64,000 nucleotides of DNA, taken from NCBI GenBank assembly GCA_963716395.1, contig OY970309.1, positions 32,001-96,000 of the forward strand, in the 5' to 3' direction. The translations under genes and the position numbers were made by a program. Below the pieces are notes generated by a model that worked only from the letters and a program-made list of their open reading frames with translations, made no database searches and was not told the origin of the DNA. Positions 1-64,000 of the stretch are shown piece after piece. Each line of letters starts with the position of its first letter. Within the stretch, counting starts at the first letter, position 1. This DNA comes from an uncultured Fibrobacteria bacterium (GTDB taxonomy: Bacteria > Fibrobacterota > Fibrobacteria > UBA11236).

Positions 1-2
1 CG

Positions 3-842
3 CGCGGCGCATCTCCGCATACCGTCGCGGCCTATCGCCGCGATCTCACTCCGCTCTTGCGCTATCTCGACGAGCACGGCCAACGCGAAATGGCGGCTGA
101 CGATTTGAATCCTTCGCTGCTGCAGGGATTTTTGCTGGCGCGGGCCGCGACCGGTCTGAAAGCGTCGAGCCAAGGGCGTTGCGTGGCCTGTTTGAAAAGC
201 TTCGGAAATTTTTTGCAGGCCTGCGGCGCGGCGGCGCACAACCCCGCGCGACGTTTGCGCTTTCCCAAAAAGGCCGCGAAGCTGGCTTCGGTGGCGGGCG
301 AAGGACTTTTGGCCGAAGCCTTGCAACCGGATCCCGATTCCGATTCCTTTCTGGAGCGCCGCGATCTGCTGTGCCTGGAATTGTTGTACGGTTCCGGATT
401 GCGCCTGGCCGAAACGCTGGGCCTGAAATGGTCGGATTGCACGGTCGACAGCGTGCGGGTTCTGGGAAAAGGCCGCAAGACCCGTACCGTTCCCATGACG
501 CGAACCGCGGCGGCGGCTCTGGAGGTATATCGCAGCGCCTGCGCGGAAGAGGGTTTAGCGCCCACCGGCCCGTTGCTGGTGAACCGTCGCGGCCGGCCGC
601 TGGGCCGGCGCACTTTACAGCGCCGCGTCGAGGCGCGCTTGCGCGCCCACGGCCGCCACGGCCAGGCTTCGCCCCATATTCTGCGGCATTCCTTCGCCAC
701 TCATTTGCTGGACCAAGGGGCGGATTTGCTGGCCGTGAAAGAGATGCTGGGGCATGCCTCCTTGTCGACCACCCAGAAATACACGCACGTTTCGGTGCAA
801 CGGCTCAAACAGGTGATGGCGCAGGCCCATTCCCGGGCCTGA
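3..842 (+). CDS. xerC: Tyrosine recombinase XerC (5' truncated by window edge)
   Basis: Frame is open from base 3 (RGASPHTVAAYRRDL). Catalytic residues present: GLRLAE, GKGRK, HILRHSFATH, LGH, TTQKY. Confidence 0.88.
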   Translation, partial: RGASPHTVAAYRRDLTPLLRYLDEHGQREMAADDLNPSLLQGFLLARAATGLKASSQGRCVACLKSFGNFLQACGAAAHNPARRLRFPKKAAKLASVAGEGLLAEALQPDPDSDSFLERRDLLCLELLYGSGLRLAETLGLKWSDCTVDSVRVLGKGRKTRTVPMTRTAAAALEVYRSACAEEGLAPTGPLLVNRRGRPLGRRTLQRRVEARLRAHGRHGQASPHILRHSFATHLLDQGADLLAVKEMLGHASLSTTQKYTHVSVQRLKQVMAQAHSRA

Positions 843-857
843 TCATGGGATAATGAA

Positions 858-3149
858 ATGGCCGCGCGCAAACGAGTCAACATGGCCAAGCTGAAAAAAC
901 ACGCCCCCAGCGCCCGCTCCAAGCGGCCGGTCAAAACCGGTTCGGCCAAAACCCGCCCGACCAAATCCGGGGTGGATTCCGCCGCGGTGCGCGCCATGGA
1001 AAATTGGCTGCACGGCAATTTCCGCACCTTGGCCGAGTTGCTCCCCGAACGCCTCATGTTCAAAGACCGGGAAAGTCGCTTTCTCTGGGCCAACCGGGCC
1101 GCTTTGATAATCCTGGGCGCCCGGGATCTTGCCGAGGTCTGCGGGAAAACCGATCACGATTTTTTCCAGGTCGATCACGCCGAGCACGCGCGCGCCGACG
1201 AGCTGGAGGTGCTGACCACGGGCGTCCCCATTCTCGACCGCGTGGAAGAAGATTACGATCGCCACGGCAACAAACACTGGATTCAAACCACCCGCATTCC
1301 CCTGCGCGACCGCCGCCAGCACATCGTCGGCCTGTTCGTAATGGTGCGCGACTTGACCGACCTGAAGCAGGTGCAGGAATCCTACGAGCGCGAGAGTTCG
1401 TTTTTGCGCGCCTTGCTCGACAACATGCCCGACGCGGTGTATTTCAAAGACACGCAAAGCCGATTTCTGCGCGTGAGCAGCTTTATCCACCTGGAAGGCA
1501 TGAAATCCCCCGAAGAGGTGATCGGAAAAACCGACTTCGATTATTTCACCCATGACCATGCCCAGGAAGCCTTCGACGACGAACAGCGCATTATCGCCAC
1601 GCAGCGGCCCCTGATCGACAAAATCGAACGCGAAACCTATCCCAACAAACCCGACACCTGGGTGTCGACCACCAAGGTTCCCATCTTCGACAAGAACGGC
1701 GAGGTGACGGGCATCGTGGGCATCTCGCGCGACGTCACCGAGCGCTTCAAGGCCGAAGAGGCGGTGCGCAAAGCCAAGGAGGAACTCGAGGTGCGGGTGC
1801 AGGAGCGCACCGCGGCGCTGATGGAGGAGATCAAACAGCATTTGCGCACGGAAAAAGCCTTGCGCGAAGGCGAACGCAAGTTGCAGGAATCCAATGCGCG
1901 GCTGGGCACGCGCGTGGAGCAATTGAACTTCCTCAACGCCACGGCGCATCAGCTCACCCACTTCATTTCCCGCGGCGATTTGCTGCCGGCCATCGTCACG
2001 GCCTTTTCCCAAAGCCGCCCCGGAGTCGAAGTCGCGCTGCTCGAACTGATCGACGGCGATTTCAAAGTGCAGGCCTGCACGCCGGGCTTGAGCGCCGGCA
2101 GCGGAAAAATCCATTGCGCATCGTTGGCAACCGTGCTGCACGACGGCAAGAATGAAGCGCAACTGGTTCCCGATCTGCGCGCCGACCCGCGTCTGGCCTC
2201 GCTGGCGTTGCCGGAATATATCGCCTGCCTGCAAATTCCCTTGTGCGTCGAAGATCGCGCCGTGGCCCAGATTCAGATTTTCGGGGACCTTGAATTCGCC
2301 CTGTGGTATGCGCAGGAAAACGTGGTGATTCAAACCCTGGCGGCGCAGGCGGCGGTCAGCCTTTCCAACGCCAACAATTTCCTCAGCCTGGAAGCGCGCG
2401 CCCGCGTCGAAAGCGAACTGGCCGTGGCGCAGAATATCCAAAAGCGCTTTACGCCCGTGCATAACCCCGCCATTCCCCGCGTCTCCATGAAGGGCGTTTA
2501 CTTTCCCGCCTACGAAGTGGGCGGCGATTATCTCGATTATTTCCGCACCGACCGTGGCGACTGGGTCATCGTGATCGCCGACGTAAGCGGCAAGGGCATT
2601 CCCGCCGCTTTGGTCATGACCATGCTGCGCAGCACCATCCGCGCCGAAGCGCGCTATGAGAAAACCGCCAAGCGCCTGTTGTGCTCGGTCAACGACATGA
2701 TGGCCAAGGATCTGGACGATCGCTCCTTCATCACCGCTTCGTGCTTGGTGATCAACGCCGAAGGCACGCACATGACCTATGCGCGCGCCGGGCATCCCCC
2801 GCTGCTCGTGCGCCATGCGCACAACGGACGCCAACCCATTCCCTTAAGCCCGCGCGGCCTGGCCCTGGGCATGGCCGACAGCGGTGTGTTCGCCGACTTA
2901 CTGGAAGAGATCGACGTGCCGTTGCAGGCCGGCGACGCCTTCGTGCTTTACACCGACGGCTTGACCGAAGCCATGAACCCGGAACGCAGCATGTACGGCA
3001 CGCGGCGGTTACAGTCGTTGCTGGCGCGCGAAGCCTCGGTTTCGCCGGAAATTCTGGTGCGCCATATTCTGGACGACGTGCGCGATTTCACCCGGAATGC
3101 GCCCTCGCACGACGACTTGACCATGCTGGTATTCGAAGTCGAGAAGTAG
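858..3149 (+). CDS. PAS/PAC + GAF-like + PP2C (SpoIIE/RsbU-type) serine phosphatase
   Basis: Two PAS repeats (FKDRESRF...GKTDHDFF; YFKDTQSRF...GKTDFDYF) and a coiled coil. PP2C motifs EVGGDYLD, IADVSGKGIPAAL, LYTDGLTEA, DDLT. Confidence 0.9.
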   Translation: MAARKRVNMAKLKKHAPSARSKRPVKTGSAKTRPTKSGVDSAAVRAMENWLHGNFRTLAELLPERLMFKDRESRFLWANRAALIILGARDLAEVCGKTDHDFFQVDHAEHARADELEVLTTGVPILDRVEEDYDRHGNKHWIQTTRIPLRDRRQHIVGLFVMVRDLTDLKQVQESYERESSFLRALLDNMPDAVYFKDTQSRFLRVSSFIHLEGMKSPEEVIGKTDFDYFTHDHAQEAFDDEQRIIATQRPLIDKIERETYPNKPDTWVSTTKVPIFDKNGEVTGIVGISRDVTERFKAEEAVRKAKEELEVRVQERTAALMEEIKQHLRTEKALREGERKLQESNARLGTRVEQLNFLNATAHQLTHFISRGDLLPAIVTAFSQSRPGVEVALLELIDGDFKVQACTPGLSAGSGKIHCASLATVLHDGKNEAQLVPDLRADPRLASLALPEYIACLQIPLCVEDRAVAQIQIFGDLEFALWYAQENVVIQTLAAQAAVSLSNANNFLSLEARARVESELAVAQNIQKRFTPVHNPAIPRVSMKGVYFPAYEVGGDYLDYFRTDRGDWVIVIADVSGKGIPAALVMTMLRSTIRAEARYEKTAKRLLCSVNDMMAKDLDDRSFITASCLVINAEGTHMTYARAGHPPLLVRHAHNGRQPIPLSPRGLALGMADSGVFADLLEEIDVPLQAGDAFVLYTDGLTEAMNPERSMYGTRRLQSLLAREASVSPEILVRHILDDVRDFTRNAPSHDDLTMLVFEVEK

Positions 3150-3198
3150 CGGCGGCCGCGCCCAGGCCGCACTCCGGCGGCCGCAGGCGGCCGAGGTT

Positions 3199-4314
3199 TC
3201 ACAGGCGGACGGTTTCCCCCAGTTCGCAAGAACGCTGCGCGGCCAGCACGATGCGCAAACTCTCGCGGGCGCTGCGATGGTTGGCGCGCAAGTCGGCACG
3301 CCCGGAAATCGCCTCCCGGAAAAAACCCTGCGCCCGCGCGCACAGCGCGGATAAAGAAGGCTCTTCGGGAATCGTCCAGCTTTCCTCGACCCGCCGGCCC
3401 GATCCGTCCGTGTCGATGCGGTGCCGCACCAAAGTCGAAGCGCTGCCGTCGGGACTCCGCAGCAGGCTGACCGCACCCCGCGGACCCGTGGCCTCCTGGA
3501 GCCGGCGCAGGCCCGAACCGATCATGGGGCCCCAACCCGATTCAAACCAGCCCACCGACCCATCGGCGAACACGATTTGCACTTGGCCGTAATTATCATG
3601 CCGGAGACTTTCGTCTAGGCGGGCACCCACGGCATGCACCCGCAGCGGCGCGGCGCCCGTAAGCCGACCCATGAGGTCGACGTAATGCACGCCGCAATCG
3701 ACCAGCGAAGAAGCCGAGGCCAACAGACGCCGATGCCTTTCCCAATCCGGGCCTGCGCTGGGTTGATTCACGGCCATGCGCATCACCAACGGCCGGCCCA
3801 ACGCTTCGCCCAGTTCCAGAAATTTCTGTTGCGCGGGATGGTGGTGCAGCAGATACCCCACCATCAACTGACGCCCGACTTCGCCCGCCGCGACCAAAAC
3901 GTCTTCCGCTGCGCGCAGGGTCAAGGCCAGGGGTTTTTCCACATAGACATGCGCCCCGGCGCGCAAGGCGCGCAGGGCCAACTCGGCATGGGTGTCGGAA
4001 TGGGTGCTGATGCACACGGCGTCGGGCCGCGTTACCCGCAGCGCGGTCTCCAGGTCGTCGAACAAGGCCGGGGCGCCGCCCAGCCGCCGCGCCAGGCGTT
4101 CGCGGCTGCCGTCTTTGCGGCTGACGAGGCCGGCGATGCGAAAGCCCGCGCTCTCATTCTGAAACGCCAGGGCGTGGGCCGTGCCCATGCGTCCGCAGCC
4201 GACCAGCAAGACGCGCAGGTCGGGGATGCCGACCGCTGGTGCGGCCCCGAACGCATGATCCTCCGAGGATGGTAGTGGTGCCGCGGCGTTTTGATTCAGG
4301 GGTGAGTTCTCCAT
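3199..4314 (-). CDS. Gfo/Idh/MocA family oxidoreductase
   Basis: Rossmann motif VGCGRMG, HVYVEKPLA, DCGVHYVD. Start codon uncertain. Confidence 0.88.
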   Translation of the reverse strand: MENSPLNQNAAAPLPSSEDHAFGAAPAVGIPDLRVLLVGCGRMGTAHALAFQNESAGFRIAGLVSRKDGSRERLARRLGGAPALFDDLETALRVTRPDAVCISTHSDTHAELALRALRAGAHVYVEKPLALTLRAAEDVLVAAGEVGRQLMVGYLLHHHPAQQKFLELGEALGRPLVMRMAVNQPSAGPDWERHRRLLASASSLVDCGVHYVDLMGRLTGAAPLRVHAVGARLDESLRHDNYGQVQIVFADGSVGWFESGWGPMIGSGLRRLQEATGPRGAVSLLRSPDGSASTLVRHRIDTDGSGRRVEESWTIPEEPSLSALCARAQGFFREAISGRADLRANHRSARESLRIVLAAQRSCELGETVRL

Positions 4315-4468
4315 CGGAAAAGCGGCGAACTTCAGCCCTTCAAAAGATAGCCGTGCGGCGGCCACCCGATTCCGTTCGCTGCGCGGAACTGCAACGATAT
4401 TACGGGAATGATTCTGCGAATGCTTTTCGGCTCAACGCGGATGGCATCGCATCCGCCCGTGCCGGAGC

Positions 4469-6187
4469 TTACTCCGGAATCCAGCGATACTGCAAGGCCC
4501 CGTGCTGCATGCTGGCCGGGAAGGAGAAGGATTCGCCGGGCCGCAAATTCCGTTTTTCCCAAACCTTGCGCCCCATCAAATCGAACACTTCGAAGGCCTG
4601 CATGCCGCTGGGCACCAGCACCGGAGCGTTCGCGCCCAGGTTCACCACCCAACCCGTGGGCCGGGTCACGTAATGCGTGGCGGGATTGAGGTACAGACCG
4701 GTGGGGGTTTCGAGTTTGGGCGTGGCCGGATGGCAGGTCCCGGTATAGGTGATCTTGACGATGCTGGTGTTCTGATCGAAGGCGAAGTAACCGGCGCTGC
4801 CGTAATTGATAACGTACATGGCGCCATCCGGACCCATTTGCACGTCGAGGGGTGCGTAAAAATTGAAATTGGAAAAAATGCGCTGCGCGCTACCGATCAA
4901 ACTCTGGCCGGTGCTGTCGGGCGTCAGCACCTGCATCTGGCTGCTGCTCCAGTCGGCGACGAACCACTTACGCGTAAAATGCGGGGGAAATTTGATGGAA
5001 TCTTGCAAATCGCCGTCATAGCGGTAGAGCGGGCCGGTGATGGCGCAGGATTGGTTGTACCCGTAAATGGCGGGCTGGGCCGGCGGCAGAGTGGGCAGGC
5101 CCGTATTCCATTTCGAAGTGTTGGTCGGCGCGGCCGGATTTTTATTTCCGGCCAGTACGATATTGTTGCCCGAGGGGTCGCGGCCCGCGAAATACGGCCA
5201 GCCCATGAAACCGGGCTTGGTGGCCAAATCATATTCCTCGGTATGGGTGCCATATCCATCCGGGCCCACGTCGCCCCACAACACCCAGCGCCGCACGGGA
5301 TCGAGCTGCAGGCTGTAGGGATTGCGCTCGCCTTTGAGATAAACTTCGGGCGCGACCTTGCTGGTGTCGGCGTATTGCGTATTGCCCGTTTGCTGATAGA
5401 AGTAGTCGCCGAAATTTCCCGGCGGAATGCTGTAGCCTCTGGCCGAGCTGTCGGGGTGGATACGCAAAATGCTGCCGCGCAGACCATGCGTATCGCTGGC
5501 GCCCCACTCTTCGCTTTCATCTTTATCGGATTCATTGATGCCCTGGCTGGTGCCGCCGTCGGTGCCGGTATTGGCGCCCACGCCGATCCACAAGTCGCCG
5601 TAGTCGTCGAAGGCCATGGCACCGCCCGTGTGGCAGCAATATTCGCGCTGCTCCGGAATTTCCAAAATGATTTTTTCCGCCCCCAAGGTGTTGTTCGCCA
5701 AGGTGAAGCGCGAGATGCGGAACACGGATTTGGCCGCGGGAGAGTAATACACGTACACATAGCCATTGGTTTTGAAATTGGGATCCAGGGCGATGCCGGT
5801 GGCGCCATCCTCGAGGTTGCTGTTGATGCTGCCGCTGCCGGTCAAAGGACCGCGGAACGTGGGCAAGGTGATGAGGGTTTGCACGGTGTTGGAGGCTGCC
5901 AGATACCGTTTGACGTCGCCGGCAACCGTGGTCATGGTGCCTGTGCCGTGGCCCCGTTCCACATAATAGATGTCGACATGTCCCTGCGCGTCCATATCGA
6001 AGGCCATGTGAATCGGTTCGGCCAGATTCGCGTCCGGCGGCGAACCGTTGCGGATCAAAGTGGTCATTTTAAAATCGTTTTGGGTGACATCGGGGCAACC
6101 GGTCCAAGTCCAGGTTTGGGCGTGCACCGAGGCAGCCAATCCACAACCCAAGATCAGGGCGCCCAGCTTGAATTTGATCTGCATCAT
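4469..6187 (-). CDS. Secreted PQQ-dependent glucose/sorbosone dehydrogenase-like beta-propeller protein with short C-terminal tail
   Basis: GGAGG RBS and signal peptide (..ASVHA/Q). Motifs GIALDPNF, CCHTGG, GERNPY, WGDVGPD, GWPYF; tail VFDLMGRKVW. Confidence 0.8.
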   Translation of the reverse strand: MMQIKFKLGALILGCGLAASVHAQTWTWTGCPDVTQNDFKMTTLIRNGSPPDANLAEPIHMAFDMDAQGHVDIYYVERGHGTGTMTTVAGDVKRYLAASNTVQTLITLPTFRGPLTGSGSINSNLEDGATGIALDPNFKTNGYVYVYYSPAAKSVFRISRFTLANNTLGAEKIILEIPEQREYCCHTGGAMAFDDYGDLWIGVGANTGTDGGTSQGINESDKDESEEWGASDTHGLRGSILRIHPDSSARGYSIPPGNFGDYFYQQTGNTQYADTSKVAPEVYLKGERNPYSLQLDPVRRWVLWGDVGPDGYGTHTEEYDLATKPGFMGWPYFAGRDPSGNNIVLAGNKNPAAPTNTSKWNTGLPTLPPAQPAIYGYNQSCAITGPLYRYDGDLQDSIKFPPHFTRKWFVADWSSSQMQVLTPDSTGQSLIGSAQRIFSNFNFYAPLDVQMGPDGAMYVINYGSAGYFAFDQNTSIVKITYTGTCHPATPKLETPTGLYLNPATHYVTRPTGWVVNLGANAPVLVPSGMQAFEVFDLMGRKVWEKRNLRPGESFSFPASMQHGALQYRWIPE

Positions 6188-6331
6188 GGCCTCCATCCCT
6201 TATTGGTTGCGCATTATCCCTTCCCGGTTTGGAACCTGGCATCGAGGGTAAAAATGGGCGGCCCCGTGTTTGCATCGGAGCCTTTGGGATTGTCATCCGC
6301 TTCGGCCGCGTCAGCCGACTCAGCCTTCGCG

Positions 6332-6432
6332 GTTCGACATCCCTCGGCAGGCTCGGGAACCAAGCTCACCGGCCGATAAGGGGTCGGCAGATAACGTTCG
6401 GCATTCCTCAGCAGGCGTCGGGACCGGGCTCA
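6332..6432. repeat. Two imperfect ~37-bp direct repeats with internal palindromes (REP-like)
   Basis: gttcgacatccctcggcaggctcgggaaccaagctca (6332-6368) vs gttcggcattcctcagcaggcgtcgggaccgggctca (6396-6432), in an intergenic region. Confidence 0.5.
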
Positions 6433-6496
6433 GGCTTCGTCGGCCGGGGGCCCGAGCATAACTGAGCTTGACTGAACTTGAATTCGTTACGCGAAA

Positions 6497-9400
6497 TTAC
6501 CGCGACAGCACCAGGATATTTCTGAGCGAAGTTTGCTGTCCCGGTCCGGGCGCGCCGTTGGCCGCATCCCAACTGGCGGTGACGCTGTAGAAATACACCC
6601 CGTTGGCCAGGCGCTGGCCCCAGGCGTCGGTGCCATTCCAGGGCAAACCGTCCGAGGGCGCGTTGGGAAACTCGCGCACCAGATGGCCGTTCTGATCGAA
6701 GATGCGCAGATCGAAGGTGACGCGATCGACATTGGCCGCGGTCAAGGCCTGGCCCTGATCCTGCGGCAGGGTGGTCGAGAAATAAAACACCGTGCCGCTG
6801 CGCTTCACGGGATTGGGGGCGTTGAACACCTTGACGAAGCGCAGCACCGAATCGGCCGTAACTTCGAGGTTCACCTGGCGCTGGCTCAGGTTGCCGAAGC
6901 CATCGCGCGCCGTGACCTTGAGCAGATGATCGCCCGGCGTCATTTCGTTCTGCAGCAAAGAGACCTGAAAGGTTTTCTGATACAGGCCGTCCAGCGTGGG
7001 GTTGGGATGGTAAGGGTCGAAGGCTCCGACCAACTCCACCGTGGTGCCTTCGTCGGGCCCGTCGCCCGACATCACGCCGCCGCTATCCGACACTTCGATT
7101 TGCAGGCAATAGGGCAGCGAGATCTTCACCTGCGCGGGAAAATCCACGTCGCCGCTTTCCTTGGTATTGCAGCCGGTGAGGATGATGGCGGGGCCGGTGG
7201 AACTTTGGCTTACGGCGCAGGCCGTGCTTCCCGCAGCCGTGCCCAGAATATGCAGGCCGGTGACGGCGCGGCTGGCTTCGAGCGGCTGCTGGGCGTCCCA
7301 GGCGAACACCTGCAATTTGGCGGCCGAGTCGCCGAAGGGCACCTGCTTGGGCAGGAGAAAATCCATGGAAAAGGCGTGGTTTTGATAGGCCACCGTGCGC
7401 TCGAACAGAATCGGGCCATGCTTGATCTCATACTGGGTTGTAACACCGGGATTGGGGAACGAGTCGAGAATGTCGGAACCGACGAGGCGCAGATGCACAA
7501 AACCGCTGCCGCTGCCGCCCTGGATGGTGCCGGTGAAAGAACCGCATTCCAAAGCCTGCAAGGTATCGGGTACGTTACCCAAGGTGATTCCCAAGGGGTT
7601 TCGATGCAGCAGCAGGGCCGGATCGCCGAGGAGGCCGTACTTCTGCTGATTTTCATACAGCCCGGGCCCCACATAATTCTTCGCCTGCTGCAGCGCCATG
7701 CCGATGGAGGTTACCGCCGTGGCCGTGTCTGGCGGGAACACCCGCGCCAACCAGGCTGCGGCTAAATTCTCGTTATCGCCGGGATAGGATTCGCGGGTGG
7801 CGCCCAGGCCGGCGATGGCGCCATCGTCTTTTTGCCGCACGAATTGCTCGTTCATGCCGTCGTCGAGGATTTTGTCGAAGCGGCCCACGGTGCAACTGAA
7901 CTCGGCCACCATGAAGGGCATGCCGCTGTTGTGCATGCGCGAGAGGGCGTCGTTGGTTTGCAGCAGCACTTCGTCGGTCCACTGGTTGTAAGCGCCATGG
8001 CCCATGAAGGTGACGAGCAGCGAACCCTGGTTCATCCAGTCGATCAGCGTCTGGGTGGCTTCGGGCTTGAGCTGCGCGGCGTTGAAGGGGTAATCCAATT
8101 CGTACACCTTCTCTGCACGGATTCCCGGTTCGGCGGTGGAAACCGTGCGCGCCAAATCTTCGCTTTGATTGGTGTGGTTCGGCACGGGATCCGCCTGTCC
8201 GCGTTGGGTCACATCGTCGGCGGTCAGGGTGATGCGGCCCCGCCAATCGCCACTCGTGCCGGGATCTTCATAGGCCGAGAGCTTGTTCACATAGGCCTGG
8301 GCCTGATCGGCGGTTTGCACGGAAATGCGCCCCAAAGCCACGTCCAGCATGCCGTTGCTCCACTGCGCCGACGGGTCCAACACACCGTAATAATTGTCGG
8401 TGCACATGGGGTTCGACCAGGGACTGGTATAGGTGGTTTCCAGAGGGTCGCGATTGAAAGGCGGAATGAAATTCGGCAGCGAGTTGGTGAGCGAAGCATT
8501 GCGGATGTTGCGGTAGTCGTAATGGCCGTCGCCGAACAGCACCACGTATTGCAGGTTGCCCGGCCCGCCCGACGCGCCCCAATGCCACAGCGCCCAGGCC
8601 AGAAGATCGCGGATAGCCGACGGCGACAGCCGTCCGCTCGACCAGTCGCGGTAGATGTCTTCGGTGCGCACCACCGCTGTGACATAGGGCTCGGGACGTT
8701 TGGAATCGGAGCGGTAGGCAGCCAAGGCCAAGGCCTGCGTTAGCAGCGCCTGCGGCGCCACGATCAGATATTGCGGATTGATGCCATCGCCGGTCCAAAG
8801 GTTCTGGATCACGCCGCTATTCGTCGGCTGCGCATCCACCGCCAAATCGGTATCCCCCACCGTTCTTGGGCTCTGGTACAAGTAGTAGAAGACATCGGCG
8901 CCTGCGCTGTCGCTGAAAATCCCGTCGCTCCCGGAGTTTTGTACGAGCAACCATTTGCTCGCCACCCCGTTCTCGATTTTCAAACATTGCACTCCGGCCC
9001 CGCTCTGCACCTGATACGCGATGCGCCGGCCCGTGGCCGCCGGAAACACGCAGCGGCTTTGATTCGACCAAGCCACCTGGCGCAGGTAACGCACGGTATA
9101 CCCGTCGAAGCGTTCATTGGCACCGCTCCAGACCACGCTGTCCAGGCCTAATTGGTTTCCGCTATTCCCGCTTAATGGAGGTTCGATGGACCAGACGCCG
9201 GGTATTCCCGGCGTCGTGTCCTGAGGCAATAGTTTTCCCCGGCTCCAGATTTGAAAAGCGCTTTGCTGCGCCGTGAAAGCAAACATGCCGATCCGCACCG
9301 AATCGCCCGCATAGCCCGGCAGCGAATCCACCGTGGCGCTGGACAGTTGACCCGCGGTCAGGGTCAAAGCCGGCGGAGGCGAGGTGGTGCAGTTGCCCCG

Positions 9401-10624
9401 CCAAAACCAGTACCATTCGAATCCGGTTTCATCATCGACCCGGCCCGAGGGGTCGCATGAGCCCGTGGCCACGTCGCGTTCGGCATGCAGATAAAACGGC
9501 GCCGTGCTTACCGGGCTGCCCGGGGCCGGCGTCGAATCCACCGCCAGGCGCAAGGGCGGCGTCGCGCCCACCCCGCCTCCGCTCCAATCCAGGTAGTAGT
9601 AGTTGTCGAACGAGTACGGGTTGATGCTGAACTGCCATTGCACCGCCCCCTGCGCCCCGGAGATGGGTTCCCACACGCTCGTGCCGTGGCCGTAAAACAC
9701 GATGCGGTCGCCGGCGTCAAAGGTGCCGTTGCGGTTGTTGTCGTCCACTTCGATGGGGATTTCACGCAAGGTGGGCGGCAGCGCCGTGCTGTCCATGTCG
9801 GTGCGCAAGGTGTCGTTCGGGCCCGCATACAGGCGCAAATTGTCGATGCGAACACCGACTAATTGTTGCGGCAGGGCAGCCGCCGCGGTCTCATAGCTCA
9901 AGGCGTACATCCCGTCTTCGCCCACACCGTCGATTTGCTTGTCGCCGACATGGATCTTGAGCAGCACATTGCCCAGGGTGTATTGCGCCCGCGCCGATTT
10001 GGGCAGGGCCTGGGGTCGCGGGAAGGCCGTCAAGTACGCCCCGCCCACGGGGTTTTTCACCCCGGCTTTTTGCAGCCACGCCTCCACCCCGGCATGGGGC
10101 CGCGCCCCCGCGCCGGAAAAACTCACGCGCACCCGAAAGCGCCGGAGCAAATGCACCGAGTTGCCGTCATAGGTGCCCAGGGAAACGCCCACGTTACGCA
10201 GGAGCAGGCCGCGGTAATGCAACAGCGAAGACACTTGGGTCTGCAAATTGCCCGCCGCGGAAAAAAGCGACGCGTCTTTGGCAGCCTCAGGCTTTTGCGG
10301 CGTGAGCCAATGCGGCACCCCGGCCAGGCCGCCGGGAACGGGCAGATCCGTCCACGCTTCGGGTTCGATGGATACCGCGGGAGCGTTTGGGCCCCCGGCC
10401 ACCTCGAAACGGTACCAGGGCAGATCCGGCGCCCCGGTTTGCTCCGCGTTGGGAAAGCCCCCGGCCAGCACACGCTGCCCACCCAGCCCCGTCACCAGAT
10501 GGTATTCCGGTACCGTAACCTCCAACACCAATTGCGACGGACTATCCGTCAACACGCTCTCATGCCCGACGACCGGATACGCTCCGGCCATGAGAACAAT
10601 TCCCAAAACTTTTTTGCCGGGCAC
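6497..10624 (-). CDS. porU: C25 (gingipain-family) cysteine peptidase, PorU type IX secretion sortase-like, with C-terminal FlgD-like Ig domain
   Basis: YVVLFGDGHYDYRN, VALGRISV, catalytic FMGHG and FSCTVGRFD, YGLLGDPAL; C-terminal NAPNP...WNGTDAWGQRLANGVYFY. Confidence 0.78.
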   Translation of the reverse strand: MPGKKVLGIVLMAGAYPVVGHESVLTDSPSQLVLEVTVPEYHLVTGLGGQRVLAGGFPNAEQTGAPDLPWYRFEVAGGPNAPAVSIEPEAWTDLPVPGGLAGVPHWLTPQKPEAAKDASLFSAAGNLQTQVSSLLHYRGLLLRNVGVSLGTYDGNSVHLLRRFRVRVSFSGAGARPHAGVEAWLQKAGVKNPVGGAYLTAFPRPQALPKSARAQYTLGNVLLKIHVGDKQIDGVGEDGMYALSYETAAAALPQQLVGVRIDNLRLYAGPNDTLRTDMDSTALPPTLREIPIEVDDNNRNGTFDAGDRIVFYGHGTSVWEPISGAQGAVQWQFSINPYSFDNYYYLDWSGGGVGATPPLRLAVDSTPAPGSPVSTAPFYLHAERDVATGSCDPSGRVDDETGFEWYWFWRGNCTTSPPPALTLTAGQLSSATVDSLPGYAGDSVRIGMFAFTAQQSAFQIWSRGKLLPQDTTPGIPGVWSIEPPLSGNSGNQLGLDSVVWSGANERFDGYTVRYLRQVAWSNQSRCVFPAATGRRIAYQVQSGAGVQCLKIENGVASKWLLVQNSGSDGIFSDSAGADVFYYLYQSPRTVGDTDLAVDAQPTNSGVIQNLWTGDGINPQYLIVAPQALLTQALALAAYRSDSKRPEPYVTAVVRTEDIYRDWSSGRLSPSAIRDLLAWALWHWGASGGPGNLQYVVLFGDGHYDYRNIRNASLTNSLPNFIPPFNRDPLETTYTSPWSNPMCTDNYYGVLDPSAQWSNGMLDVALGRISVQTADQAQAYVNKLSAYEDPGTSGDWRGRITLTADDVTQRGQADPVPNHTNQSEDLARTVSTAEPGIRAEKVYELDYPFNAAQLKPEATQTLIDWMNQGSLLVTFMGHGAYNQWTDEVLLQTNDALSRMHNSGMPFMVAEFSCTVGRFDKILDDGMNEQFVRQKDDGAIAGLGATRESYPGDNENLAAAWLARVFPPDTATAVTSIGMALQQAKNYVGPGLYENQQKYGLLGDPALLLHRNPLGITLGNVPDTLQALECGSFTGTIQGGSGSGFVHLRLVGSDILDSFPNPGVTTQYEIKHGPILFERTVAYQNHAFSMDFLLPKQVPFGDSAAKLQVFAWDAQQPLEASRAVTGLHILGTAAGSTACAVSQSSTGPAIILTGCNTKESGDVDFPAQVKISLPYCLQIEVSDSGGVMSGDGPDEGTTVELVGAFDPYHPNPTLDGLYQKTFQVSLLQNEMTPGDHLLKVTARDGFGNLSQRQVNLEVTADSVLRFVKVFNAPNPVKRSGTVFYFSTTLPQDQGQALTAANVDRVTFDLRIFDQNGHLVREFPNAPSDGLPWNGTDAWGQRLANGVYFYSVTASWDAANGAPGPGQQTSLRNILVLSR

Positions 10625-10707
10625 CGGGGCAAGTTACAAAGGTGGTTCGTCGATTTCCCGCGCGAAAACCGACCGCTACCGCAGCCACGAGGAAATGGCG
10701 CTCTTCG

Positions 10708-10743
10708 AAAAAAAAACGCAACCGGGAATTCACCCGGTTGCGT
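10708..10743 (-). terminator. Intrinsic terminator downstream of rpsA
   Basis: 11-bp stem ACGCAACCGGG/CCCGGTTGCGT with a 6-nt loop, followed by a U-run on the minus strand (A9 at 10708-10716). Confidence 0.88.
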
Positions 10744-10808
10744 CGCTGCGAACCCTGATCAGAGCAAGCGGCCTGTTTGCTTATCGCGCTTGCCTCGCTT
10801 AACTCGCT

Positions 10809-12536
10809 TTATTCGCCTTCGATGCGGACCACGTCGCCGATGGTCGTGCTCTTGGGTTGATGTGCGGCCAGGTAATTGCGCCACTCCGCGTCTTCTTTGT
10901 TCTTGAAATAATCGATCACGCTCAAGTTCATCTTGCGCGCGTTGACGTCGATTTCGGTGACCACGGCCGGTACCACGTCGTCGACCTTGAACGAGTCGGA
11001 AGGGTGCTTGATCGATTCCGAGGTGAGCTTGGAAGTGGGGATGAACCCTTCGACGCCGTTGCCCAGTTCGACCACCACGCCGCGATCGAGCAGGCGCACG
11101 ATTTTCGCCTTGACGTCTTTGCCGGCCGGATACTCCGAGGGCACGTTGTCCCAGGGATCTTCGAGCAAATGTTTCATCGACAGGGAAATGCGGCGCTTCT
11201 CCTTGTCGATGGCCAGCACGATGCATTCCACCTTGTCGCCCTTTTTAAAGACTTCGGAGGGATGGTTGATCTTCTTGGTCCAGGACATGTCGGAAACGTG
11301 GATCAATCCGTCGACGCCTTCTTTGAGTTCGATGAAAGCCCCGAACGCCGCCAGGTTGCGGATTTCGCCGGTGACCTTGGAACCGACCGGAAGCTCGTCT
11401 TCGATATGCGACCAGGGGTCGGGCTGAACCTGCTTGAGCCCCAGGGAGATCTTTTCGTTTTCGGGATCGAGCTTGAGCACCACGGCTTCGATTTCCTGGC
11501 CCACCTGCACCAATTGCGAAGGGTGCTTGATGTGCTGGGTCCATGACATTTCGGAAATGTGCACCAAGCCTTCGACGCCCTCGGCGATTTCGACGAACAC
11601 CCCGTAGTCGGTGAGCGAAACCACCTTGCCCTTGACACGCGTGCCTTCGGGATATTTCGCGGCCACGTCTTCCCAGGGATGCTTGGCCAATTGTTTCATG
11701 CCCAGCGAGATGCGCTCTTTCTTTTCATTGAAGTCGAGCACCACCACCTTGACGCGATCGCCGAGCTTCACCATTTCGCTGGGGTGGCTGACGCGGCCCC
11801 ACGACATGTCGGTGATGTGCAGCAGGCCGTCGACGCCGCCGAGATCGATGAAGGCGCCGAAGTCGGTGATGTTCTTGACCACGCCTTCGCGGATTTGGCC
11901 TTTCTCCAAAGTGTCGATGATTTCGCCGCGCATCTTGGAGCGCTCCTGTTCGAGCACCACGCGCCGCGACACCACGATGTTGCGCCGGATTTTGTTGACC
12001 TTGATGACCTTGAAATCCATCTTCTGCCCGAGCAGGGCGTCGAGATCGGGAACCTGGCGCAAGTCGATTTGCGATCCGGGCAGAAAGGCCTCAATGCCGA
12101 ACAGATCGACCACCACGCCGCCCTTGATGCGGCGGGTGATGGTGCCGTTGACGATCTCCTCTTTTTCAAAGGCTTCGCGGATGCGTTCCCACACGCGCAT
12201 GAAATCGGCGCGCTGTTTGGAAAGAATGATTTGGCCGTCCTGGTTTTCGACCTGTTCGAGGTACACGTCGATGACGCGGCCGACGTGCAATTCTTCCGGA
12301 TCCTTGAACTCCGAAATCGGGATGACGCCATCGGATTTGAACTTGATGTCGACGAACACTTCGCTGTCGGTGACGCGCACTACCGTGCCTTTGACGATGC
12401 TGCCTTCGGCGTAGCCCATCAAGGTCGCGTCGTATTGCTGTTGCAGTTGTTTGCGCGCTTCGTCGCCGAGGCGATCCTCTTCGGTGGCGAAATCGCGCAG
12501 GTCTTCTTCGGTTCCGTACAGGAGTTTCTGGGTCAT
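10809..12536 (-). CDS. rpsA: 30S ribosomal protein S1
   Basis: Six S1 repeats (KNITDFGAFIDLGGVDGLLHITDMSWGR; EGLVHISEMSW); directly downstream of cmk. Confidence 0.97.
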   Translation of the reverse strand: MTQKLLYGTEEDLRDFATEEDRLGDEARKQLQQQYDATLMGYAEGSIVKGTVVRVTDSEVFVDIKFKSDGVIPISEFKDPEELHVGRVIDVYLEQVENQDGQIILSKQRADFMRVWERIREAFEKEEIVNGTITRRIKGGVVVDLFGIEAFLPGSQIDLRQVPDLDALLGQKMDFKVIKVNKIRRNIVVSRRVVLEQERSKMRGEIIDTLEKGQIREGVVKNITDFGAFIDLGGVDGLLHITDMSWGRVSHPSEMVKLGDRVKVVVLDFNEKKERISLGMKQLAKHPWEDVAAKYPEGTRVKGKVVSLTDYGVFVEIAEGVEGLVHISEMSWTQHIKHPSQLVQVGQEIEAVVLKLDPENEKISLGLKQVQPDPWSHIEDELPVGSKVTGEIRNLAAFGAFIELKEGVDGLIHVSDMSWTKKINHPSEVFKKGDKVECIVLAIDKEKRRISLSMKHLLEDPWDNVPSEYPAGKDVKAKIVRLLDRGVVVELGNGVEGFIPTSKLTSESIKHPSDSFKVDDVVPAVVTEIDVNARKMNLSVIDYFKNKEDAEWRNYLAAHQPKSTTIGDVVRIEGE

Positions 12537-12593
12537 GGGAGTGGGGCGGAAAACGGGTTAATCCCCGGGACATTCGGGAAAAGCTGTTTCGGC

Positions 12594-13271
12594 CTAGGTG
12601 CTGACGGAGGCGCCGGGACGGCTTTTCCGGACAAGCTGAGTAAGCATAGCAACTTGCTGCTCCAAGGTGGAGTCGCTGGTGTCGATGACCACGGCGTCTT
12701 CGGCTTGTTTCAACGGGCTGTTGGCCCGAGCCGAATCCTTGGCGTCGCGGTCTTGCAGGTTGCGCAGAATGCCGTCGAAATCGGCGGGCAGGCCTGCGGC
12801 CGCCAATTCGGCGGCGCGGCGGCGGGCCCGGATCTCGGGGCGCGCCGTGAGAAAAAACTTCCAGGGTGCGTCGGGAAACACCACGGTGCCGATGTCGCGG
12901 CCTTCGACCACGCTGGGGTGCGACAGACCCAAGGCCCGCTGCTGGCGCACCAAGGCCCGGCGCACCGCGGGCGGCTGGCAATACTCCGAAACCGCGGCCG
13001 TCACTTCGCGGTCACGGATAGCCGCGGGCAGGGTTTGTCCGTTCACCCGCAAGCCGGCGTCTGCGCCGAAGGTGAATTGCAGCGCTTCGGCCAGGCGCCC
13101 CAACTCTTCCGCCTGCGCGACCTGCAACCCGGCTTGCAAGGCGGCATAGGTCAACATGCGGTACATGGCGCCGGTGTCGACATGGCGGTACTCCAAAGCC
13201 CGGGCCAGCAATCGGGCCGTGCTGCTTTTTCCCGATCCGCTGATGCCGTCGATGGCGATGACTGAAATCAT
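12594..13271 (-). CDS. cmk: Cytidylate kinase
   Basis: IAIDGISGSGKSS P-loop, DTGAMYR, VEGRDIGTVVFPDA, RDAKDSAR. Confidence 0.96.
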   Translation of the reverse strand: MISVIAIDGISGSGKSSTARLLARALEYRHVDTGAMYRMLTYAALQAGLQVAQAEELGRLAEALQFTFGADAGLRVNGQTLPAAIRDREVTAAVSEYCQPPAVRRALVRQQRALGLSHPSVVEGRDIGTVVFPDAPWKFFLTARPEIRARRRAAELAAAGLPADFDGILRNLQDRDAKDSARANSPLKQAEDAVVIDTSDSTLEQQVAMLTQLVRKSRPGASVST

Positions 13272-13366
13272 AAGGCGGCTTTTCCGGCCACAGCCGGGGA
13301 CGAAAAGTTAACCAAGGAACGGCCGCATTGGGCTTTTTGCGGATGGTATAATCAGCCGTATTTAAA

Positions 13367-14134
13367 ATGCGGACTCCGGGTTTTTCTTCAGGCTTTCGGT
13401 CCCGCTTGGCGGTGGCCGTGCTGGCGGCAAGCTGGCTTGGCACCGGATTTTTTTGCGCTCCGGGCGGTTCTCCGGCGGGATTGCCGGGGGTTTTCATCGA
13501 TACTTTGCGCCTGGAATTGCTGGACCCGGCCCAGGGTTCACCCGGCGCGCATGTGGCCTGGAGCGCGCCCTCCGCCGCGATCAGTTCGCTTGAATTGTAC
13601 CAAAGCCTGCGATCCGACTCGCTGGGCGCACCGGTGCTCACCGGCATTCCGCCGGCTCCGGCTTCGGTCGACGTGGCCCTGCCCGATTCGTCGCCGCCGT
13701 TCACGGTGTATTTCGCCCTGCGGGCCGTGCAGGTCGATCCCACGGGAGAAAAAAACTACAGCGACACCCTGGAGTTGGATTCGTTGCTGATCACCGCGCC
13801 GCCGGGCATCTACCAGCCGGCCAACGGCGACACGCTCACGGGACGTACCGCGCCGGTTTCGGTCTTGATCGGCAGCGATCCGGGTGCGACCTTGCGGCAA
13901 GCCTGGTACGAAGACGAGGATACGGGATGGGCGATGGCGCTCGATACCTGCCTGCCCCGCTCCGATTGCCTGACGCCGCTGTTCGGTACCAATCTCGTCA
14001 CCGACACCATCGAACTGGCTCCGGCGCCGGCCGGCGGGATCCACGAATTATTCTGCGTGCTGACCACCGAGGTCATTTCCACCAGCCGCGGACTCCGGCA
14101 ATCGCTGGGATGTTCGCGCTTTACGCGGCAATGA
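13367..14134 (+). CDS. Hypothetical exported/lipoprotein, beta-rich
   Basis: Hydrophobic N-terminus ending in Cys (GTGFFC). Its stop overlaps the ATG of the next gene (ATGA at 14131-14134). Confidence 0.6.
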   Translation: MRTPGFSSGFRSRLAVAVLAASWLGTGFFCAPGGSPAGLPGVFIDTLRLELLDPAQGSPGAHVAWSAPSAAISSLELYQSLRSDSLGAPVLTGIPPAPASVDVALPDSSPPFTVYFALRAVQVDPTGEKNYSDTLELDSLLITAPPGIYQPANGDTLTGRTAPVSVLIGSDPGATLRQAWYEDEDTGWAMALDTCLPRSDCLTPLFGTNLVTDTIELAPAPAGGIHELFCVLTTEVISTSRGLRQSLGCSRFTRQ

Positions 14135-17100
14135 AGCGACTGCTCGGCATTGCGGCCTTGCTGCTCGGCGGGGCCGGACCCGCGGCGGCGGATCTCACGG
14201 CCTGGTCCTGGCAGGCGGGCGCTTCCCCGACCTTGACCTTGGAATGGAACGCCTTGGGGCGCACGGTACCGGATACGGTGACGGCCACTTTGGCCGTGCC
14301 GCCGGGCTGCACCCAAGTCTCGGCCCAGGTCGTGCCGATGGCGGAGTGGAAAACCCCCTTGCCGGTCACGGCCACGGTCTCCGGCGTTCCCCGGTTCAGC
14401 CATCCCCTGACTTTTCGCGACGTGACCTTGGCCACCTTGCATTGGCTGCCGGTGGCGCCGGGCGCGGGCGGCCTGCACTTGCTGACGCAGGCGAAACTTA
14501 TCGTGCATTTTCAGGTCTCGGCGCCGCCGCCCAAAGCCTTTGCCGGCGCCGCCGGCGAGCCCGCCGAACGGCTGCTGGCCGCCTGGGTGGTGAATTACGA
14601 TCAATCACGCGACTTTCGCTTCAACGCCGCCGGCGCCTTGCCGCTGGTGGCGGCCTCCGACAGCGGTCTGCCGCCCATCCGGCTGGCGGTGTTCACCCAA
14701 ACCGACGATATCGCCGTTCTCACTTTCGATTCTCTGCGCCGGGCCGGTGTGCCCGTGGCGCAAATCGACCCGCATCAATTCCGGCTGTTCCGCCTGGGCC
14801 GCGAGGTGCCCCTCTACGTGGAGAACGAAGCCAGCGGCCATTTCCAAAGCGGGGATTACCTCGAGTTCATCGGCACCCACGCGCCGGGCCAGAACACCTA
14901 CTTGTCGCCGTATACCACCGAAGCCGAGTTCACCCTGGTGTGGAACACCGGCCGCCCGGGCCTACGGGCGCCCGCAGTCCCGGTGGTTCCGCGCGCAACC
15001 AATCCCGTGCCCGCCCCGCCGTTTCAAACCACGGCGCATGTGGAGCAAGACAACGTCATTCTGCGCATCGGCAGTACCGCTGCGGCCGACATCACCGATC
15101 TCGGCAGCCAGGTTTCCGAAGAGGCGTTGAGCGACTTCTGGTACTGGCAACGCATGGGCGTCAACAACGACGCCGTCAACGTCTCCTTCGATCTGCCGTT
15201 TACGCCGGCCTTCAACCCGAACGGCGCGGCGCCCACCGCCACGGCCACCGCCTCCATCGAGCTCAAGGGCATCACCGACGACATCAACGCCAATCCCGAT
15301 CACCATCTGCGCTTCCTGCTCAACGGCACGGACATCTCCCTCGTGAACGGCGTGCGCAGCGACGCGATTTGGGACGGGCAGGCCGCCTACCAATGGACCT
15401 CGCCGCCGTTGCCCCTCAGCGCGTTCAAGCCGGGCGCCAATGTGCTGACCTTGGTGCGCGTCAACGATTTGCTGGAAAACAACGGGCAACCGGTACAGAA
15501 CCAGGACGCCTACCTCAATTATCTGGACTTCACCCTCACGGCCGCGTACGCCGCGGTGCACGACCAACTGCATTTCTCCAACACCTTCGCCGACAGCCTG
15601 GGCCTCCAGCATTTCCGGCTCACGGGATTCTCTTCGCCCGATCTCAGCCTGTGGGATACGCGCGGCCGCAAGCTGGTGGGCTTTGCCACGCGCGCCGGCG
15701 CGGGCGGTACCCAAGTCGATTTCGAGGATTCGCTCGTCACCGCGGTGAGTTATATCGCGGTCACGGCGGCGGCACGGGAAACGCCGCGGCTGGAATTGGA
15801 CACGGTGCCGGATTTGCTGTACCCATCCGCAGGTGCCGACGAGATCATCGTCACCCATCGCTCCCTGTACGGCCAGGCGCTCGACTCGCTGGTGGCCCAG
15901 CGGACCAAGCAGGGCCTGCGCGTCAAAGTGGTCGACATCTACCACGTCAACCAGACCTTCGGCGACGGCTCCACCAATCCCGAGGCCGTCAAAAACTTCG
16001 CGCAATGGGCCTATGACCATTGGCCGCGGCCCGCGCCCACCTATCTGTTGCTGCTGGGCGGGACTTCGGATTGGTTCGACAAGCTGGCGGGCATTTACCA
16101 GCGCAACCTGGTGCCCACCCATCTCGTCGACATCCGCGGCTGGGGCATCGCGGCCGATGACGATTATTTCGGCCAGGTGGCGGGCGACGACGCCATCAGC
16201 GACATGCTGGTGGGGCGCTTGCCCGTGTCGACGCCGGCCGAGTTGTCGCAGGTGGTACACAAAATGCTGCGGCTGGAGCAGCGTCCGCCGGGTGCCTGGC
16301 AGAACAAGACCTTTTTCGTCGGCGGCTACGAGCAGACCTTCACCGACGGCCAGAACCTGTTGCAGTCGGTGGCCGCGGGCGAAAACCGCCCACCCGAACG
16401 CCTGGATCTCTTTACGGGTTCTCCGTATTACGCCGCGCCCGGCCGGCGACCGGATTTTTACCGCCAACTCGACTCGGCCTTCGACTTCGTGGGCTTCTTC
16501 GGCCATGGCGGTGGTTCGGTTTGGTCGGATGACGGCATTCTGACGTTGGATGCACTGGATCAGGACAGCCTGCGCGGCGACTACCCCGTGCCCCTGGTGT
16601 CCTCGATCACCTGCCTCACCGGTTATTTCGAAGACGTGGCCGAACGCTCGCTGGGCGAAGAGATGATCAAGCGGCCCGCCAACGGCGCCGCGGGTTTTTA
16701 CGGCGCGGCCGGCTACATCTCCAGCGCCGCGGGCCAGGTGCTGGCGGCCGAAATGTTTCGCGCGGCCACGCAGCCCGGCACGCTTTCGCTCGGTGGCATC
16801 GTCCAGGAGGCCGAAACCCGCGTGATGCTGGAGACGGGATCGAGCTTTCTGCCCATTCTCGCCGAGTTCAATCTGCTGGGCGATCCGGCCATGCCCTATG
16901 CCTATGCGCCGCTGTCGGGGTCGCTCAACGCGTCTCCGCAAGTGCTGGGCGCCACCCGTAGCTTGCAAGTGACAGGGGATGCGCTGGCCGTCACCTCCGG
17001 TCAAGGGCTGGCGTCGCTGCTCATCGGCGATTCGCTGGCCACCGTGCAACCCGTGACGGTGTCGGGAGGGAAAGTGCAAACTGCGTTCACTTTGCCCGAC

Positions 17101-18861
17101 ACGTTGCCCATCTTCGAGCAGGGCAAGGCCATTCTGCACGTGTGGGACGACAGCCATGCGGCCGTGTATACGGCCGCGTACTCGGGGCTCGACTGGATGA
17201 TCGATTCGCTGCGTTTGCAGCCCGCGAATCCCCAGCCCGGCGATTCGGTGCGGGTGCTGTTCACCTTGCGCGCGGATCGTTCCTATCAAACCGCGGCCGG
17301 CGTGCTGTTGTATTCGGTGTCGGGGCAGGACGACGCCGGCGATTTTCCCGCCGACAACCAGGTGGTGCTGGTCAACACCGCCGGGAACGACTATGCGACG
17401 TCGCGACCCTTCGCCGTTCCCTTTCCGCCGCCCAGCGACACCTTGCTGTTGCAAATCAACCTGGCCGTCCGCCTCAACCTGGCGGATTCGAACGGCGCGG
17501 CGTTGCCGCCGGTGAGCAGCCGCACCTACTCCTTTCCCCTGGTGCCGCTGGCGCGGCTGACCTTGATGGCGCCGGCCTTCGATCTGCCCGTGCAGGATTC
17601 GCTGGGCGTGTGGGTGCGGTATCGCAACGACGGCCTGGGAAGCAACGGCCAGGCGCACATGCGCTTGACGGCCGACCCCAACGGCGCGGCGCCCTGGTCG
17701 GACAGCGCCGACCTCGCTAAGGGACTCAAGCTGGGCCAAATCGATTCGGTCTTTCTGCCTTTTCCCGATTCGGCGGCGCATCTGCCATTGCGCGCCGTGA
17801 TCGTAGCCGACAATCCCGCCGAAGCCAGCCCCACGGCCGCGGTGCAGGATACCGCCTTCGGCCTCTGGACCGCACTGCTGTCCCGGACCACCGACAGTCT
17901 GGCTCCATGGCCGCAAGGTCCGGTGCTGCGCCTGGCCGCGGCGGGAGCGCGGCGCATCTTCGCCGGGGAAAACGGCCCGGTCAATTTTTCCCCGCCGCTG
18001 TCCGCCGTCGACACCTCGGCCTTCGCGCATACGGCCTTTTATCTCGCCACGCGCGCGCCGTCGGCCGGGGCCTTGGTGCTGCAACCGCCGGCCGTATTGG
18101 CCGCCGACAGCGCCAGCGGCGCCCCGGCGGCCTGGCATTACGCGGTTCAGCCCAGTGGCCCCTGGCTGCGCGTCGACACCGCCACAAATACCGGCCCGAC
18201 CGTGCTCTACGCCGACGGCTATTACGGATACTTCCGCAACTCGGATCACATCGCCCCCGTGATCAGCTTCCACAGCCGCGGCCAGAATCTGTTGCCCGAC
18301 GACTACATTCCCCGGAACACGCCGGTGGAGATTCTGCTGGAAGATCCATCCGGCATCGATTTAACGTTGCGCAAGCCCCGGCTCGTTTCCGAAGGCTTGC
18401 CGGTGGACAGCGCTTCGGTGGTGATCGAAACCTCGGGCGGGTTTCCCACTTTGGCGCGCCTGCAATTCCAGCCACCGCAAACCGAGCAGGACTCGGTGCT
18501 GGTGCTGGCCTATGATGCGGCGGGCAACGAAGCCCGGCAGAGCTTTTCGTTTCGCGTGGGCGAGGCGCTGGCCATCCGCAATCTGGGCGGCTACCCCAAC
18601 CCCTTCGCCGACACCACCATCTTCGCCTATGAACTCACCGATTACTGCGACCAGGTGACCCTGCGCGTTTACTCGCGCGCCGGCCGCACCGTGCGCACGC
18701 TGTATGATTACCGCGCCGTGGGCTACCGCGAAGTGGTGTGGGACGGCCGCGCCGACGACGGGCAGCCCATCGCCAACGGCCTGTATTTTCTCAAGGCCAC
18801 GGCGCGCAGCGGCGACCGCGAAGCCACGGCCACCTTCAAGCTGTTCAAAAAGAAATACTGA
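14131..18861 (+). CDS. Second C25 gingipain-family peptidase with C-terminal FlgD-like Ig domain
   Basis: Signal peptide MKRLLGIAALLLGGAGPAAA from ATG 14131. YLLLLGG, DMLVGRLPV, FFGHGG, SITCLTGYFE, FNLLGDPA; tail GYPNPF...WDGRADDGQPIANGLYF. Confidence 0.82.
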   Translation: MKRLLGIAALLLGGAGPAAADLTAWSWQAGASPTLTLEWNALGRTVPDTVTATLAVPPGCTQVSAQVVPMAEWKTPLPVTATVSGVPRFSHPLTFRDVTLATLHWLPVAPGAGGLHLLTQAKLIVHFQVSAPPPKAFAGAAGEPAERLLAAWVVNYDQSRDFRFNAAGALPLVAASDSGLPPIRLAVFTQTDDIAVLTFDSLRRAGVPVAQIDPHQFRLFRLGREVPLYVENEASGHFQSGDYLEFIGTHAPGQNTYLSPYTTEAEFTLVWNTGRPGLRAPAVPVVPRATNPVPAPPFQTTAHVEQDNVILRIGSTAAADITDLGSQVSEEALSDFWYWQRMGVNNDAVNVSFDLPFTPAFNPNGAAPTATATASIELKGITDDINANPDHHLRFLLNGTDISLVNGVRSDAIWDGQAAYQWTSPPLPLSAFKPGANVLTLVRVNDLLENNGQPVQNQDAYLNYLDFTLTAAYAAVHDQLHFSNTFADSLGLQHFRLTGFSSPDLSLWDTRGRKLVGFATRAGAGGTQVDFEDSLVTAVSYIAVTAAARETPRLELDTVPDLLYPSAGADEIIVTHRSLYGQALDSLVAQRTKQGLRVKVVDIYHVNQTFGDGSTNPEAVKNFAQWAYDHWPRPAPTYLLLLGGTSDWFDKLAGIYQRNLVPTHLVDIRGWGIAADDDYFGQVAGDDAISDMLVGRLPVSTPAELSQVVHKMLRLEQRPPGAWQNKTFFVGGYEQTFTDGQNLLQSVAAGENRPPERLDLFTGSPYYAAPGRRPDFYRQLDSAFDFVGFFGHGGGSVWSDDGILTLDALDQDSLRGDYPVPLVSSITCLTGYFEDVAERSLGEEMIKRPANGAAGFYGAAGYISSAAGQVLAAEMFRAATQPGTLSLGGIVQEAETRVMLETGSSFLPILAEFNLLGDPAMPYAYAPLSGSLNASPQVLGATRSLQVTGDALAVTSGQGLASLLIGDSLATVQPVTVSGGKVQTAFTLPDTLPIFEQGKAILHVWDDSHAAVYTAAYSGLDWMIDSLRLQPANPQPGDSVRVLFTLRADRSYQTAAGVLLYSVSGQDDAGDFPADNQVVLVNTAGNDYATSRPFAVPFPPPSDTLLLQINLAVRLNLADSNGAALPPVSSRTYSFPLVPLARLTLMAPAFDLPVQDSLGVWVRYRNDGLGSNGQAHMRLTADPNGAAPWSDSADLAKGLKLGQIDSVFLPFPDSAAHLPLRAVIVADNPAEASPTAAVQDTAFGLWTALLSRTTDSLAPWPQGPVLRLAAAGARRIFAGENGPVNFSPPLSAVDTSAFAHTAFYLATRAPSAGALVLQPPAVLAADSASGAPAAWHYAVQPSGPWLRVDTATNTGPTVLYADGYYGYFRNSDHIAPVISFHSRGQNLLPDDYIPRNTPVEILLEDPSGIDLTLRKPRLVSEGLPVDSASVVIETSGGFPTLARLQFQPPQTEQDSVLVLAYDAAGNEARQSFSFRVGEALAIRNLGGYPNPFADTTIFAYELTDYCDQVTLRVYSRAGRTVRTLYDYRAVGYREVVWDGRADDGQPIANGLYFLKATARSGDREATATFKLFKKKY

Positions 18862-18867
18862 GCGGAT

Positions 18868-19938
18868 TTATTTCCGCCGCCGCCAATGCAAATCGGCGGC
18901 CACGGCACCAATCAAAATAGTGCCTTTGATGATGGGCTGCCAAAAGGCTTCGGTATCGAGCAGGCTCATGCCGTTGTCGAGCGTGGCCATCACCGCCGCG
19001 CCCAGCAGGGCGCCCCAGACGCTGCCGCGGCCGCCGAACAGGGAGGTGCCGCCAATCACCGCCGCGGCAATGGCGTCGAGTTCGAGCATCTTGCCGCCGT
19101 CCGAAGAGGCGGCGCCTACGCGGGCGGTGAGCACCACGCCGGCCAGCGCCGAGACCGCGCCCATGATGGTGAAGACGGCGATGATGCGTCGGTTGATGGG
19201 AATGCCGGCATAGAATGCCGCGTCGCGGTTGCCACCGATGGCGTAGAGCTGGCGCCCGAAGGCCGTATGTTCGGCGATGACCCAGAAGCCGGCCGCCAGC
19301 AAAAGCATCAAGAGCACGGGCAGCGGCAAGCCCTGGTACGCATTGAACAAAGCCGCAAGTCCCAAAGAGGCCGCGGTCATGGCCCCCCACAACCAGCGGT
19401 TTCTGCTGCGCACCGCCCGCCCCAGGCATAGGACGGCGCCGGCGCCGCCCAATCCCCAGGTGGTGGATCGGGACAAAAACTTTTGTCCGATGATGAGGAA
19501 CGGATCGGGGGGAACGATGGCCACGCCTTTGGTCAACCCAAGCAGCATGCCTTGAAAGACGAGCATGCCGCCCAAGGTCACGATGAATGAGGGCACGCCC
19601 CACAGCGCGACGATCAGCCCCTGTCCGCAACCGAGCGCCGCGCCCAGCAGCAGGGCCAACGCGATGGCGGGCACCACGCCCAATCCGATCTGGGTGCAGC
19701 CCATGGCGGCCACGGCGCCGCACAGGCCGGCCAGCGAGCCGGGCGACAAATCGATTTGCGCGGCCACGATGACCAACACCATGCCGGTGGAGGCGATGGC
19801 GGTAACCGCCATTTGCCGCGACAACAGGGCCAGATTGCGCGGGCTGAGAAAAATGCCGTCGGTGGTCAGGGCGAAGACGGCCCATACCAGCAACAGGGCG
19901 CCGAGCATGCCCAGGGTTTGCCAATTGACCTTACCCAT
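18868..19938 (-). CDS. xylH: Sugar ABC transporter permease (XylH-like)
   Basis: IDLSPGS, VPSFIVTLGG, FGRQLYAIGGNRDAA, ELDAIAAAVIGGTSL. Confidence 0.85.
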   Translation of the reverse strand: MGKVNWQTLGMLGALLLVWAVFALTTDGIFLSPRNLALLSRQMAVTAIASTGMVLVIVAAQIDLSPGSLAGLCGAVAAMGCTQIGLGVVPAIALALLLGAALGCGQGLIVALWGVPSFIVTLGGMLVFQGMLLGLTKGVAIVPPDPFLIIGQKFLSRSTTWGLGGAGAVLCLGRAVRSRNRWLWGAMTAASLGLAALFNAYQGLPLPVLLMLLLAAGFWVIAEHTAFGRQLYAIGGNRDAAFYAGIPINRRIIAVFTIMGAVSALAGVVLTARVGAASSDGGKMLELDAIAAAVIGGTSLFGGRGSVWGALLGAAVMATLDNGMSLLDTEAFWQPIIKGTILIGAVAADLHWRRRK

Positions 19939-19945
19939 ATTTTCC

Positions 19946-21478
19946 TTACCCCGAAGTGGCCGCGTGCATCACGGCCTCCTGGCTGAATTGTGCGCGCTTC
20001 AACATCGCCGTTTGCCGGCCGCCGCTCAACACCATGAGGCGATGGCAGAGACCCAACAATTCGGGCAAATCCGAAGAGGCCACAAGCACGCTCAAGCCCC
20101 GGGCGGCCAGGCCGCGGATCAGGGCGTGGATCTCCGCTTTGGCGCCCACGTCGATGCCGCGCGTGGGTTCGTCGAGCAACAGCACCGCGGGGTTGGCCTG
20201 CAGCCACTTGGCGAGGACGATTTTCTGTTGGTTGCCGCCCGACAGACTGCCGGCTTCGACATCGAGGCCGGCAGCCTTTACTTGCAGGCTTTGGGCCCGC
20301 TCCGACGTTTGCCGCCGCAGGGCCGGCCAGTTCAGGAAACCCCAACGTTGAAAGTCGGCCAAGGTGGCCAGGGCGATGTTCTCGTGCAAGCTCGCGGAGA
20401 GCACTAGGCCCTGGCCCTTGCAATCCTCGCTGACCAAGGCGATGCCGGCCGACAAGGCTTCGCGCGGATGGCGAAACGGCGCGCGCCAGGGGCGTGCGTC
20501 GCGGCGCAAGCGGCCCGTGTTGCGGCTGCGGGCCGCACCGAACAGGCTGCTCAGCAAGGCGGTGCGTCCCGAGCCCATGAGCCCGGCCACGCCGAGGATT
20601 TCCCCGGAATGCAATTCGAAATGGATTTCTTCCACCGCAAAGCGGCCGGGAAGGGTCGGATGCGCAAGCGACCAATGCTCGACGGCCAAAACCGGCGCCG
20701 CGGAGGGCGAAACCGGCGACGGCGCCGCCGCCGCGTCTTCGGCCAGGTCGCGGCCCACCATGGCGGCCACGACGGCGGCGCGCGTCCACGCGGCGACTGG
20801 GCCCGTGCCCACCGATTTCCCGTCGCGCAATACGGTGATGGTGCCGGCGATGGCGAATACCTCTTCCAGCCGGTGGCTGACGTAAAGGCAAGCGACGCCT
20901 TGATCCACCAGAGCGCGCACGAGCGCGAGCAGGCGGGCGGCGTCCACCGCCGTCAGGGCGGCAGTGGGCTCGTCGAGAATCAGCACCCGGGCCTGCTTGT
21001 CGAGGGCCTTGGCGATTTCCACCAATTGCTGCCGCCCCACGCTGAGCGTGCCCACGGGCGTTTCCGGGGCGGCGTCGAGGCCGACCCGCCGCAACGCGGC
21101 GGCGCAGCGCCTTTGCATTTCCGCCTTGTGCAACCAAACCCAGCGGCTGAGTTCGCGGCCCAGGAACATGTTTTCGGCGATGGAGAGCTCCGGGACCAAA
21201 GCCAATTCCTGCGCCACCAAGGCGATGCCCGCGGCGTCGGCGTCGGCCGGAGAGTGCATGCGCAAGGGACGTCCCTCGCAGGTTAACTCGCCGCCGTAGC
21301 TGCCGCAGGGGTGGCAGCCGGCCAGGATTTTGAGCAAAGTGCTTTTGCCCGCGCCGTTTTCCCCGCACAGGGCGTGCACCTCGCCGGCGCACACGGTCAA
21401 ATCCACGCCGGCCAGGGCCAGCACGCCGGGGAATTGTTTGGTGAGCTGCCGCGCCTGCAGCCGGTGCGAGGACGTCAC
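19946..21478 (-). CDS. xylG: Sugar ABC transporter ATP-binding protein (XylG-like)
   Basis: GENGAGKSTL, LILDEPT, LSGGNQQK, LLDEPTRGIDVGAK. Probable GTG start at 21478. Confidence 0.88.
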   Translation of the reverse strand: MTSSHRLQARQLTKQFPGVLALAGVDLTVCAGEVHALCGENGAGKSTLLKILAGCHPCGSYGGELTCEGRPLRMHSPADADAAGIALVAQELALVPELSIAENMFLGRELSRWVWLHKAEMQRRCAAALRRVGLDAAPETPVGTLSVGRQQLVEIAKALDKQARVLILDEPTAALTAVDAARLLALVRALVDQGVACLYVSHRLEEVFAIAGTITVLRDGKSVGTGPVAAWTRAAVVAAMVGRDLAEDAAAAPSPVSPSAAPVLAVEHWSLAHPTLPGRFAVEEIHFELHSGEILGVAGLMGSGRTALLSSLFGAARSRNTGRLRRDARPWRAPFRHPREALSAGIALVSEDCKGQGLVLSASLHENIALATLADFQRWGFLNWPALRRQTSERAQSLQVKAAGLDVEAGSLSGGNQQKIVLAKWLQANPAVLLLDEPTRGIDVGAKAEIHALIRGLAARGLSVLVASSDLPELLGLCHRLMVLSGGRQTAMLKRAQFSQEAVMHAATSG

Positions 21479-21485
21479 GGCCAGG

Positions 21486-22532
21486 TTACGGCTTCGCGGT
21501 CGCGGCGGAGTCGGACGCGTTCTTGGCCGCGTTCTTATAGACGTCGGCGCGCTGCTGGAATCCGTCGGCGATGATGGTGGAGTCGAGGTTGCTTTTGTCC
21601 ACGACTTTGGGGACGAGCAGGATGCTGGGCACCTCGATTTTGCCGTTGGGCACCGCGGTGGTGGCTTCGTCGATCGGCTCTCCTTTCGCCAGCCGCACTG
21701 CAAGATCGGCGGCCTTGTCGGCCTCGGCGGTGAGCGGCTTATAAATGGTCATGCTTTGTGTCCCCTCCACGATGCGCTGGCAGGCCGCGAGATCGGCGTC
21801 TTGCCCGGTGACCAACACCTTGCCCGCCAACTTCTGCTCGGCCAGGGCCTGGATGGCGCCACCGGCCAGGCCGTCATTCGACGCCAGCACCGCATCGACG
21901 TGGTTGCCGGAGCGCGTCAGAGCGTTTTCCATGATCTTCAGCCCCTCCACCGGCAGCCAATCCTTGGCCCATTGGTCGCTGACGATTTTGATGTCGCCGC
22001 GATCGATATAGGGTTGCAACACCTGGAATTGCCCTTGGCGGAACAAAGTGGCGTTGTTGTCGGAGGGCGCGCCTTCGATAACCACGTAATTGCCCTTGGG
22101 TTTGCGCTGCACTAGGTATTCGGCCTGACGGGCGCCGACGCCGACGGCGTCGAAGGAGACATAAAGATCCACATCGCTGTTCAAAATCAGGCGATCATAG
22201 GCGATCACCTTGGCCCCCGCCTTGTGGGCCGAGGCGACGATGGTGGCCGCCGCCGCGCCGTTGTGCGGAATCACCACCAGCACTTTGACGCCTTGGGTGA
22301 GCAGGTTTTCGGCCTGGGAATTCATGCGCGCATCGCTGCCGTCGGCCACCTGCACCAGCACCTTGGCGCCCAATTGCGCGCACCGTTTTACGAAGGCCTC
22401 CCGATCATGCTGCCAGCGCTCGATTTGCAGCGTGTCCATCAAGAGTCCGATTTTCGGAGTTTTGTTTTTGGGGCTGCAACCCAGCAAACAGGCCAGCAGG
22501 CACAGCGTCAGAATTTTCCATCGCGGGGGCAT
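21486..22532 (-). CDS. xylF: Sugar ABC transporter substrate-binding lipoprotein (XylF-like)
   Basis: Lipobox LLGC; ERWQHDR, VIAYDRLI, ASNDGLAGG, TGQDADL, QSMTIYKP. Confidence 0.85.
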   Translation of the reverse strand: MPPRWKILTLCLLACLLGCSPKNKTPKIGLLMDTLQIERWQHDREAFVKRCAQLGAKVLVQVADGSDARMNSQAENLLTQGVKVLVVIPHNGAAAATIVASAHKAGAKVIAYDRLILNSDVDLYVSFDAVGVGARQAEYLVQRKPKGNYVVIEGAPSDNNATLFRQGQFQVLQPYIDRGDIKIVSDQWAKDWLPVEGLKIMENALTRSGNHVDAVLASNDGLAGGAIQALAEQKLAGKVLVTGQDADLAACQRIVEGTQSMTIYKPLTAEADKAADLAVRLAKGEPIDEATTAVPNGKIEVPSILLVPKVVDKSNLDSTIIADGFQQRADVYKNAAKNASDSAATAKP

Positions 22533-22772
22533 CGATTACCTCTTTTTCGTGAAACCTTCTGCGCCAAGCGCAAAATTTGGAAGGTGGAAAAAGTTAATAA
22601 ATCGACCTCGACCCTCGCCTGGCGAAGCCAGGGCACATCGCTTCCCGCTGCGAATCGGCAGGAACCTCGTGCGCACAGACGCCCCGTTGGCCGGTGACGC
22701 CGATCACAGTTCGCGCTGCGGTCAAAGGGTTACCTTTTTTAGGGAACTCTGTAACCGGACGTCGGAGGCAAC

Positions 22773-24491
22773 ATGGGCAAACCCGCGGCGCGATTGACCG
22801 ACAGCACAGCGCATGGCGGCCTGGTCACCGGCCCGGGCTGCCCGACCGTACTCATCGGCAAAATGCCGGCCGCCACCATGGGCGACATGCACGTTTGCCC
22901 CATGCTGACCCCGGGCGTGCCGCCCATTCCCCATGTGGGCGGGCCCATCACCTTGGGCAGCACCGGCGTATTCATCGGCAAGAAACCCGCGGCGCGCTTG
23001 GGCGATATGTGCGTGTGTGTAGGTCCGCCCTCGACCATCATCATGGGATGCATGACCGTGCTCATCGGCGAGGTGGGCAGCGGCTCGCAGGCCGCCAGCG
23101 CGGCCTCGGCATTAGCGGCGCAAGCGGCTAAAGCCACGGGCCCCAAGTCTTTGAAAGCGGGAGATCCTCCGCCGGTGCCGGAAGTGGCCACGGAAAACCA
23201 CGTCATCGACTGCGAATTCACCGACGCGGCGGGCAAACCCTTGGCCGGCGTGGGCTATCGCATCAAAGACCCCAACGGAATGGAAATCGCGGGCGGCAGC
23301 ACGGTGGAAGGCAAAGGGTATCATCCGGGTTACGCCAAAGCCGGGAGCTTCGAGATTCACGTTTTGTCGCTGAAGAACGCCAAGTGGAAGAAGAGCAAGG
23401 TGAAGATGGGCGAGGCCGCCGAGTTTTCGGTAGAAGCCGACTTGTTCGGAGACCACCCCGAAGTGTATGTGAACATCTACCAGTGCCGGGGCGGCCTGCG
23501 GCGCTGGGTGGCCAGCCAGGTGTTGCCGGTAAAAGGCGGCAAGGCCGAAGGCAAATGGCAGCCGAGTTATGAAGAACTGGGGGTCGAAGAAAATGACGCG
23601 GACGCGGCCGACGCTACGGATGCGGCGCCCCCGACCTATTCGGATCCGGCCACCTATGAATTCGTGTGCGATGGCAACGGCGTCATCGCGTTATCGGATG
23701 ACATGCATTTTGTCGACGACCTGGAGATCGAGTTGTTGGACGCGAAGAACAAGGGTGTTCCGAATGCGGATTACGAAGTGGAGTTCCCCAGCGGCGAGGT
23801 GAAGAAAGGAAAATTGGACGGAAGCGGGAAGGCGAAGCTGACGGAGGTCGAGCCGAGCCATGTGCAGATTCGATTTCCGGGCGAGGACAAGAAGCAGAAG
23901 GAGAGGAAGAAAAAGACAAATTCAGGCATGGCGAATGGGAGTCACGTTTCTGAATCCTCATCTGAGCATCATAAAGACAATTCGAAACAAGAAAATGCCA
24001 ACTTGCCCGGCCCTCTAAAATCTCAGATCACTTTCCTTTTCCCCCTGAAACATCGTCCCGAATTGAGTTATAAAACAGGACATCGCTATTTTGGAGCGGA
24101 CCGGAATAACGGGGCGAGGCTTCACGCGGGATGCGATCTAATCGTTCCTGCCGGAATAGAAATTCGGGCCGTCACCGACGGAATAGTGATCCAATTCTAT
24201 CCATTCTATGAAGGAACTTGGTGTCTTGAAGTCGATCACGGTTCTTTCACGGCAAGGTACAGTGAAGTAGATTCAAAGTTTCCCGAAGGCATCAAAAAGA
24301 GTGCGGCCGTCAAACGAGGTCAAATCATCGCTTGGGTTGGATTGATGGCATCAGGCAGCCATATGTTGCACTTTGAACTTTACAACAAAAATGCGAATGG
24401 CCAGTTGACTCAGCGAACCAACAAACCGTTTCAGCGAAGGTCGGATTTGGCGAATCCGACAAAAAGTTTGGATGAAGCCGTGATGGAGTAG
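22773..24491 (+). CDS. PAAR spike protein with transthyretin-like/Ig-like linker domains and C-terminal M23 peptidase effector
   Basis: Three PAAR motifs (PAARLTD, PAATMGD, PAARLGD) and a GGAGG RBS. M23-like HAGCD and HMLHFELY in an AT-rich C-terminal segment. Confidence 0.88.
   Translation: MGKPAARLTDSTAHGGLVTGPGCPTVLIGKMPAATMGDMHVCPMLTPGVPPIPHVGGPITLGSTGVFIGKKPAARLGDMCVCVGPPSTIIMGCMTVLIGEVGSGSQAASAASALAAQAAKATGPKSLKAGDPPPVPEVATENHVIDCEFTDAAGKPLAGVGYRIKDPNGMEIAGGSTVEGKGYHPGYAKAGSFEIHVLSLKNAKWKKSKVKMGEAAEFSVEADLFGDHPEVYVNIYQCRGGLRRWVASQVLPVKGGKAEGKWQPSYEELGVEENDADAADATDAAPPTYSDPATYEFVCDGNGVIALSDDMHFVDDLEIELLDAKNKGVPNADYEVEFPSGEVKKGKLDGSGKAKLTEVEPSHVQIRFPGEDKKQKERKKKTNSGMANGSHVSESSSEHHKDNSKQENANLPGPLKSQITFLFPLKHRPELSYKTGHRYFGADRNNGARLHAGCDLIVPAGIEIRAVTDGIVIQFYPFYEGTWCLEVDHGSFTARYSEVDSKFPEGIKKSAAVKRGQIIAWVGLMASGSHMLHFELYNKNANGQLTQRTNKPFQRRSDLANPTKSLDEAVME
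23741..23863 (+). repeat. Direct repeat copy 1 (123 bp, identical to 25906-26028)
   Basis: Base-by-base identity from cgcgaagaacaagggtgttcc to gagccgagccatgt; imperfect similarity extends about 25 bp upstream and 45 bp downstream. Confidence 0.97.
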
Positions 24492-24493
24492 AA

Positions 24494-25087
24494 ATGAAAA
24501 TCAGAAAATCCACCTCAATTTTTTATTCGGCTACATTGGCGCTTATGACGGTTACGTTTGCAATTTCGGCCTGCAAAAAAAAAGATGAGAATCCAAATGC
24601 GCAATCACAATCCACTTCTTCGCTAGTGCAACGGTCCGAACGGGTACCGGCGATGTTCGATACGATTGGCCATGCGCTTGCAATTGATATCAACGGTGAT
24701 GGACTAACTGATACCATCAAATCCGTGCACGTTCAGGCCCCAGAAAAAATCAAGAGCACATTTTCGTTGACCATCCCTGAAAAAGCGGATTTGGCGGAAG
24801 CCGACACATTCTCGAATTGGGGCTTGCTCGTATTGCTTGGAGATACCAATTCACCTAGAAAAAAGGACAGCCTGTTCTTTCCGGGCATTGCAGGCGTCAT
24901 TTATGATCAGGGGGATCCCGACATTGTTCGGGCTGACACTTCGTCCAATATGGAAATGCAAAAATTGAAGAAAGCGGGAATTCGCATGATGGTTTCTTTG
25001 TTCACCCAGTCAGGCGCTTCCATTTATTTGTATGAAACCCAAGGAAAATACAGGGTTTACTGGCCTTCGGAAGAGTCAGGAGATTGA
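24494..25087 (+). CDS. Putative immunity lipoprotein for the M23 effector
   Basis: Starts 2 nt after the toxin stop. Lipoprotein signal (FAISA-C), DINGDG Ca-binding-like motif, AT-rich. Confidence 0.68.
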   Translation: MKIRKSTSIFYSATLALMTVTFAISACKKKDENPNAQSQSTSSLVQRSERVPAMFDTIGHALAIDINGDGLTDTIKSVHVQAPEKIKSTFSLTIPEKADLAEADTFSNWGLLVLLGDTNSPRKKDSLFFPGIAGVIYDQGDPDIVRADTSSNMEMQKLKKAGIRMMVSLFTQSGASIYLYETQGKYRVYWPSEESGD

Positions 25088-25368
25088 GAGGAATCCGATT
25101 TATCAAATGAATCGGCTGTTTAGCATCTCCGTTTTGACATGTACCGCCTGTAAATTCGGCTCCCGCCAAACCGAAGGTAACCGCGGTGTTTCGGCTGCAC
25201 CCGACTCCGTCACCTTGCGTTACGGCGCTCCCGCCTCTCCTTCTTCAGGGAAAAACATGTTCAATATATTATTAACTATGTCTAAATATCAATGAAATGG
25301 TTAGTATGTACGGAGAAGGGATTTGCTCAACCCTACATCGTATTTGGATTCGGCTACGGATACCTGAA

Positions 25369-25881
25369 ATGGACTTAAAATGGTCAAGTACCAAAAAATT
25401 GATTGTGAGTTTGATTCTGGCTCACTTCAAGGTTTTGGCAACACCAGAATATTCAGTCCGAGTGATTTCAAAGCCGGAAGCGACTAAATTGATTCGAAAA
25501 CTTGATGGCGATGGGAAGCTGAGTCAGTGGGAGAATAGTCGTGGACTCTCAAAACATCCGGAATTTTATTATCAAGAATTCGGAAGAATAGATAGCATTG
25601 GTATATCTTACTTAATTTTTATAAAAAAACCTCAAAACAATCGAGATTCAAGTATCGTACTTGATGTAATCAGATTAAAATCAAAAAAACTCACCTACAT
25701 TGATATCACACACTGCACTTTTGCACCCTTCGATCCTGACAATGTTCCGACATTAGTTACGAATAAAACAGGAACGCCAATGATCTTATCCGCTTGGGTC
25801 GGTGATCCAATAACAGGAAAATTCGTTGCGGTTCCAAAGAATACCGTAAGTTGCAACTTTGACGAGAGTGACGAAGAATAA
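25369..25881 (+). CDS. Putative orphan immunity protein (exported)
   Basis: AT-rich ORF with a signal-like N-terminus from ATG 25369 (MDLKWSSTKKLIVSLILAHFKVLA); lies within the toxin/immunity array. Confidence 0.55.
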   Translation: MDLKWSSTKKLIVSLILAHFKVLATPEYSVRVISKPEATKLIRKLDGDGKLSQWENSRGLSKHPEFYYQEFGRIDSIGISYLIFIKKPQNNRDSSIVLDVIRLKSKKLTYIDITHCTFAPFDPDNVPTLVTNKTGTPMILSAWVGDPITGKFVAVPKNTVSCNFDESDEE

Positions 25882-26602
25882 CGAATTGAAGATCAAGTTA
25901 CAGGTCGCGAAGAACAAGGGTGTTCCGAATGCGGATTACGAAGTGGAGTTCCCCAGCGGCGAGGTGAAGAAAGGAAAATTGGACGGAAGCGGGAAGGCGA
26001 AGCTGACGGAGGTCGAGCCGAGCCATGTCAAGATTCGGTTTCCGGGAGAGGATGCGAAGCAGAAGGAAAAGGAGAAGGCGGAGGGAGGTGGGTCGGGAGA
26101 CTCATCACAATCTACGGAGAGCGGAAAGAGCAGTGTTGAAGCGGAAAAAAGGGGAGGTAATAATTCAAGCGCAACTGACACGGAGCATAATTGTATTTCG
26201 TTTCAGGATGGAACTAGTATTACAGCAGAGGCTAAATTATGGGTTGGGGTGCCCTATCTAACCGGAGGGGAAGATAAAGATGGGGCGGATTGTTCAGGAA
26301 GCGTTTTTGGGATATACAGAGACGCGGGTTTTCCTTTTCCTCGAGTCGGTTCCTATGACTTTCCGTCGTTAAAAAATTTCCAGCTTGCCCCCGATAATAT
26401 TCCGCAAGCGGGCGATGTTGGTTATTGGCCTGGACATTTAATGATATATGATTCAGAAGCGGGCCTTACCTCTAAGCATGAACAGGCCAATGGCTGGTCT
26501 GCATCTCATCCAGGTGGGACGCCCTTCAATACCGCGAGATTCCAATGGTTTGACGATCATTATCAAACACAAGTAAGATGGTATCGCTATTTAAAGAAAT
26601 AA
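25859..26602 (+). CDS. Orphan toxin cassette: transthyretin-like domain + linker + NlpC/P60 peptidoglycan hydrolase
   Basis: PYLTGG...GADCSGSV catalytic Cys and GHLMIY His. The N-terminal part duplicates the PAAR-protein linker. Only TTG starts are available ahead of the repeat, with no clear RBS. Confidence 0.78.
   Translation: MTRVTKNNELKIKLQVAKNKGVPNADYEVEFPSGEVKKGKLDGSGKAKLTEVEPSHVKIRFPGEDAKQKEKEKAEGGGSGDSSQSTESGKSSVEAEKRGGNNSSATDTEHNCISFQDGTSITAEAKLWVGVPYLTGGEDKDGADCSGSVFGIYRDAGFPFPRVGSYDFPSLKNFQLAPDNIPQAGDVGYWPGHLMIYDSEAGLTSKHEQANGWSASHPGGTPFNTARFQWFDDHYQTQVRWYRYLKK
25906..26028 (+). repeat. Direct repeat copy 2 (123 bp)
   Basis: Identical to 23741-23863 and in the same codon phase. 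Confidence 0.97.
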
Positions 26603-26604
26603 GT

Positions 26605-27330
26605 ATGAGATCTTCTCTAATTCCGTACAGATACTATTGGAATCAGCGAACTCTGCTTTTCGTCTTAGCAATTTCGCTTGTTAGTTTTGAATGCACTTTT
26701 GCAGGCAATTCACTAATTCCAGGAGATTATATCAGTCAAGAATATCTTGATAACTTGAGGTCAACATTTTCGCCAATGGCGGCCAACAAATTAGGTCATT
26801 TACAATCTCTAAAAATCATTTCCACGGATCAAAAATTATTCCTCCAAACCATTTATGACTTCAATGAAGGGGGGCAGAAATACCAAGTTTTAAATGATGA
26901 CTCGGTCCACTTAATTGAAGGAAAAGGCCTCAACCCATCGTTTAAAAAAATCGACTCGGCGACGATAGTATTTACTTTTGGCGATTTGCCCAAAAAAACA
27001 TTTAATTATACCGCGCATCTTGAACAAATTGTTGGCAGCATTTGTCTCTCAGGCGAGTATAAGAATTCAGCGAATCAAAAACTTTCGTTTTATCCAAATG
27101 GGACATGGTGTTTCAAAAACAAAACCAATCCTTTTAAAATAGGCATGTTTTATCCACCGAGTTTCAGGTTGGATTACTTCATAACGGACACGGGTGAGGT
27201 CGGATTTAAAAGGGTGAAAGATACGCTTCAACTGTTTAACACTATCGGGGGTTCATTGTTCGAAGATGGAAAGATTGATCTTGATCATCCTGAAGTGTTT
27301 TTAAGATTGAGCCCGGCTTCAAATAATTAA
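26605..27330 (+). CDS. Putative immunity protein for the NlpC/P60 cassette (exported)
   Basis: ATG 2 nt after the toxin stop; hydrophobic signal (LLFVLAISLVSFECTFA); AT-rich. Confidence 0.65.
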   Translation: MRSSLIPYRYYWNQRTLLFVLAISLVSFECTFAGNSLIPGDYISQEYLDNLRSTFSPMAANKLGHLQSLKIISTDQKLFLQTIYDFNEGGQKYQVLNDDSVHLIEGKGLNPSFKKIDSATIVFTFGDLPKKTFNYTAHLEQIVGSICLSGEYKNSANQKLSFYPNGTWCFKNKTNPFKIGMFYPPSFRLDYFITDTGEVGFKRVKDTLQLFNTIGGSLFEDGKIDLDHPEVFLRLSPASNN

Positions 27331-27479
27331 AACATCCTTGATGCGGGTTCCGGTCCTCAATCCGGCCCGAGACCGGTGCAGCGTCGCGCATGCGCGCACT
27401 CTCGGACCGCCGGAGAAAAATTCATTCGCCCCGATATCCGTCCAAGATTCCCGGCCCGTAAGGGTATCTTTACACCCCT

Positions 27480-28211
27480 ATGGAGGTTACAACGCCGGAT
27501 GCGCCACTGGCTCCGGGCCTGTACTTGGTCGCCACACCCATCGGGCATCTCGAAGACATCACCTTGCGCGCCTTGCGGGTGCTGAAAACCTGCGACCGCA
27601 TCTGGGCCGAAGATACGCGGCATTCGCGCATTCTGCTCGATCATTACGCCATCCGCAAACCGCTGGAGCCCTACCATGACTTCAACAAAGAACGCGTGAC
27701 GCCGGGATATTTACAGCGCCTGCGCGACGGCGAAGCTGTGGCCCTGATTTGCGACGCGGGAACCCCGGGCATTGCCGACCCGGCCTTCAACTTGGTCAAA
27801 GCGGCTTTGGCGCAAGACATCGCCGTAATTCCCGTGCCCGGCCCTTCGGCCTTGATGGCGGCGCTCACCGCGTCGGGCCTGCCCACCGACCGCTTCGCCT
27901 TTGAAAATTTTCCGCCGAAAAAATCGGCGCAGCGCATCCATAAGCTCGAAGCGTTGCGGGCCAAATGGGGCGAAGGCGAAAACCATGCTCCGACTTTGGC
28001 CTTCTTCGTCACTCCCCACCAGGTGGCGGCTTTTCTCGCCGAGATCGCGGCGGTGTTCGGACCCGATCTGTACGTGGTGGCGGCGCGCGAGTTGACCAAG
28101 AAATTCGAGGAGTTCCGCCGCGGCCCAGTGGCGGAATTGCGCAGTCATTTCGAAACCCATCCACCGCGAGGAGAGTTCACCTTGCTCTTTCATCCGCAGA
28201 ACAAGAGGTGA
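27480..28211 (+). CDS. rsmI: 16S rRNA (cytidine1402-2'-O)-methyltransferase
   Basis: LYLVATPIGHLEDIT, AEDTRHS, DAGTPGIADP, ARELTKKFEE. Confidence 0.95.
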   Translation: MEVTTPDAPLAPGLYLVATPIGHLEDITLRALRVLKTCDRIWAEDTRHSRILLDHYAIRKPLEPYHDFNKERVTPGYLQRLRDGEAVALICDAGTPGIADPAFNLVKAALAQDIAVIPVPGPSALMAALTASGLPTDRFAFENFPPKKSAQRIHKLEALRAKWGEGENHAPTLAFFVTPHQVAAFLAEIAAVFGPDLYVVAARELTKKFEEFRRGPVAELRSHFETHPPRGEFTLLFHPQNKR

Positions 28212-29812
28212 ACGTGAACGATTCCTCCGCGGGCGGCGGCCGCCGCGCGGCTTCGGTTTTGAGCTGGTGCGAAAACCATCCCCGTCTCAGCATCGCGCTG
28301 TGCTCGCTCCTGTGGGGATTCTGCTACCCGCCTTTCCCCTTCGGGCTCCTGGCCTTCGTCGTGCTGGTCCCGGCCTTCGCCGTGACTTCGAAGTTACGTC
28401 CGCGGCAAGCCTTCTCCGCCTATTTCGTCGGCGGCCTGTTGTACAACATCGTGATGTACTGGTGGATTTACAACGTCATCAAGGTGGGTCCGGCCCTGGC
28501 CATCGGTGGCGGCCTCATCCTGCTCATTCTTTTCCTCTCGCTTTTCAACGGCCTCATCGGATTGGGTTTTCGCCTGGCGCTGCGCCACCGCCTGCTGTTG
28601 GCCACCTTTCCCTTCGCCTGGGCCGGGCTCGAAGCCGCGCGTGCCTGGGGCGAAATGTCTTTTCCCTGGAACGATTTCGGATACACGCTCGGGCATAGCT
28701 TGCCGCTCATCCAAAGCGTGGCCTGGGTGGGAATTTACGGATTGTCCTTGCTGCTGGTCGCGGCCAATCTTTGCGGCCTGCAGGCCTGGCGTTCGCAAGG
28801 AACAAGACGCGCGCTGTGGCTGACGGCCTGGGTCGCGATTCCGCTGGCTTTGGCCCTGCAGGGCATCGCCACCTTGCGGCAACCGCATCCGGACTCGCCG
28901 TCGCTGGACATCAGCTTGGTGCAACCCGCCATTCCCCAAACCAAAAAATGGAATGAAACGTATTTCAGCGAGGTCATGGCCAAAACCTTCCGCACCCTCG
29001 ACGGACCGAAGGGCGACCTGGCCCCGGTGCTGGGTTCGGATCTGGTGGTGTTCGCCGAAACTGCCGTGCCCGACTTTCTCCGCAGCCGACCCGAGATCAT
29101 CGATTCGCTGTCGCGGCGCGCCCTGCTGCTGCACGCCCCGATTCTGGTGGGCGCCCTCGACTTCGTGCGCCAACGCAAGCCGTGGTCGGAATACCGTTTT
29201 TACAACGCGGCCTTTTTATTCCGCCCCGAAACCGGGTCCAAGGTCGAGCAATACAACAAAATGCGGTTGGTGCCGTTCAGCGAAAAACTCCCGTTCGAAA
29301 AAATCTTTCCCATTCTCAATTACGTGCATCTGGGCGAAGGCGATTTCAGTCCCGGCGACGGCTACCGCATTTGGGGCGGCCGCATCCGGTACGCCCCGTC
29401 GATCTGCTATGAAGTCATCTATCCCGACTTCGTGCGCCAAGCCAAGCGGGCCGGGGCGCAATTCCTGGTGAACATCACCAACGACAGTTGGTTCGGGCGC
29501 AGCAACGGGCCCTATCAGCACGCCAACATCGCGCGCTTCCGCGCCGTCGAGGCGGGGCTGCCCATCGCGCGCTGCGCCAACAGCGGCGTCAGCGTATTCT
29601 ACGACGCCTGGGGCCGCGATTTGGGGCACACGCGCCTCATGGACAGCACCGTCTTGCGCCGCCGCTTGCCGGTGCCGCACCGCGATACCTTTTACCAGGC
29701 GCATGGCGGCGCCCTCGACCATTTCTATCTGGCCGCGCTGGCGCTGTGGATGGCCGCGGCGGCCGGCCTGAACCTGCGGCGCGCTTCCGCCGGAACTAGG
29801 GGCCGCGCATGA
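28208..29812 (+). CDS. lnt: Apolipoprotein N-acyltransferase
   Basis: Multiple TM helices, FPWNDFGY, and the nitrilase triad E(FAET)/K(YNKMRLVPFSE)/C(ICYE); NITNDSWFG. GTG start overlaps the rsmI stop. Confidence 0.93.
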   Translation: MNVNDSSAGGGRRAASVLSWCENHPRLSIALCSLLWGFCYPPFPFGLLAFVVLVPAFAVTSKLRPRQAFSAYFVGGLLYNIVMYWWIYNVIKVGPALAIGGGLILLILFLSLFNGLIGLGFRLALRHRLLLATFPFAWAGLEAARAWGEMSFPWNDFGYTLGHSLPLIQSVAWVGIYGLSLLLVAANLCGLQAWRSQGTRRALWLTAWVAIPLALALQGIATLRQPHPDSPSLDISLVQPAIPQTKKWNETYFSEVMAKTFRTLDGPKGDLAPVLGSDLVVFAETAVPDFLRSRPEIIDSLSRRALLLHAPILVGALDFVRQRKPWSEYRFYNAAFLFRPETGSKVEQYNKMRLVPFSEKLPFEKIFPILNYVHLGEGDFSPGDGYRIWGGRIRYAPSICYEVIYPDFVRQAKRAGAQFLVNITNDSWFGRSNGPYQHANIARFRAVEAGLPIARCANSGVSVFYDAWGRDLGHTRLMDSTVLRRRLPVPHRDTFYQAHGGALDHFYLAALALWMAAAAGLNLRRASAGTRGRA

Positions 29813-30525
29813 AAAAAGCCTGGCCCACGATCGCGATCCTGCTGCTGGTCTTCGCCGGCATCTTGATTTGGCAGTTTGCCATTCCCCCATTCAACGCGCT
29901 GTTTCTCGCCCTCACCCGCCTGCGCGACCAGGCCGGCTGGGCCGGGGGGCTGTTGTATGTGCTGACCGTGGCCGTGGCCGAGGTGCTGCTGCTCCCGGGT
30001 TTCTTTCTGACCGTGGGCGCGGGGTATTTGTTCGGCGCCGTCAAAGGCACGCTGTTATTTGTGATGAGCGAAACACTCGGAGCGTGCTTGGCCTTCGGCA
30101 TCGCCCGGCATTTCTTCGGCGCGCGCATGCGCGACTATTTCCGTAAGCACCCGAAATTCGCGCGGGTGAACCGCGCCTTGGCGCTGGAAGGCTGGAAATT
30201 CATCGCCTTGACGCGTATGACGCCGCTGTTTCCCTTCAAGCTTTCCAATTACTTCTTCGGGGCCGCCGACTTCGGGTTCCACGATTTTTTCTGGGGAACC
30301 CTGCTCGGCATCATGCCTTTCTCGGTCACCTTGGTGTATCTGGGTTCGTTGGCCACCAATTGGGGTTCGCTGGCGTCCGGTCCGCCTCACTCCGCCGCCT
30401 GGAAAATCGCCGCGGTAAGCCTGGGGGTAATCGCGGTGGCGGGGCTGGCCTTCATCGGCCGGCATGCCGCTCGGCGCCTGCAGGGAAAGCTTCCGCCCGA
30501 GGACGAGCCCTCCGTCGATTCTTGA
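29809..30525 (+). CDS. TVP38/TMEM64 (DedA/VTT domain) membrane protein
   Basis: LPG..LTVGAGYLFG..KG, RMTPLFPFKLSNYFFG, GTLLGIMP. Confidence 0.9.
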   Translation: MKKAWPTIAILLLVFAGILIWQFAIPPFNALFLALTRLRDQAGWAGGLLYVLTVAVAEVLLLPGFFLTVGAGYLFGAVKGTLLFVMSETLGACLAFGIARHFFGARMRDYFRKHPKFARVNRALALEGWKFIALTRMTPLFPFKLSNYFFGAADFGFHDFFWGTLLGIMPFSVTLVYLGSLATNWGSLASGPPHSAAWKIAAVSLGVIAVAGLAFIGRHAARRLQGKLPPEDEPSVDS

Positions 30526-30532
30526 GATGCCG

Positions 30533-30637
30533 TCAGTGCGCGTGATTCAGGGCGATGATGAGGATTGTGAATGCACCTACCACCCCAACCACCGCCACGA
30601 TAACCGAAAAACCGACTAGAATTTTATCCGCCCTCAT
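30533..30637 (-). CDS. Small single-pass membrane protein, 34 aa (not in the ORF track)
   Basis: MRADKILVGFSVIVAVVGVVGAFTILIIALNHAH*, preceded by an AAAGGTGA SD-like sequence. Confidence 0.6.
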   Translation of the reverse strand: MRADKILVGFSVIVAVVGVVGAFTILIIALNHAH

Positions 30638-30763
30638 AGAGGATTCACCTTTGCTGGTTGATGCGAACGCGCAGCAATTGCTCGTTCGATTTTTTTCCAA
30701 GCCAATTCAGCAACCATCTTCTGATGAGGTGCCTGCTGATTATTCTCGACTTCAGTCCTAGCA

Positions 30764-30793
30764 ATTTTAAGCACTGACCGGGAATTTTAGCAA
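30764..30793 (-). promoter_or_regulatory. Candidate sigma-70 promoter for the 34-aa ORF
   Basis: TTGCTA-N18-TAAAAT on the minus strand. Confidence 0.4.
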
Positions 30794-30999
30794 AGTCGCC
30801 GCCGAATTAAAAGCTGCCGCGTATTCCAGCGCTTCCAACCCGGCAGATTTCGCTTCGGCCATCCGGCCATAGCGAAATTAAGCCGGCCGCACTCTTGTGT
30901 CTCGGAAATGCGGAATTCCCCATTGCTTGAACTCGGTTCCAAATCGGTAGATCTCTTTCGGCGACGCCTAGACGCCCATTTGAAGATTGAAACCGTGGC

Positions 31000-31449
31000 T
31001 CATTTTTTCATCTCCTCCGCCTGAAGGGCCGCTTTGACCTTGGCCACGTCCGTGCCTTTTCCGGCCCCCTCGTAATGCGAGAGGTCTTCGTCGATTCCCA
31101 CCAAGCGGAAGCATTGACCTCCCGGCGCCTGGAAAAAAAGGTGTGGGGCCGGCACTTCCAGCTTTCTCGCGAGACCGGAGGCGAGAATTTTTCGGCCCAT
31201 CTCCGCGACATCGTCGGATTTGATCTCCAGCCAGATCGATCGTGCGGTCCGTATGAACTCGCCGGCATCGGGGACATCGCCATAGAGAAACACGATGAAA
31301 AAATTTTCTTCCAGGCGCAGGAAGTCCCGATCCGGTTCGGACTTCATGATCCTTCCGCCCAGAACTTCGCAATAAAATTTGTGAATTCCGTCGCGATCCT
31401 GGCGTGGAACCAGAACCGACGCATGATTTCCAAAAATCGCTTGTGCCAT
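31000..31449 (-). CDS. VOC/glyoxalase-like protein
   Basis: NHASVLV...FYCEVLGG...FFQAPGGQCFRL pattern; last gene of the ArsR-SRPBCC operon. Confidence 0.7.
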   Translation of the reverse strand: MAQAIFGNHASVLVPRQDRDGIHKFYCEVLGGRIMKSEPDRDFLRLEENFFIVFLYGDVPDAGEFIRTARSIWLEIKSDDVAEMGRKILASGLARKLEVPAPHLFFQAPGGQCFRLVGIDEDLSHYEGAGKGTDVAKVKAALQAEEMKK

Positions 31450-31451
31450 GG

Positions 31452-31928
31452 TTACTCCTTTTGGAAGGGGGTGTTTTCCGAGGAAAAGGGTTTGGGCAGA
31501 ACACTGGAGCCGGTTTCCAGCAGGGACTTCAGATTGGAGAGGACCATCGGCCAGGCCGCGGACACCGCCACAATGAATTGCGAGGGTTCCCGCGCATGGG
31601 TATGGGTGAGGCGCAGCCGAACCGCCGGACCATCACCTTCCAACTCCACCGTGCACAGCGACTCGCCTTCGGCCTTGAGTTCGGGCTTGTCCTGATGCCG
31701 CCAGCGGATCAACAACCGCCGCGGCGGCTCGGCCGCGACGATCTCGCCGGTGTCGGTGATGCGCCCATCCGGGTACGCCAAGTGCCACGAAGAACCCGGC
31801 GTCCACCGGCTTTCGCAGTGAACGCCGAACCAATACTTCTTCATCAACTCGCCGTCGGTCAACGCCGCCCACAGCGTCTCCGGCGTGGTGCGCACGTAGG
31901 TTACGTAGACAAAGGCCGATTGCGGCAT
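31452..31928 (-). CDS. SRPBCC (AHA1-like) domain protein
   Basis: FVYVTYVRTTPETLWAALTD, WPMVLSNLKSLLETG. Confidence 0.88.
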   Translation of the reverse strand: MPQSAFVYVTYVRTTPETLWAALTDGELMKKYWFGVHCESRWTPGSSWHLAYPDGRITDTGEIVAAEPPRRLLIRWRHQDKPELKAEGESLCTVELEGDGPAVRLRLTHTHAREPSQFIVAVSAAWPMVLSNLKSLLETGSSVLPKPFSSENTPFQKE

Positions 31929-31947
31929 CGGGTGGGTACCTCCGTGA

Positions 31948-32412
31948 TTAGGGTTTCTCCGGCGGATGCGCCTCTTCCCAGCGGTATTGCTTCCGCGAAC
32001 CGTTTCCAAATTGTTCCAGAAAGATTCCCAGGAAGTAGTTCCAGCCATTCTCGTGCGATCTCCCGCCGTCGCTGTCGGGGAGGCCGGAGTGAAGAAGGGT
32101 CATCAACGTGTCTTCCCCCTGTTTCCGAAAGGTCAGGGTCACCGTGGATTCCTCGCCCAAGGTGTTGGGTGAAACCCAGGTATGCTGGATTTGCCCCGGT
32201 CGCTCCACTTGCGTGAAGCGGCCGTAATGCGAGGTCCCCATCATCCGCCAGTAGAAGAGCCCGTCTACCTCCGGATGCAAAATGAGTTTTTCCCCCTCAT
32301 GCCAGGGAGTGCCGGGGACCTTGGGGTTCAACCACGCATCGAAAACCTCGTCCGGCGGAGCGGGGATGGTGCGTTCCAACTTCAACTCAATGGTCTTCTT
32401 TTCGTTCTTCAT
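31948..32412 (-). CDS. SRPBCC (AHA1-like) domain protein
   Basis: LERTIPAPPDEVFDAW, TLLHSGLPD, HENGWNYFL; AGGAG RBS. Confidence 0.88.
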   Translation of the reverse strand: MKNEKKTIELKLERTIPAPPDEVFDAWLNPKVPGTPWHEGEKLILHPEVDGLFYWRMMGTSHYGRFTQVERPGQIQHTWVSPNTLGEESTVTLTFRKQGEDTLMTLLHSGLPDSDGGRSHENGWNYFLGIFLEQFGNGSRKQYRWEEAHPPEKP

Positions 32413-32752
32413 GACTTCTTCTCCTTTTTTTCTTTTTCTTTTTCTCTTCCCGGAAATATTGTTCGAACCGGTCGAGGCGTTCGTTCCAGAAACGTTCGTA
32501 CCCATGCACCCAACCGGCCACCTCCCGCAGCGGCTCACCCCGGAACGAGATGAAGACCTCGCGTCCCTGCTTTCTACGCTCGATGAGGTTCGCCCTTTCG
32601 AGCAACTTCAAATGTTTGGTCACCGCATTAAGTGCGGTGTCAAACGGCTTCGCAACCTCGAGGAAGCGCGCAGGACCGTTGGCGAGCTGCCCGATAATCG
32701 CCCGTCGCGTCGGGTGGGAAATGGCGGTCAGAACCTTCGTGAGCTGGTCCAT
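32387..32752 (-). CDS. ArsR/SmtB family transcriptional regulator
   Basis: AISHPTRRAII, AVTKHLKLLERANLI, FWNERLDRF; heads an SRPBCC operon. Confidence 0.9.
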   Translation of the reverse strand: MDQLTKVLTAISHPTRRAIIGQLANGPARFLEVAKPFDTALNAVTKHLKLLERANLIERRKQGREVFISFRGEPLREVAGWVHGYERFWNERLDRFEQYFREEKKKKKKRRRSHEERKEDH

Positions 32753-32759
32753 GCCCATT

Positions 32760-32788
32760 ATTATACCTAAAGGTGTAATGATTGGCAA
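32760..32788 (-). promoter_or_regulatory. Sigma-70 promoter with overlapping palindromic ArsR operator
   Basis: TTGCCA-N17-TATAAT on the minus strand. Inverted repeat ATTATACCT-AA-AGGTGTAAT (32760-32779). Confidence 0.78.
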
Positions 32789-32924
32789 GCGGATTTTCGG
32801 GTCGCGACAGCAAAAAAAATGATACGCGGGACGGAAGGACTCTTGGTTTTTTTGCCGACTTCCGGCGGCAGCGGCGGCGCCGTCTATATTAATGGAATCC
32901 TAGAGACGGGCGAAAGCGATTCGT

Positions 32925-33653
32925 ATGGCGTACCGATATTTGCTGACCGGCCTCGGAATCATCACCGGCTTGTTCTCCACCGGATTTTCCAAGGTGCTGC
33001 TCACCATTCCCGGCTATACCGTCACCTACCCCAAGGGAAAAATCGGCGGCAAAAGCGCCGAAGGTTTGCCCGGCAATTACGTCGGCCTGCCGCCGGCGCA
33101 TGCGTATTACCTCGACTACCGGGTGTATTTCACCGGTGGATTCGCTTGGGTCAAAGGCGGCAAGCTGCCCGGTCTCGTCGGCGGCACGCATACTTCCGGT
33201 TGCAAGGCCGCTTCCCCGGGCGGCTGGAGCGCGCGCTGCATGTGGCGCCGGGGCGGCTGGGGCGAAGTCTATTTATACGATCAGAATCGGGTGAACCGTT
33301 GCGGCGACGATTACCCCTTTCCCGCTCCCGGCACCTTTGCCGTCGCGCACTGGAACCGCATCACCGAACATGTGGTCGTTAATACGCCCGGCCGGAAAGA
33401 CGGGAAAATCGAAGCGTGGCTGAACGGGGTGCTCCAAGACACCTTGAACAACGTCGAATTGCGCGGCGACGTGGGCGCCGACGTGGCTCTGGTCGACCAG
33501 GTCAGCCTGGAGACTTTTTACGGCGGCGGCAACCCCTCTTGGGCGCCGCCGCAGGATATGCAGGCGCAATTCAGCGCCTTCTACGTCCGCGACGACCTTC
33601 CCGATTTTTCCCGGCCCTTCGGATACGATGCTCCGGCGGCTTCGGCCCGCTGA
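32925..33653 (+). CDS. Polysaccharide lyase family 14-like protein
   Basis: Signal-like N-terminus; F.WVKGGKLPGLVGG, WSARCMWR, VNTPGRKDG...WLNG, TFYGG...W. Confidence 0.75.
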   Translation: MAYRYLLTGLGIITGLFSTGFSKVLLTIPGYTVTYPKGKIGGKSAEGLPGNYVGLPPAHAYYLDYRVYFTGGFAWVKGGKLPGLVGGTHTSGCKAASPGGWSARCMWRRGGWGEVYLYDQNRVNRCGDDYPFPAPGTFAVAHWNRITEHVVVNTPGRKDGKIEAWLNGVLQDTLNNVELRGDVGADVALVDQVSLETFYGGGNPSWAPPQDMQAQFSAFYVRDDLPDFSRPFGYDAPAASAR

Positions 33654-33685
33654 CAAGGTGGCTGGGGGCTACGATACCCCAACCA

Positions 33686-34213
33686 TCAGCCCGTGATATT
33701 GAGCACGGTTCCGGTCGTTCCCGTCGGGAGCGGATCGTTGGCGCTCAGAAACGGATCGGCGGAACTGTTGGATGGGTCGGAGGAAGATCCCGATGTGGAT
33801 TGGCTTGCATCCGAAGAGCCGTCGGTCTCCGAAGTGCCATCGGTCGACGCGGTGCTGGCGGACGAGGATTGCGATCCGCCGTGATGGTGATGGTGGTGGT
33901 GCCCGCTGCGCAGGGCAGAAAAAGCTTGCTGGGCCTGGGAAAGATTTCCTGCTTGCAAGGCCTGCCCCAATTGCGCCAACGGGCTGGTGGAACTGGACTG
34001 CGAAGAGGATTGCGAAGAGGAACTGGATTGCGAAGCCGCGCCGGTTCCGGAAGAAGTCAGCGCGGAAAAGGCCTGCTGCGCGGCGCTCAGATCGCCCGAC
34101 TGCAGCGCCTGCGACAAAGCGCTGAAGTTCTGTTGCTGCTGCTGCCATGCGGCCGTGTTGGGATTGGGGTAGACGCTGCTTGAAGTGGATGTTCCGTCGA
34201 TGGCCATGCTCAT
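33686..34213 (-). CDS. Ser/Gln-rich protein with a duplicated helical motif and a His7 tract
   Basis: AGGAGG RBS. Repeats FSALSQALQSGDLSAAQQAFSAL / LAQLGQALQAGNLSQAQQAFSAL, GHHHHHHHGG, C-terminal GTVLNITG. Confidence 0.78.
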   Translation of the reverse strand: MSMAIDGTSTSSSVYPNPNTAAWQQQQQNFSALSQALQSGDLSAAQQAFSALTSSGTGAASQSSSSSQSSSQSSSTSPLAQLGQALQAGNLSQAQQAFSALRSGHHHHHHHGGSQSSSASTASTDGTSETDGSSDASQSTSGSSSDPSNSSADPFLSANDPLPTGTTGTVLNITG

Positions 34214-34267
34214 GTTGTCCTCCTGGTTGCGAACGGCGCGCCCTCGTTCTTCGCGCCTTCTCCAATA

Positions 34268-34294
34268 TTATCGGCGAACGCGGAGACGGCTTGA
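34268..34294 (-). promoter_or_regulatory. Sigma-28 (FliA-type) promoter
   Basis: TCAA-N15-GCCGATAA on the minus strand, about 55 nt upstream of the 34213 start. Confidence 0.75.
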
Positions 34295-34452
34295 GAAGTA
34301 TTCATTTGTAACGGTAACCCAGTTGCATGCGTTCACGGAAACGCGCTTCCATCACCCCACACTTCAAAAATTGGTTCCGGAATGACTTGATTTGTTACGT
34401 ATCTTTAATGTTACGTTCGGGAATTTTCCTTCCCTCTCCCAGAACCGGACCT

Positions 34453-35277
34453 TCAATCGTCGATATCGATGGTCCCCGAAGCCTGCACGTTCATCCGTAG
34501 TTTGAGACCGGCGCCGGAGCAGGCCGTGTCGCCGCGCACCTCCACCCGGCCGGCCGTATCGACCGGCACGCCGGGAGTGTCGAGGCAGTGCGCGAGATCG
34601 ACATCGCGGAACCATCCGTCGACATTGACGGGCAGCACGACTTGGTTCAACACGCCGGCTTGAATGGCCACGCTGTCCGGCGTCTGAAAATCGATGCTGT
34701 CGCTGATGGCCATGCGGATGATGAAGGTCCGGCCCGCGGAATCGGCCGGGCCCAAATGCCCCAGCAACAGCAGGTTTTGAAAATCGGGATAGGCCGTCGA
34801 ATCCTGGCCCGGGAATCGGCCGTAGTTCGCAAGGTCGACCCCCACGAAGCCATAGACTCCGGCGGGAATGCGCAACACCTGGGGCGTGGGCGCCGGCGTA
34901 TTCGGAATGAAGTCGGTGACGAAGGAACGGTTCGACAGCAGACGCTCCTGGATGCAATCCGGAAGCGTGTCGGAACAAACCAAGGTGACGGGAAGTTCGA
35001 ACTCGTAATCGAGCACCCAAGCCTGGATGGAGGTCAGCGTCACGGCCTCGCCCGTCGAATCCGAAAGCGTCAGGCTGCCGTCGGGATTGACGCGCAACGC
35101 CGCCGCGGGCTTGCCGATGGCCGCGGCGGCGGCGGTGGAATTCGCCTGGATGGTGACCACCACGTCGGCAAAGGGAGGGTTGCCCGCGCCCGCACCGCCG
35201 TTGGCGACGTTGTCGTTGATGCACCCGGCCCCGACCAAAACGGCCAGGGGAAGAATCCGCCGCGCGATTTTAACCAT
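34453..35277 (-). CDS. Hypothetical lipoprotein coupled to the TIGR02147-like gene
   Basis: Lipobox LVGAG-C; start overlaps the upstream gene's stop. Confidence 0.72.
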   Translation of the reverse strand: MVKIARRILPLAVLVGAGCINDNVANGGAGAGNPPFADVVVTIQANSTAAAAAIGKPAAALRVNPDGSLTLSDSTGEAVTLTSIQAWVLDYEFELPVTLVCSDTLPDCIQERLLSNRSFVTDFIPNTPAPTPQVLRIPAGVYGFVGVDLANYGRFPGQDSTAYPDFQNLLLLGHLGPADSAGRTFIIRMAISDSIDFQTPDSVAIQAGVLNQVVLPVNVDGWFRDVDLAHCLDTPGVPVDTAGRVEVRGDTACSGAGLKLRMNVQASGTIDIDD

Positions 35278-36124
35278 GATCTTTGGTATCCTCTTTCACC
35301 AGCGGAAACAATTGCATGTTCACCTGATACACGGTGTCGGCGTCTTCGATTTGTCCGGCGAAGTCGAGCACCGCATTCCAGAAGTTTTCCATACGCGACT
35401 TCAATTCCGGAATCGCGGCCCGGGAAACGCCCAAGGTCACGGAACGGATGTCGCGATCTTCCGGGACGAAATCGCGCATGGCAGATTGGGCCAAACGCAG
35501 CGCCGCCTCATGGTAAGTCCGCAGACCGGCGTACGAGGCTTCGGACGCCGTACGCACCACCGGATCGGCCAGTCGCCAACGCCCGGCCTCGGCGTCCCAC
35601 ACGATAAGTCCGGCGCCGTGCAGCCAATCGCGCGCCTGCTCGGCCTGCGCCGGAGTGATGCGCGGGAAAATGCGTTCGGCGATCCAGTTGATGTCGCCGG
35701 TATACTCCCGGTGCACCAGGAGTTCGCGCACCACGGGAACATACCATTGGCTGAAAAAATCATGTTGATCTTTTTCCAGGGCTTTGATGGAGGTACAGCG
35801 CTTGTTCCCGGAAATCTTCTGGTAGAAAAGATTTTTTTCGTCGGGACTGCGCGCCTGATCGTAACCCACCAGGCACCGGAAAAACTCGGTTTCTTCTTTA
35901 TTGAGCTTGAGCGCCTTGGCCGTGGCGATGGTGCGGGTCGAATTCAGACTGCGCTTGCCCTGGATCACCATCTGCAGAAAGTTGGGCGAGGTGTAGCCGG
36001 CGCGGCCGGCAAAATACCGGTAGGAAAGCCGGGGCGAGGCGGCCTTGAGCGCGGCGAAGGCATCGCGCAGAAAAACCCGATACTCGAGATAGGCGAAGAT
36101 GTCGGGTTTATTGACGACGGCCAT
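35270..36124 (-). CDS. TIGR02147/DUF4423-like HTH regulator (Fibrobacter paralogous family)
   Basis: IFAYLEYRVFLRD, LSYRYFAGRAGYTSPNFL..VIQGKRSL, FFSQWYVPVVREL, VYQVNMQLFPL. Confidence 0.88.
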   Translation of the reverse strand: MAVVNKPDIFAYLEYRVFLRDAFAALKAASPRLSYRYFAGRAGYTSPNFLQMVIQGKRSLNSTRTIATAKALKLNKEETEFFRCLVGYDQARSPDEKNLFYQKISGNKRCTSIKALEKDQHDFFSQWYVPVVRELLVHREYTGDINWIAERIFPRITPAQAEQARDWLHGAGLIVWDAEAGRWRLADPVVRTASEASYAGLRTYHEAALRLAQSAMRDFVPEDRDIRSVTLGVSRAAIPELKSRMENFWNAVLDFAGQIEDADTVYQVNMQLFPLVKEDTKDHG

Positions 36125-36515
36125 GCTGCTTTTTTCCGCGGCTCCTGCACAGATTCCCGGCTTTCATGTATACAAATTCATTGGCCCGCGACCTGTTTCC
36201 GATCCGATGGAATGGCACCGAAAGACAGGCTTGCACAAACAAATGAAGCAAAATCGGTTCGTTTGCCGTTTTGTCCCGACGCGTCCGGCGCCGCCCGGTT
36301 GACTTGCAGGTATCCCCGGCGCTTCCCTGCGGCGATCCTCTCAACCGGGCCGCAGGCACGGTCGACGTACTCCCAGGATTGTGCCGCACCACCGGCATTA
36401 TTACATTGCCGCGACACCAAAACCCCAAGGCCGTTTTCCCTGCTCGCGCCGGTTTTTGCCTAACCCGAATGAGATTTCCAACCCGCTTTTTGGAATTTCC
36501 CCAGTCCAAATTCGC

Positions 36516-38948
36516 ATGCCCGCCGAACCCACTGCCAACGCCGGACGCGTGACGGCGCCGCCGCCGGGTTCGCCCCGGCGTTTCTGGAGCGTCGGGGCCC
36601 GGCTGGCCGCAGGATTCCTGTTTCTCGTCTTGCTGATCTTTTTGTGGGGCTTTCAGATTCTGCGTTCGCTGCACTATGACATCGTGCGCGCTTCCGCCAC
36701 CTGGTCTTGTGCCTCCGCCCTTCCATCTTCGGGCCGCCTGCGGGTGTTCTCGGCCCTGCCTCCGGAGAACCGCGCCACGGCCGACCCGGCCCGGGCGCGA
36801 CCCGCCACCTTTCACATCTGGGCCCATCACCTCCCCCCCGCCCGTCCTGGGAAACCGGAAAGTTACGTGATGCGCATCGGGGCCCGCACGTTCACGATCT
36901 CCGCACGCTCCGACAGCCGCGGCCGGCCTGTGTGGCGGGCTTCCGGCGGAGCCGAGCCCGGCGCCCGTTTCGCCTACTTCGTTTTTCTCGCCGGCACCAA
37001 CCTCACCAAGGATTGGGCCCAGGGCGAATCCCTGCCCAACTTCATCATTTTGAATTGGGCCGACCTCCGCGGCTATTTGCTGCATTCCTTCACCCTCGCG
37101 GATTTCGTGTTGGCGCTGGCAGGGGCCCTGCTGCTGGTGGCCTTCATCCGCTACTGGAGGCTGCACTTCCGCGCGCTGCTGCCCCCGCCGCGCCGCCGAC
37201 CCGACGCCCGCTGGTTCGTCCGGCACGGGGGCTGGGCAGCCGTCATTTTCCTGCTGTATTGGATTCCGTTATTCCACAATATCGTGCTGCTGTATTTCGC
37301 CGGGGTGGCGCTCGGCCTGCAGGCCGCGCGCAGTCTCTGGCGGCAAAATCCCCACGCGCGCCCATGGAATCCCAAAACTGTCACGATTTTGCTGATGATT
37401 GGAGCGGCAGCCTTCGCCTTGCGCGCCTTTAAAGCCGATTGGGGCTTTCCCCTCCAGCTCTACACCGATGAAAACGCCATCACCAGCTTTCCGCCGCGCA
37501 TGGCCGCGCGCAATTCCCTCGACCCCATCGACTTCGAAAGACCCAACCACGGCAGCATTTATCTGAACTCCATTCTGTACGGCTTGGCCAGCCGACTGCG
37601 CTTCCACCGTCCCTTGCAGGATACCTTCGCGGATCACGTTCTGTTTTACCATTGGCTTTCGCGCCTGGCGGTGGCGGTGCTGGGCGTCTGGCTGGTGTGG
37701 GTCGCCTATCTGGTGGGCGCCGAATTCCACCGCGGCTTCGGCCTCTGGGCGGCGCTCCTGTTCACCCTCTTTCCCCAATTCGTGCAGTATTCGCATTATG
37801 TCACACCCGACATTTCCATGACCTTGGCGCTGCTGGGAACCGTGCTGTTTGCGCTGCGTTACCAACGCGCCCCCACTACGGCCAACTTGCTGTACGCCTG
37901 CGCCTGCGCGGCCGGAGCCACGGCGGAAAAATATCCCGGCGTGCTGGCGCTGTCGGCCTTGCTGGCGGCCGCGGCGTGGGCGCATGCCCGGGATGGAAAG
38001 CGTCTGCTCCTCGTCGCGGTGCGGGCCGCATCGGCCTATCTCGGCTTTTTGTTTTTGTTCGCGCCCTACCTCTTTTTGCATCCCCATCTGGTGCTACTGA
38101 ACCTGATTTCCGAATCGCGTCCCACCCATGCCGGGCAGGACGGATTGGGATTGTGGGGCAATCTCCTCTATTACGTGCACACCTACGCCGATTCCACTTC
38201 CCTGCTGCTGGCTGCGTTCGCGCTGGTCGGCGGCGTGGCTCTCGTACGTCAGTGGCGCCGCAGCTTTCCCCTGCTCGTGGGGCTCGTGTATTGGATTCTG
38301 CTCAGCGATTTGCCCCTGCACTGGGACCGCTGGGATATCCCCATGGTGGTGACCCCGCTATTGCTGGCGGCCTACGGCATGCATTGCCTGTGGGAACTCG
38401 GCGGGCGAAGCGCGCCGGCGCCCGGCCGACTGACGCGCGCCGCCGTGGCCGTGCTGGCCTTGGCGGCCTGCGTCGACCTGGGCCTCAAAGACGCGGTACT
38501 GCTCGCCGATTTCGCCTCGCCCGACACGCGCTGGATCGGCGTCGCGAAATTGGATTCCCTGGGCGTGAACCGGGAGAACGCCTTATCGGACCAGTACACC
38601 CCTTTGAATCCCATTTGGAAAAACGGCTTCGACTTCATCGCGGCCTACCACGATTCCACGGCCACGCAAGACCGCAAATATGCGGTGGTGTCGAGCGATT
38701 TTTACGGCCGTTTTTTCCGGCAACCCGAAAAATATTCCGCCGAGGTGAATTTTTACCGCACGCTGTTCCGCGCGCCCGAGGTTTTGGATCTGAAGCCGAA
38801 CCCCATGCCCGAACGGTTCGCGTCTTTCAACGACTTCGCCAATCTACGCCGCGCCGCGCCGGCCTGGCGCGATTACACCGCGCAGCACGCCGAATTTTCC
38901 GTGGGGCCCGAAATCCGCGTGTTCCGAATCGCTGCCGCGCCGCAGTGA
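36516..38948 (+). CDS. GT-C fold membrane glycosyltransferase (ArnT/PMT_2-like)
   Basis: Many TM helices; YTDE acidic loop motif, YSHYVTPD, ATAEKYPG. Confidence 0.78.
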   Translation: MPAEPTANAGRVTAPPPGSPRRFWSVGARLAAGFLFLVLLIFLWGFQILRSLHYDIVRASATWSCASALPSSGRLRVFSALPPENRATADPARARPATFHIWAHHLPPARPGKPESYVMRIGARTFTISARSDSRGRPVWRASGGAEPGARFAYFVFLAGTNLTKDWAQGESLPNFIILNWADLRGYLLHSFTLADFVLALAGALLLVAFIRYWRLHFRALLPPPRRRPDARWFVRHGGWAAVIFLLYWIPLFHNIVLLYFAGVALGLQAARSLWRQNPHARPWNPKTVTILLMIGAAAFALRAFKADWGFPLQLYTDENAITSFPPRMAARNSLDPIDFERPNHGSIYLNSILYGLASRLRFHRPLQDTFADHVLFYHWLSRLAVAVLGVWLVWVAYLVGAEFHRGFGLWAALLFTLFPQFVQYSHYVTPDISMTLALLGTVLFALRYQRAPTTANLLYACACAAGATAEKYPGVLALSALLAAAAWAHARDGKRLLLVAVRAASAYLGFLFLFAPYLFLHPHLVLLNLISESRPTHAGQDGLGLWGNLLYYVHTYADSTSLLLAAFALVGGVALVRQWRRSFPLLVGLVYWILLSDLPLHWDRWDIPMVVTPLLLAAYGMHCLWELGGRSAPAPGRLTRAAVAVLALAACVDLGLKDAVLLADFASPDTRWIGVAKLDSLGVNRENALSDQYTPLNPIWKNGFDFIAAYHDSTATQDRKYAVVSSDFYGRFFRQPEKYSAEVNFYRTLFRAPEVLDLKPNPMPERFASFNDFANLRRAAPAWRDYTAQHAEFSVGPEIRVFRIAAAPQ

Positions 38949-39131
38949 GGCCAGCGGGGAAGACCTTGATCGCGGTTCCGCTTTGCCCCCGCGTGCGGGA
39001 GGCCTGGGCCGCGGTGTAACCGGGGGTATGGTTTTCCGAGCCGCACCGGCATGGGCCGCCGTCAATTCTATTATTAACCCCTTCACCCAAAACCCGTTCC
39101 GGGAGCCGGCGCGCATTCCCTGCCTCAGGAA

Positions 39132-41735
39132 ATGATGGAAGCAAATATTTCCCCGTCCGAAAAACCGCCTTCGCGGCTGCGCCGTGGCATTCGCGCTTAT
39201 ATCGAATTTTCGTACCGGCATCACATCGCCATCGTCATGGCCTCGATGGTCGTAGCCGGCCTGGGCATCTGGTCGGCCACGCGCATCCGCCTCGACGCGA
39301 ATCTGCAGGCCCTGCTGCCGCGCAACACCGAAACCATCCGCGCCATGAACGAGGCCAACAAGCGCTACGGCAGTTCCGATCTGTTCACCATCGCCATCGT
39401 GATGCGCAATCCGGACACCGTGGCGAAAATCCAGGATTCCATTCAGGCCCGGTTGCAGAGCACCTGGCCCGACGTCATGTACGTACAAACCACGCGCGAC
39501 AACACCTTTTTCAAAAACCACGCGCTGTTGTACCTGCCCTCGAAGTACCTGAAGGACATCGAAAGCAAGCTTTCGCACTTGAAGTTGAACCTGGGCATGC
39601 AAACCCCGCTGGGCGCCGACCTGTTGGACGACACCACTGCGGCGACGACGGAAAAGCCCATCACCTGGTTCAACGACAGCATTCCCCAGCAATTGGGTTT
39701 GCCTGATGAAGCCGCCGACGCTTTTTCCGCCTTTTTCAAAAACAAAAACCCGGGCTCCGCGGTAGCATACGATCCCAAAGCCGGCATCCCCGATGCGTTG
39801 AAAGCGCGGCTCATCGGCATGACCCGCGACGGACGCTGCGTGGGCCTGGTGCAGGCGGTGCTGAAATACCCCAGTTCTAACATCGATTACGTCAAAACCG
39901 TACTGGCCCGCACGCAAAAATTGCTGCAACCCTTCCGCGCCCATTACGGCCCGGCGCTGAACATCGGCGTCGAAGGCCCCTATGAGGGATTGGAAGAGGT
40001 GAATTCGCTGGCCCGCAACGGCATGATCGCCACCATCATTTCGGTGGGACTGAACATTTTAATTCTGCTGCTGTATTTTCGCAGCATCGCTCCGGTGATG
40101 ATGGTCGGCTGGCAGGCGGTGTTTTCGTGCATTCTCACCTTGACGGCCACCGCGTTGACCTATGGGCGCATGAACCTGTACACGGTTTTCGTAATCGCCA
40201 TTCTCTTCGGCATGGGCACCGACTTCTCCATCTACGTGGTGGGGTATGCCCAGAAACTGGTGCGGGCCGGCCGCAGTTGGCTCGAAGCGCTGGAAGAAAC
40301 CTGGGATGCGCTTTTCTTCTCCCTGGTGGTGCACGCCACCACCACCATCGCGGGCCTTTTAACCTTGCGGGTTTCGAAATTCGTGGGCTTCTACGAGTTC
40401 GGCATCATCGCCAGCATCGGCGTGGCCGTGAGCATTTCCGCCGCGTTTTTCACCATGCCGGCCTTCATTTTCTTATGGGATCGCGCTTACCGGCGTTATC
40501 CCCACATCTGGCCGTCTTTGAGCCACTCCATTTTGCGCATCCGTTTCCCCGCGCGCCTGTGGAAAGGCGAGGGCTTCGGCTTCGTAAAAGCCAGCGCCAC
40601 CGTGATCGGGTTGGGCACTTTGTTCCTGGCCTTTTTCGTGCCCCGCGTACACTTCGAATACAACTTCGACAATTTGCGCGACACCCAGGACGTGGTGGAT
40701 CACAACCGACCCATCAACGTGGCGTTGAACAGCCACCGCACCAGCAGCCAACCCGTGGTGGTGATGGCCAAGGATTCGGCCGCCATGGTGGCGCTGTACG
40801 ACACCTTGTTGAACCGGTTGACCGTGGAGAAAGATCCCTACCTGCGCAGTTTTCTGACCCTCACCACCTTCGTGCCGCCGACCGCGGCGCAGCAGCGGCG
40901 CATGGCATACATCCGTCGCATCGGCGACATCGTGCAGGCGCGCATCTTCGATCGCGCCCAGGGCGAGGACTCGGCCATGATCGCGAAGCTGCGCGATCTC
41001 ACGAAAACCCAACCCTTTTCCAGCCGTGACATTCCGGCGTGGGCGCTCAATCTCTTGCGCGAACGCGACGGATCTTACGGCAAGATCGGATTCATCTACG
41101 GTAATTACAATTCCTCCAACGCCATCGAAGCCGGCAATTTCCAAGACCGCTACGGCCATTTCGACATCAACGGCGAACATTTGGCCGCCTACTCTTCCAG
41201 CTTTATCTTCAGCGACCTGATGCGCATCGTCAAGGCCGACAGCGTCAAGATTTTCGCCAGTATGCTCGTGATTCTCGTGGTGTTGCTGGCGTGGATTCTA
41301 CGCGATCGGCGGCTGCTGCTCATTTGCAGCATCGAACTGGCCGTGGGCGTGATTTGGATTTTAGGCCTGATGGGTCTGACCGGACTCAAGGTGGGAGCGT
41401 TCAACCTCATCGTGATTTCCGATCTGCAGGGCTACAGCGTGAACGTCTGCACCTATTTGCTGCTCGCCTATATGCGGCTGGGCCGCCATCGCCTGCGCGA
41501 ACTGTATGCGAACATCGGCGTGCTGGTGGGCGTGAGCACCTTGACCACCACGGCCGGGTATGCGGGCATGCTGTTCACCAGCCATCTGGGCATCATCAGC
41601 ATCGGCAAATTCGCGGTGCTGGGCCTGCCCACCCTGCTGTTCACCTCGTTGGGCCTGACGCCTTGGCTGTGCATGAAATTTATTCCCGACAGCAAAGTCC
41701 GGGAATCGAATTCCGTCGACGCCTTGCCGACCTGA
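39132..41735 (+). CDS. MMPL/RND family transporter (HpnN-like)
   Basis: DANLQALLP, two TM bundles with large periplasmic loops, ILFGMGTDF, TTTIAG, TLTTTAGY. Confidence 0.85.
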   Translation: MMEANISPSEKPPSRLRRGIRAYIEFSYRHHIAIVMASMVVAGLGIWSATRIRLDANLQALLPRNTETIRAMNEANKRYGSSDLFTIAIVMRNPDTVAKIQDSIQARLQSTWPDVMYVQTTRDNTFFKNHALLYLPSKYLKDIESKLSHLKLNLGMQTPLGADLLDDTTAATTEKPITWFNDSIPQQLGLPDEAADAFSAFFKNKNPGSAVAYDPKAGIPDALKARLIGMTRDGRCVGLVQAVLKYPSSNIDYVKTVLARTQKLLQPFRAHYGPALNIGVEGPYEGLEEVNSLARNGMIATIISVGLNILILLLYFRSIAPVMMVGWQAVFSCILTLTATALTYGRMNLYTVFVIAILFGMGTDFSIYVVGYAQKLVRAGRSWLEALEETWDALFFSLVVHATTTIAGLLTLRVSKFVGFYEFGIIASIGVAVSISAAFFTMPAFIFLWDRAYRRYPHIWPSLSHSILRIRFPARLWKGEGFGFVKASATVIGLGTLFLAFFVPRVHFEYNFDNLRDTQDVVDHNRPINVALNSHRTSSQPVVVMAKDSAAMVALYDTLLNRLTVEKDPYLRSFLTLTTFVPPTAAQQRRMAYIRRIGDIVQARIFDRAQGEDSAMIAKLRDLTKTQPFSSRDIPAWALNLLRERDGSYGKIGFIYGNYNSSNAIEAGNFQDRYGHFDINGEHLAAYSSSFIFSDLMRIVKADSVKIFASMLVILVVLLAWILRDRRLLLICSIELAVGVIWILGLMGLTGLKVGAFNLIVISDLQGYSVNVCTYLLLAYMRLGRHRLRELYANIGVLVGVSTLTTTAGYAGMLFTSHLGIISIGKFAVLGLPTLLFTSLGLTPWLCMKFIPDSKVRESNSVDALPT

Positions 41736-41850
41736 GCGGCGCTCAACCGGGGTTGGGAAGAACCAGGGGAAAGCCCCCTTGAAGAATGCGGTAGCGTTAG
41801 AGTAGCCTCGGTTTGACATGCCGAGCAGGCAGCGTCAGGGAGGCGCCTGG

Positions 41851-43596
41851 GTGAAAATCCCCTTTCGCGCACGGTTTGCATGTTCCCCATCCTGGGGGTT
41901 GGCGGGCATGTTTCTTTGCACCGCGGTAGGTTCAGCCTCCCCCCAGACCATCCGGAACGATCAATTCTGGAAAGATGAGAGCGGCAATCCCATCTACTCC
42001 CAAGGCGGCGGGGTCTGCAAATTCGGATCCACCTGGTATTGGTACGGCGTCCACTACACGGGGGCGGAGGAGTACTTCGCCCACCCCACCGCCAGGAATT
42101 CCGACACCCAGTTCGTGGCCGTCACCTGCTATTCTTCGACGGATCTGGTGAACTGGAAATTCGAGGGTAACGTGCTGGATTCCTCTTCGGCCAGCCTGCC
42201 CGGGACCGGTTGGCTGGGTCGCCTGGGTGTGGCGTACAACGCCCCGACCCAGAAATACGTGCTGGTGACCGAGTATTCCGGGACGCATGGAGCAGGGGAG
42301 CTGTTCGCGACTTCCTCCACGCCGAACGGGAAGTTCGCGTTCAACCGGGTCCAAAGCTCGATCTCCAACGTGGCCAATTCCACCGCCGGCGATCAGACGA
42401 TTTTTGTCGACGACGACGGTGCGGCCTATCTGATCTGTTCTTCCAGCAGCGGGCGGGCCTATCTGTATGTGGCCGCCCTGCGCGCCGCCGACTACCTGAA
42501 TGTGGAACCGGCCACGCAGATCGCCAAAACGGCGGGCCGTGAGGGCAATTGCATGTTCAAGCATCGCGGCCGATACTACTTCTGCTCTTCCGATCTGCAC
42601 GGCTGGAACGCCTCGCACACCTATGTGATCTCGGCCACCAGCATCACCGGTCCCTATTCCTCCGAGTCGGTGATGGGAACCACCGACATGGACTTCAGCC
42701 ATGTGAGCCAGTCGGGATTCTTCGTGAGCGTGCCGGGCTCCGTCGATACCACGGTGATCTTCGCCGGCGACCGCTGGTCGGATTTCGCCGGCAACGGGCT
42801 CGGCTACAACCAATGGTGCCCGCTCGCATTCGAAGGAGACGCGCCTTCCATGAATTCACTGTCGGCATGGAACCTCGACGCCCAGACCGGAACCTTCACC
42901 GTGGGGAGCGGGAACAATTGGGTGCTGAATCCGGGCTTCGAGGCCGACCGCGTTCTGCAAACCGCGCTGGCGGGCTGGACCGACTCCACCGATCAAGCGG
43001 CTTTCCCCGGGGGAAATGTGGCCGCCGGACATACCGGACGCTACGCCTTGGTCCAATCCGATTCCGTCGCCTATCGGGCCAAGCAGTCGCAGCCAATCAC
43101 CGGGCTGCCCGCAGGCCGGTACACGCTTTCCGCCTGGGTCCGCAGCAGTGGGGGTCAGAACACGTGCGTGGTGTATGCCCTGACTTCCACCGGAGACGCA
43201 TACGATCTGGACGCCTCCGGCACCATCCCCGACTGGAAGCAGTTGGCGGTATCGGGCATTCCCGTCACCGACGGCCGGCTCGAAGTCGGCGTTCGTTCCC
43301 TCGCCCATGCCGGCAATTGGGTGCGCGTGGACGATCTATCCTTGGTCCAGGAAAATCCCACGGGCTTGGTTCGCCTCACCGCGCGTGACCGGGAATCCCT
43401 TCCGCGCAGGGTCTTGGCGGATCTTCCCTTCACGCTTGTGCCGGGTACCGAAGCCGACCTCTTCGAAGCATCGGGCGTGTGGCGCGGACGGATCTCGGGA
43501 GCAGGCGTCTCGTTCCGTCTGCACGACCTCGGATATGCGGCGGGCGCTTACTTACTGCGCGTCCGCTCCGTCCCCTTTTCCCCGATCTATCCCTGA
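41851..43596 (+). CDS. GH43 glycoside hydrolase (galactanase-like) with CBM-like domain and C-terminal tail
   Basis: IYSQGGG, YSSTDLVNWKFEG, GDQTIFVDDDG, GREG, FAGDRWSDF; NPGFEAD CBM start; tail GAYLLRV. Start uncertain. Confidence 0.82.
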   Translation: MKIPFRARFACSPSWGLAGMFLCTAVGSASPQTIRNDQFWKDESGNPIYSQGGGVCKFGSTWYWYGVHYTGAEEYFAHPTARNSDTQFVAVTCYSSTDLVNWKFEGNVLDSSSASLPGTGWLGRLGVAYNAPTQKYVLVTEYSGTHGAGELFATSSTPNGKFAFNRVQSSISNVANSTAGDQTIFVDDDGAAYLICSSSSGRAYLYVAALRAADYLNVEPATQIAKTAGREGNCMFKHRGRYYFCSSDLHGWNASHTYVISATSITGPYSSESVMGTTDMDFSHVSQSGFFVSVPGSVDTTVIFAGDRWSDFAGNGLGYNQWCPLAFEGDAPSMNSLSAWNLDAQTGTFTVGSGNNWVLNPGFEADRVLQTALAGWTDSTDQAAFPGGNVAAGHTGRYALVQSDSVAYRAKQSQPITGLPAGRYTLSAWVRSSGGQNTCVVYALTSTGDAYDLDASGTIPDWKQLAVSGIPVTDGRLEVGVRSLAHAGNWVRVDDLSLVQENPTGLVRLTARDRESLPRRVLADLPFTLVPGTEADLFEASGVWRGRISGAGVSFRLHDLGYAAGAYLLRVRSVPFSPIYP

Positions 43597-43789
43597 AGCT
43601 CGCGGTTCACCGGCGGAGTTGGAGCCGTGGGCGCTTTATCTCCGCTATTAACGCAACGCGGGACAGGTGGAAACAAAAGTGCCCAACCGCCGGAAATTTT
43701 TCTCACTTCCGCAAACCTCCCGCGCCTACTTTCACCTTCAGGATGGCGGACCGAGCATGCGCCACTCCCTGGAACCGAATGGGGCCCCC

Positions 43790-44977
43790 ATGAACCGGAT
43801 TTTCACCTTCTGTCTGACGAACTTTTTTCTGGCCGCCGCCGCCTCGGCGGCATCGGTCAACGACCAACCCGGAGGTTGGGCCTCAATGAACGGCGGCACC
43901 ACGGGCGGCGCCGGAGGCACGGAAGTGACCGTCACCACCATGGCCGATTTGCAGAAGTACGCCCAGATGTCGGGGAAATACATCATCTGGGTGCAAGGCG
44001 TCATGGGTTCCTATGGAACCAGCGGTTCATCCGACGGTGACCGCGTAGTCGTGGCCTCCGATAAATCCATTCTGGGCTTGCCCGGGGCCGAAGTGAAGGG
44101 CGGCTTCGACCTGCAAAAAGGGGTGAGCAACATCATTCTCCGCAACCTCAAGGTGCAGGGACCGGGCGCCATCGACGTGAACGGATTGGATGCCGTGCAC
44201 ATTCAACAAGACGTGAAAAACGTCTGGGTGGACCACATGGATATCGCCGATGGCGAGGACGGAAACCTCGACATCACCCATGCCTGCGATTACATCACCA
44301 TCAGTTGGACCAAGTTCACCTACTCCTCGCTTTCGGAGCCTTCGGGCGTTTCGGGAAAATCGCATCGGTTCTGCAATCTGATCGGGCATTCCGACAACAA
44401 TGCCGCCGAGGATTCGGGGCATCTGCTCGTCACCTTTTACAAGACTTGGTGGGCCGACGGAGTCGCCGAGCGCATGCCCCGGGTGCGTTTCGGCCAGGTG
44501 CATGTGGCCAACTGCCTTTTCACCAGCCAGGATCCGGGGCAGAATTATTGCATCCGCGCTTGCCACCGCTCGAATATTCTGGCCGAAGGCAACGCCTTTA
44601 TCGGACAGAAGTTGCCCATCGACACCATCTACGACACCACCTTTACCGCCATCACGGTGCGGAACAACCTCTTTACCAACTGCACGGGCAACACATCCGG
44701 AAGCCGCAAAGGAGTCACCTTCACCCCGCCCTACGCGGCCCTAACGCTCTCCGCACCGGCGGATGTGCAGGCGGAAGTCGGCAATCCCACCAGTGGAGCC
44801 GGCGCCACCCTGACCTGGGGCAATGCCGTGGCCATCGCCCCTCCGTGGCCGAAGGCGAGCGCCGCCGCAAAAATCTTGCGCCTGGTCGATGTCGCCGGCC
44901 GCATCCTCGCTCCCCGCCAAGTGCAATCGGTCGCAACCTGGCCGGCTTTCGGCGCCGGCATCGCGGTGAGGAAATGA
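43790..44977 (+). CDS. Pectate lyase (PL1)
   Basis: Signal peptide; GGTTGGAGG, NIILRNL, VWVDH, DGNLDI, RMPRVRFGQVHVAN. Confidence 0.92.
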   Translation: MNRIFTFCLTNFFLAAAASAASVNDQPGGWASMNGGTTGGAGGTEVTVTTMADLQKYAQMSGKYIIWVQGVMGSYGTSGSSDGDRVVVASDKSILGLPGAEVKGGFDLQKGVSNIILRNLKVQGPGAIDVNGLDAVHIQQDVKNVWVDHMDIADGEDGNLDITHACDYITISWTKFTYSSLSEPSGVSGKSHRFCNLIGHSDNNAAEDSGHLLVTFYKTWWADGVAERMPRVRFGQVHVANCLFTSQDPGQNYCIRACHRSNILAEGNAFIGQKLPIDTIYDTTFTAITVRNNLFTNCTGNTSGSRKGVTFTPPYAALTLSAPADVQAEVGNPTSGAGATLTWGNAVAIAPPWPKASAAAKILRLVDVAGRILAPRQVQSVATWPAFGAGIAVRK

Positions 44978-45021
44978 CTTCTCAAAAGTGAACCCGGCGG
45001 CTTCCGGCCGGCGCGAAACTG

Positions 45022-45387
45022 TTACTGGGCCTGAAGAAATTCAACACGGTTGCCGAAAGGATCGCGGGTTTCGAAGCGGATAAATCCCGGAATCGGCAGG
45101 CCGGGCAAAATGGCGAAGCCCGCTTCGCGCAGGCGGGTTTCGACCGCCGCCAAATCATCGACCTCGTAAGCGACATGGGCCTTGGTGGCCTGTCGGTCGA
45201 CGCCGTCTTCGACACCCACGTGCACCGCGAGGTTACCCGTGGCCAACCAGAACCCGCCGCGGGCTTCCAGCAGCGGCGGTTTGGGGATTTCGCGCAGGCC
45301 CAGCAGGCCGGCGTAAAATTCGCGGGCCCGATCTTCCTGTGCCCGGGGCACGGTGATTTGCACATGTTGCAGACCCAGAATGCGCAT
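45022..45387 (-). CDS. VOC/glyoxalase family protein
   Basis: LQHVQITVP, FYAGLLGLREIPKP, KAHVAY, DPFGNRVEF. Confidence 0.9.
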   Translation of the reverse strand: MRILGLQHVQITVPRAQEDRAREFYAGLLGLREIPKPPLLEARGGFWLATGNLAVHVGVEDGVDRQATKAHVAYEVDDLAAVETRLREAGFAILPGLPIPGFIRFETRDPFGNRVEFLQAQ

Positions 45388-45473
45388 AGCGGTTGCTTCC
45401 CATGCAAAGATACCCGCCTCCGCAGCGGGATGCGCCGACTTCTTACTTTTTCCGAAATCTCAAAGGAGCCGGC

Positions 45474-46670
45474 ATGTCCCTTGATCCCGAAGCCTGGCGC
45501 GCGCTCACGCGCGGCGTGGTCGAAACCGTTCCCGAAGAGGAGTTTCGCGCCAAGTTGGCGCGCGGAACCCCCCTGCGCGTCAAGCTGGGCGTCGACCCCA
45601 CGGCGCCCGACATTCATCTCGGGTTCACCGTGGTCATGCGCAAGCTGCGCCAATTTCAGGATCGCGGACATCACGTCATTCTCATCGTGGGCGATTACAC
45701 GGCCACGGTGGGCGACCCGTCGGGCAAGAACAAGACGCGGCCCATTCTCAGCCATGACGAGGTGCTGCACAACGCCGAAACCTACAAGCGGCAATTCTTC
45801 AAAATCGTCGACCCGGAAAAAACCGAGGTGGTGTACAACGGCACCTGGTTTTCCCAGATGACCTTTGCCGAGGTCACGCGGCTGATGTCGGAAATCACCG
45901 TGGCGCAAATGTTGGAGCGCGAGGATTTTCACAACCGCTATCGCAACGGGCAGCCGATTTCGCTGCATGAATTCCTCTATCCCATGATGCAGGCGTACGA
46001 CTCGGTGCGCATCAACGCCGACGTCGAACTCGGGGGCATGGATCAAAAGTTCAATGTGCTGCGCGGCCGCGAATTGCAGCGCGCTCTGGGCAAGGAGCCG
46101 CAGGTGGGCATGTTTTTGCCCATTCTGCTCGGGACCGACGGCCATGAGAAGATGAGCAAAAGCCTGGGCAATACCATCGGCATCGACGAGGCTCCGCAAG
46201 CCATGTACCACAAGTTGTACGCGTTGCCCGACGCTTTGGTGGAAAGCTATTTCGAATTGCTCACCGACACACCCCTGGACGAAATACGGAAGAAACTCGA
46301 TGACCTCGGGCGCGGCGCCTCGAATCCGAACGCCTTAAAAGACGAACTGGCCCGCACCATCGTGACGCAATACCATGGCGCCGAGGCCGCGGAGAGCGCA
46401 GCCCAGTCGGAACGACGCGTGCATGCCGGGGAAATCGTACCCGAAGACGCACCCACAGTCGACGTCGAAACCGGCGAGCATTGGGTGCCCGCCTTGCTGG
46501 TGCGCGCGGGGCTGGTCAAAAGCAACGGCGAAGGCCGGCGCTTGATCGAGAACGGAGGCGTGTCTTTCGACGGTGAGAAAGTTTCCGATGCCGCGACCAA
46601 GGTGCGCGTGTCGGGCGAACACGTGCTGCGCGCCGGCAAACGGAATTTCGTGAAGGTGCGCGCGGCTTAA
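45474..46670 (+). CDS. tyrS: Tyrosine--tRNA ligase
   Basis: AAGGAG RBS; KLGVDPTAPDIHLGF, YPMMQAYDS, KMSKS, C-terminal S4 domain. Confidence 0.96.
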   Translation: MSLDPEAWRALTRGVVETVPEEEFRAKLARGTPLRVKLGVDPTAPDIHLGFTVVMRKLRQFQDRGHHVILIVGDYTATVGDPSGKNKTRPILSHDEVLHNAETYKRQFFKIVDPEKTEVVYNGTWFSQMTFAEVTRLMSEITVAQMLEREDFHNRYRNGQPISLHEFLYPMMQAYDSVRINADVELGGMDQKFNVLRGRELQRALGKEPQVGMFLPILLGTDGHEKMSKSLGNTIGIDEAPQAMYHKLYALPDALVESYFELLTDTPLDEIRKKLDDLGRGASNPNALKDELARTIVTQYHGAEAAESAAQSERRVHAGEIVPEDAPTVDVETGEHWVPALLVRAGLVKSNGEGRRLIENGGVSFDGEKVSDAATKVRVSGEHVLRAGKRNFVKVRAA

Positions 46671-46716
46671 AAAGCGGTGCGGCCCGGAAGAAGGTCGCCG
46701 GTTTTGAAACGAGCAA

Positions 46717-46752
46717 CCCCGTCCGCCTAAGGCGGACCTCCGGCGGACGGGG
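46717..46752. repeat. Nested palindrome (REP/MITE-like or terminator-like)
   Basis: CCCCGTCCGCC pairs with GGCGGACGGGG (46742-46752); an alternative inner hairpin GTCCGCC-TAA-GGCGGAC is also possible. Confidence 0.65.
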
Positions 46753-46829
46753 AATTAGACCCGAGGGTGAATGAATGCCGAAGCCGCGGAAAAGGCGGCC
46801 TTGGAAAGAAGAAGTGGCATCGGTCCGAA

Positions 46830-46852
46830 TTCAGTGCTATTTTCAGTACTAT
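46830..46852 (+). promoter_or_regulatory. Candidate TA operator (direct repeat)
   Basis: TTCAGTGCTAT / TTCAGTACTAT at a 12-bp period, running into the antitoxin ATG. Confidence 0.5.
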
Positions 46853-47135
46853 GAAAACCTCCCATGTCTACCCCATCACTGACCTCAAGACCCGAACCGG
46901 CGACCTGGTACGCGAGGTGGCGGAAAGCGGTGAGTCGGTTGTAATCACGCAAAACGGAAGACCGAAAGTGGTGGTCATGGGTGCCAAGCAGCATGATCAA
47001 ATGCAAGAAACCCTGGCCATGCTGAAATTGCTGGCCCAAAGCCAGGATTCCGTGGCCCGTGGCGAAAAGCTTGTCTCCGGCAAGGAATCCCGCCGCCGGG
47101 CCCATGCCGTATTGAAACGGCTCGCGAAGAAGTGA
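46851..47135 (+). CDS. Phd/YefM family antitoxin
   Basis: YPITDLK...VVITQNGRPKVVVM...QETLAMLKLLA. Confidence 0.9.
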   Translation: MKTSHVYPITDLKTRTGDLVREVAESGESVVITQNGRPKVVVMGAKQHDQMQETLAMLKLLAQSQDSVARGEKLVSGKESRRRAHAVLKRLAKK

Positions 47136-47464
47136 GCCGCGGCCGATACACCATCGCGTGGACGGAAACGGCGGCCAGGGATTTGGAACGGCTGGCCGTT
47201 TACCTTGAGACGGAAACGCCCCTGCGGGCCGGGGAAATCATCGACCGCATCGTTGCGCGTGCGGATGCTTTGGCAACTTCACCCTTGCGCGGCCGGACAC
47301 CTCTCGAATTGGAATCCATCGGCGATCGATCCTGGCGGGAAGTGGTGGAAGCACCGTGGCGCATCCTTTACAAAGTCGGTTCGGAGCGGGTTGAAATCCA
47401 CGGGGTTTGGGACGGCCGACGCAGCCTGCAGGACATTCTCATGGAGAGATTGCTGCGTGGATGA
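47132..47464 (+). CDS. RelE/ParE family toxin
   Basis: YTIAWTETAARDLERL...PLRGR...PWRILYKV...VWDGRR; overlaps the antitoxin stop. Confidence 0.88.
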   Translation: MSRGRYTIAWTETAARDLERLAVYLETETPLRAGEIIDRIVARADALATSPLRGRTPLELESIGDRSWREVVEAPWRILYKVGSERVEIHGVWDGRRSLQDILMERLLRG

Positions 47465-47486
47465 GAGGCACAAAGCGGGCGACGGT

Positions 47487-47549
47487 GTGCAGTGCGCCGG
47501 CAAACCGAATTTCGTGAAGATGCGCACGGTGAAAGTGCGCGCGGGTTAA
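47487..47549 (+). repeat. Degenerate duplication of the tyrS 3' end
   Basis: 47487-47529 matches 46623-46665 at 38/43 nt, followed by a second partial copy gtgaaagtgcgcgcgggttaa matching the last 21 nt of tyrS at 19/21. Confidence 0.85.
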
Positions 47550-47556
47550 CACCGCC

Positions 47557-49704
47557 TCAGCGGCCGGGCGGCGCCAGCACGATGCGCGCGTCGGCCACCT
47601 TGGCTCCCTGCTCCAGCGCAAAGAGCGGGTTGATATCGACCGCTTCGATTTCCGGGAAATCGATCATCAATTGCGACAGCCGCAACAAGGCGTCGCGCAA
47701 AGCCCCGCGATCGCGGGCGGGCGCATTGCGGAAGCGGTTCAGCACGGCCGCGGCCCGAATGCCCGCGATCATTTCGTCGGCGTCGCGGGACCGCAGCGGT
47801 GCGCGGCGGAAGCGCACGTCGCCGACGGCCTCGACCTGGGTTCCGCCCAAACCGAACATGAGCAACGGTCCGAAACGCGCATGGCGGCTGGCGCCGATGA
47901 TGGTTTCCACGCCTCCCGAAACCATTTCCTGCACCCACACGCCCAACACGCGCGCTTCCGGGCGATAGCTTGCGGCATTGGCCAGCAGCCGATCAAAAGC
48001 CTCTTCCAGTTCCTGCGCATCGCGAACGCCGATCACCACGCCCTTGGCCTCGGACTTGTGCAAGATCTCATGGGAATAGATCTTCGCCGCCACGGGAAAG
48101 GTCAGGCCGCCGGCCAGAGATTTCACCGCGGTGCGATCGCCGACGACTTTTCCGGCGGCCAGGGAAAAACCGTAGGCCTGCAGCACGTGCTGGCTTTCGG
48201 GTTCGCCCAAGGTAGTGCGGCCCTCTTTGCGCACCTGCCGGAATACTTCGGCGGCGGCGTCCCGGTCGACCGCCAACGGCTGGATGCCGTTCGTTTTGGC
48301 GGTTCGGCGGCGCTCCGTGTGCCGCAAAGCCGCCGACAAGGCCGACACGGCGTTTTCCGCAAAAGCATACAGGGGAATTCCCGCGCTTTCGGAAATGCGG
48401 TGCACCGAAGAGCGCGGATCGAAATCGGCGAACACCGCCACCAACGTCACACCGCGGGCCGCCGCCCGCGGCGCCCGTTCCGCCAATGCCCGGGCCATGC
48501 CTTCCATGTCGGTCATGGCCTGGGGCGTACACAAGACCAGCACGGCGTCGGCCTCGCCGGAGGCGAAGAGGATGTCCAGCGCGCTTCCGAAGCGCCGCGC
48601 ATCGGCATCGCCCAAGACATCGATGGGATTGGAAAGGCCGGCTTCGGACGGCAGCGCCTGCGCCAGCGCCGCTTTCAATGCGGGTGCGGGCTCGGATAAT
48701 TGCAGGCCGCAGCGTTCGGCGGCGTCGGCCGCCAGAATACCCGGGCCGCCGGCATTGGTCACCACGCACAGGCGCGGGCCGCGCGGCGCCGGCTGCCGGC
48801 CCAGGCAAATTGCGGCGTCGAACATTTTTTCCAGCGAGGTCATGCGCAAGACCCCGTATTGTTGGCAGACATCGTCGAGGAATTCGGCGCGTTCGGCCAG
48901 GGCGCCGGTATGCGAAGCCGAGGCGCGCCGCCCGCTGCGGCCGTCTCCGGCTTTGAGCAGCAGCACGGGCCTGGCCTCGGGACCGGAGGTGATGTTGTCG
49001 GCGAGTTCAAAGAAGGCGCCGGGGTCGCGGAAATCCTCCAGGTAGCCGAGAATCACCCGCACCGCGGGATCGGCGGCCATGGCCCGTAACGCGTGGGTTT
49101 CGTCGAGCACGGCTTTGTTTCCCAGGGATACGAAACGATCCATGCCGATTTCATGCGCGGCCGCGAATTCCAGGGCGTATACGCCCAGGGCCCCGCTTTG
49201 CGAGAAAAAGGAAATGTTCCCGGGTTTGGGAATGCGTTTGGCGAAGGTGGCGTTGAGGCCGACGAGGGGATCGGTGTTGAACAGCCCCAGGCAATTGGGG
49301 CCGAGCAAGGCCAGATGGTGGGTGTGCGCTAAGGCCTGCAGCGCCTCTTCGCGGGCCCGGCCTTCGGGTCCGCATTCCTTGAACCCGGCCGAAATCACCA
49401 CCACCCCGCGCACCCCTTTGCGGCCGCAGGCGGCGACCACGGTGGCCACAGCCGCGGCGGGCACGATGACGACGGCCAAATCCACGGGGGCGGGAATTTC
49501 CTCCACCGCGGCATAGCACCGGACTCCGAGAATGGAAGCCGCCTTGGGATTCACCGGATACAGGCTGCCCGTGAATCCGTTTTTCACATTGGCGAACAGG
49601 GCGCGGCCCACGCTGTTGGGCCGCTCCGAGGCACCGATCACGGCCACGCTTTTGGGCCGCAACAGCACGGCCAAATCAAGTTCCGGCGGCGGCACGTCTT
49701 TCAT
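47557..49704 (-). CDS. ADP-forming acetate/acyl-CoA ligase (fused alpha-beta)
   Basis: PKSVAVIGAS, GPNCLG, SQSGALG, SLGNKA, ASHTGALA phospho-His, NAGGPGI, ATP-grasp HKSEAKGV, DINPL; no GNAT domain. Confidence 0.88.
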   Translation of the reverse strand: MKDVPPPELDLAVLLRPKSVAVIGASERPNSVGRALFANVKNGFTGSLYPVNPKAASILGVRCYAAVEEIPAPVDLAVVIVPAAAVATVVAACGRKGVRGVVVISAGFKECGPEGRAREEALQALAHTHHLALLGPNCLGLFNTDPLVGLNATFAKRIPKPGNISFFSQSGALGVYALEFAAAHEIGMDRFVSLGNKAVLDETHALRAMAADPAVRVILGYLEDFRDPGAFFELADNITSGPEARPVLLLKAGDGRSGRRASASHTGALAERAEFLDDVCQQYGVLRMTSLEKMFDAAICLGRQPAPRGPRLCVVTNAGGPGILAADAAERCGLQLSEPAPALKAALAQALPSEAGLSNPIDVLGDADARRFGSALDILFASGEADAVLVLCTPQAMTDMEGMARALAERAPRAAARGVTLVAVFADFDPRSSVHRISESAGIPLYAFAENAVSALSAALRHTERRRTAKTNGIQPLAVDRDAAAEVFRQVRKEGRTTLGEPESQHVLQAYGFSLAAGKVVGDRTAVKSLAGGLTFPVAAKIYSHEILHKSEAKGVVIGVRDAQELEEAFDRLLANAASYRPEARVLGVWVQEMVSGGVETIIGASRHARFGPLLMFGLGGTQVEAVGDVRFRRAPLRSRDADEMIAGIRAAAVLNRFRNAPARDRGALRDALLRLSQLMIDFPEIEAVDINPLFALEQGAKVADARIVLAPPGR

Positions 49705-49831
49705 CTCGTCTTAATAATAGATGCCGCGCTGGGGTGCGGCCGGCGAACGTACCCAAGGAACCACTCCGCAGGCAACTTCGTACCGGCCGCTCTCGATCCC
49801 GGGTTGTTCGCGCCGGTGAAACGCATGCCGG

Positions 49832-52207
49832 TTAGGACTCGGCGGCCACCATGTTTTCCATGCCCTTGAACAGAGCGTCGGGATTGAAAGAAATACTGTG
49901 GATGCCTTCGCCCACCAGAAAGCGCGCGAAGTCGGCATGATCGCTGGGCGCCTGGCCGCACAGTCCGATCTTCTTGCCGCATTGCCGCGCCGTGCGGATG
50001 GCGCGGGCGATCAACTCCAGCACCGCCGGATTGCGTTCGCTGAACAGGGGGCTGACCAGGGCCGAATCGCGATCCAACCCCAAGGTGAGTTGCGTCAAAT
50101 CATTCGAGCCGATGGAGAACCCGTCGAAATGCTCGGCGAAATCCCGCATCAACAGCACATTGCTGGGAATTTCCACCATCACATACAGTTCCAATCCATT
50201 CTCGCCGCGGCGCAGGCCGTTGGCCGCCATTTCCGCCTCGACCTTGGCGGCCTCTTCCACGGTGCGGCAGAAGGGGATCATGAGCTTGACATTAGTAAGC
50301 CCCATCTCGTCGCGCACTTTTTTCATGGCCGCGCATTCGAGCTTGAATCCGTCGCGGTACAGCGGATGGGTATAGCGCGAGGCCCCGCGAAAACCGAGCA
50401 TGGGATTTTCCTCGTCGGGTTCGAATTGCCTGCCGCCCAACAGGTTGGCGTATTCGTTGGATTTGAAATCGCTCATGCGCACGATCACCTCGCGCGGATG
50501 GAACGCCGCAGCGATGGTGGCCACGGCTTCGGCCAATTTGTCGACGAAGTAGGCGGGCTTGTCGGCATAGCCGGCCGTGAGTTTGCGGATTTCATCTTTG
50601 GCCGGCCCTTCCGCAAGTTCCGTCCAGCGGGCCAGGGCCACGGGGTGGATGCGGATGGCGTTGTTGATGATGAATTCCAGGCGCATGAGACCGATGCCGT
50701 CGCTGGGCCATTCCGCTAGGCTGAAGGCCTTCTCGGGATCGCCGAGAATGAGCATGGCCTGGGTCTTGGGCTTGACCATGTGGCTCCAATCGGTTTCGGC
50801 CACGGTAAAGGGCAGACTGCCTTCGTAGACATAGCCGGTTTCGCCTTCGGCGCAGGAGACGGTGACGGTGCGGCCATCTTCGATGATGGCGGTGGCGTTT
50901 CCGGTGCCCACCAAGGCGGTGAGGCCGAGTTCGCGGGCCACGATGGCCGCATGGCTGGTGCGGCCTCCCTTGTCGGTGACGATGGCCGCGGCCTTCTTCA
51001 TAATGGGATCCCAGTCGGGATTGGTGATGCCCGTAATGAGCACCTCGCCGGGATTCAGCAAGTCGGCCTGGGAGGGCGAACTCAGCCGCCGCGCCGGGCC
51101 CGCGGCGATTTGTTCGCCTACCGCGATGCCCTGGACCAACACCTGGCCGCGTTTTTCCAGAGTATAGGTGCGATGCGCGCGCTTCTGTCGCGCCCCCGCA
51201 TGCACGGTTTCGGGCCGCGCCTGCACGATGAACAGTTCCGAGCTGGCGCCGTCTTTGGCCCATTCGATGTCCATGGGCCGGCCGTAATGCGCTTCGATGC
51301 GCAGCGACCAGCGCGCCAACTTGAGGATTTCGGCCTCGGTCAGGATGAACCGGCCGCGGCGTTCCGCATCGGTATCGGTGTTCACCGTGGTTTCGGCCTT
51401 CCCCGCGGCGTAGATCATGGTTTTTTCCTTGGCGCCCAGTTGGCGCGCCACGATGGCATTTTTGCCGGCCTGCAAGCCGGCCTTGAATACCGTAAACTGA
51501 TCCGGCGTCACGCTGCCCTGCACCACGTTCTCGCCCAATCCCCAAGAACCCGTGATTACTATCACATTAGTGTTTCCGGATTCGGGTTCCAAGGTGAAAC
51601 CCACGCCCGCGCAGGCCAAATCGCTGCGCACCATCTGCTGCACGCCCACCGAGACCGCCACCCGCAGGGAATCGAAGCCGTTGTCGGCGCGGTAGCGGAT
51701 GGCGCGATCGGTAAAGAGCGAGGCGAAGCAGCGCCGGCAGGCGTCGAGCAAGGCCTCTTCGCCGGCGATGTTGAGATAACTCTCCATCTGGCCCGCGAAG
51801 CTGGCGTCGGGAAGATCCTCGGCCGTGGCGCTGCTGCGCACGGCCACCGTGCTGCGCGTCGAGGTGCGGCCGAGTAGCCGGGCATGGGCCGAAAGAATTT
51901 CCCGCCGCAATTCGGGCGGCCATTCGCCTTTCAGAATTTCATTGCGGGCGCGCCGGCCCACCTCGTGCAAATTGTTAAACGCCGCATCGAGGGATCCCAA
52001 AATCCGGGCCAATTCGCGATCGCAACCGTTATGCGCCAAAAACCGGCGATAGGCGGCGGAGGTGATGGCGAAGCCATCGGGCACGCCGATGCCTTCGCTG
52101 CGGAGGTGATTGAACATTTCGCCCAGCGAGGCGTTTTTTCCACCCACCTCGGGCACCATCTGCATGCCGATTTGGGAAAAATCCAGGATTAAAGTTTGCT
52201 CTACCAT
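49832..52207 (-). CDS. ppsA: Phosphoenolpyruvate synthase
   Basis: [63 protein letters not shown]. Confidence 0.96.
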   Translation of the reverse strand: MVEQTLILDFSQIGMQMVPEVGGKNASLGEMFNHLRSEGIGVPDGFAITSAAYRRFLAHNGCDRELARILGSLDAAFNNLHEVGRRARNEILKGEWPPELRREILSAHARLLGRTSTRSTVAVRSSATAEDLPDASFAGQMESYLNIAGEEALLDACRRCFASLFTDRAIRYRADNGFDSLRVAVSVGVQQMVRSDLACAGVGFTLEPESGNTNVIVITGSWGLGENVVQGSVTPDQFTVFKAGLQAGKNAIVARQLGAKEKTMIYAAGKAETTVNTDTDAERRGRFILTEAEILKLARWSLRIEAHYGRPMDIEWAKDGASSELFIVQARPETVHAGARQKRAHRTYTLEKRGQVLVQGIAVGEQIAAGPARRLSSPSQADLLNPGEVLITGITNPDWDPIMKKAAAIVTDKGGRTSHAAIVARELGLTALVGTGNATAIIEDGRTVTVSCAEGETGYVYEGSLPFTVAETDWSHMVKPKTQAMLILGDPEKAFSLAEWPSDGIGLMRLEFIINNAIRIHPVALARWTELAEGPAKDEIRKLTAGYADKPAYFVDKLAEAVATIAAAFHPREVIVRMSDFKSNEYANLLGGRQFEPDEENPMLGFRGASRYTHPLYRDGFKLECAAMKKVRDEMGLTNVKLMIPFCRTVEEAAKVEAEMAANGLRRGENGLELYVMVEIPSNVLLMRDFAEHFDGFSIGSNDLTQLTLGLDRDSALVSPLFSERNPAVLELIARAIRTARQCGKKIGLCGQAPSDHADFARFLVGEGIHSISFNPDALFKGMENMVAAES

Positions 52208-52303
52208 GGTATGGTTCTCCTGCGTCCAAAGAAGCGCAAAAAGAGGACCACGGCATTTCGCGGTTGCCGAGGCCGGTAACCGCGAAAATTCAGGCAATTG
52301 TTT

Positions 52304-53335
52304 TTAGGCCGGGATTTTTTCGGTCGAGGTCAATTCCGGGGGTGCCGGAATTTTGACACGACCTTGCCAAGAAGTCAAAACCGGACCCAGCACGACCGGC
52401 GCCACCACCTCACCGCGTCCGTCGGCGAGAATGCGCCGTGGTACAGGCTTGAGATCCCAAATCCATCCCAACCCGGACATGGCTTTGAGGACATAATAGG
52501 TGAGGTCGATTTCCCACCAATAAAATCCCTGCCGCGTGCTGTTGGGATAATGGTGGTGGTTGTTGTGCCAGCCTTCGCCCATGGTGAGCAGCGCGAGCCA
52601 GAAATTATTCCGGCTGGTGTCGCTGGTGGAAAAACGCCGTGACCCGAACACATGCGCCAGCGAATTGATGGTGGCCACGCCGTGGAACAGCGCCACGGTG
52701 GAAATGACGAAGCCCCATTCGAGCATTTGCGGTCCGGTGGTGTGCAGCCCCGGCGCCCAGCGGTGCAATGCCACGCCCAAGGCATAGGTGAATGCCCCCA
52801 AAGCCATTGGCGCCACGCAGTCGAAGCGATTGAGAAAAACCAATTCGGGAAACTTGGCGAAGTCTTTGATGAGGTGAAGACGCGTCGGCACGTTCCGGAC
52901 CCGTCCCCACCACAAAATATGGCTGTTCCAGAATCCGGTCCGGGTCGGCGAATGCGGATCTTCGGGCGTATCCGAAGCCGCATGGTGATGGCGGTGATGC
53001 GCCGCCCACCACAGGGCGCCGCGCTGCGCCGACGTATTGCCCAGAAAAGCCAGGCAAAATTGCCCGAAGCGCGAGGTTTTATAGGTGCGATGCGAAAAGT
53101 AGCGGTGGTAGGCGCCGGTGATGCCGAACATGCGGACGAAGTACAGGGCCACGGCCACGGCGACCGCCACCGGGCTCACGCCCGTCCAGAACACCAGCAG
53201 TACCGTGGCATTGAGGATGAGAAAAGGCCAGGGCGCCTTCCACACCCGGCCGGCCGCGCCGGTAGGCACGTCTTCCGGCCGGAATTGATGGGAATCGATG
53301 CGCGCGATCAGCTTTTTCGCAACCTGCATTAACAT
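52304..53335 (-). CDS. Acyl-CoA/acyl-lipid delta-9 desaturase
   Basis: His boxes HRYFSH, HRHHH, GEGWHNNHH; DPHSP. Confidence 0.92.
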   Translation of the reverse strand: MLMQVAKKLIARIDSHQFRPEDVPTGAAGRVWKAPWPFLILNATVLLVFWTGVSPVAVAVAVALYFVRMFGITGAYHRYFSHRTYKTSRFGQFCLAFLGNTSAQRGALWWAAHHRHHHAASDTPEDPHSPTRTGFWNSHILWWGRVRNVPTRLHLIKDFAKFPELVFLNRFDCVAPMALGAFTYALGVALHRWAPGLHTTGPQMLEWGFVISTVALFHGVATINSLAHVFGSRRFSTSDTSRNNFWLALLTMGEGWHNNHHHYPNSTRQGFYWWEIDLTYYVLKAMSGLGWIWDLKPVPRRILADGRGEVVAPVVLGPVLTSWQGRVKIPAPPELTSTEKIPA

Positions 53336-53435
53336 GTTCCAGACCTCCTTCGCGCCCGCTGGTCAGGGGTAACCGCGGCGGGACACCCTCATTAAACACA
53401 TCTTTTCGGATTTCGGAAAGGAGCGTAGCGCAAAG

Positions 53436-53471
53436 GTTACAGGATTTTACAGACTGACAATCCTTTACAGG
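53436..53471 (-). promoter_or_regulatory. Tandem direct-repeat boxes upstream of the desaturase
   Basis: Minus strand CTGTAA-N4-TTGTCA-GT-CTGTAA-N4-CTGTAA (two pairs with a 10-bp period). Confidence 0.45.
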
Positions 53472-53621
53472 CCGCTGCCAGCGCGGTTAATCCGGTGCGG
53501 TGGGCCGCACGGCGAAATGCCTGTGAACGAGTTACGGCACACGGAACAACGCCCCGTGTTCGTAGAGGGGGGGGATCGGAATTGAAAGGGAACAAAGCCG
53601 CGGGCTGTGGTCGCGCTATCG

Positions 53622-55757
53622 CTATTCGACCCGCTTATTGGCGTTGGACGAGTATTTCTTGATCAACTCTTCGCCCACGTTCTTCGGCACCGGGGCATAG
53701 CGCAGAAATTCCATGGTGAACTCGGCCTTGCCCTGGGTGGCCGAACGCAAATCCGTGGCGTAGCCGAACATTTCGGCCAGCGGCACATCGGCCTGCACCA
53801 CGGTAAAATTCATTTCTTCCGTGCTGCCGGTGATCATGCCGCGCTTCTGATTGATCTGACCCAGCACCGTGCCCTGGAACTCGGTGGGCGCCGACACTTC
53901 GAGCTTCATAATGGGTTCGAGGATGATGGGCTTGGCTTTCTGATACGCCTCGCGGAAGCCTCCGCGGGATGCCAATTGAAAGGCGATGTCGCTGGAATCG
54001 ACCGGATGCATTTGCCCGTCGTTGATGGTGCAACGCACGCGCACGATGGGAAATCCGATCAGCGCTCCGCTCGACAGGCAGGCCTGGAATCCCTTGTCGC
54101 ACGAGGGGATGAATTCGCGCGGAATCACGCCGCCCACGATGTCGTCGACGAATTCGTAATCCTTGCCCTCTTCCTCGGGCATGGGCTCGATGTACCCGGC
54201 CACGCGCGCATATTGGCCCGACCCGCCGGTCTGCTTTTTGTGGGTGTAGTTGAATTCGGTTTTCTGCTGAATGGTTTCGCGGTAGGCGACCTGCGGGCGG
54301 CCCGTAGTAAGTTCCACGCCGTATTCGCGGCGCATGCGTTCGATGTACACGTCGAGATGCAATTCGCCCATGCCCGAGACGATGGTTTGGCCGCTTTCTT
54401 CGTCGAGTTTGACGCGAAAGGTCGGGTCTTCTTTGGTGAAGCGGTTCAGGGCTTTCGACAGGTTGGCCAGGTGATCGCGGTTCTTGGCCTCGATCACCAA
54501 ATCGATGACGGGATTGGGCACGTGCATGGAGGTCATGTTCACCTCCAGGGAGCCGTCGGTGAAGGTGGTGCCGGTGGCGCAGTCGATGCCGAACAGGGCC
54601 ACGATATCGCCGGCTTCGGCCGCGGTGATGTCGTGCATTTCATTAGCGTGCATGCGCACCAAGCGGCCCACGTTGTGTTTCTTCTTCGTGGTCATGTTGT
54701 AGATGGGCTTACCCTTTTCCACCTTGCCCTGGTACACGCGAATATAGGTGAGCTGGCCGAAACGTCCTTCTTCAAGTTTGAAAGCGTAGCCCACGAAGGG
54801 CTTGGACGCATCGGAAATCATTTCGAGCCGTTCCTCGTCCTTGGTGGAAATGTCGAGGGCATAGTTGGACACGTCGTACGGGCTGGGCAGAAAATCGGCC
54901 ACGCCGTCGAGCAACAATTGCACGCCCTTGTTCTTGAAGGCCGATCCCATGAACACGGGTGTCACCTGCATCTTGATGGTCACGTCGCGGATCACGCTTT
55001 TCAGAAATTCCAGCGGAATTTCTTTTTCTTCGAGAATCAGTTCGGTGAGTTCGTCGGAGAAATTCGACAGGTTGTCGAGCAGCATGGTGCGGCGTTCCTG
55101 CGCCAGTTGCTTCAGATCGTCGGGAATCTCCTTGACTTCAATCTCCTCGCCGCTGGCGCCCCGGAAATAATAGGCCTGCATGGTCAAAAGGTCGACGAGA
55201 CCTTCGTGCTTGTCTTCCAGGCCGATGGGGATCTGCACCATCACGGCGTTGTGGTTCAACTTGTCGCGCAACTGCTCGGTGACGCGGAACGGGTTGGCGC
55301 CGGAGCGATCGAGTTTGTTGATGAAGGCCAGACGCGGCACATTGTAGCGGCGCATCTGCCGGTCGACGGTGATCGATTGCGATTGCACGCCCGAGACCCC
55401 GCATAAAACCAGGATGGCGCCGTCGAGTACGCGCAGGCTGCGCTCGACTTCGATGGTGAAGTCGACATGCCCAGGGGTGTCGATGATATTGATGTCGGTG
55501 ACCTTGGCCTCTTCCGGTTTCAGGTAATACGGGCGTTTCGCCCATTGCACGCGCGTGCAGGCCGACTGGATGGTGATGCCGCGCTCGCGCTCCAAATCCA
55601 TGAAATCCATGGTGGCGCCCACGCCGTCTTTTCCCTTGACCTCGTGGATTTTGTGGATGATGCCGGTGTAGAAAAGTACGCGCTCGGTCAGGGTGGTTTT
55701 GCCCGAGTCGATATGGGCGCTGATGCCGATATTGCGAAGGTTGTCCAAAGGTCTCAT
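53622..55757 (-). CDS. fusA: Elongation factor G
   Basis: [53 protein letters not shown]. Confidence 0.96.
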
Positions 55758-55863
55758 CGTAATCCCAACCGGTCCAAAAAGTGAAAGCCATTCCGCGGCG
55801 CCCCGGAGTCGGACCGTCTCCGCGCAAAAAACGAGCGGGAAATTTACTAAACCGGCAGGAGGC

Positions 55864-56466
55864 TTACAAGGTGGCGAACGGCGGCTCGGCTTTTTCAGCC
55901 GCCTTGGCGCGCAAAACCTCCATCAGGCGGTCGCCGACGTGGTAGCGCCTTTCCATCAATTCCAGGATTCGCTTGAGATCGCCGATCTCTTCCTCGGCCA
56001 AAATGTTCAGCGGATCCAGTATTCCCTGCAAAAAGCCGTCGCGCTCCGGGCTTTGGGTTTGCAGCCGGCGCAACCGGTCGCGATACAAACGGATTTTGAT
56101 GTCGGTATCGACCCGCTTGCGCAGAAAATGCGCCAAGGTGGCCATTTCTTCGAGAAAATGGTTGAGTACGATTTCTTCTTCCAGCACGCCGTGCACCGGG
56201 TCATGGCGGTAGCGATCGACGTAGCGCCGGCGCAACCCCCGCACCGCCTCCGAAGCGTATTCGCAGGCGGCTTCGAGTTCGGTGATCAAGGCGTCGAGCC
56301 CGTGCAGCAATTCACGCGGCAGGGGCGGGCTCGAAGGAAACAGGGCTTCTGCCTGGCGAAAGCGCACGCGGGCGCGATCATAGGCCTCGTTGCGGATCCG
56401 GCACAGAAAAGGACGATTGCGCAGGAAGGCGTTGACCGGGGGGCGAGCGGCGGCTTCGGAAGTCAT
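55864..56466 (-). CDS. Hypothetical alpha-helical protein
   Basis: Starts about 12 nt after the rel stop on the same strand; Leu/Glu/Arg-rich helical composition. Confidence 0.62.
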
Positions 56467-56478
56467 ACCAAAACCCAC

Positions 56479-58752
56479 CTACGCGCCGGTTTGACGCCGG
56501 CTCACCGCGGTGACGCCGGGTACTTTTCGCATCCTATCCATGGCTTCTTCCAACTGATCCAAATCCTTGACCTGGATGCGAAAGCGATTGCGCACCTGAT
56601 CGCGCAAGGTGACGATGGTGCCGCGCTCCACGTTGACGCCGCCCTGGGCGAAGACGTCGGTGATGTCGCCGAGCAGGCCGGTGCGGTCGCGGGCCAGGAT
56701 TTCGAGATTGGCGTCGAACACCTGATCGGCTTCGGAGCGCCATTCCACGGGAATGCTGCGCTCCTTATCCTGCAACAGCCGCTGGCCTTCGGGACAATTG
56801 GCCCGGTGCACCGACACCCCGCGGCCGCGGGTCACGTAGCCGATGATGCGGTCGCCGGGAACCGGCTGGCAGCAGGTGGCGAAGCGAATGAGCATGTTGT
56901 TCATGCCGGACACCAACACGGCCGAATCGGCGGCCTTGGGGTGCCGCCGGAAGCCGATGCGCCGCAGCATGGACGGTTTGGTGCGATTCGGGTTGAGCTC
57001 CTGCACCACGGCCGCCACCGCGCCCAAAGTGAACTCGCCATGGCCGATTTTCTCCCACAGCACCTCCCAACTGGGCACGCCGAACTTGGCGGTAAAGGGC
57101 TTGAGATCATTTTGTTTGTCGGCGGGCACGCGCGCCTGGCGAAATTCGCGGCCGAGGATTTCGCGGCCGAGTTGGATGCTGTGCGCCGCCTCCTCGCTCC
57201 GCAGCCAGCGGCGGATGGCGTGCTTGGCCTTGGTGGTGACCACGATGGAAAGCCAGTCCTTGGACGGGTGCTGTGAATCCGACTTGAGGATCTCGACCCG
57301 TTCGCCGGTTTGCAACACGCGATGCAGCGGCACCACGTTGCCGTCGACCTTGGCGCCGATGCAGCGTAGCCCCAATCCCGAATGCAGGGCGAAGGCGAAA
57401 TCCAAGGCGGTGGCGCCCTTGGGCAATTGCAGCAGATCGCCCTTGGGGGTGAATACGAACACCTCTCCCGGCGCCAGATCGCGGCGGAAGTCTTCCATGA
57501 ATTCCGACGAATCGGTGATGTCCTGCTGCCACTCAAGCAATTGCTTCAGCCACTTGTTCTCGCGGCCGATCTCCTGGGGCGAAAACCCCCGCTTGTAACC
57601 CCAATGCGCCGCGATGCCCTTTTCGGCCACCAGGTCCATCTCCTCGGTGCGGATCTGGATCTCCAGGGTTTTGCCGCCGGGGCCGATGACCGTGGTGTGC
57701 AGGCTCTGGTACATGTTCGACTTGGGCGTGGCGATGTAATCCTTGAAGCGCGACTGCAGCGGCGTCCACAGCGAATGCATGACGCCCAGCACGGCGTAAC
57801 AGTCGGCCACGCTTTTCACGATGATGCGCAGGGCGTGCAAATCGTAGATGTCTTCAAACTGGCAGCCGCGGTTCTGCATCTTCTGCCAGATGCTGTACAA
57901 ATGCTTGGGCCGTCCGTAGACGCGCGCCTCCACTTCGGCGTGGGCCAGCGCCTCTTTGGCCGGGGCGATGACGCTGCGGATGTACTCTTCGCGCTCCTGG
58001 CGCTTCTCCACCACCTTGCGCACCAGGCCCTTGTAGGCGTCGGAGTTGAGGTGCTTGAAGGCCAGGTCTTCCAGTTCCCATTTGATTTGGCCGAGGCCGA
58101 AGCGGTGGGCCAAGGGCGCATACACCTCGAGGGTTTCGGCGGCGATGTCGCGGCGACGCTCCTCTTTGCCGTGGTAATTGAGGGTGCGCATGTTGTGCAG
58201 CCGGTCGGCGAACTTGATCATGATGACGCGGATGTCCTTGGCCAGGCTCACCATCATCTTGCGGAACGTCTCGGCCTGCTGCTCGGCGCGCGACTTGCTT
58301 TGGATGGCCGAGATCTTGGTCACGGCTTCGACCAGAAAGGCCACTTCTTCGCCGAACTCCTGCCGCACTTCCTGAATGCCGTGGCCGGTGTCTTCCACCA
58401 CGTCATGCAACAGGCCGGCCACGATGGTCACCGTATCCATGTTGAGATCGGCCAGGAGTTTCGCCACCTCGAAGGGATGCTCGGCATAGGGCATGCCCGA
58501 ATAGCGGAACTGGTTTTTGTGCGCCAGCACGGTGAAGTCGATGGCCTTGCGCAAGAGCGCCTCGTCGAAATCGGCATAGCGATCGCGGATGTAGGCCAGC
58601 AGGTTGTCCTTGGCGCGATCGAGGCTGCGCTCGATTTCCGGCGGCTTCATCGGCTCTTCGACCGGATGCGGGGCGGCGGGATCGGCGACCAGAACCGGCG
58701 GGGGCAGATCGGGAACGCCCGTAAGGCCTGGGGAATCCGGCGAGGGAGACAT
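56479..58752 (-). CDS. spoT: Bifunctional (p)ppGpp synthetase/hydrolase (Rel/SpoT)
   Basis: HD motif LLHDVVED, KFADRLHNMRTL, GRPKH, RFKDYIA, YQSLHT, EIQIRT, TGS, CCQPVPGD, ACT domain. Confidence 0.94.
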   Translation of the reverse strand: MSPSPDSPGLTGVPDLPPPVLVADPAAPHPVEEPMKPPEIERSLDRAKDNLLAYIRDRYADFDEALLRKAIDFTVLAHKNQFRYSGMPYAEHPFEVAKLLADLNMDTVTIVAGLLHDVVEDTGHGIQEVRQEFGEEVAFLVEAVTKISAIQSKSRAEQQAETFRKMMVSLAKDIRVIMIKFADRLHNMRTLNYHGKEERRRDIAAETLEVYAPLAHRFGLGQIKWELEDLAFKHLNSDAYKGLVRKVVEKRQEREEYIRSVIAPAKEALAHAEVEARVYGRPKHLYSIWQKMQNRGCQFEDIYDLHALRIIVKSVADCYAVLGVMHSLWTPLQSRFKDYIATPKSNMYQSLHTTVIGPGGKTLEIQIRTEEMDLVAEKGIAAHWGYKRGFSPQEIGRENKWLKQLLEWQQDITDSSEFMEDFRRDLAPGEVFVFTPKGDLLQLPKGATALDFAFALHSGLGLRCIGAKVDGNVVPLHRVLQTGERVEILKSDSQHPSKDWLSIVVTTKAKHAIRRWLRSEEAAHSIQLGREILGREFRQARVPADKQNDLKPFTAKFGVPSWEVLWEKIGHGEFTLGAVAAVVQELNPNRTKPSMLRRIGFRRHPKAADSAVLVSGMNNMLIRFATCCQPVPGDRIIGYVTRGRGVSVHRANCPEGQRLLQDKERSIPVEWRSEADQVFDANLEILARDRTGLLGDITDVFAQGGVNVERGTIVTLRDQVRNRFRIQVKDLDQLEEAMDRMRKVPGVTAVSRRQTGA

Positions 58753-58831
58753 GCCGTTAACTTAACACCGGACCGATCCGAAGTCCATGCACGACCCAAA
58801 TCCCAGGATTTCGGGTGCGCGCGGCCGGGAT

Positions 58832-60343
58832 TCAGCCGAAATAAAGGTCGTCGACGTCGGTGCTCCAGCCTTCGAGCTGTTTGACGCGGCTGGGGTGCTG
58901 TAATTTGGCCAAGGCCTTGGATTCGATTTGCCGCACGCGCTCGCGCGAAATCTGATATTTGTCGCCGATTTCCTTGAGGGTTTTGACCAGGCCGTCGTCG
59001 AGGCCGAAACGCATGCGCACGATGGCCTGCTCCTTGGCGTCGAGCGAATCCAGCACCCCGTCGATCTGCTTGCGCAGCATGCGCATGTTGACGCCCTGCG
59101 AAGGCCGCTCGGCCGATTTGTCTTCGATGAAGTCGCCGTAGGTGTTGGTCTGATCGCCCGACACGTAATCGTCGAGCGAGATGGGCTCTTGCGAGACATC
59201 CATGGCCAACTGCACCTTCTTGATGGAACACCCCACCTTTTCGGCCACCTCTTCGGGCAGGGGATCTTTGCCCGTGGTCTGCTGGATCTCGCGGCACACC
59301 CGCAGCACCTTGCGCACGATGTCGAGCATATTGGCCGGCACGCGCACGGTTTTGGCTTTGTCCGCGATGGCGCGGGTGATGCTCTGCTTGATCCACCAGG
59401 TGGCGTAGGTGCTGAACTTGTACCCCTTGGTGTAGTCGAAGTTTTCCACGGCGCGGATGAGGCCGCTGTTGCCTTCCTGGATGAGATCGATCAACTCCAG
59501 GCCTTTGCTGGTGTAGCGCTTGGCGATGGAAACCACCAGCCGCACGTTGGCCTCGATGATCTCTTCCTTGGCCCGTTCGCGCACCACCTCCCATTGCCGG
59601 ATACGGCGCAGGCGCTCCATGTCCTGTTCCGAATCCGTCAATTCTTCTTTGTATTTCCCGGCCAGGCGGTCGATTTGCTTGTGGTTGAGTTTCAGACTGA
59701 TACAGTCGTTCACCAGCCGCAACTCCAGGTTTTCGATTTCCGAAGCCAGCGACTGGAGTTCGGAACCCTCTTCCCCCCGCGCCCGCAGGTCCTGGTATTG
59801 GGCGCCGGTCTCCTCCAGCTTGCGGACGTTGCGGCGCAGGCGGTCGAAGCCCGCCAGGGCCCGTTCTTTTTCCGCGTCGTACACCTTGGGATCGGTCCAG
59901 GCGTCGTTGTCGATCTGCAAAATCTCTTCGATGCGCAAATCCTCTTCCACCACCTGGCGGCCCAGGTTCAACACTTCGGCCACCATGGACTGCGAGCGGA
60001 AAATGATGGTGCCGATGCGCTTCTGCACCTCTTCGATGCGCTTGGCGATGGCGATCTCCTCTTCGCGCGAGAGCAACGGCACCTTGCCCACCGAATTCAA
60101 ATACACCCAGGTGGGATCGTTGTAGCGCGTGATCTTCTTGAGGGTATCGGGTTTGGAAACGGGACGCCGCGTCTTGACGGCGAACTCCGACACCTGCACG
60201 CCCTGATCCACGAAGAATTGCCGCAAGACGGCGAACTCCTCATCGGATCGCACCAAGGCCTTGATTTGGTTTTCGGCCACGAAGCCCTGCAGCTTGGCCT
60301 GCTTCTGCAGGCGGCGCAGGATTTGTCCATCGAGTTCGTTCAT
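58832..60343 (-). CDS. rpoD: RNA polymerase primary sigma factor
   Basis: [42 protein letters not shown]; directly follows dnaG. Confidence 0.92.
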
Positions 60344-62103
60344 GGGTTCTCCCCTTTCCGCGAGTTCAAAACTTGAATGCGTTTTTGAATTTCAACATGG
60401 GCGGCCGGCGAAGCGGCTTCGCGCTTGGCCCGCATGAGATGGCGCAACTCCAGGGCCGCGGCGAAGTCGGCCAGCAGCCGCGCGCTGCGGTCGGGATCGT
60501 CGCCTTCGGCGATCTCCACCGCGGCCAGAGCTTCGCGCAAGGTTTCGGGAATGCGTTCCATCAAGGCGCGCAGGGGCAGTTGCCCGCCTTCGGCCAACAG
60601 GGCCAAGGCATGGTCGAACAAATCGCGCGCGCGTTCGTCGGAAAACCAGGCCAGATCGATCCCTTGCGCCACGGCCGCGACGCGTTCGGGATAGGAAAGC
60701 AAGAGTTGCAGCAGTTGCCATTCGGCCACGGCCTCGTCGCGCACCATAGGCGCGGCGCCGGGCACGAACAATCCCGGCGCCCGCGGCGGCTCGGCCGAAC
60801 CCGCCGGCCGCCGCGCAGGCTCGGGGCGTGCATACACCTTCACGGCGGTGGGCCGCACACCCAAGTGCTGGCACAGTTTCTGGAAATGCGCCTCGCGCAC
60901 GGCCTCGGCCGGGGCCTGGCGCAGCAGGGTCGCGGCTTCACCGAGCAAAGTTTGTTTTTCTTCCGGACTCAAGGCGGCGACCTCTTTGCCGCTTTGACGC
61001 ACCCAAAAATCGGGCAAATCCTCGGCGGTCGCGAACAATGCTTGGATTTCTTCGGCCGCATGCACCCGCACAAAGCTGTCGGGATCTTCCGCGGCGGGCA
61101 GCACCGGCACGCGGATTTCGACACCTTGCGCGATCAGCGGCTCCAGGCTGCGGCGCACGGCCTGGCGGCCCGCGGCATCGCCGTCATAAAACAAGAAAGC
61201 CTTGCGCGCGAAACGCGCCAAGAGACGCACGTGATCCGGCGTCAGCGCCGTGCCGCAGACGGCCACGGCGTTTTTCACCCCGGCCTGCCACAGCGAGGCC
61301 AAATCCATATAGCCTTCGACCACCACCACTTCACCGCTTTGATCCACGGCGCTGCGACTGGAGTGGAATCCGTACAGCACTCGGCCCTTTTGATACAGCG
61401 CCGATTCCGGGGTATTGATGTATTTGGCGCCTTCGCGGCCCGGCAGTACGCGGCCCCCGAAGCCGATGACCCGGCCCGATAAATTGAAGATGGGAAAAAT
61501 CAACCGGCCGGCGAAGCGATGGTAAAAGCGGCCACCCGCGGCTTCGCCCACAATGCCGGCTTCCACCAGGGCCGACTCCGGGATTTCTTTGGCGCGTGCG
61601 CGTTGCAAAATCACCTCGGCGGTTTCCGGGGCAAAACCGATTTGGAAGTGGCGGATGGTTTCACGATCCAATCCCCGCGAGTTCAGGTATTCTAGGGCCG
61701 CGGGAGTTTGCGCCAAGGTTTCGACATACACCTGAAGCGCCAGCGCATTGGCATGGGCCAGAGTCGAAGTTTTATCCCCGTGGGCGGGGTCGCCCGCCGC
61801 GAAATGTTCGGGAACGGCGACGCCGAACTTGGCCGCCACCAGCCGCAAAGCTTCCCCAAATCCGACATGTTCGTATTCCTGCACAAACTTGATGGCATCG
61901 CCGCCCGCGCCGCAGACAAAGCACTTGTAAATGCCCAGGCGCGGGTTCACGTTCATGCTGGGATGACGATCATTGTGAAACGGACACAGGCCGAGATAGC
62001 GGCCGCCCGCCTTTTTAAGCGGGACGTATTGACCCACGATTTGCACGATGTCGGCGGCGTCTTTGACCCGTGCGAGAACGTCTTGGAATTGCGGAATCGG
62101 CAT
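60340..62103 (-). CDS. dnaG: DNA primase
   Basis: Zinc finger [10 protein letters not shown]...CFVC, GFGGR, KYINTPE, VEGYMD, YDGDAAG, DPD. Confidence 0.96.
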
Positions 62104-62592
62104 AACGGCGTGCAGGTTCACCCAACCCGGATAAAGATACCCCCGTCGCACGGCTCCCATGCAAGATTCGGAAAGCGCCCGCGGGCCTTTAGATTTTGAG
62201 TTCGATGCCATAGGTTCAGCGCAATGGTTGAAGTTGCGCTGCAAGTTTTTCGTCAAGTTCATTATCCCATGATTACTCCAAAAACCGCAACAACCATCTT
62301 TCGACTGAATCCGAAAAAACTTGACGCGATTTTATCCGCTCCCTGTCCGGGGTCCCTTCCCCGACTTCACCCCATTCTCAACCCGTCCTCGCTTCTCGCT
62401 CTATAGCTCTATAATAGGCGGCCAGGAACCTTTGCGCTAGCCGAGGGGTAAACCCGGGCGGGAAACTGCATAAATTCCATCACGCTGAAACCCCGTACCT
62501 GCGCGGGTTGACTAAATTGGCAAGCTCGCTTTGACCGGCGATTCGCGCTGGGCAATTCCACGGTTTGACCGGGCGAAAACCACTATTCCGAG

Positions 62593-63999
62593 ATGCACAG
62601 CGCTTCCACTCTCCCCACCGACGCCCCCACCTTCGGCACCCCCTGGCTTTCCGGTGCCGCCATCCGCCGGGGCTTCATCGATTTCTTCCGCTCCAAAGGC
62701 CATATCCATATTCCCTCGGCGCCCGTCGTGCCCCAGGACGACCCCACCTTGCTGTTCACCAATGCGGGCATGAATCAATTCAAGGCCGCCTTGCTCGGCG
62801 ACAACCGCGAAGGGTGGCGGCGCGTGGCCAATGCGCAGAAATGCATCCGCGTGTCGGGCAAGCACAACGATCTCGACGAGGTGGGCCGCGACACCTACCA
62901 CCACACTTTTTTCGAAATGCTCGGGAACTGGTCTTTCGGCGACTATTACAAGAAAGAGGCCATCACCTGGGCCTGGGAATTGTTGACCGAGGTGTGGAAA
63001 TTGCCGAAAGATCGCCTCTTCGCCACCGTGTATAAAACCGACGACGAAGCCATCGGGATTTGGAAAACCGAAACCGATCTCGATCCGGAGCGGGTGCTGC
63101 GCTTCGGTGAAAAGGAAAACTTCTGGGAAATGGGCGAAGTCGGGCCTTGCGGACCCTGCTCGGAAATCCATTTCGATTTGGGCGACGAGGCGTCGCGCGC
63201 CGCCACCTTCGCCGATCCCATTCTCGGGGTGAACGGGAAAAACGCGCGCTACATCGAAATCTGGAACCTGGTGTTCATGCAATTCGAACGCTTGGCCGGC
63301 GGAGAATTGAAGCCGCTCAAGTTCCGCAACGTCGACACGGGCATGGGTTTCGAACGGGTCGCCAGCATTTTGCAAGGCTCGGGGAACAACTATGAAACCG
63401 ACGTGTTCCGCCCCCTGATCGACGCCGTGGCCGAAACCTCGGGCGTGGCCTATGCCGGCGACGCCGCCGGGATGCCGCATCGGGTGATCGCCGATCACCT
63501 GCGCGCGCTGAGCTTCGCCATCGCCGACGGTGCCACGCCGGGCAATGAAGGCCGCGGTTATGTGCTGCGCCGCATTCTGCGCCGCGCCAGCCGCTTCGCC
63601 CGCAACCTCGGGCAACGCGATCCCTTTCTGCACCGGCTGGTTCCGGTTTTGGCTAGCCACATGGGCGAAGCCTATCCCGAACTCACAGCGCGGCAGGATT
63701 ACATCGCCCGCGTCATCCACGCCGAAGAAGAGCGCTTCGGAAAAACCCTGGATCAGGGATTAGATCGCTTCGCCAAGGTGGCGCGCCAGGCCAAGGAAAA
63801 AGGACAACCGTCCCTGGACGGCGGCGAAGTGTTCACCCTGTACGACACCTACGGGTTTCCCACCGACCTCACGCGCCTCCTGGCCGAAGAACAAGGACTG
63901 ACGCTGGACGAAGCCGGCTACCAAAAGCACATGGAAGAACAGCGCGAACGCGCCCGCGGCGCCGCGAAATTCACGGCCGCCTTGGCGGGCGACGAAGGC
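62593..63999 (+). CDS. alaS: Alanine--tRNA ligase (3' truncated by window edge; absent from the ORF track)
   Basis: Own translation from ATG 62593: DPTLLFTNAGMNQFK, HHTFFEMLGNWSFGDY, GPCGPCSEI, EIWNLVFMQ, DTGMGFER, LYDTYGFP. Confidence 0.97.
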   Translation, partial: MHSASTLPTDAPTFGTPWLSGAAIRRGFIDFFRSKGHIHIPSAPVVPQDDPTLLFTNAGMNQFKAALLGDNREGWRRVANAQKCIRVSGKHNDLDEVGRDTYHHTFFEMLGNWSFGDYYKKEAITWAWELLTEVWKLPKDRLFATVYKTDDEAIGIWKTETDLDPERVLRFGEKENFWEMGEVGPCGPCSEIHFDLGDEASRAATFADPILGVNGKNARYIEIWNLVFMQFERLAGGELKPLKFRNVDTGMGFERVASILQGSGNNYETDVFRPLIDAVAETSGVAYAGDAAGMPHRVIADHLRALSFAIADGATPGNEGRGYVLRRILRRASRFARNLGQRDPFLHRLVPVLASHMGEAYPELTARQDYIARVIHAEEERFGKTLDQGLDRFAKVARQAKEKGQPSLDGGEVFTLYDTYGFPTDLTRLLAEEQGLTLDEAGYQKHMEEQRERARGAAKFTAALAGDEG

Positions 64000-64000
64000 T

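Follow-up and report, generated by a model that had tools for sequence, protein, structure and literature searches.

The locus at positions 22773-27330 raises the question of what a PAAR protein ending in a peptidoglycan hydrolase is for, and why a second, start-less hydrolase gene is kept behind it. Coordinates follow the numbering of the window, i.e., the whole stretch of 64,000 nt that was analysed. Five plus-strand ORFs span the locus (ORF list with translations), each at the position given in a preliminary description. Their order is a 572-aa PAAR/linker/M23 protein, the lipoprotein ORF2, the exported protein ORF3, an NlpC/P60 domain behind a 5'-truncated stub of the linker, and a further exported protein (ORF5). 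The gene upstream encodes a periplasmic sugar-binding protein (Peripla_BP_4), while the gene downstream, labelled rsmI in the preliminary description, is kept in 10 of 11 congeners at 75-79% identity. The overall interpretation as a polymorphic toxin-immunity locus proposed at the outset is supported, with profile searches, injection machinery and tip variation all favourable. We put at about 0.8 the probability that the locus is a T6SS 'specialised' effector with spares, i.e., a polymorphic locus of toxin and immunity genes that includes a displaced orphan cassette.

A PAAR protein with a beta-sandwich linker and an M23 tip

The main gene (22773..24491, plus strand; ORF list, Pfam) encodes 572 aa with matches to PAAR_motif (E 7.7e-20) and Peptidase_M23 (E 2.5e-10); together with the NLPC_P60 match on the orphan ORF (E 1.5e-6) these exceed the curated Pfam cut-offs, which confirms all three domains named in the preliminary description. 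The PAAR domain (aa 1-~100; 22773..23075, plus strand), covered by Pfam and NCBIfam stretches over aa 21-99, has the N-terminus AARLTDSTAH, which runs directly into the PAAR repeats, and its residues H14, H40, C42, H54 and C82 are invariant across 15 scaffold proteins. A TM segment is absent from the PAAR domain according to the hydrophobicity profile, the sole peak lying inside the PAAR core. The AF2 model is not reliable here, with pLDDT < 50 over aa 1-133.

The linker (aa ~140-375; 23190..23897, plus strand) is modelled as tandem beta-sandwich modules of Ig/MG/prealbumin-like type. Its folded parts are all-beta in the AF2 model, with 10-residue block means of pLDDT of 77-95 (aa 141-270) and 80-91 (aa 291-370) on either side of a dip to ~50 (aa 271-290). 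The top fold matches (VIA, Z 10.4-9.5) are Ig/MG-like domains; the NTD of a T6SS effector from B. fragilis is among them and ranks level with complement MG domains. In relatives, the last linker module gives weak SpaA and CarboxypepD_reg matches.

The M23a tip (aa ~422-572; 24036..24491, plus strand; Pfam aa 450-540; GC3 0.48) matches M23 enzymes in the PDB at 6e-5 to 2e-3 and conserves the motifs HAGCD, DHG and MLHFE. The last of these marks a non-canonical subfamily, in which the first His of HxH is replaced by Met in 9 of 9 aligned members, with a His one residue earlier in the window copy and 2 other members. Since this His is replaced, catalysis may differ from that of canonical M23 enzymes or be weak.

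Where the scaffold ends

The genome contains only two ORFs matching PF05488, both in PAAR toxin loci. The second locus shares 1188 nt (22725-23912) at 97.8% identity, after which homology stops. This block begins with a 48-nt leader (22725..22772, plus strand), which taken alone is 85% identical between the two loci, and leads at the second locus into a different M23 tip (M23b) and a longer orphan array. There, stub and tip of the first orphan lie in different frames and the third orphan is joined to a transposase fragment. A CHAP-like orphan of the same array has a homologous tip in a related locus (L037), where that tip is attached to a complete scaffold, and the 205-aa gene that follows the orphan is homologous to the next gene of L037.

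Composition changes at the same point. The AT-rich stretch described from ~23900 onwards is borne out, with GC falling from ~0.60-0.67 to 0.37-0.50 between ~23900 and ~27300. By segment, GC3 is 0.78 for the scaffold, 0.74 for the stub and 0.73 for the next gene downstream, compared with 0.35-0.48 for both tips and the three small ORFs; the drop from 0.78 coincides exactly with the end of homology.

The scaffold occurs in 19 of 40 related genomes, in open frames of 171-949 aa, and what it carries differs. The tips comprise CHAP, M23, an OmpA + EF-hand + calpain C2 combination and four without a Pfam match, and scaffold-only forms measure 357-374 aa. Variation of tips on a conserved scaffold, proposed earlier for relatives, is thus observed. 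Within the genus the distribution is patchy (scaffold in 0 of 11 congeners, TssC in 1 of 11). The assignment to Fibrobacterota also fits, 13 of 14 related loci coming from MAGs with that label.

The orphan cassette

The last linker module of the main gene is present twice, as a 196-nt direct repeat of 91% identity with a spacing of 2165 nt. Copy 1 (23716..23911, plus strand) ends where homology to all other copies stops, and copy 2, the stub (25881..26076, plus strand), has the same codon phase, the offsets 23715 and 25880 both being codon starts. The translated copies correspond as well, aa 315-380 of the main protein aligning with aa 8-73 of the orphan at 85% (E 2e-33). Homology of the stub starts immediately past the stop codon of the preceding ORF, and the first two strands of the modelled linker module (aa 294-307) are missing. 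The earlier claim of a start-less linker is upheld by the repeat, by the protein match and by a frame that is open only from 25850. Counted from a TTG, the orphan ORF (25859-26602) has 247 aa. None of 9 relatives' loci (of 12) holds a second stub copy downstream of its PAAR gene; stub-bearing orphans are so far confined to this genome.

The whole cassette (25850..26602, plus strand; open frame, Pfam) consists of the stub, a Ser/Gly-rich spacer and an NlpC/P60 tip, whose GC3 of 0.38 is far below that of the stub. The catalytic Cys (DCSG) and His (GH) of the tip are invariant in 8 family members. A search with the tip gave 1120 matches at E <= 1e-3; 10 of them were scanned with Pfam, and RHS domains were found in six and PG_binding_1 in two. 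The orphan tip is a member of a family that also occurs at the C-terminal end of Rhs proteins.

Candidate antidotes

Behind the P60 tip lies ORF5 (26578..27330, plus strand; 250 aa, probable start 26605), an exported protein with a hydrophobic N-terminus (KD19 maximum 1.88). In L049 (34%, E 4e-43) and L055 (30%, E 2e-17), an ORF5 homologue comes immediately after a tip of the same family, which makes ORF5 a candidate immunity protein for this tip. Such homologues follow a P60 tip in 2 of 20 loci, one in a Fibrobacteria MAG and one in an Acidobacteriia MAG, and the two tips concerned include the closest one and one at 44% identity. The other eight of the 10 P60-tip loci examined carry a different protein of ~205-222 aa behind the tip (one truncated).

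ORF2 (24494..25087, plus strand), a lipoprotein of 197 aa that starts 2 nt past the toxin stop codon, is the candidate cognate immunity protein for M23a. Its signal peptide ends in the lipobox AISAC (KD19 maximum 1.74 at residue 9). A word-indexed search returned no ORF2 homologue besides itself. A 30%-identical homologue is found within the gene array behind an M23 tip (L045/L121); in L045, this single relative occupies third place after the tip instead of following it immediately. Complex prediction for M23a and ORF2 gave a median score of 0.49 (runs 0.48, 0.80 and 0.49) against 0.00 for the best control, with contact agreement between runs of at least 48% and partner pLDDT of at least 56. 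In the calibration, 58 of 80 solved complexes attained the mark, as did 2 of 110 mismatches, but the range at 0.60 or under held only 7 of the 80 solved complexes, yet both passing mismatches. The prediction thus lends weak support to the putative pairing.

ORF3 (25297..25881, plus strand; 194 aa, probable start 25369) had been described as an orphan exported ORF. Its hydrophobic N-terminus is present, although weaker (KD19 maximum 1.24, counted from an internal Met), but the gene is not anonymous: it is a paralogue of the gene that stands immediately after the M23b tip at the second PAAR locus (35.6% identity over 191 aa, E 4e-26), and is thus immunity-like. Ahead of ORF3 stands a 70-nt remnant (25237..25306, strand unassigned) left by an IS630-like element, from its right end. 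The remnant is 100% identical to genome positions 1860925-1860994, where a single-copy element carrying a 343-aa transposase ORF terminates, and a metagenome contig continues from the remnant into the element.

Injection machinery and alternative readings

The 3.75-Mb genome has a full T6SS core set, with TssA, B, C, E, F, G, K, L, M and Hcp at 3.309-3.323 Mb, and a single VgrG of 718 aa at 2.677 Mb; the machinery looked for on the strength of the preliminary description is therefore present. It also has an eCIS cluster at ~2.529-2.550 Mb (sheath, CIS_tube, Pvc16_N, AAA ATPase, Phage_base_V spike, gp25, Tail_P2_I and eCIS_core). No PAAR gene was detected within this cluster, and the only PF05488 matches being those of the two toxin loci, the PAAR proteins might cap this Afp/PVC-like spike instead of that of the T6SS. 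We regard this as quite unlikely. TssC is present in all 19 scaffold-positive relatives, and the scaffold is missing from all 16 TssC-negative ones, while the eCIS marker Pvc16_N occurs in only 5 of the 19, a co-occurrence that is a tendency and not a test because kin are not independent. Periplasmic hydrolases with periplasmic antidotes moreover suit Gram-negative cell-to-cell delivery by a T6SS. It is very improbable that the tips serve the producer by cutting the wall, its own or that of the target, for passage of the T6SS. Peptidoglycan hydrolases of T6SS assembly do exist (TagX, described in PMC5061870), but the tips differ among relatives and include non-wall enzymes (calpain-like C2), a small exported protein stands behind each tip, with arrays of such genes, and the same P60 tip terminates Rhs toxins.

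The truncated P60 gene could also work alone from a GTG or TTG at 25859-25868, as a cargo effector or a cell-wall enzyme. The public gene call P0001 starts at a codon giving 244 aa, and many family members are short (130-300 aa). We nevertheless consider this unlikely: the product has no signal peptide (KD19 maximum 0.46), its first 70 residues form an incomplete beta-sandwich in the AF2 model, and the frame opens just 31 nt ahead of the repeat, overlapping the previous ORF. A stronger contender, which we hold to be possible though somewhat doubtful, is that the orphan is only the decaying leftover of one past displacement at a T6SS toxin locus, with no working exchange. That tips go unswapped on any useful time scale, which is part of the same reading, is likewise tentative. 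The stub is less similar to the main gene than the two main genes are to each other, two orphans of the second locus are out of frame or joined to a transposase fragment, an IS remnant lies inside the window array, and stub copies are absent from the relatives' loci given above. No recombinant junction between the repeats was seen in the one metagenome run of short contigs. On the other hand, the window orphan reads without interruption over 250 codons, from its stub to its stop codon, keeps its catalytic Cys and His and is in phase with the main gene; ORF5 is intact as well, and 196 nt at 91% still offers exact-match runs long enough for homologous recombination.

A proposed mode of action

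If the locus is a specialised effector with spares, the N-terminal PAAR cone would cap the tip of the single VgrG spike, with three beta-sandwich modules and a low-complexity spacer holding the M23 metallopeptidase at the C-terminus. Firing of the T6SS would bring this enzyme into the periplasm of a neighbour, where it would cut the peptide bridges of peptidoglycan, and the ORF2 lipoprotein in the producer's own periplasm would be the likely antidote. ORF3 may be a diverged copy of the antidote to a related M23 tip, serving in protection from kin or surviving as a relic. Stub, NlpC/P60 tip and ORF5 would form a displaced toxin-immunity cassette, which retains just the last part of the linker and therefore could not be mounted on the spike alone. 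A crossover between the in-phase repeats might place the P60 tip on the PAAR scaffold; an alternative route would be gene conversion with the near-identical second locus. The earlier proposal of a cassette-exchange system on a PAAR scaffold thus stands as regards the anatomy, while the exchange itself is something we infer.

Comparison with known systems

The preliminary description rated the novelty too highly. [quoted passage not shown] As described in these sources, 'specialised' or 'evolved' effectors (DUF4150/PAAR proteins of Agrobacterium, Tse7 variants of P. aeruginosa) likewise join a PAAR(-like) domain at the N-terminus to a C-terminal toxin that varies (PMC8546570, PMC9846239; general: PMC3482391). 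The immunity gene is directly downstream, as in the window, strain variation is ascribed to recombination, and the islands likewise lie away from the T6SS core cluster (PMC8546570, PMC9846239). The window protein differs in its ~240-aa linker of three beta-sandwich modules and in tips that would act on the cell wall instead of nucleic acids or NAD. It lacks a TM segment, and neither an adaptor nor a chaperone gene lies nearby; orphan toxin cassettes that include a stub of the linker are retained at the locus, and its host is a member of the Fibrobacterota.

Orphan arrays of Rhs and CdiA are described in similar terms, as 5'-truncated toxin modules with a short conserved piece and their own immunity genes behind the main gene, which recombination at the conserved piece can activate (PMC3967940, PMC3482391). 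Rhs proteins elsewhere bear the same P60 tip family as the window orphan. However, neither RHS/YD repeats nor a shell are present in the window protein (Pfam), its conserved piece is a beta-sandwich module and not the Rhs core with the DPxGL cleavage motif, and it shows no sign of autoproteolytic release.

T6SS peptidoglycan hydrolases (Tae/Tse1-type amidases, the LysM-M23 'Tpe' of Acinetobacter) are reported to bring M23, NlpC/P60 or CHAP enzymes into a rival's periplasm, with periplasmic immunity (PMC6833914, PMC10763514), as proposed here. These are cargo loaded through VgrG or Hcp, whereas the window enzyme is covalently fused to PAAR and belongs to an M23 subfamily with MLH[FL]E in place of HxH. 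VgrG/PAAR extensions with TTR domains likewise place a small beta-sandwich between spike component and effector domain; in VgrG2b, as described in PMC7043769, a TTR domain is combined with a metallopeptidase acting in the periplasm. The window sandwiches, in contrast, follow PAAR, not VgrG, and number three; a TTR label for them would rest on weak Pfam matches in relatives and generic fold matches. The locus is thus a known design, here within a little-studied phylum, and adds no new category.

Organization and composition of the locus

The simplest account of the stretch at 22773-27330 is that it represents a T6SS polymorphic toxin locus, in which a PAAR-fused wall hydrolase would sit together with its candidate antidote and one extra antidote-like gene. 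The five ORFs of the preliminary description are all found on the + strand where they had been placed, and HMM searches match each of the three domains proposed. The main gene (22773-24491, +) encodes a protein of 572 aa composed of a PAAR domain (PAAR_motif, Pfam E 7.7e-20), a beta-sandwich linker and an M23 tip (Peptidase_M23, Pfam E 2.5e-10). It is followed by a lipoprotein gene (ORF2, 24494-25087), whose signal peptide terminates in the lipobox AISAC, by ORF3 (25297-25881), by a fourth ORF (25859-26602, +) with an NlpC/P60 tip (NLPC_P60, Pfam E 1.5e-6) and by ORF5 (26578-27330). N-terminal hydrophobicity is strong in ORF5 and weak in ORF3, and neither the toxin nor the fourth ORF product has a hydrophobic segment outside the PAAR core. 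ORF2, ORF3 and ORF5 gave no match to Pfam or NCBIfam. A scan with consensus sequences that may not suit the host phylum was uninformative, with 9 promoter-like sites (5.0 +/- 2.1 expected) and 3 terminator-like ones (6.9 +/- 2.2 expected).

The fourth ORF is tied to the main gene by a direct repeat of 196 nt (23716-23911 versus 25881-26076, 91% identity), which at the protein level corresponds to 85% identity between residues 315-380 of the main protein and residues 8-73 of the fourth ORF. Both copies begin at the same codon position, as calculated from the coordinates and in agreement with the protein alignment. Since the frame of the fourth ORF is open only from 25850 and the homology begins directly after the ORF3 stop codon, this ORF is a 5'-truncated copy, and the start-less linker described ahead of the NlpC/P60 domain is indeed a stub of the main-gene linker. 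Base composition follows the same partition. The GC content drops from ~0.6 to ~0.4 across 23900-27300, which gives a measured extent to the AT-rich stretch noticed from ~23900, and GC3 is 0.78 in the scaffold (PAAR plus linker) and 0.74 in the stub, compared with 0.35-0.48 for the two tips, ORF2, ORF3 and ORF5. Because the stub is host-like in GC3 and the adjoining tip foreign-looking, the composition suggests an earlier fusion of the P60 tip to a PAAR-type scaffold.

A look-up of sequencing runs listed no RNA run. One DNA run (share 0.09) yielded five short low-depth contigs, none of which contains the joint between the main gene and the orphan, a sample too small to demonstrate its absence. 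A metagenome contig of 171 nt and low depth resembles the stub at 92% over 26016-26132 and continues into sequence absent from the genome; it may, as a very weak indication, be a further stub-tip junction from a related strain.

The PAAR domain and the linker

The main protein scores 71.3 bits with PF05488 (cut-off 27), and the residues of the putative PAAR metal site (H14, H40, C42, H54 and C82) are invariant among 15 scaffold proteins. Its N-terminus matches the motif AARxxDxxxH, is contiguous with the PAAR domain and lacks a TM segment. In this it resembles the whole, unsplit PAAR domains treated in PMC7773334, which also deals with the role of DxxxH in PAAR, and differs from the prePAAR effectors of the same source, which are TM-bearing and act in the cytoplasm.

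An AF2 model of the scaffold, built from the 15 scaffold proteins, is poor for residues 1-133 and confident and all-beta for residues ~140-270 and ~290-370, between which the confidence dips (around 271-290); in the stub, the last module is incomplete, its first two strands being absent. The best structural matches of the linker are Ig/MG-like sandwiches. A T6SS effector of Bacteroides fragilis provides the top match with its N-terminal domain (Z 10.4, rmsd 2.7, 103 aligned), but complement MG domains tie with it (Z 10.2), so that only the fold class of the linker can be stated. Foldseek with the whole scaffold model returned multi-domain Ig/MG chains only, at a TM of ~0.2; for the PAAR domain the model is too poor to be used.

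The wall-cutting tips

In the M23 tip, the HAGCD (HxxxD) and VDHG (catalytic His, "DHG") motifs are invariant in 9/9 aligned members and align to solved M23 enzymes. The second His of the HxH motif is likewise invariant and the first is replaced by Met in all nine; the window protein reads SHMLH, which HMMER pairs with PH-LH through a one-residue gap. HAGCD with its invariant Cys, DHG and MLH[FL]E together form the signature of a subfamily that includes the window tip, the tip of the second PAAR locus of this genome, that of a relative's locus (L045) and six public proteins (P0152-P0157). This subfamily comprises 161 loci, mostly of small proteins, from many phyla (Alphaproteobacteria, Cyanobacteria, Acidobacteriota, Verrucomicrobiota, Myxococcota and others); of the 80 loci retained, only two are PAAR fusions, both from Fibrobacterota. 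A cell-wall substrate fits, since close relatives bear SH3_3, PG_binding_1 or LysM domains.

The P60 tip matches solved NlpC/P60 chains, and its catalytic Cys and His (C38 in DCSG, H86 in GH) are invariant in 8/8 family members. Its relatives number 1120 at E <= 1e-3. Of the 12 best matches other than itself, 10 end at most 16 residues from the C-terminus of their proteins, which measure 136-2654 aa; Pfam analysis of 10 matches identified six Rhs proteins and two with PG_binding_1, and the tip family also sits on Rhs proteins in other phyla. A 491-aa PG_binding_1 protein is encoded near the only vgrG of the genome (2680170-2681645; 10170-11642 of the fetched locus L083), and the closest P60-tip relatives (P0002 and P0003) also begin with PG_binding_1. 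From this shared start, the 491-aa protein may be a cargo effector.

A twin locus in the same genome

The genome, a single contig of 3.75 Mb with 59.8% GC, contains only two PF05488 genes, that of the window and one at 1180984-1182813. The two loci have 1188 nt in common at 97.8% identity. This block begins 48 nt before the start codon and extends through the linker; beyond it the similarity is lost entirely, the second gene ending in an M23 domain (M23b) 36% identical to that of the window (M23a). This second locus (L008, 1180984-1187395) consists of the PAAR-linker-M23 gene and a tail of ~5.5 kb with a GC content of 0.36-0.46. Directly behind M23b lies a gene of 195 aa (ImmB), 36% identical to ORF3, then a shorter stub of 113 nt (1183371-1183483), a CHAP-like tip in a frame differing from that of the stub, and a gene for an exported protein of 205 aa. 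Two more tip-like ORFs, one of them fused to a DUF772 transposase fragment, close the locus. Among the ORFs of the tail is an amidase-like one of 179 aa, which recurs in Rhs arrays of Nitrosomonas (L052, L053). The small ORFs scanned in this locus had no Pfam match.

The window locus also contains a piece of an insertion element. A 70-nt remnant at 25237-25306, between ORF2 and ORF3, is 100% identical to the right end of an IS630-like element whose full version is single-copy (1859933-1860994) and splits a glycosyltransferase gene at 1.86 Mb. As the remnant lies just upstream of ORF3, where the toxin of ORF3 would be expected, it hints that IS activity may have deleted a toxin once paired with ORF3.

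Distribution and variation among relatives

Related loci from named genomes come from Fibrobacterota-labelled MAGs in 13 of 14 cases. The scaffold occurs in 19/40 related genomes; full-length identities reach 54%, and short partial matches 66%. It is absent from all 11 congeners, whose genomes measure 1.9-2.7 Mb versus 3.75 Mb here and of which one has TssC. In 6/8 congeners the neighbour on the upstream side of the rsmI-like gene maps ~81 kb away in the present genome, which places the PAAR locus at a synteny break; the borders of the island are only partly resolved by synteny.

The comparison of relatives proposed in the preliminary description shows tip variation. Among 12 scaffold loci examined from them (tips scanned with Pfam in all but L043), the same scaffold carries unrelated C-terminal domains: CHAP, OmpA with EF-hand and a calpain-like C2, or an M23 tip 47% identical to that of the window. 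Four other tips have no Pfam match and four proteins of 357-374 aa are scaffold only. The second locus, with its other M23, adds to this variation. The tip regions of relatives are GC-poorer than their scaffolds, and no second stub copy was found downstream in nine testable loci.

Candidate delivery system

The genome-wide check for injection machinery found two kinds. The core genes of a T6SS (TssK, L, M, A, B, C, Hcp, E, F and G, with TssJ and ClpV outside the search) are clustered at 3.309-3.323 Mb, and a single VgrG is encoded at 2.677 Mb; an eCIS cluster at ~2529220-2550032 (L081, L082) encodes a sheath, CIS_tube, Pvc16_N, an AAA ATPase, a Phage_base_V spike, gp25, Tail_P2_I, DUF6519 and eCIS_core, and no PAAR gene was detected in it. 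That the window protein is an eCIS (Afp/PVC) payload is improbable: the eCIS cluster lies ~2.5 Mb (2.47 Mb) from the window locus and only 5/19 scaffold-positive relatives have Pvc16_N. TssC is present in 19/19 scaffold-positive relatives and the scaffold in 0/16 TssC-negative genomes, a co-occurrence that counts as a tendency, without a statistical test, since the genomes are kin. The locus does not conform to the Rhs/YD-repeat type of toxin: neither the 572-aa nor the 247-aa protein has an RHS family match at E <= 0.1. A T6SS effector on a plain PAAR scaffold is the probable reading.

Candidate immunity proteins

ORF2, ORF3/ImmB and ORF5 are likely to represent three unannotated periplasmic antidote families. 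Homologues of ORF5 lie directly 3' of the P60 tip in 2 of 20 loci with this tip, one from a Fibrobacteria MAG (L049, E 4e-43) and one from an Acidobacteriia MAG (L055, E 2e-17); in the other eight such loci inspected, a different exported protein stands directly behind the tip. The CHAP-like tip and the 205-aa gene of the second locus are also kept together in one relative (L037). M23a and ORF2 are adjacent in the window and co-occur elsewhere once, non-adjacently: a homologue search with ORF2 returned only itself, and its one detectable relative occupies the third position downstream of the M23 tip in L045. The first gene behind that tip encodes a 201-aa lipoprotein with no BLASTP similarity to ORF3 or ImmB, and a comparison of ORF2, ORF3 and ImmB with 80 further M23 loci matched only this already-known contig (L045/L121). 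Atlas look-ups of ORF5 and ORF2 gave "hypothetical protein" clusters only (scores 0.87-0.92), which serve as leads. Complex prediction lends weak support to a pairing of the M23a tip with mature ORF2: the median score is 0.49 and the best control 0.00, with at least 48% contact agreement between runs and a partner pLDDT of at least 56, on a scale where the mark is passed by 58/80 solved complexes and 2/110 mismatches, and where scores <=0.60 include only 7 of the 80 solved complexes, yet both mismatches that passed. All three families are new antidote candidates open to standard E. coli assays.

Possible cassette exchange and significance

The displaced toxin-antidote cassette behind ORF3 could be re-attached either via its in-phase stub or via the twin locus. 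The literature already describes polymorphic effectors fused to PAAR, recombination at conserved 5' regions, arrays of orphan immunity genes, orphan toxins of Rhs and CdiA, and T6SS effectors of the M23 and NlpC/P60 types (PMC3482391, PMC8546570, PMC9846239, PMC6833914, PMC3967940). Orphan storage is known from Rhs and CdiA; here the stub-plus-cassette logic extends to a plain PAAR protein whose linker is Ig-like, and a non-exhaustive literature search turned up no printed case of a non-Rhs PAAR effector followed by orphan toxin cassettes with such a stub. What is added here is a phylum-wide scaffold with a beta-sandwich linker, orphan toxins that carry a stub and follow a non-Rhs PAAR gene, twin loci, and a P60 tip common to different scaffolds. 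With regard to the initial view that Fibrobacterota have no characterised interbacterial toxin system, a T6SS with Rhs toxins has already been noted in Chitinispirillum (PMC4814513); only genome-level mentions of T6SS in the phylum were found, that source among them.

A more far-reaching proposal, which we consider rather unlikely, would make the last beta-sandwich module of the Fibrobacterota-wide scaffold a dedicated docking and recombination handle, by which a small, shell-less spike-tip protein captures toxin-immunity cassettes that in other phyla circulate on Rhs proteins. With the scaffold present twice per genome in near-identical form, tips would be shuffled between loci in living populations, the M23 lineage would work without a canonical HxH, and Rhs and CdiA would be joined by a third type of platform for cassette exchange.

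Fibrobacterota include important polymer degraders. For this understudied phylum the locus offers a concrete, testable interbacterial toxin system, in which orphan-cassette storage reaches beyond Rhs and CdiA and one wall-cutting tip family crosses scaffolds and phyla.
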